This document shows positions 1-23,645 of a stretch of DNA of 23,645 bases, piece after piece. Where the stretch lies: IMG/VR virus record IMGVR_UViG_3300030329_002885; one strand, written 5' to 3'. The position numbers and the translations under genes are program-made. Under the pieces are notes generated by a model. The model ran no database searches. It was not told where the DNA came from and saw only the letters and a program-made list of their open reading frames with translations. This DNA comes from an uncultured virus (IMG/VR IMGVR_UViG_3300030329_002885). Taxonomy: Duplodnaviria; Heunggongvirae; Uroviricota; Caudoviricetes; Crassvirales. Positions within the stretch are counted from its first letter, which is position 1. The number at the start of each line of letters is the position of its first letter.

Positions 1-1
1 T

Positions 2-3000
2 TCTAAAGAAGGTTTAGAATCTGCTTTAATAGGATTTTTAACTGGAGGTATTATGGGAGGTGGACAATCTGTTATAGGTAAAACATATGCAACTAGAAAA
101 AGTAATGCACAAGCTCTTACGGATTTAATAAATAGTGGAATATTTGACAAAGCAAATCAAAGATATGGTACAGCTGAAGCTTCATCTGCAGTTCTTAAAA
201 GAATGCATGATGCTCTTCAAAAAGGCGATATAAAAAAATTTAAAGATGAGCAGTATAAGCTTATACAATATCAAGCATTAGAAGCATTAGAAAGAGGTGG
301 GTTTGATGTTATGGTTCAAAAACTAGAAGACTCTAAAAATTTATCTGAAACAGAATTTATGGAGTATTATGGTTATCCGCAAGAAGACAACTCTGGTAAA
401 CCATTAACTTTAAAAGATTCTACTGATAAATCTCAAGACGAAGTTATAGATGGAGTTATAGAAAAGTTAAAACGATTTGAACAAACATATGATACTGTAA
501 ATGAAAGATTTCCTTTGCAAGACAAAACATCAGGACTTCCTAGATTGTTAATGTCTACAGAAGAAAGAGCAGCAGAAGATGCCGTTTACAATAAACAAGT
601 AAACTTAAGAAATAATCTTATATTTTACGGGTCTGAAATTAAAGATAGGAATAGAAGAATGGATGCTATTACTAATCAAATGCAAGACACTTTAAACGAC
701 TCTTTACAAGGCAGTGCTTATGCTGGTACAGGACCTCAACTTGATGTGCATGGAGCATTACAAGAACAAAGACCATCTTTTAAAGGAATAGACCTACTTA
801 AAGATGAGACTGGCGAAGTTGAGCCAGCTACTGAATATGACGCTACTAAACAATTACAAGATACTGGAAAAAAACTTCAACAAATAGCAGATAACTTAAG
901 ATTAACAGACCCTATAGCAGCAGATAAATTTACACAGCAGGCAAATGATTATATGGAGTTATTAAGAGATAACAATACTGCTCTTGACGCTTATAATAAA
1001 TTGTCTTCAGATAGCTATGCTCAAGAGCAAATGCAAAAAGAAATTGAAGAAAGAGAAGCTATAGCTAAACAAAATAAAATAGACAAAGCTGTAACAGAAG
1101 CTGTTGAGAACGCTGAAGCTCCACAAGACTTTGACAATGTAGATTTAGAAAACGCATCTCCAGAAATTGCTGCTAAAGGTAAAGCAAAATTAATGGAACT
1201 TCGAGATGCTGAGTTTGCTGAGTATAGAAAATACATGGCAGAAGATCCTAACGAAACTGATAATGAAAAATTAGAACGTTTAAAAAAGATAGACAAAACT
1301 AAATTAACTTCTATTCAAAAAGCAGGTTTAGCAAAAGCTATAAATACTTTAGAAAATAAACTTAATGAAGATCCAGATACAGCAGAAGAGCTTCCATCTA
1401 GAGAAGAAGATAATGTAATGGAAGAAGCATTCCAACCAGATAATGTTGGAGGTGTAGAGTTAATTAGTGAAGACGGTAGAAAGTTTCAAGTTGATGGAGT
1501 AGAGTTACACAACAGAGAACTTAATCCTTTAGATGCAATAGTTAGAACTAGAGCAGGAAGAATAAAACAAATTAACTTAACAGATAAAAACGGCAAACGT
1601 AAAATTATATGGAAACAACCTACGGTTGATGCATTAGCTTATGCTATTTTAATGTCTGAACAACTTAAGCTTGACACAGAGCAAGGTAAAATTAGAGAAG
1701 AGTTATTAGATAGAAAAGAAGTTGTTTTAGAAGAAGTAGAAAAAGAAATGGGTCGTAAGACTGGGCACGGAGCTAAAACATCTGAAAGTTTAAGACAAGA
1801 AATATACTCTTTAGAATTAGGATTACAAGAAATTTTAGATGCTTATGATGAATTAAGGACTAGTTATATACAAGATGCTGGAGCTACTAAAGAAGAACTT
1901 AAAAACGACCCAGACCTTACAGAGCTAAAGAAAAAAATAAAATCATTAAAATTACAAATATCTCATAGAAGAAGAATATTACAAACTAGAGCTGAAGACT
2001 CTACTCCTACAGATCCAGAAATTTTAAGAGTAGAAAATAAAGCTAACGCTGCAATTGATAATTATAATGTAGAACTTTCTGAATCTGAAAGTACTATAAA
2101 GCAGCTTCAAGATGAAATAGAGTATCAAGAAAGTCTTTTAGAAGGATATAAACAAGCAGACGATTTAGATTCTTGGAGGCAAGCAACTAATTCAATTAAA
2201 AATAAAGAAGCATTAATACTAAAAGAACAAGCTAAGCAGGAAAAGCTTAAACATAAAATAAATTACGAACAAGCAAAATTAAAACGTTTACAAGATGCAA
2301 AAGACAACGACCCTAACAAAAATGCAGAGCCGTCTGAACAAACAGCTGCAGAACAAACTGAAGGACCAATCGATGCAAGAGAAGATAAAAATATTGGAGA
2401 AAGCGTTGAAGGACAGGAACCTGTTATAGACGAAGAAACTGCAGAAGAAGAGTTTAGCAATGAAGAAAAAGCTACTCAAAAACAAGCTACTATAACTCAG
2501 AATAGTAATTCTAATACTGCTGAAGACCCAGGACAAAGTGAGCCAGGAACTCCTAAAGAAGGTATTATATTTGGATTACCTGAAGGTATGACTGAACAAG
2601 ACTTAATGGAAGAAGGATCTACTACTGACCTTGGTAGTTTGGTAGGGCCTTCTACAACAGCTTCTCCAGAGGAAAATACAAGTGTTGAAGATTTAGACGT
2701 AAAAGCTGCTAACATAGATAAAGTACAAAAAGTAGGTGAAGATACTTATGACAAAAGAGCTAAGCGTAGAATAGTAGTAGATGAGTCAGGTAACCCTTCT
2801 AGATATACTCCTGATATGAGTAACGGGCAAATAATAAAAATTAATCAAGACTTATTATTGTCTCCAGATATTGTTGGAACAACAGTTACATTTGAATTAA
2901 GAACTAATGATTACTTTACAGAAAGAGTAGCAGAAGAAGGTTTGGAAAATGCTTGGAAATACGTGCCTATATATTATAAAATAGGCAATGAATATGTAGG

Positions 3001-4072
3001 TAAATTAGAAGAGTCTGACTCTCCTCAAAGAAGAGCCCTTGCAAATAAACTTGAAAATGGAGAAATAGTAACAACTAGAATATCTAAAGTAGTCAGTGGT
3101 CCAAGAAATGTTAATCATGCAATTACAGAAGATGGTACTCCTTTCTTTATACATCCTGAAGCAACCTTTGGTAAAAACGAAGTTATACTAGGAGTAGCTA
3201 ATGGATATACTCAACAATTTGAATTAGGTGATGTTGACTCTAGATTAGATCAAGGCGATGCAGACGCAATAGTTACAGGTGTAGGACAAACACCTCTTGG
3301 TAAAATAGGCTCTGGTCAAGTGGTAGCTGTAATTAGACCTAAAAATAATCCACAAGGAGATGCTAGAGTTACTCCTTTAAGTACTGCTAACTTAAGCGCT
3401 GAAGCTCAAGAAGGCGTTATGAATCTTCTTAAACAAGGAGAATTAGATAGAGCCAGTCAGATTGTAGCTAATTCTAATATATCTGAAGGAGTAGACACAA
3501 ATCCAAACTTTATAGAATTTGCTGAATTTCCAGATGGTAGTAAAGCTATTGTATATAAAAGCCCATCTAAAGGAAATTTAATTAGAATTAAAGAAGGCCA
3601 GTTACAAAAAGCTTTAAATGGAGAGCCACATAAATATGACTTTGTAAAAGTTAATGGAGATAAATACCAAGTATATACTCCACAAGATAGTATAGTTGAT
3701 ATTAAAAAAGATTTAACTAACTTTATGGCGGATAAAAAATATCATGTAAATGTTAATTTAGTGAATATGGCTACAGACTATACTAACCCTATTAATGGTA
3801 AAGAGTATAAATCTACTGCAGACGCTCCGTTTGGCTATCAGCAATATCTGTTTGATAATGGAAATGCTGGAGGTAGAATTCTTTCAACTGATGTAGTTAA
3901 ATTAGGGGAGAGTTTATTTAATAATCCTCAAGTTACTTTTGAAGGTATAGACAAAGATATGGTAGGAGAAACAGAAGTAGAACTTAAAATAGAAAGAAAC
4001 GATGCTCAAATTATAGATGATATAGCAGATGAGGATATTAGCTTTGATGATAAAACCAATGAGTGTAAATAA
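2..4072 (+). CDS. Giant virion cargo/ejection protein of crAss-like phage (5'-truncated; acidic, coiled-coil rich)
   Basis: The frame is open from base 2 (SKEGLESALIGFLTGGIMGG...), so the ATG at 53 is probably internal. Long E/K/Q-rich helical segments and an acidic low-complexity linker (~2290-2700). Lies directly upstream of the virion RNAP, as for crAss-like cargo genes. Ends ...NECK-TAA. Confidence 0.7.
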   Translation, partial: SKEGLESALIGFLTGGIMGGGQSVIGKTYATRKSNAQALTDLINSGIFDKANQRYGTAEASSAVLKRMHDALQKGDIKKFKDEQYKLIQYQALEALERGGFDVMVQKLEDSKNLSETEFMEYYGYPQEDNSGKPLTLKDSTDKSQDEVIDGVIEKLKRFEQTYDTVNERFPLQDKTSGLPRLLMSTEERAAEDAVYNKQVNLRNNLIFYGSEIKDRNRRMDAITNQMQDTLNDSLQGSAYAGTGPQLDVHGALQEQRPSFKGIDLLKDETGEVEPATEYDATKQLQDTGKKLQQIADNLRLTDPIAADKFTQQANDYMELLRDNNTALDAYNKLSSDSYAQEQMQKEIEEREAIAKQNKIDKAVTEAVENAEAPQDFDNVDLENASPEIAAKGKAKLMELRDAEFAEYRKYMAEDPNETDNEKLERLKKIDKTKLTSIQKAGLAKAINTLENKLNEDPDTAEELPSREEDNVMEEAFQPDNVGGVELISEDGRKFQVDGVELHNRELNPLDAIVRTRAGRIKQINLTDKNGKRKIIWKQPTVDALAYAILMSEQLKLDTEQGKIREELLDRKEVVLEEVEKEMGRKTGHGAKTSESLRQEIYSLELGLQEILDAYDELRTSYIQDAGATKEELKNDPDLTELKKKIKSLKLQISHRRRILQTRAEDSTPTDPEILRVENKANAAIDNYNVELSESESTIKQLQDEIEYQESLLEGYKQADDLDSWRQATNSIKNKEALILKEQAKQEKLKHKINYEQAKLKRLQDAKDNDPNKNAEPSEQTAAEQTEGPIDAREDKNIGESVEGQEPVIDEETAEEEFSNEEKATQKQATITQNSNSNTAEDPGQSEPGTPKEGIIFGLPEGMTEQDLMEEGSTTDLGSLVGPSTTASPEENTSVEDLDVKAANIDKVQKVGEDTYDKRAKRRIVVDESGNPSRYTPDMSNGQIIKINQDLLLSPDIVGTTVTFELRTNDYFTERVAEEGLENAWKYVPIYYKIGNEYVGKLEESDSPQRRALANKLENGEIVTTRISKVVSGPRNVNHAITEDGTPFFIHPEATFGKNEVILGVANGYTQQFELGDVDSRLDQGDADAIVTGVGQTPLGKIGSGQVVAVIRPKNNPQGDARVTPLSTANLSAEAQEGVMNLLKQGELDRASQIVANSNISEGVDTNPNFIEFAEFPDGSKAIVYKSPSKGNLIRIKEGQLQKALNGEPHKYDFVKVNGDKYQVYTPQDSIVDIKKDLTNFMADKKYHVNVNLVNMATDYTNPINGKEYKSTADAPFGYQQYLFDNGNAGGRILSTDVVKLGESLFNNPQVTFEGIDKDMVGETEVELKIERNDAQIIDDIADEDISFDDKTNECK

Positions 4073-4082
4073 AAATATATAG

Positions 4083-7000
4083 ATGGCTTGTAAATTTAAA
4101 AGAGATAAAGAAGATAATATAATAGGGGCCTTAGCTCCTAATGAAAAAGACTCTATATTATTCAATGAGCTTAAAAGAATAACTGGTAATATTAATACTG
4201 CTAAAAAAGAATATGACCGTGTTAGATCTGAAGCTTTTAAAAAATGGTTTGGAGTTGATTGGGAAAAATCAAACTTAGCTGATCAAGCAATTGCAGGAAT
4301 GTATGTAGACAAGAATGGAGAGCCTATAGTATTTGCTGACAAAGGTCGTTTTGTTTATATGAACAAAGACGGTAAATTTTTAGAAGTTCCTAATGCTAAG
4401 ATTACAAAACATACTAGTGGAATGACTTTGCAAGTAGAAAACAATTTAACATCTATTGCTTTTCAGTTTGTAAAAGAAGGAATGAATAAGAAAAACTTTG
4501 ATCCTACTAGTTTTTTTAACCCTACTAAAGATAAACCAGGCAAAGGATTATTAGCTGATGAATTATTAATGCAAGCTTTTAGAGGTATTCCACAAAGCAA
4601 CAGACAGCAAGCTAGAGAATTATTTGCAATATATAAAAAGTCTGGATTTGACGCTATGTTAAAAGCTATGCCTGCAGGAGTTACATTTAATCCTGCTAAA
4701 AATTTAGGTAGATCCTTTTTATCTATATATGATCAATGGAATGATGTAATAAATCCTATCACAGGAAACGTAGATAGAGTTGGATGGAGAACTAGAATTC
4801 AAAATAGACTAGATGAATACGGGTATAAACTTATAGATGATAAAGGAGAGATTGCAGAAATAGATGAAACACCTGTTCGTATTCATGATATATCTAGATT
4901 ACAAGAAGACCCTTTAAGTAAGCTATCTAGAGAAAGTAGATCTATATTAAGTAATATTCCTTCTACTGTAAAAGTTTATGGGTATACAGTAGATATGGAT
5001 ATGGCAGATGTTTATAGCGTTGTGTCAGAAGCTACTGTGGGACAGACAGCTTGGAATGGTATGGTATCACAACTTGAAAATATTGTTAGGTATAAACCTA
5101 CTATGCAACCTATACTTGATAAATTAAAAAAAGCAACAGTAGAAGAAAAAGCTGCACTATTTGCAAACTTTGCAAATTCTTATAAAAACTTTTTATTGTT
5201 TAAAGCTACTAGACAAGAGCTTTACAATCAACAATTAGGGGCAGTTGAAAATTTTGTGCAAACTCAAATGTTTAGCTCAAATCAAAGTAATATAGCTTCA
5301 AAGGCATTGCAGCAGTGGAATGTAAATTCTAAAGAATATGATACTTCAAATCCTAGAGCATTATATAAAGTAGTTGCTGATGAAACTACAGGAGAACCAA
5401 AGCTTGTTATATCTAAACAAAAAAAGAATGCTATAAATAACGCATTTAATAAAATTGAAAAATCTATTAGAAAAAATAGAGGACAACAGCAATCAGTGCC
5501 AGAAGAAGCTGTTGAAGGTTTAGGAGAATTTTTATGGGAGTTAGGCATTGATTATGGTAAAACTAAAGAAGAGTCTATAGATAATTTAAAAAGATATTTT
5601 GAGTTAGGGGATATTAGAAAAGATAATATTATAACAGGTATGCCTTTGTTTATAGAGTTTATGCAAGGAAAAGGTAAGAAACCAAGACCATTAAGACTTT
5701 TAAAGGATAATATTAATAAAGAAAATCTTGTAGATATTTATGAAGACCAAAGATCTATAATAAGAAGACTATCTACAATAAGTCATTTATTTGAAGATCA
5801 ACCATTTGGCTCTTTTATTAGTGGAACAGGTAAACAGTATTGGCCTATTAATCAGCCTACACCTTTAGACGAGTTTGCACAAAACATGAAATCAGGAACT
5901 AAAGTAGATTCTATATTATTAGAAATGTTAAAAGATCCTTTTTATAGTCCAGGTAATGATATAAAGCATACTTCTGTATTGCTACAAGCTTTACATGCAG
6001 CTAATGGAAAAGCTAGAAAAGGTCTTGAAGTAGAGACTGTAGATGCATATAAAAATCCTAATGAGTCTGTAGCAACATCAGACTATTCAAATCAATCAAA
6101 TAGAACTTCTTTAATTGTAAGGTTAAATGCATATGCTAATAATGCTAATGATGATTTTATGAAGATAGCTATTCCTACACAAGCAGATAGAAAAAGATTA
6201 GACTTTGTTACTATTCCTAGAACAGAAAGATTATTAGAGTTTGGGGTAAATGTTACAAGGAAAGATATAATAGAAGGACTTATATTACAAGATCTTGCAA
6301 GAATAGCACGTGCTCAACAGCAAATTAAAGATGCTATAGATAATGAAGATAATAGCCAATTAATTGAAGGTTATCACTATAGAAAAGGATCTAATCCTAC
6401 AGCAGGAAATGGATCTGTATTTGACATGACTCAAATTTTTAATTTAGAAGACAGTAAAATTACTAAAGATATAAAAATGTCTGATGAGGTAAACAGATAT
6501 TTATCTGGAGATGAATTATATTTAATTTCTCCAGATGGCAAAGTGTTTCAAAACATGTTAGATAAAAAAGTAGCTGAGATAGAAGGAAAACTTGAAGAGT
6601 ATACTAATGAGTTAAATCAAACTATTAAAGATTATAAAATAAATCTTCCTACAGATGTACACTCTAAAATGTCTATGAAAAAAGATTTTATTAAAGACTT
6701 TGTTTTTAATGATTTTGTAGGTAGAATTGAGATTGCTAAGTTAACTAGAGGAGGATTTGCTTTTGCAAAAGATACAGAAGATTTTTATAAACGTGCTGGT
6801 CTTTTAAATACTCCAGGTACTAAGTTATTCTTAAAAAGTATGACTGAAGAAGGAGGAAGTCAGTATGGTATGATGGATACTTACAATGAAATAACTATAA
6901 GAGATTTTGATTTTAACAATACAGAAGCTGCTGGATTTGTAGCTAACAATATATACAATACTTTAGTAGACCAGGGTATGGTTCCTGAAGATGCTAAAAC

Positions 7001-10000
7001 TATAGCAGATAAATACAGAAGTGTAGAAAAAACAGATGCTCAAGGTTTTATTAGTATAGATATGTACAGAGGTATTATGATGGGTATGGGTCAATGGGAT
7101 ATGAAGTTAGATGAAGCTGCATACAAAAGAGAAAAAGCAGGTCTAGGATATAATAGGCCTATCTATCCAATAAAACCTTATCATGAACAATTATCATCTG
7201 ATAATGGTATTATGACAATGTATATGAATAAAAATTCATATATGGTTATTACTCAAGAGTTAGCAAATAATATGCCAGACTTAGAAAACTTAAGGCAAAA
7301 AATGCGTTCTGATAATATACATGTTATTAATGTAGATAGCGCAACAAAAGGAGCTAGAAAAAATGTTTTAGATTTACAAGCAGGCCAGTCTTTAGATGAT
7401 GCAACTATTGTAAAAATGGATTCGTCTAAATTAAGACTACCTCAAATTACACCTAGATCTGAAAAAAATGAAATTACATTTTCAAGACAGATTAGAAAAA
7501 ATATTATAACAAATCTAGATAGAAGAGAAGGCAGTTTATATACACTACAAGGTGAGCCTATAAGTGGTGAAGATTTATATATGCTATATCAAGAAACAAT
7601 AGCAACTAATTTAAAAGAAGATACTAAAAATCTTAATAAAGAATTAAAACTTACAGAATTAGAAAACATTCCACAAGGCACTTTAGAATATAGAGATGCT
7701 AAATTAGAACATTTAAAAGTTTTAAGGGATAGAATGAATGATCAAATTAAAGATAGAGACTTACCTCAAAACTATTTAAATGGACTAAACATTGTACCTA
7801 ATGGCCCATATGACTGGACCTTTGAAGTTCCTTTATCGTTTCCTAATTACCAAGCAAAGTTTGAGCAAATATTTTTTAGTATTTATAATAATGCAATTTT
7901 TAATCAAAAGATTAAAGGTGTAGATGCTGTACAAATTGCAGAGCTAGGAGGATCGGGCGCAGACTCTATGAATGAGTTAAAATTTTATAATATTGATGAA
8001 GACTCTCTTATAGCAGAAGTTAAAGTAAAAGCCAGTACATTAGGTATAGATCCTGCAACTCCTATAGAAGAAGTAAATCCTAATCTACTTACTATGGTAG
8101 GATATAGAATGCCTAACCAAGGTAAAAATTCAAGCTTAGTTATGAGGGTAAAAGAGTTTTTACCAGAGTCTCATAAAAAAGCTATTATGGTCCCTGGAGC
8201 AATAACTGTACAACAAGGAGCCGATTTTGATATTGATAAATTAAACTTAATATTACCTCAAACAAAAATGGTTGATGGTAAACTAGAAAGAATACAACCA
8301 GACTATAAAAAAGATCTTTCTAAAATGAGTCGAGAAGAAAGAGATAATATTGTATTAGATATTTTTGAATCTATATTAACTGATCCTAGACATTTAGAAG
8401 AGTCTGTTACACCTTTAGACTCAGACAGATTGCCAGATCTTGCAGCTGATGTATCTGAGTTAAGTAGTAGTGTTGATTATAATAATCCGTTAGCAGAGAT
8501 TAAAATGGAAGATAGAAATAAAGCAGGTATTGCTTTAAGAGGTTTATGGGCTAATCAGTTAGCAGGTAGAAATGTAGCACAAACTTCAGGTAATTTAACA
8601 GTTAGTCAAGACTACGCCCCTATAATAAACTATGGAGATTTTCAAACAACGTTTAGTATAATAGGACAAACTAGAGAATTAAATCCGGTTACAGGGCAAT
8701 TTACTGGACCATATACAGATTATAATATATCTATGTATTTGTCAGCAGCAGTAGATGCAGCAAAAGATGCTATTCAAATTGACATAAATGATAATATATA
8801 TACACTGCCTACAGCAGGGCTAATGTTGAGTACAGGAGTTCCTGTAGAAGATGTTGTATATTTCTTATCTCAACCTGGTATAAAAGCTGTTATCGAAAAA
8901 GCAAAACTAGAAGACACACCTCCATCTAAACTAAGTGGTTTAATTGACAAAGCTATTTTAGAGTTTAATCCTAAATTTGACAAACTTAGTTTTTCTACAA
9001 CTAGAGCTATGAATTCAGGAGAATTAAGAAACCTAGACGGAGCAGATCCTATAAAACAAGCAGAGTATTTAAGTAACTTTAAACACATGTTTACTGCAGG
9101 AAGACAATTACAATCTGTATATAGAATAATTACACCTGACAACTTAGATAATATAAATGAAATGTCTTCAATATCTAGCTGGTTAGAAACAGAAGAAAGA
9201 TATTTAACAGGTGTAGAGTCAAATATAATTGAAGGAGCAGAACAATTTGTTAGAGAGAATGCATCTAATATCGATAATCCATTAAATGCAATAGCTTTAA
9301 ATTATAGAAACATATTTGATACAATGCTAAGTGCTGCAGAAAATGTAGGATTTATAAATAATAGGCCTGCATTTTATATGTTTAAAAAACAACTACAAAG
9401 AGAACTAGGTAAAGTTTCATTTACAGCTGATCAACATAAATTTATAGATAAAACTTTATTTTTAGATTTAATGACAAGACCAGAAAGTCCTTTTGTTCAA
9501 AGCAAACTTATTTCAAAAGATACTTTTAACGCTTTATATACTAATCCATCTAAAAATATTATTACAAGACTAGCTAGCATGAAAGCTAAATATCCTAAAT
9601 TAGCTAGAAGTCCTTTTATATCTATGCTTCATGCGGATGACCACAACCAAAGAAAAAACACAGGAGTGTATTTAATTAAAATGGATACCTTACTAGAGTC
9701 TTCTTCAAACACTAAAAATATTTTATCTAATAACTTATTACAAATGGTTACTGAACCTCAAAGGTTTGCTAATGATCCTAATAATAAAAATGAAATAAAA
9801 GAAATTGTTACTTTTGCTAAACTATTAGTAGCTAATCAAATTTATACAAAAGGTTTTGCTTTAGGAGCCGGTACATATATAGATATAATACCTTCAGACT
9901 TTTTTACTACTAATATGTTGTTTCCTAAATATGAGTCTCCAGTTGACTACTATAAAAGAGCATCTCAAGGAACTTTAAATAGTAATTATTTTGTAGATTC

Positions 10001-10487
10001 AAATCTTATTAATAGTTTTGTAAGAAACTTTGGAACATTAAAACCGGGAGGATCTAGCATGCTTAATTTTGTTAAATGGAACAAAGGTTTTGAAAGTAAA
10101 GATGGTTTAAGAAAAAATGTAATAAGCTTTACACCAAAAGATTCAAGAGTTTGGAATGGAAATTCAGGATATGCGGGATACTTTATATCATATCCTCCAT
10201 CAGCAGATCCTATTATATTTGTAAGAAGTGCTGTAGATTCTGCAGGGGTTGTATTTTATACTCAACTACAAACAGCTGGATTACCTGGTAAATTAAATGA
10301 GTTTGGAGTAACAGGTCCTAATGAAAAGTCTTTAACTTCTAAAGAAACTGATGCAAGAACCTTTAACTCTCCTAATGAAGTTATATTTGATGAATTTTTT
10401 GGACAATCTAGATTTACTATGCCTAACATTCCAGAGTATGTATCTAAACCAGTGCTTGATAAAATAGATAAAATCTGTAAAATATAA
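4083..10487 (+). CDS. Virion-packaged DNA-dependent RNA polymerase, crAss-like (phi14:2 gp66-type, two-barrel)
   Basis: 2134 aa. Catalytic DxDxD variant GADFDIDKL (DFDID at 8223-8237) preceded by GYRMPNQG. Also TDAQGFI and AAVDAAKD motifs that I recognise from crAss-like RNAPs. Size and context match phi14:2-type virion RNAP. Confidence 0.9.
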   Translation: MACKFKRDKEDNIIGALAPNEKDSILFNELKRITGNINTAKKEYDRVRSEAFKKWFGVDWEKSNLADQAIAGMYVDKNGEPIVFADKGRFVYMNKDGKFLEVPNAKITKHTSGMTLQVENNLTSIAFQFVKEGMNKKNFDPTSFFNPTKDKPGKGLLADELLMQAFRGIPQSNRQQARELFAIYKKSGFDAMLKAMPAGVTFNPAKNLGRSFLSIYDQWNDVINPITGNVDRVGWRTRIQNRLDEYGYKLIDDKGEIAEIDETPVRIHDISRLQEDPLSKLSRESRSILSNIPSTVKVYGYTVDMDMADVYSVVSEATVGQTAWNGMVSQLENIVRYKPTMQPILDKLKKATVEEKAALFANFANSYKNFLLFKATRQELYNQQLGAVENFVQTQMFSSNQSNIASKALQQWNVNSKEYDTSNPRALYKVVADETTGEPKLVISKQKKNAINNAFNKIEKSIRKNRGQQQSVPEEAVEGLGEFLWELGIDYGKTKEESIDNLKRYFELGDIRKDNIITGMPLFIEFMQGKGKKPRPLRLLKDNINKENLVDIYEDQRSIIRRLSTISHLFEDQPFGSFISGTGKQYWPINQPTPLDEFAQNMKSGTKVDSILLEMLKDPFYSPGNDIKHTSVLLQALHAANGKARKGLEVETVDAYKNPNESVATSDYSNQSNRTSLIVRLNAYANNANDDFMKIAIPTQADRKRLDFVTIPRTERLLEFGVNVTRKDIIEGLILQDLARIARAQQQIKDAIDNEDNSQLIEGYHYRKGSNPTAGNGSVFDMTQIFNLEDSKITKDIKMSDEVNRYLSGDELYLISPDGKVFQNMLDKKVAEIEGKLEEYTNELNQTIKDYKINLPTDVHSKMSMKKDFIKDFVFNDFVGRIEIAKLTRGGFAFAKDTEDFYKRAGLLNTPGTKLFLKSMTEEGGSQYGMMDTYNEITIRDFDFNNTEAAGFVANNIYNTLVDQGMVPEDAKTIADKYRSVEKTDAQGFISIDMYRGIMMGMGQWDMKLDEAAYKREKAGLGYNRPIYPIKPYHEQLSSDNGIMTMYMNKNSYMVITQELANNMPDLENLRQKMRSDNIHVINVDSATKGARKNVLDLQAGQSLDDATIVKMDSSKLRLPQITPRSEKNEITFSRQIRKNIITNLDRREGSLYTLQGEPISGEDLYMLYQETIATNLKEDTKNLNKELKLTELENIPQGTLEYRDAKLEHLKVLRDRMNDQIKDRDLPQNYLNGLNIVPNGPYDWTFEVPLSFPNYQAKFEQIFFSIYNNAIFNQKIKGVDAVQIAELGGSGADSMNELKFYNIDEDSLIAEVKVKASTLGIDPATPIEEVNPNLLTMVGYRMPNQGKNSSLVMRVKEFLPESHKKAIMVPGAITVQQGADFDIDKLNLILPQTKMVDGKLERIQPDYKKDLSKMSREERDNIVLDIFESILTDPRHLEESVTPLDSDRLPDLAADVSELSSSVDYNNPLAEIKMEDRNKAGIALRGLWANQLAGRNVAQTSGNLTVSQDYAPIINYGDFQTTFSIIGQTRELNPVTGQFTGPYTDYNISMYLSAAVDAAKDAIQIDINDNIYTLPTAGLMLSTGVPVEDVVYFLSQPGIKAVIEKAKLEDTPPSKLSGLIDKAILEFNPKFDKLSFSTTRAMNSGELRNLDGADPIKQAEYLSNFKHMFTAGRQLQSVYRIITPDNLDNINEMSSISSWLETEERYLTGVESNIIEGAEQFVRENASNIDNPLNAIALNYRNIFDTMLSAAENVGFINNRPAFYMFKKQLQRELGKVSFTADQHKFIDKTLFLDLMTRPESPFVQSKLISKDTFNALYTNPSKNIITRLASMKAKYPKLARSPFISMLHADDHNQRKNTGVYLIKMDTLLESSSNTKNILSNNLLQMVTEPQRFANDPNNKNEIKEIVTFAKLLVANQIYTKGFALGAGTYIDIIPSDFFTTNMLFPKYESPVDYYKRASQGTLNSNYFVDSNLINSFVRNFGTLKPGGSSMLNFVKWNKGFESKDGLRKNVISFTPKDSRVWNGNSGYAGYFISYPPSADPIIFVRSAVDSAGVVFYTQLQTAGLPGKLNEFGVTGPNEKSLTSKETDARTFNSPNEVIFDEFFGQSRFTMPNIPEYVSKPVLDKIDKICKI

Positions 10488-10497
10488 AAACTAATAT

Positions 10498-13400
10498 ATG
10501 GGATGTAAATATTATAAAAATGGAGTAGAAAGCAAGCTATATACTGAGCTATTTGGCTATATGGATAATACTGCTCCAGAAAAAAAATCTGCAGAAGCGG
10601 TATATAAAATTTTAAAATCAAATGGAATAGCTACAAGAAGAGGAGGTAGTATATTTTTAATACAACCTAATGTAGAAAACAGCTTAAGAGAAATTAATAA
10701 TATAAATGCTAGATACCCAGGCCTTCTTGATACTAAGTATATTAAGATGACACAAGAAACATATTTTTCTAAGTCAGCAGAGTTACATGCTTTAAATATT
10801 AATGAAGATGTATTACAACAAATTGCTGCAGAAAAAGATGCTAATGCGGATTTACAGTATAGAAATCAAAATGATATTGATACTTATACTAGAACAATAG
10901 CAGGATCTGGAAGAGAATTTCAAGATGATATAAGATTATCAGAAGAAGTTAGAAGAGAAAACACAAGTGAAAGCCGTTTCTCAAATATGCAAAGAGAAGA
11001 ACAGGCAATTGTAGAGAAAAAAGTAAATCATTTAAAAGAGGCATTTGCTAAAGCGGGAGTTCAAGTAGATGTTGTTTATAATTCTGAGACAGAATCGTTA
11101 GGTTCTATAGAGCGTTCTGATATAGAAAATAACCCTCTAATTACATTTAATCCTAATAAAACTACTGAAGATACAGTATATCATGAATTTGGTCATGCTT
11201 ATATAGATATGCTAGGGATTAATGATCCTGTAGTTGCCAAAGCAATTGAAGAATTAAGAGGTACAGATTTATACTTACAAGTACAAGATAGGTATCCAGA
11301 GTTATCAGGAGAAATGTTAGATAAAGAAGTACTAGCTACAGCTATTGGAATAGAAGGAGCTAAGATTACAAGGAAGCAGCCTACTGCTATACAAAGAATA
11401 GTTAATAGGATTATGAGGGCATTTTCTAAAATGCTTAATAAATTAGGACTTAATACAAATCCTAATACTGCTGCTATAATAGCTCAAGAAATGTTTGCGC
11501 AAGAGTTAAGAGCAGAAAACATGGTTAATCCTATAAGTAGTTATACTCAGTATAGTAAAGAAAGCAGAGATAAACAAAAATTATTAGATATTACAAATGA
11601 TTTAAGAATTAAAGTAAGAGCAGATATATCAGATGTAAAAAAAATGCCTCTTGAGCAACAAGAAAAACTACTCCCTAAACTAGAAAGATTACAAGCTTCA
11701 TTATATAAAATAGATAGAGTAGAAGATTTTGTTTCTTTTGTTGATGCTGTATCTTTTCAAATGGCTGAGGCAAGAAAACAATTTGATCAAATTATAGATT
11801 TAAAAGATGAAAAAGGTAATATAAATTATAAAGAGCAAGCTACTTATAAAAATCTCAACATTATGTATGAGCTAAAAACTAAGTTAGACTCTTTAGATGT
11901 TTTAAAGTCTATTAAAACATTAATGCGTAAAAAGAAAAAAGATGATAGAGTTCTTAGTGTAGGGGCCTTTGAAACACTTGAAGAAAAATTAAATGCGGTA
12001 TTAGAAGAGGTTGATGTATTACAAGAAGATTTTAATGATGAGATAATACCTATTATAGCAGAGTCATTACTACAATTTCATAATAAAAATATAGATAAAG
12101 ATTTACAAGCTATTATAGATAATATTCAAGAAAATGCTAAGAACGGAACTCCAAGAAGAGCATTAAATTTTAATGAAGTAAAAAGAACATCTGAATTTAA
12201 AAAATTAGAAAAAGATCTTAATGATAAAAAAATAGATCAGGAAACTTATAATAAAAAGTTAGCAGATTTACAAATAGAAAGCATCAAAAATAAAATGATG
12301 ACAGGAAGAAGTGCTCTAGTAAAACAACTAAGAGAAGCTCAAAAAGATAAATCTGGATTTTCTTATTTAATGGACCCAATGATATATTCAAGTGAAGCTT
12401 CATTACAAATGTTTACTAAAGCTGTAGATGAAGCTAATATTAAATCTAATGATGAAACGTTAGATTTTAAATACAGCTTAAAAGAAAAGTATGATAAAAT
12501 GGCTGCAGGGCAAAATGAAGCAGATGTTGAAACTTTAAATGATCCCTTTTTAGAAGAGATAACAATGGATGTTAGAGATAATGATGGTCAAACTAAAACA
12601 ATTAAAGTTTTATCTTTAGTACAGCCTTTAGCAGTAGATAAATATTACTCTGATCAAAGAGCAGAATATAAAAGACTTGCAGAAAAATATAATAAACCAC
12701 AAAGAAAAGATTATGATGATAATGAAGATCATAGAACAGCTTTAAGTAAATGGTATAATAGTAAACAGGGTAAAAATTATACTGTAGATATAACAGTTTG
12801 GTTAAATGAAAATACAGAACCGGTTGAAGGGTGGCAAGATATAAGGGCAAGTATTAATCAACAAATAAAAACTGCTCAAGGTATTATAAATAAAGCTACA
12901 TCAGAAGAGGTTAAAAACATGCAAGCTATTAAAATTAAAAATTTAAGAAAAGTATTAGCTACAAACATGTTAGGTAAAAAACCAAGAGGAGAATGGGTTA
13001 AACCTAAAGCTTCTAAATATACTAATCCTAAGTATGCAAAAATACAGGCAGATCCTAGATTAAAAGAATATTATGATTTTGTTTTAGAAGAGTTCCAAAA
13101 AGGACATAAAATGGTAGGTGTTAATAGAATGGAAAAAAATAGTTGGGATAATATTTCATATCTAATGCCGTCTGTTAGAAAAGAAGGTCTTGATAGAATA
13201 AAAGAGCAAGGATTTGTTAGTGCAGGTAGAGATTTACTAGCAGATAATTTTACTATAGTTGAAACTGATGATCACATGGCAGTTTATGATGATGTTTCTG
13301 GAGAATTAAAAAGAAATGTTCCTGTAAGATATACAAATCTTGTAGAGTCTAAAGATGTATCTAAAGACATTGCTAGTAGCCTATATAGGTTTAGACATAT

Positions 13401-14964
13401 GGCTCATAATTTTAAAGCTAAATCTGAAATTGTAGGACAGGTTATGCTATTTAGAGATATAATAAAAAATAGAGGAACTTTAGAAGTTAATCCTCAAGGT
13501 ATGGGCTATATAAGTGCTTATGCAAAACAAATAGGAATTAATTTACCTATTTTAAAACCGGGAGAGTCTTATACATTTAAACACTTAGAAGAGTGGGTTA
13601 ATATGGTTATGTTTGGAGAAACTTCTTATAAAACTAATGTTGGGTTATTTGGTAAAACAATTAATTTAGAAAAAACAACTGGAACTATAAATCAATTTGT
13701 AGCATTAAATACATTATCATTTAATATGTTACAGGGTGGAAATCAGTATATCTTAGATAACTTGTCTTTAATGCAAGAAGGTATAGCAGGTCAATTTGTT
13801 AGTAAATCAGACTTAGCTTGGGCTACTCAAAAATATTGGGGAGAAGGTGCAGCTATAAGTGATATGGGTAAATTTACTCCAGATACTAAATTAGGTAAAG
13901 CGATGGAATTGTTTGATGCATTAGTAGAGTTTACAGATAGAGAAGGTAATAGATTAGTAGGATCTAAATTAAGAAAAGCTTTAGATACCGGTAATCTTAT
14001 GGTAGTACAGCAAGGAGTAGAACATCAGCTAGCAGCTAAAAGAATGTTAGCCTTAATGAAAAATTTAGAAGGCAAGTTAAAAGATAAAGATGGAAATGTT
14101 ATAATGAAAGACGGTAAACCGGCTAATCTGTATGACATGTTAGAAATAGATAAAAAGACAGGTAAAATGTCTGTAAGTAAAGAGGTAGCTAATTTTAATA
14201 AATCTGATTTTATCCATTTATTAAGGGGCCTTGGTAGAAGAACAAACCAAACTAAAGGAAGATTTGACTCACCAATACTTGCTAAATCTTGGTATGGAAA
14301 ACTACTTATGTTATTCCGTAGCTGGGCTGTTCCTGGTATTAGAAGAAGATATGGACATGGAGGATTTACAGGATCTACTATACATACAGATGAAGAATTA
14401 GGAGCTGTAACTCAAGGTATGTATGTATCGTTTTTTAATTTACTATCAGAATCTTTTCAAGATGGGGTAAAATCTCCATTAGGTGTGTATTCACGTATGA
14501 CTAAAATGGAACAAGAAAATGTTAAAAGGACAGTAACTGAAATGGCTGCACTAGCATCTGCAATGGCCCTTGTAGCAGCGTTGTCTAATTTAGATGATGA
14601 TGAAGAAACTTATATTTCTAACTTTATGTTATATCAAGCTAAAAGATATGAAACAGAAATATTACAATGGACGCCTATATTTGGGACTAGAGAAGCATTT
14701 AGAATTCTAAAGTCTCCTTCTGCAACATTTAGGCCTATTGAACAAGGAGCTAGTCTAATAGAGCAGTTATTTGTTGAATTATATAACGGTATAGGATTAC
14801 CTATTGATGATAAAAGAATTTACTATCAAAGAAAAACAGGTAGATTTAATAAAGGTGATAGAAAAATATGGAAAGATATTGAAGATTTATTACCTATATT
14901 AAGAGGTCTTAGAACAACACAAACTCCAAAAGAAAAATATAAGTGGTTTACAACACTAGATTAA
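10498..14964 (+). CDS. Giant virion cargo protein with N-terminal zincin-like metallopeptidase domain and C-terminal hydrophobic helix
   Basis: 1488 aa. HEFGH at 11182-11196 with downstream KEVLATAIG (candidate third Zn ligand). Hydrophobic MAALASAMALVAAL (14542-14583) followed by acidic DDDEE. Adjacent to the RNAP gene. Confidence 0.7.
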   Translation: MGCKYYKNGVESKLYTELFGYMDNTAPEKKSAEAVYKILKSNGIATRRGGSIFLIQPNVENSLREINNINARYPGLLDTKYIKMTQETYFSKSAELHALNINEDVLQQIAAEKDANADLQYRNQNDIDTYTRTIAGSGREFQDDIRLSEEVRRENTSESRFSNMQREEQAIVEKKVNHLKEAFAKAGVQVDVVYNSETESLGSIERSDIENNPLITFNPNKTTEDTVYHEFGHAYIDMLGINDPVVAKAIEELRGTDLYLQVQDRYPELSGEMLDKEVLATAIGIEGAKITRKQPTAIQRIVNRIMRAFSKMLNKLGLNTNPNTAAIIAQEMFAQELRAENMVNPISSYTQYSKESRDKQKLLDITNDLRIKVRADISDVKKMPLEQQEKLLPKLERLQASLYKIDRVEDFVSFVDAVSFQMAEARKQFDQIIDLKDEKGNINYKEQATYKNLNIMYELKTKLDSLDVLKSIKTLMRKKKKDDRVLSVGAFETLEEKLNAVLEEVDVLQEDFNDEIIPIIAESLLQFHNKNIDKDLQAIIDNIQENAKNGTPRRALNFNEVKRTSEFKKLEKDLNDKKIDQETYNKKLADLQIESIKNKMMTGRSALVKQLREAQKDKSGFSYLMDPMIYSSEASLQMFTKAVDEANIKSNDETLDFKYSLKEKYDKMAAGQNEADVETLNDPFLEEITMDVRDNDGQTKTIKVLSLVQPLAVDKYYSDQRAEYKRLAEKYNKPQRKDYDDNEDHRTALSKWYNSKQGKNYTVDITVWLNENTEPVEGWQDIRASINQQIKTAQGIINKATSEEVKNMQAIKIKNLRKVLATNMLGKKPRGEWVKPKASKYTNPKYAKIQADPRLKEYYDFVLEEFQKGHKMVGVNRMEKNSWDNISYLMPSVRKEGLDRIKEQGFVSAGRDLLADNFTIVETDDHMAVYDDVSGELKRNVPVRYTNLVESKDVSKDIASSLYRFRHMAHNFKAKSEIVGQVMLFRDIIKNRGTLEVNPQGMGYISAYAKQIGINLPILKPGESYTFKHLEEWVNMVMFGETSYKTNVGLFGKTINLEKTTGTINQFVALNTLSFNMLQGGNQYILDNLSLMQEGIAGQFVSKSDLAWATQKYWGEGAAISDMGKFTPDTKLGKAMELFDALVEFTDREGNRLVGSKLRKALDTGNLMVVQQGVEHQLAAKRMLALMKNLEGKLKDKDGNVIMKDGKPANLYDMLEIDKKTGKMSVSKEVANFNKSDFIHLLRGLGRRTNQTKGRFDSPILAKSWYGKLLMLFRSWAVPGIRRRYGHGGFTGSTIHTDEELGAVTQGMYVSFFNLLSESFQDGVKSPLGVYSRMTKMEQENVKRTVTEMAALASAMALVAALSNLDDDEETYISNFMLYQAKRYETEILQWTPIFGTREAFRILKSPSATFRPIEQGASLIEQLFVELYNGIGLPIDDKRIYYQRKTGRFNKGDRKIWKDIEDLLPILRGLRTTQTPKEKYKWFTTLD

Positions 14965-14991
14965 AAAAGGGGCGAAAGCCCCTTTAGTTTT
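14963..14991. terminator. Bidirectional rho-independent terminator
   Basis: AAAAAAGGGGC-GAAA-GCCCCTTTAGTTTT: perfect 8-bp stem (14966-14985), GNRA loop, T-tracts on both strands. Sits between the convergent gene blocks. Confidence 0.9.
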
Positions 14992-15015
14992 ATGATGGCC
15001 AAATTATTACTAACA

Positions 15016-15396
15016 TCACATTGACATTTTAAGTAGTAATAAATAACCAATTAAATCATCTATTGTATCCTCAGTCTCATCGTTAATTCCTCTATTACTT
15101 ATTCTTGCTAATTTATCATCTATTCTAGCACATATAGCTTCTGTAGCATTTAATTTACTAAATACATTAGTAGGATTAAGCGCTGTATTACCATATGCTG
15201 CATTTTTTTCTTTTAATAGCTCAACTATTTCTTTAACTTCTTTATCTAATCTATTTGAAAAACTATTTGGATCTTTATTTCTATCTACATCCCAATAATA
15301 TTTATTATGTTCTGGAGATATACTATAAGATTTATTAAATTCCATACCATCAGGTACAGACATTTTAATATCTGTATTCTTTTTATCTTTTTTCAT
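15016..15396 (-). CDS. DUF1599 / nucleotide-modification-associated domain (MazG-like all-alpha) protein
   Basis: Motifs KNAAYGN, RIDDKLARI and EDTIDDLIGY match the family pattern (KNxDYG...RxxDKxxR...DTxxDLxGY). Confidence 0.75.
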   Translation of the reverse strand: MKKDKKNTDIKMSVPDGMEFNKSYSISPEHNKYYWDVDRNKDPNSFSNRLDKEVKEIVELLKEKNAAYGNTALNPTNVFSKLNATEAICARIDDKLARISNRGINDETEDTIDDLIGYLLLLKMSM

Positions 15397-16154
15397 TATA
15401 TTGGTTTTTTAAATTTATAAATTTCAGAATCATAAGTTTCTTTTTCTATATCTATTATACTTAATAACTCTGAATCTTCTGGTAACTCTATATCTAGTTT
15501 ATACTCTAAAGCTTTACGTCTTTTAGGGTCTTTATATAAGATTTGCCCTATTTCATCTTTTGCGGTAGCATTATGAAAATCTAATAGAGATTTTTTATAG
15601 GTTGACGATAATTTTGAGTACTCTCCCTTTAAAAACTTTTTATAATTTCTTATATATTTTTTAGGCACACCAAATATAAACATTTCATATCCTGAACTAG
15701 GACAATATTTATCTTTAAATGTAGCAAATTTAGATAATGCTCTTTGAAATTTTACATATAAAGGGTCTGTAGAAAATCGATATAATAAAGCAATACAATT
15801 ATCATGATTATCAGTTGCTATAAAACAATTTATAAATAATCTATTCCAAAAGTATAAATCTCTGTTTCCTGATAACATAGGCATTATAAATGTAGATGAC
15901 TTTGTTCGTTTAGCCATAGATATTTTATAATACTTAGTTTTACCTGCTCTTAAAGCTTCTATAAGATTTATATTATATTTGATTTTTTTTATTTCTACTG
16001 TTGAGCCTAGTGTAAAATTTAAACCGTCAGGTCCTTCTAAAGAGTGTATTTTATTTTCTAGTGTGTGAGGAGTTAATATTTTTATTCCTCCAGTAATTCT
16101 AAAAGATAGAGCATTTAAAGGTGTATATGTTAGTTCTTTACATTTTACTCCCAT
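15396..16154 (-). CDS. Hypothetical phage protein (FLKGEYSK motif)
   Basis: 252-aa ORF tightly packed between its neighbours (1-nt and 10-nt overlaps). The FxxGxYSK motif resembles a protein I recall from crAss-like replication regions. Start codon uncertain. Confidence 0.6.
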   Translation of the reverse strand: MGVKCKELTYTPLNALSFRITGGIKILTPHTLENKIHSLEGPDGLNFTLGSTVEIKKIKYNINLIEALRAGKTKYYKISMAKRTKSSTFIMPMLSGNRDLYFWNRLFINCFIATDNHDNCIALLYRFSTDPLYVKFQRALSKFATFKDKYCPSSGYEMFIFGVPKKYIRNYKKFLKGEYSKLSSTYKKSLLDFHNATAKDEIGQILYKDPKRRKALEYKLDIELPEDSELLSIIDIEKETYDSEIYKFKKPI

Positions 16155-16897
16155 AGGTCATCTTGGTTTTTATTAATTTCAAATAAATGTATATTAAGAT
16201 CTGACTCTTGACAATTTGTTTCTCGCCATACATCTTCTTTGGTTTTTAGTATATATATTAACTTAAAGGTTTCAGCAAATTTACTAATTCCTGCTGCATA
16301 TCCAAACTTTTCTATATATTTTTCTAATACAAAACTAGGCATTTGCTTTGTATTTGGACTTTGTAACCATGCATCTGCAGTTTTTGGGCCCACCTTTGGT
16401 ATACCTTGAATACCATCTGTACTATCCCCCATAAGCATTTGTTTCCATAAAAATGTAATAGCTTCATTTTCAGTAACTTCTACAAACTCTGCTTTACCAT
16501 AGTTATAGTGCGTACCAGCATTTTGATATAACACATCCTTGTCTGGACTACATATAACTGTCTTTATAGGATCATGATATATAGAAACCAAATCATCTGC
16601 CTCAAGTTCTGCTACAGATATAAAACCCCAATGCTGTCTTAGATATTCTTTTATAGCAGGAAATATGTATGGTTTAATTCCATGCTTCCTATTACCTTTG
16701 TAGGGTTTGCTTTTAGCTGCAGCGTATCTAAAACATTTACCTGCTGTTAAAAATCCCATATAATGTGTAGATTCTGTTTGTTCAAATATTTGTTGTAATC
16801 TACCGTCTAAACTCTCTAAAGCCTCTTCTAAAGTAGGCTTATTCATTTCATAATAGATTAAGCTATCGCCATCTATTAGTGCTGTTTTGTTTTTCAT
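16145..16897 (-). CDS. 5'-3' exonuclease / flap endonuclease (FEN/PIN-like, T7 gp6/T5 D15 type)
   Basis: LIDGDS, YKGNR, EADD, DKD and helix-3-turn-helix GDSTDGIQGIPKVGPKTA motifs. Confidence 0.9.
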   Translation of the reverse strand: MKNKTALIDGDSLIYYEMNKPTLEEALESLDGRLQQIFEQTESTHYMGFLTAGKCFRYAAAKSKPYKGNRKHGIKPYIFPAIKEYLRQHWGFISVAELEADDLVSIYHDPIKTVICSPDKDVLYQNAGTHYNYGKAEFVEVTENEAITFLWKQMLMGDSTDGIQGIPKVGPKTADAWLQSPNTKQMPSFVLEKYIEKFGYAAGISKFAETFKLIYILKTKEDVWRETNCQESDLNIHLFEINKNQDDLWE

Positions 16898-16920
16898 ATT
16901 TTTAATTTTTAATGGTTAAA

Positions 16921-17003
16921 CATATAAGGGGCATTACCACATATAGGCCTCATTTAATTATCCTCTGATGGATAAACCCCCTCTATGCAATCAATTAAAC
17001 ATG
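16921..17003. other. Structured intergenic element plus inverted copy of the leader motif (candidate ncRNA/cis-regulator)
   Basis: Outer stem CATATAAGGGG (16921-16931) / CCCCTCTATG (16978-16987). Inner hairpin TTATCC-tctgat-GGATAA (16958-16975). AATCAATTAAACATG at 16989-17003. Confidence 0.4.
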
Positions 17004-17029
17004 AGTCGCACACAAACAACTCTTCTCAG

Positions 17030-18064
17030 TTATTTCATGTACTTTCTATACTCAGGTTTAACTTGAACTTTAAATGTGTATAATTCTCTGTTGTGTATTT
17101 GTATCTCTTTACGACACTCTACCTCTAATGCTCTAAAACATCTTGAATCTAATATATCTTTTTCTTCAAAATGTTTTATAGCTTGTTCAGCACTCATACG
17201 TCCTAAATAAGAGCACTGATGCTTTTCTAGCCAATATATAACATCTTTGTTTCTATTAAATTTATAATCTATATTACATAAAAATTCTTTAGAATATTTA
17301 TATAAAAGATAGGGTTCTCCTGTAGGATCAATAGTAGGAATAATTTTACCTGCCATTTGAAGTTCTTCCTCACTAGCAGAATAATTACTTATCATTTGTT
17401 TAAGATCTTCCATTAGCTCTTCAGTCATAGGGACCCTATTAGCAGATTGATTAAGAATAGTGTCTGTTTCAATAACTTGTAACTCACCGTCCTCAATCAT
17501 TTTAGCTAATACAATAGCCATATTACTGAGTACATAACTATCAAATGGTAAACTATCATATTCTAAATTCCATTGGCTACAGTCACCAAGACTTCTTTTG
17601 TCAAGAATAACATTATTACCAGTTCTCTCATGGTAAGCTTCTGCAGTTTGTCTATGATCATTACAAAAATAACCATTATGCAAATGGAACATTAGTTTAG
17701 TTTGAGGTATATTATCAATTGATGAATAAGAATCATAAAAATTAAGATGCGGTATAATAAAATCAGCTTTTTCATAATCATTAGTCACACTAATTTTATG
17801 CTCCTTAAGCGCTGCTTTTAGTCTATCAGTTGATACACTATGCATAGGTAATATAAAAGCTCTTTTAACCTGAGTTAAATCATTAGTTGTTTCAGTTTCT
17901 AAGAGATCTTTTACTTTATCATATTGCTTTAAAGATTCTGATAAAATTACATCTTCTACATCTAAATTATTTTGAACCATACCATATATTTGTGCATCCT
18001 CAAACCCAAGATCAAGCAATGCCTGATCCGGGTAAGGGCCTGCGTGTATATTTTTACTTGCCAT
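17030..18064 (-). CDS. Hypothetical protein associated with the AAA/VWA module (possible BRCT-like N-terminal domain)
   Basis: 344-aa ORF starting 2 nt after the ATPase stop. The segment FILP...DRLKAALKEHKISVTNDYEKADFII loosely resembles a BRCT-type alpha/beta pattern (weak). Confidence 0.6.
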   Translation of the reverse strand: MASKNIHAGPYPDQALLDLGFEDAQIYGMVQNNLDVEDVILSESLKQYDKVKDLLETETTNDLTQVKRAFILPMHSVSTDRLKAALKEHKISVTNDYEKADFIIPHLNFYDSYSSIDNIPQTKLMFHLHNGYFCNDHRQTAEAYHERTGNNVILDKRSLGDCSQWNLEYDSLPFDSYVLSNMAIVLAKMIEDGELQVIETDTILNQSANRVPMTEELMEDLKQMISNYSASEEELQMAGKIIPTIDPTGEPYLLYKYSKEFLCNIDYKFNRNKDVIYWLEKHQCSYLGRMSAEQAIKHFEEKDILDSRCFRALEVECRKEIQIHNRELYTFKVQVKPEYRKYMK

Positions 18065-18066
18065 AA

Positions 18067-19245
18067 TTATTTAATTGTCATTTTAATGATAGCTGGATTC
18101 ATCATCATTTGGTTAAACTTCGCTTTATTTCCGTTGAATATCGTCCTAACAACTAAGTACTTTAAATCGTTAGTAAAATAGCTTCCTGTGCACAGCGTAA
18201 CGAGACGCTCTTGCATTTTTGGCGTTACAGTGTCAGTTTTTGAGTATGCAACAGAGAAATTGGCTATACGGGTAGCTAAAAGGCTTGCTATATCAGCTCT
18301 ATAACCTTCGTCCTTACCTATACACTCAGCTAATTTAGGTAATACTTCCTCTTCTTTGCCAAGAACTATATCCTTTGGTGTCACTAATTTATCCAGCTTA
18401 TTATTAATAAATGTAGTGAACATAGAAGCAAATTCATTGCCCACAGATCCTTCTCCAATCATTTGGATTAACGGTAATTGGTCTTCAAAACTCTTTATAC
18501 TAGATATACTGTTAAAGAACGTTGAAATAGATCTGGCGTTAGTTTCCTGTGTAACTAATTCAGGATGCATTAATAAGAAATTAATACAACGAGTATCTAT
18601 ACCATTCTCTTCCGCCCAACGGGCCCATACATCTATATCAAACTTAAGGTTTGCTGTAATATAACGAGTTTTCTGAGCTGCATCTACAGAGTTTACCATA
18701 TAGTCACCGTTGTCCGGGTTAGCAGTTAGTATAATATGCCAATCTTTAGGAAGAGTCCATGATATATACTGTTGTCTATCTACTAGCTCCATACAAGCCT
18801 GTATAAATCTTACATCTGCACGGTTCCAGTCGTCTAGTAACAATACACCACCAGCTTTTTTATCTGCAATCCACTCTGGTGCACTGTATGACATCTTACT
18901 TTTACCTGTAGTTTTCCAACCATCACTAGAATAGTCTTTAACCGCAACCTCATCTACCCATTTACCTATTTTCTTACCATCTTTCATATTCCACATTTGG
19001 AATTGTTTAATAGGAAACCCAACTAAGTCACCTAACTCTTCTATTTGTGCTAGATTTAACTTTACAAAGTCTAAGCCATGTGCTTTAGTCATATCCATAA
19101 TAGATGTAGTCTTACCAATACCAGACTCACCTACTACTTCTATTGCTACAGGTTTTTTACCGTCTGCCTGTAAATGACGATTGTTTTTAATGATGTGTCC
19201 TACAAAATTTTGTAGTTCATCAATATTTAAATTTACTTGGTTCAT
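18067..19245 (-). CDS. MoxR-like AAA+ ATPase
   Basis: Walker A GESGIGKT, Walker B VLLLDDWNRAD, sensor ILTANP, arginine-finger region DAAQKTR. Adjacent to a VWA gene. Confidence 0.9.
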   Translation of the reverse strand: MNQVNLNIDELQNFVGHIIKNNRHLQADGKKPVAIEVVGESGIGKTTSIMDMTKAHGLDFVKLNLAQIEELGDLVGFPIKQFQMWNMKDGKKIGKWVDEVAVKDYSSDGWKTTGKSKMSYSAPEWIADKKAGGVLLLDDWNRADVRFIQACMELVDRQQYISWTLPKDWHIILTANPDNGDYMVNSVDAAQKTRYITANLKFDIDVWARWAEENGIDTRCINFLLMHPELVTQETNARSISTFFNSISSIKSFEDQLPLIQMIGEGSVGNEFASMFTTFINNKLDKLVTPKDIVLGKEEEVLPKLAECIGKDEGYRADIASLLATRIANFSVAYSKTDTVTPKMQERLVTLCTGSYFTNDLKYLVVRTIFNGNKAKFNQMMMNPAIIKMTIK

Positions 19246-19266
19246 AATTTTATGTTTAATTGATTA
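19240..19266 (-). repeat. Leader/translation-initiation repeat, copy upstream of the AAA ATPase
   Basis: gttcataattttatgtttaattgatta, 26/27 identical to 21506-21532. Reads TAATCAATTAAACATAAAATT-ATG on the minus strand. Confidence 0.7.
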
Positions 19267-20430
19267 ATTTAATTGAATTTTAATTCCAGTTAGCTCTTCA
19301 TTAATTCTAGATCTTGAGCTATGTACCCATAATGCATTTTTTGGACAGTTATTAGGGTTATATGCTTCACCATCCGTAAGACATATAAAAGCAGAATATT
19401 TGTTTTCATTATAGTGATCTATAACAGCCTGAAAGCATGTACCACCCCTGCCTTTTATATTCCAGTTCTTTTTAGGATTAAACTCTTCTACACTAGTAAG
19501 CTCTGTATCAAACTGCGCAACTGTAATTTGATTGCCAGTTTTATGCATGTGATACAACTCGTTCATAAATTCTACTAGTTCTTCACTGCTAACAGATCCT
19601 GAAGTGTCAACACCTACAAGCACATGATTTCTATGCTTTATCTTAAGTCCCGGATTACCTGAGTATCTTTTGTTATATTTTCTACGTAACTTTTTAGTGT
19701 AGATTTTAGATGCGTTGTTAATAAACCTTTTAAGATAAGCTTTCCAGTTAAATTTAGGAGGCTCTATAGTAAATAATCTTTCAATAATCTCTGCTAGTTC
19801 CCCCGGTATATTACCATGCTTCTTTTGGATCTCTTCTGCAGTAGTTTTCATTTGATGCTGATATTGTTTTTGCACCAATTTCTTTTCAGCTTCAGGAAGA
19901 TCTGTAACCTCATTCCATAATTTATGATCATACTGACTCTCTCCGTCCATCTGATCTAGAATAGATTGTAATGCATCATTGCTGCTATTACCATTTTTAT
20001 CCATAGTTTGTTGTAGTAATTTATAGTACTCATTAGTACCGGCCCTTTTTGGTAATCTAAGATCTTTAAACGTATCCAAGGTTAGCCCGCCAGCTGGCAA
20101 CATGTTACGATCTATATATTGATTGATTTCTATGTCAGCTGCTATGTTAAATAGCTTTTTATTAGGGTATTTATCTGCCATTATAAGATGACCGAAAGCT
20201 ATATGTAATAGCTCGTGTTTTAGCAAGCCTTGTTGATGGGGCTCACTAAGTTCTGCAAAGAAATCCGGATTTATAACAAGCCGCATTCCTATGCCGTGTT
20301 TTCCTACACCTGCAGTAGCTATATTCTTATTGAATTCTTTTTGCATTCCAATAAGAAAGATACCGTAGAAAGGCTCTGTAAATATCAACGTTTTTGATAC
20401 TCTAGAGAGTTGATCTTGTACTGTACGCAT
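19264..20430 (-). CDS. DUF2201-type metallopeptidase + VWA domain protein
   Basis: HELLH zincin motif followed by NIAADIEINQ. C-terminal MIDAS DTSGS, GRGGT and LTDG. Confidence 0.88.
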   Translation of the reverse strand: MRTVQDQLSRVSKTLIFTEPFYGIFLIGMQKEFNKNIATAGVGKHGIGMRLVINPDFFAELSEPHQQGLLKHELLHIAFGHLIMADKYPNKKLFNIAADIEINQYIDRNMLPAGGLTLDTFKDLRLPKRAGTNEYYKLLQQTMDKNGNSSNDALQSILDQMDGESQYDHKLWNEVTDLPEAEKKLVQKQYQHQMKTTAEEIQKKHGNIPGELAEIIERLFTIEPPKFNWKAYLKRFINNASKIYTKKLRRKYNKRYSGNPGLKIKHRNHVLVGVDTSGSVSSEELVEFMNELYHMHKTGNQITVAQFDTELTSVEEFNPKKNWNIKGRGGTCFQAVIDHYNENKYSAFICLTDGEAYNPNNCPKNALWVHSSRSRINEELTGIKIQLN

Positions 20431-20442
20431 GTTTAATTGATT
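20428..20442 (-). repeat. Leader/translation-initiation repeat, copy upstream of the VWA gene
   Basis: Minus strand AATCAATTAAAC-ATG; exact reverse complement of 16989-17003. Confidence 0.7.
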
Positions 20443-21296
20443 TAAAATATATACCTAATTGTATTCCAAGGTATAATTTGGTTATGTAATTCTTTAAATT
20501 GACTAATATACTCAGACTTCATTCCAAGTTTATATCTTATATTTTCTCCACCATACTGTGATTTTTTAACTTCTTGTTTATTTAACACCCATAAATCTAT
20601 TTCTGTTTTAGGGTGTCTTTGTAAATTTATAGTATGCTTTTTAAAGTTATGTGTAAGAAATATACATTCTGATAATACTTTATCTTTATATTTTACATAG
20701 TCATTCATCATAGTAAATAAATCATAGTAGTCTTCAAGCCATCCATCATACACTATAATAGGACTGTAATTGACGTGTACGTCATATCCAGCATCTATAA
20801 ATGTATTAATAGCTTTAATTCTATCTATAATTTTAGATGTGTGGGGTTCATGTAAATCTGACTTATGTTGTGGCATAAGGCTAAATCTTATACGTATTTT
20901 ACCTTGCGGGTTAAATTTTGTAAGAATAGGATTTACATATTTTGTTGCAAAACTGCCCATAGCAATAGGATGATCTCGAAAGAATTCAAATATCTTTTCC
21001 CATTGATGGTGTTTTGCATGCAGAGCAAAGTCTTCGTTACAGCTTATGTCGTATGTTGTATACTCTGCGTGTGTCTGATTAGGTTTATCTACAGGTGTAA
21101 AGTATGCATGGTTATTTATAGCTGTAAGTATATCTCCTGTGTTAGTTGCTACAGTAAGACCTTTATCTTTATGTCTTTTCATGTAGCAATAAGAACAGTT
21201 ATATAAACAACCATAACCAAAACTAGGACTTATAAAATCTGTAGATCTACCTGAAGGTCTAATAAGCATAGACTTTCTAGTGATCTTTTCTATCAT
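20442..21296 (-). CDS. splB: Spore photoproduct lyase family radical SAM protein (SplB-like)
   Basis: CxxxCxxC motif CLYNCSYC (21186-21209). YDISCNED corresponds to the SPL H-donor Cys region. Also FATKY, RIRFSL and GYDVHVNYSPII motifs, and a C-terminal YGG..IRY. Confidence 0.82.
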   Translation of the reverse strand: MIEKITRKSMLIRPSGRSTDFISPSFGYGCLYNCSYCYMKRHKDKGLTVATNTGDILTAINNHAYFTPVDKPNQTHAEYTTYDISCNEDFALHAKHHQWEKIFEFFRDHPIAMGSFATKYVNPILTKFNPQGKIRIRFSLMPQHKSDLHEPHTSKIIDRIKAINTFIDAGYDVHVNYSPIIVYDGWLEDYYDLFTMMNDYVKYKDKVLSECIFLTHNFKKHTINLQRHPKTEIDLWVLNKQEVKKSQYGGENIRYKLGMKSEYISQFKELHNQIIPWNTIRYIF

Positions 21297-21511
21297 AACC
21301 CTTCGTCTCTTCTACCGTCTGCCATCATTTCTTCCCATGCTTCTTTTTGCAAAGCTTCATATTCATAGTCTTCCATTGGCTCACAGTGATCTTTACATTT
21401 TGAACAAATATCTGTATCATCATATACCATTGCCCCACAGCAATCGCTTATCATGTTGTAACCGCATCCATCATCTATAGGGTTACTTAATTTCCATTGA
21501 TCGTAGTTCAT
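21293..21511 (-). CDS. Small acidic Cys-rich (zinc-ribbon-like) protein
   Basis: 72 aa with SDCCGA...ICSKCKDHC. ATGA overlap with the splB-like gene. Preceded by the leader repeat. Confidence 0.75.
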   Translation of the reverse strand: MNYDQWKLSNPIDDGCGYNMISDCCGAMVYDDTDICSKCKDHCEPMEDYEYEALQKEAWEEMMADGRRDEGL

Positions 21512-21532
21512 AATTTTGTGTTTAATTGATTA
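21506..21532 (-). repeat. Leader/translation-initiation repeat, copy upstream of the small Cys-rich gene
   Basis: gttcataattttgtgtttaattgatta, 26/27 identical to 19240-19266. Confidence 0.7.
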
Positions 21533-21534
21533 GT

Positions 21535-21611
21535 AAAAAAGGAAAGGGAGGAATTGTAATTTCCTCAAAGTATAACCGCTGAATTAATATTTAATTAATT
21601 ACTAACCTCCC
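21535..21611 (-). terminator. Putative terminator/attenuator with alternative pairings
   Basis: Minus strand: GAGGAA-attacaa-TTCCTC hairpin (21548-21566) followed by CCTTTCCTTTTTT. An alternative long-range GGGAGG/CCTCCC pairing is possible (21606-21611 with 21546-21551). Confidence 0.45.
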
Positions 21612-21615
21612 TAAC

Positions 21616-22062
21616 CTATAATTGTTTAATAATTTCTATAACTTCATCTACTTGCTTTTTGTTTCTAGGCATAAAAAGCACATAACGATGATCGTTATCT
21701 TTAAGGTGTTTTTTGAATAGTTTCCATCTTAGTGGAAATGATTCATTTGCATATCCTTTTGTTTCTATAATAAATTTACCATTAGGGTCTACAAAATCAG
21801 GTGTATAAGTTATAGGTCTAATTTTACTACCTTTATTGTAAAGCTTTTTAGTAGTCCCCTCATAACAAGCTTGAGGATATACTGTGGCTGGAAATATAGT
21901 AAAAGTATGCTCTTCATAATCTATTAATATTTCAGCTTCTTCTAGTTGTTTGTAACAATATAACTCTAAATTTGATTGAAAGTTTTTACCATCATAACTA
22001 CTTTTTTTAGCATTTTTTACTTTAGTCTTGCCTTTTTTCTTAACTCTTTTCTTCCACACCAT
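21616..22062 (-). CDS. PD-(D/E)XK endonuclease (DUF1064 / T7 endonuclease I-like, possible Holliday junction resolvase)
   Basis: YDGKNFQSNLE, ITYTPDF and IIETKG motifs; basic N-terminus. Confidence 0.8.
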   Translation of the reverse strand: MVWKKRVKKKGKTKVKNAKKSSYDGKNFQSNLELYCYKQLEEAEILIDYEEHTFTIFPATVYPQACYEGTTKKLYNKGSKIRPITYTPDFVDPNGKFIIETKGYANESFPLRWKLFKKHLKDNDHRYVLFMPRNKKQVDEVIEIIKQL

Positions 22063-23209
22063 AATTCATTACATTAGTTTGTAAATACCCCTCTAATCCT
22101 CTATTTTTGTTCCATATATAAGCTTGCCCACATCTAAGAGTACCTACATAACCTTGTGTTTTATGCCAAGTATCATTAGCACAAATACTAGGAATAAATC
22201 TAACTTTAGTACCCATGTATTCATTAAGCATCTCTTTATGTTTATGTCCACAATGTACTTCCCTAACTTTACATCTGCTCCACATGTCAGGTTGCTCTGT
22301 AGCAATTAACAATGGAAGCTCTTGAGGTTTTTCTTTATCACCGTGTGTAAACATAATCATATTAGTGCCATATTCATAATATTTACGTGACTCTAAACTA
22401 TTATCTACAGTTACATTCTTATTATTATGATATAATGCTGCTAATACTTCACCTACATAAAACATACGTTCAAAGTCATGATTACCTTGTACAACTAATA
22501 CATCTACAGGCGCAAATTGTGATAAATAGTCAATTGCTTTTGTAACTAAATGCCAATATCCTCTAAAAGATTGTCTCCATCTCATACTATCTTGTTGAGG
22601 TGTACCTTTAGTTGTAGCTCTACTCATGCCTTCTGAATTAAGTCCGTCATTACCTACAGGTAAAAGAAATCTTTCAATCTCTAAACCGTCCGCTTTTCTA
22701 TGTAAATCTTGAATAGCTTGTAAATAATGTCTTTCTAATGCTTTTGGGCCCTCATCAGTTATCTTACCATAATGTATATCGGGTAACGATATTTCATAAC
22801 AGATAGGATCTTTTGGTTTTTTATATTTAAGTTTTGGTACTTTAGTTGATCTTGTTTTTATATATTTAAGTAATTCTTCTTTAACTTGGGGCTGTTCATG
22901 CCACTGATTATGTGTTACTATACTATACCTTTGTTCTCCATTAAAGTTCTGCCAAAACTTAACAGACTTTACATCTGCCATTGTTAAACCATTATCTAAT
23001 AAATGTTTTTGAAAAGCTTGACTTGCGCTAAGCTCATGACCATTATCATTATTCATTCTTTCTTGTATCCATTCTTCTGATGTTACAAGTTTTTTACAAT
23101 CTCTAATAATAGCTATGTCTACATCCCATTTATCAGCTAACCATTGTGCTCCTTTTTTTAAAAATCCTTTTCGTGTTCTAAATTTTTCAATAATTTCATC
23201 TCGTGTCAT
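22040..23209 (-). CDS. Calcineurin-like metallophosphoesterase with N-terminal extension
   Basis: Five canonical motifs: DIHYG, GND, GNHD, HGD, GHKH. Confidence 0.88.
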   Translation of the reverse strand: MTRDEIIEKFRTRKGFLKKGAQWLADKWDVDIAIIRDCKKLVTSEEWIQERMNNDNGHELSASQAFQKHLLDNGLTMADVKSVKFWQNFNGEQRYSIVTHNQWHEQPQVKEELLKYIKTRSTKVPKLKYKKPKDPICYEISLPDIHYGKITDEGPKALERHYLQAIQDLHRKADGLEIERFLLPVGNDGLNSEGMSRATTKGTPQQDSMRWRQSFRGYWHLVTKAIDYLSQFAPVDVLVVQGNHDFERMFYVGEVLAALYHNNKNVTVDNSLESRKYYEYGTNMIMFTHGDKEKPQELPLLIATEQPDMWSRCKVREVHCGHKHKEMLNEYMGTKVRFIPSICANDTWHKTQGYVGTLRCGQAYIWNKNRGLEGYLQTNVMNYGVEEKS

Positions 23210-23645
23210 TTAATATAATTTTAAGTTCATTAAAACTACCTACCTTATAAACTAAGTCTGAAGGGTCTTTTACTCCAAACTTACTAGGTAAACAGATGTT
23301 TTTAAAACCATATAAGTCACAAATCTTTTTAGCCATTGTCTGACCAGGGTTGTTAACCTTTTCAAAATCATTATCGTATAAAATTTCTATTGTGTTGAAT
23401 CTAGATTTTAGCTCACTTATTAATTTCTCATCAGGCAATTGCATTTCGCTTTGTAAGGCAATTGAATTATAGCCAGCACGGTGCAAGCACATAACATCTT
23501 TTAGAGAGGAAGTAATAAAAAGTCTCTCACCTTTGTTCGGGAGTTGGTTGTAACCTTGGACATCTGTCTTTTTAGTATTACTTAACCACTTATTTTTCAC
23601 TTCGTAAGGAGAATAGATTTTATATCGATTTTTAAATTTAAAGGA
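23196..23645 (-). CDS. DNA primase, C-terminal TOPRIM part (5'-truncated by window end)
   Basis: The frame is open to the window edge (SFKFKNRYKIYSPYEVKNKWLSN...). TOPRIM-like ITSSLKDVM, YDND and KDPSD motifs as in crAss-like primases. Confidence 0.82.
   Translation of the reverse strand, partial: SFKFKNRYKIYSPYEVKNKWLSNTKKTDVQGYNQLPNKGERLFITSSLKDVMCLHRAGYNSIALQSEMQLPDEKLISELKSRFNTIEILYDNDFEKVNNPGQTMAKKICDLYGFKNICLPSKFGVKDPSDLVYKVGSFNELKIILNDTR

Follow-up and report, generated by a model that had tools for sequence, protein, structure and literature searches.

The window, a 23,645-nt stretch from an uncultured virus of the Crassvirales (IMG/VR IMGVR_UViG_3300030329_002885), carries three giant genes on its plus strand, separated by intergenic spacers of 10 nt each. 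The upstream gene (2..4072, +) encodes the cargo protein that we call protein 1, the counterpart of phi14:2 gp67 and crAss001 gp47; 1,356 aa are visible, with the 5′ end beyond the window, and a 98% identical database protein (P0241) gives a full length of 1,794 aa. The first spacer (4073..4082, +) leads to a virion-type RNA polymerase (RNAP) of the phi14:2 gp66 family (4083..10487, +; 2,134 aa), assigned by homology, and the second (10488..10497, +) to protein 3 (10498..14964, +; 1,488 aa), the counterpart of phi14:2 gp65. The RNAP is thus flanked by giant companions, the downstream one bearing a zincin-type metalloprotease motif, HEFGH (HExxH; residues 229–233, 11182..11196, +), which fits the Zincin-like domain reported for gp65 in the accessible part of the Drobysheva preprint.

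Several searches support the identity of the block. A profile of 38 RNAP homologues gave one match in the PDB, 6VR4 chain A (E = 3.2e-68), and tblastn with the window RNAP matched crAss-like RNAPs, including phi14:2 g066 at E = 3e-13. Within the catalytic DFDID motif (residues 1381–1385, 8223..8237, +), D1381, F1382, D1383 and D1385 are invariant in the 38 homologues, and, judged by the RNAP, the closest named phages belong to the Crassvirales (about 22–27% identity over the matched core). The capsid, portal and terminase genes that are conserved in this order lie outside the window. A Pfam search of the three window proteins found no domain. We read the three genes as the block in which a crAss-like phage encodes its RNA-polymerase cargo and consider this explanation as a whole, including the disulfide chain proposed below, to be probable. 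The homologous blocks of phi14:2 (gp67–gp66–gp65) and crAss001 (gp47–gp50–gp49) have the same Cys pattern as the window; their proteins have been found in virions by mass spectrometry, a location known only for these cultured relatives (record annotation; available text of PMC10172136).

The feature that sets these proteins apart is their use of Cys. As the sequence-only reading had reported, the three proteins contain just four Cys in 4,978 visible residues, at positions −2, 3, −3 and 3 of facing termini. Protein 1 ends in NECK, with its sole Cys codon at 4064..4066 (+; residue −2). The RNAP starts MACK (4089..4091, +; residue 3), ends KICKI (10476..10478, +; residue −3) and has zero further Cys. 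Protein 3 starts MGCK (10504..10506, +; residue 3) and ends TTLD with zero further Cys, so its C terminus is Cys-free. P0241 likewise has a single Cys, matching the C-terminal one of protein 1, and a Cys-free N terminus. Cys use is ordinary in the minus-strand proteins, with 37 Cys in 2,722 aa over ten ORFs (1.36%; range per ORF 0.8–2.0%), compared with 0.080% in the giant proteins. At the minus-strand rate 67.7 Cys would be expected in the three (P of four or fewer, 2.5e-24), and the probability that four randomly placed Cys all fall within 3 residues of a visible terminus is 5.3e-11. Across loci the corresponding frequencies are 0.093% for cargo proteins and 1.13% for other proteins.

The terminal Cys are conserved. 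Among database homologues of protein 1, 34 of 35 contain one Cys only, located between −2 and −5. C3 and C2132 of the RNAP are invariant in 38 homologues, the latter column being invariant in both RNAP alignments (A1 and A2); among the matches listed, 107 of 120 RNAP homologues have Cys at both ends, and 9 of the remaining 13 are gene-call fragments or truncated. Cys3 of protein 3 is invariant in 40 homologues, and among the matches listed for this protein an N-terminal Cys is present in 113 of 120, a C-terminal Cys in 1 of 120 and exactly that one N-terminal Cys in 102 of 120.

We then compared 83 modules: 80 loci on viral contigs plus those of the window, phi14:2 and crAss001. Of 91 gene junctions, 88 have the C-terminal as well as the N-terminal Cys, or 67 of 70 after dereplication at 70% identity; in 215 further ORFs of these loci, which give the background, the chance of having both is 0.6% (binomial p about 1e-145). 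Each of the three misses has an explanation: in L058 the start is mis-set, and a start at Met26 gives MAKSC; L060 is a frameshifted fused gene lacking both Cys; and in L049 the Cys sits at −24. The outer termini of 35 complete chains have no Cys, at 0/35 N termini and 0/35 C termini, and within each chain the number of C-terminal Cys always equals that of N-terminal Cys. Chains of two genes have a total of 2 Cys in 9 of 14 cases and those of three genes a total of 4 in 8 of 13, while all eight chains consisting of one gene have 0. These one-gene chains, polyproteins of 5,005–5,711 aa, hold the same domains as the window proteins, which sum to about 5,400 aa with full-length protein 1, and serve here as the natural control by which the Cys pairs are recognized as stand-ins for peptide bonds.

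The switch between split and fused forms has happened repeatedly. On a tree of the RNAP core we count at least 8 switches at the first junction and at least 4 at the second (at least 12 in total), and in independent contrasts the Cys count tracks the split or fused state in 7–8 of 8 cases at the first junction and 4 of 4 at the second, never the opposite. In one lineage, L047, the chain is cut at a non-canonical site about 270 aa ahead of the catalytic motif, where its sister L057 is fused, and the new ends are Cys-tipped (…KKCE at the C terminus, MACE… at the N terminus). The 'internal' Cys of these two lineages (4/4 in L047, 6/6 in L057) fall inside an intein and would be spliced out. Counted across cargo and RNAP orthologues, terminal Cys are therefore conserved and covary with gene splits and fusions. 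The earlier proposal that the C-terminal Cys of each protein partners the N-terminal Cys of the next gains strong support from the junction counts, the Cys-free outer ends and the absence of Cys upon fusion. Its further notion of a string in gene order proved not essential: in crAss001, cr85_1 and IAS virus the gene of protein 1 sits on the opposite strand, with its C-terminal Cys and the pair retained, and the pair also survives permuted order in p-crAssphage (domain order) and crAss002. By this comparison, made at the level of sequence, facing termini are functionally paired.

Two explanations that dispense with such a pairing of proteins fare poorly. In the first, the Cys would act singly, in acylation, in attachment to a virion part or DNA, or in redox sensing. 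Lone terminal Cys without an evident partner do occur in smaller upstream cargo proteins (p-crAssphage gp47, crAss002 gp30 and FpV4 gp30) and would suit this idea, but Cys acting singly would be retained on fusion and at the outer ends as well, whereas both members vanish jointly in the Cys-free polyproteins, outer ends are always free of Cys and the C- and N-terminal counts match within each chain; we consider it very improbable. In the second, the signal would lie in the nucleotides or in translation, with TGTAAA repeats marking places where ribosome hopping, splicing or reinitiation would join the frames. All four window Cys codons are TGT followed by AAA, and the spacing of the repeats, 25 and 28 nt, moves the frame by +1 each time. 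This idea, to which we assign a negligible probability, is refuted by the 48 copies of the TGTAAA hexamer in the window, by relatives that use TGC and other next codons, by intergenic gaps ranging from −1 nt (an overlap) to about 500 nt over which the pair is kept, and by its retention with protein 1 on the other strand. In 64 dereplicated lineages the Cys codons are TGT in 111 cases and TGC in 25, placing the signal in the protein rather than the DNA; the residue after the Cys is variable, and the site floats from 2 to 7 at N termini and from −1 to −9 at C termini. The CK dipeptide noted at first is present at all four window sites but is a habit of the window's clade rather than a conserved feature.

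Split inteins were considered as well, being two separately encoded halves joined after translation with a Cys at the junction. They have a Hint fold, made up of an N-part of about 100 aa and a C-part of about 35 aa. A split intein was rejected for the window, where the Cys lie 2–3 residues from the very ends (1–9 across relatives) and the Pfam search found no family in the proteins. The extra tails at the cut of L047 look helical, not Hint-like. Separately, genuine inteins lie inside some RNAPs of relatives.

What joins the paired termini is suggested by a precedent outside the Crassvirales. In the virion of cyanophage A4 (Anabaena phage A-4L), cryo-EM resolved a disulfide between Cys1715 of gp27 and Cys5 of gp26 in the pre-ejectosome (PNAS 2025, PMC12002296, as far as accessible). 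Like the window, A4 has two large packaged ejection proteins encoded by adjacent co-directional genes, with Cys only at the upstream C terminus and the downstream N terminus: gp27 (1,717 aa) has its sole Cys at −3 and gp26 (1,114 aa) its sole Cys at 5, and relatives at 23% identity retain the signature. Unlike the window, A4 belongs to the Saffermanviridae, with a genome of about 42 kb, no virion RNAP and a single junction. A search for homology between A4 gp27 or gp26 and the window proteins gave a best blastp hit of E = 0.015 over 27 residues and nothing by phmmer, so that the window would work like A4 while being no relative of it. In the accessible text of the A4 paper the bond is treated as a stabilizing detail, and we found there neither a connection with the fusing or splitting of genes nor a general rule (PMC12002296).

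From chemistry and the A4 precedent we infer that the paired termini would form a disulfide. The evidence for pairing leaves the chemistry unspecified, and the thiols could instead be joined by a bridging metal ion or by another redox-sensitive link such as a Lys–Cys bridge, for which it speaks that Lys often follows the Cys directly (in 16 of 68 cases at N termini and 25 of 68 at C termini). Each terminus, however, offers one Cys, near which no His, Asp, Glu or further Cys is conserved, the flanks vary widely while the Cys site floats, and the sole solved case with this signature, A4, is a plain disulfide; we therefore regard these other linkages as quite improbable. The claim that the separate genes amount to a polyprotein is strengthened by the independent split and fused changes and by the A4 disulfide with the same signature. 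Head-to-tail disulfides thus probably replace the missing peptide bonds and turn separate products into one covalent chain.

In the window, protein 1 Cys(−2) would be linked to RNAP Cys3, and RNAP Cys(−3) to protein 3 Cys3, by disulfides that would form between the proteins within the particle. For crAss001 the terminal peptide pairs expected to be cross-linked are CNS with CITTNSTIEELAAK, and ICGANTLYEL with CAIIPQVR. Under this proposal the remaining sequence is Cys-free, like that of other ejected phage proteins, because this prevents any other bond. The chain would hold the pieces together, in N-to-C order, through packaging and passage of the tail, and the reducing cytoplasm of the host would then separate them; ordered ejection would be its purpose.

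Alternatively, the disulfides may be real but serve as static staples of the packed capsid core, stabilizing that complex and the stoichiometry of its parts, rather than as a tow-line for threading. The A4 bond is described, in the text available, as further stabilizing a helix-in-cleft contact in a fixed five-fold core, a 'mortise-and-tenon' pre-ejectosome (PMC12002296). In AlphaFold2 models, moreover, the Cys of protein 3 stands directly ahead of a compact N-terminal 'head' domain (residues ~6–110, 10513..10827, +), with pLDDT 77–93 for most of the stretch after five residues of coil; Foldseek gave no significant match to this domain in the PDB. The last ~70 residues of the RNAP (10275..10484, +) are by contrast predicted to be a flexible tail with the Cys near its tip (pLDDT 21–36, zero secondary structure), which would suit a thread better than a staple. 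Both models are of low confidence, built from shallow alignments of 8 sequences for the tail and 11 for the head, with mean pLDDT 56.5 and 66.5. A disulfide cannot open in the particle, so linked proteins would leave linked whatever the bond's original purpose, and the strict C-to-N polarity, with 0 of 35 outer ends bearing Cys, fits a linear thread better, as does the equivalence to a single polypeptide. Static staples are thus in our view unlikely, and we prefer the covalent chain that leaves the particle as a thread.

Some observations count against a disulfide chain. The phage particles are built inside a reducing cytoplasm, and the gut lineages live without oxygen. These gut lineages have up to 21 internal RNAP Cys (L079), which could compete for pairing. 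The choice of partner is hard to account for: the sequence beside the C-terminal Cys is without conservation, the RNAP tail is predicted to be disordered, and there exist at least two interchangeable head types. Covalent continuity could also be unneeded at ejection in phages with the single polyprotein, if it is cleaved: the Drobysheva preprint mentions such polyproteins in its accessible part, and its authors guessed at cleavage.

The virion RNAPs and companions of N4 (gp50) and DEV (gp71/72/73) are likewise giant, cross tail and cell envelope and are almost Cys-free, but they have no conserved terminal Cys, no series of split and fused forms and an unrelated type of RNAP. In the accessible text of PMC11445570, ejected proteins of N4-like phages have 0.00075% Cys compared with 0.865% in proteomes; an earlier suggestion cited there is passage through the periplasm, with its disulfide-forming catalyst proteins, and the few Cys, in unconserved regions or near ends of truncated predictions, are taken as annotation or sequence errors. 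The invariance of the terminal Cys among homologues sets the window apart from this Cys-suppressed N4/Schitoviridae type. The idea that internal Cys were purged against mispairing has to reckon with an independent parallel, N4-like proteins that are Cys-poor without terminal Cys (PMC11445570, same text); loss of internal Cys need not stem from mispairing alone.

In the crassvirus literature we found no description of Cys pairs linking cargo proteins: no word starting with 'cystein' appears in the accessible portions of the Drobysheva preprint, Bayfield 2023, Yutin 2021 and the 2023 Crassvirales review, nor do these texts ascribe a disulfide to cargo proteins. That crAss001 virions do carry structural disulfides speaks for the proposed chain, but those named in the available text are only in the tail and gp57, and gp47, gp49 and gp50 are unresolved by cryo-EM (PMC10172136).

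More tentatively, and with a chance that we put somewhat short of even, a general principle of podophage cargo may be at work, by which giant ejected proteins form one covalent thread whose gene cuts, possible at many places, are re-joined by Cys pairs after translation, with reduction in the host cytoplasm acting like a protease. On that reading, total Cys equals twice the number of cuts, across the Crassvirales and independently in the Saffermanviridae. Some cuts may arrive as an inserted cassette of Cys-tipped tail, passenger gene and Cys-tipped head, as in L047.

For annotation, a genuine boundary between genes can be recognized by a terminal Cys pair, and a missing pair indicates a frameshift, an intron or a wrong start; the rule flagged L007, L058, L060, crAss002 gp33 and IAS gp055/056. 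Crassviruses are among the most abundant human gut viruses, and the accessible texts of PMC10172136 and PMC13434306 leave open how an RNA-polymerase cargo of about 700 kDa gets through a narrow tail. If true, a redox-cleavable covalent chain would explain the equal packing of the three proteins and their fixed order and direction of exit, and how the block stays functional whether it is encoded by one, two or three genes.

The three long plus-strand open reading frames of the window encode protein 1 (2..4072, with an open 5′ end and the C-terminus NECK), the RNA polymerase (RNAP; 4083..10487, running from MACK to KICKI) and protein 3 (10498..14964, running from MGCK to TTLD). Across their 4,978 translated residues there are only four cysteines. 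The sequence-only reading had placed these at the facing ends of neighbouring proteins, with none at the C-terminus of protein 3 and with normal cysteine use on the minus strand, and each of these points, coordinates included, is borne out. The ten minus-strand ORFs contain 37 cysteines in 2,722 residues (1.36%), a rate at which 67.7 would be expected in the three giant proteins (P(4 or fewer) = 2.5e-24); the probability that four randomly placed cysteines would all fall within 3 residues of a visible terminus is 5.3e-11. For protein 1, the full length was taken from a 98% identical database protein of 1,794 aa (P0241), which starts MPDTPIVTYK, lacks an N-terminal cysteine and has one cysteine in all.

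Searches of PHROGs and Pfam found no family for any of the three giant proteins. A tblastn search with the RNAP matched 91 phage records, all at less than 60% identity, including phi14:2 g066 (22.5% identity, E 3e-13) and crAss001, and a 38-homologue profile had a single match in the PDB, 6VR4 (E 3.2e-68). By sequence, then, the middle protein, with its catalytic DFDID at residues 1381–1385, is a distant relative of the crAss-like phage virion RNA polymerase. The HEFGH of protein 3 (residues 229–233) agrees with the Zincin-like domain described for its phi14:2 counterpart, gp65 (Drobysheva preprint). Protein 1 has no solved or named relative; sequence searches of the PDB returned no match for it, and only weak syntaxin-like helical matches for protein 3. 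Elsewhere in the window, a gene of the replication-side block (20442–21296, minus strand) encodes a radical SAM protein resembling spore photoproduct lyase (PF20903, E 3.2e-26), with CxxxCxxC at residues 30–37.

If the terminal cysteines act in pairs, as had been proposed, they should persist in orthologues, and a census of database homologues found them kept in all three families. Among the best 120 of 125 RNAP homologues, at 99% to 23% identity, 107 carry cysteine both within 8 residues of the N-terminus and within 10 of the C-terminus, and 97 have exactly these two and no more. Comparison of nine of the 13 others with the window protein showed eight to be fragments, beginning or ending within the RNAP, and the ninth to be missing its last ~46 residues. 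Of the remaining four, P0105 and P0110 look like fused forms, judged from their termini. An N-terminal cysteine is present in 113 of the 120 protein 3 homologues listed; the other seven have later or different starts (that of P0127 falls near residue 14 of the usual head), and we read them as truncated gene calls. Within the same 120, a C-terminal cysteine occurs once, and 102 proteins have exactly one cysteine. The protein 1 homologues carry a single cysteine at position −2 to −5 in 34 of 35 cases, the last being an 881-aa fragment. The alignments show no variation at C3 or C2132 of the RNAP, or at C3 of protein 3.

The decisive evidence, at the level of sequence comparison, that the termini are paired is co-variation with gene architecture, which the sequence-only reading had put forward as a check. 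The RNAP alignment, scanned against viral contigs, hit 590 stretches, 495 of which encode relatives; the best 80 of these 495 gave 79 distinct loci (L001 among them), and the viral-contig loci with phi14:2, crAss001 and the window form a set of 83 modules. The cargo block takes the form of three genes, of two genes (a protein 1–RNAP fusion of 3,600–5,209 aa followed by protein 3), of one gene (5,005–5,711 aa) or of a block with protein 1 inverted. At 88 of the 91 junctions between separate genes in these 83 modules, the upstream protein has a cysteine in its last 10 residues and the downstream protein in its first 8; after dereplication at 70% identity (64 lineages), both are present at 67 of 70. 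The same terminal windows contain cysteine in 6.0% and 9.8% of 215 other ORFs of at least 150 aa from the same loci (binomial p about 1e-145). As for the exceptions, L058 truly starts downstream of its first ATG, and from Met26 it reads MAKSC, as does its relative L077; in L049 the cysteine is at −24; and L060, without both cysteines, is a frameshifted fused gene, because its RNAP frame is already open ahead of the upstream stop, with unbroken homology to the fused sister L071. The odd ending of L007 is likewise a frameshift, the true end being NKKC directly before protein 3.

Cysteine totals mostly follow a rule of two for every gene beyond the first. In all 35 complete chains (4,900 aa or more), the outer N- and C-termini are free of cysteine. 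The eight one-gene chains contain none at all; the 14 two-gene chains contain two cysteines in 9 cases, three in 4 and seven in 1; and the 13 three-gene chains contain four in 8 cases, five in 2 and seven, nine and two in one case each, the last being L060, in truth a two-gene chain. All internal cysteines of L047 (4/4) and L057 (6/6) lie inside an intein with a homing endonuclease, so that the spliced proteins would retain terminal cysteines only. This intein, situated within the virion RNAP (L047:9764–14971, residues ~376–700; L057:2597–15724, residues ~3047–3345), carries a LAGLIDADG homing endonuclease (Hom_end_hint, Hom_end, LAGLIDADG_3).

In public records, frameshifts in the RNAP frame, which could be sequencing errors or real, occur in L007 (~15322–15349), L060 (~8192–8219) and IAS virus (L092, gp055/gp056, 12315–12325), and each was flagged by the cysteine rule. 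Six loci (L061, L066, L073, L075, L080 and L081) lack a long ORF under table 11 and show the usual two-gene block once TAG codes for Gln; in-frame stops under table 11 are also seen in cr4_1 (L084).

On an RNAP-core tree of 64 representatives (quick search, LG+G4), the state changes between split and fused at least 8 times at the first junction and at least 4 times at the second. To avoid circularity, all cysteines were counted, from the chain start to the catalytic motif and from the motif to the chain end. In phylogenetically independent pairs, the count follows the split in 7–8 of 8 at the first junction (median p 0.008) and in 4 of 4 at the second (p 0.125, as four pairs cannot reach 0.05), and at neither junction does it ever run opposite to the split. 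The RNAP of L047 is cut at a new site, some 270 aa ahead of the catalytic motif; at this point its sister L057 runs on unbroken. Within the cut are a tail of 92 aa with KKCE at its end, a ferritin-like ORF and a head of 59 aa that opens with MACE; this new cut therefore has its own cysteine pair. The 157-aa ferritin-like ORF (L047:9280–9753, plus strand; PF00210, E 2.7e-12) sits between the RNAP halves in a ~940-nt insertion at this non-canonical site, which also supplies the Cys-tipped tail and head, both absent from the fused L057.

The rule extends across crAss-like phages: it holds in Steigviridae (phi14:2, crAss001, cr85_1, cr111_1 and IAS virus), in Suoliviridae (cr4_1, cr50_1 and cr1_1), in Intestiviridae (p-crAssphage and crAss002) and in the crAss-like Flavobacterium phage FpV4. 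In crAss001, the terminal cysteine peptides are CNS of gp47 facing CITTNSTIEELAAK of gp50 at the first junction, and ICGANTLYEL of gp50 facing CAIIPQVR of gp49 at the second. In Intestiviridae the order is permuted, with the zincin protein first, ending SFSCM, and an RNAP fusion second, starting MSCGN, and again the outer ends are Cys-free; in crAss002 gp33, an internal start, MSCTPSN, is hidden by the annotated one. Smaller upstream cargo proteins with a single cysteine each were also seen (p-crAssphage gp47, L089; crAss002 gp30, L090; FpV4 gp30, L091), at −2, −8 or residue 5, and the neighbouring gene offers none of them an evident partner. Thioredoxins are encoded in the early/replication region of cr111_1 (L087, gp_23271) and p-crAssphage (L089, gp39 and gp37).

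Could the conserved signal be one of nucleotides or translation rather than of protein? All four window cysteine codons are part of TGTAAA, and these repeats flank each 10-nt spacer with a +1 frame each time, a layout that recalls the take-off and landing sites of ribosome hopping. We rejected this explanation and place the signal in the proteins, because the hexamer is frequent, with 48 copies in the window, relatives use both cysteine codons (TGT 111, TGC 25) with a variable following residue, genes at junctions overlap by 1 nt at one extreme and lie about 500 nt apart at the other (the 629 nt given for L007 is a frameshift artefact), and the protein 1 homologue keeps its C-terminal cysteine on the opposite strand in crAss001, cr85_1 and IAS virus. 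Trans-splicing by a split intein, which would also place cysteines at a break between genes, was rejected as well: Pfam shows no Hint domain in the three proteins, and the cysteines are at the very ends of the chains.

The N-terminal cysteine is at residue 2–7 (mode 3) and the C-terminal one at −1 to −9. The second residue is small (Ala, Ser or Gly) in 57 of 68 cases, so that removal of the initiator Met by methionine aminopeptidase would be favoured at these N-termini. Behind the cysteine, downstream partners carry at least two types of head, each of which some lineages have on the RNAP and other lineages on protein 3, a pattern that looks like domain shuffling within the cargo block. Their motifs, which recur in the first ~100 residues at many loci, are APNG..S.LF…FG.W…DENGEP and CPN.N..EWK.L…G..NAY..W, and both types occur in tandem in L046, L061 and L066. 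A type I head profile, used to look for Cys-less copies in fused proteins, found one clear internal copy (L018, 946–987) and one partial copy (L052), too few to tell add-on heads from resident domains; in alignments of split and fused relatives at the junction, the head had no clear counterpart in L017 or L025. A model of protein 3 residues 1–300 (11 sequences, a shallow alignment; mean pLDDT 66.5) has a compact domain at ~residues 6–110 behind a short Cys-bearing coil; Foldseek found no PDB match for it at E 0.001 or better, the best (E 0.19) being among weak zincin-type peptidase matches. In a model covering the final 300 residues of the RNAP (8 sequences, also shallow; mean pLDDT 56.5), the last ~70 have no structure (pLDDT 21–36).

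Other parts of the chain have features of their own. Protein 1 homologues (P0241–P0275; L006, L009, L012, L014, L021, L028, L040 and L046) start the chain with M-[ASP]-[ED], often with NP(L/I)T(G) within the first 10–25 residues, a motif that may serve packaging or exit as a leader or docking signal. At the free C-terminus of the chain, a K-[WF]-F motif (as in EKYKWFTTLD and KDKLSWFHLN) is conserved in the window (14935–14961) and in L017, L020, L022–L025 and L027; since protein 3 and the single-gene polyproteins share this end, the protein 3 module is the last part of the polyproteins. Some virion RNAPs contain additional, inserted enzyme domains (L052:8198–18532, residues 644–773; P0009 and P0011; P0111 and P0112), namely ART-PolyVal ADP-ribosyltransferase, PF08719 (YbiA-like) and PF06414/PF13671 kinase-like domains.

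A literature search on crassvirus cargo found no mention of terminal cysteines. Structural disulfides are described in the tail and gp57 of crAss001 virions, in which gp47, gp49 and gp50 are reported as detected by mass spectrometry and not resolved in the structure (PMC10172136). Ejected proteins of N4-like phages are described as cysteine-depleted, a property linked there to their crossing of the oxidising periplasm (PMC11445570). The closest parallel is cyanophage A4, for which a Cys1715–Cys5 disulfide between gp27 and gp26 is reported in the virion (PMC12002296); the A4 study also reports genome editing to be available for this phage. In A-4L, the bonded cysteine of gp27 (1,717 aa) is its sole one, and gp26 (1,114 aa), 5 nt downstream, has only Cys5; Pf-WMP3 and Lsp-JY17, at 23% identity, keep this signature. 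The A4 proteins have no sequence homology to those of the window, so by this measure A4 is an analogue rather than a relative. Its bond, with a matching signature, means that terminal cysteines of this kind can mark a real virion disulfide. A further, peptidase-bearing ejection protein of A4-like phages has just two cysteines, which form a CxxC some 20 residues before its C-terminus (A-4L gp28, L093, residues 1036 and 1039; ORF27 of L094 and L095, residues 975 and 978).

It is, as we judge it, close to certain that the facing termini of adjacent cargo proteins are functionally paired. The pair is likely to be a disulfide, given the chemistry, the purge of other cysteines and, by analogy, the A4 precedent. 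It is reasonable to suppose that the chain into which such bonds would join the cargo proteins might be threaded in order through the tail, and that reduction in the host might open it.
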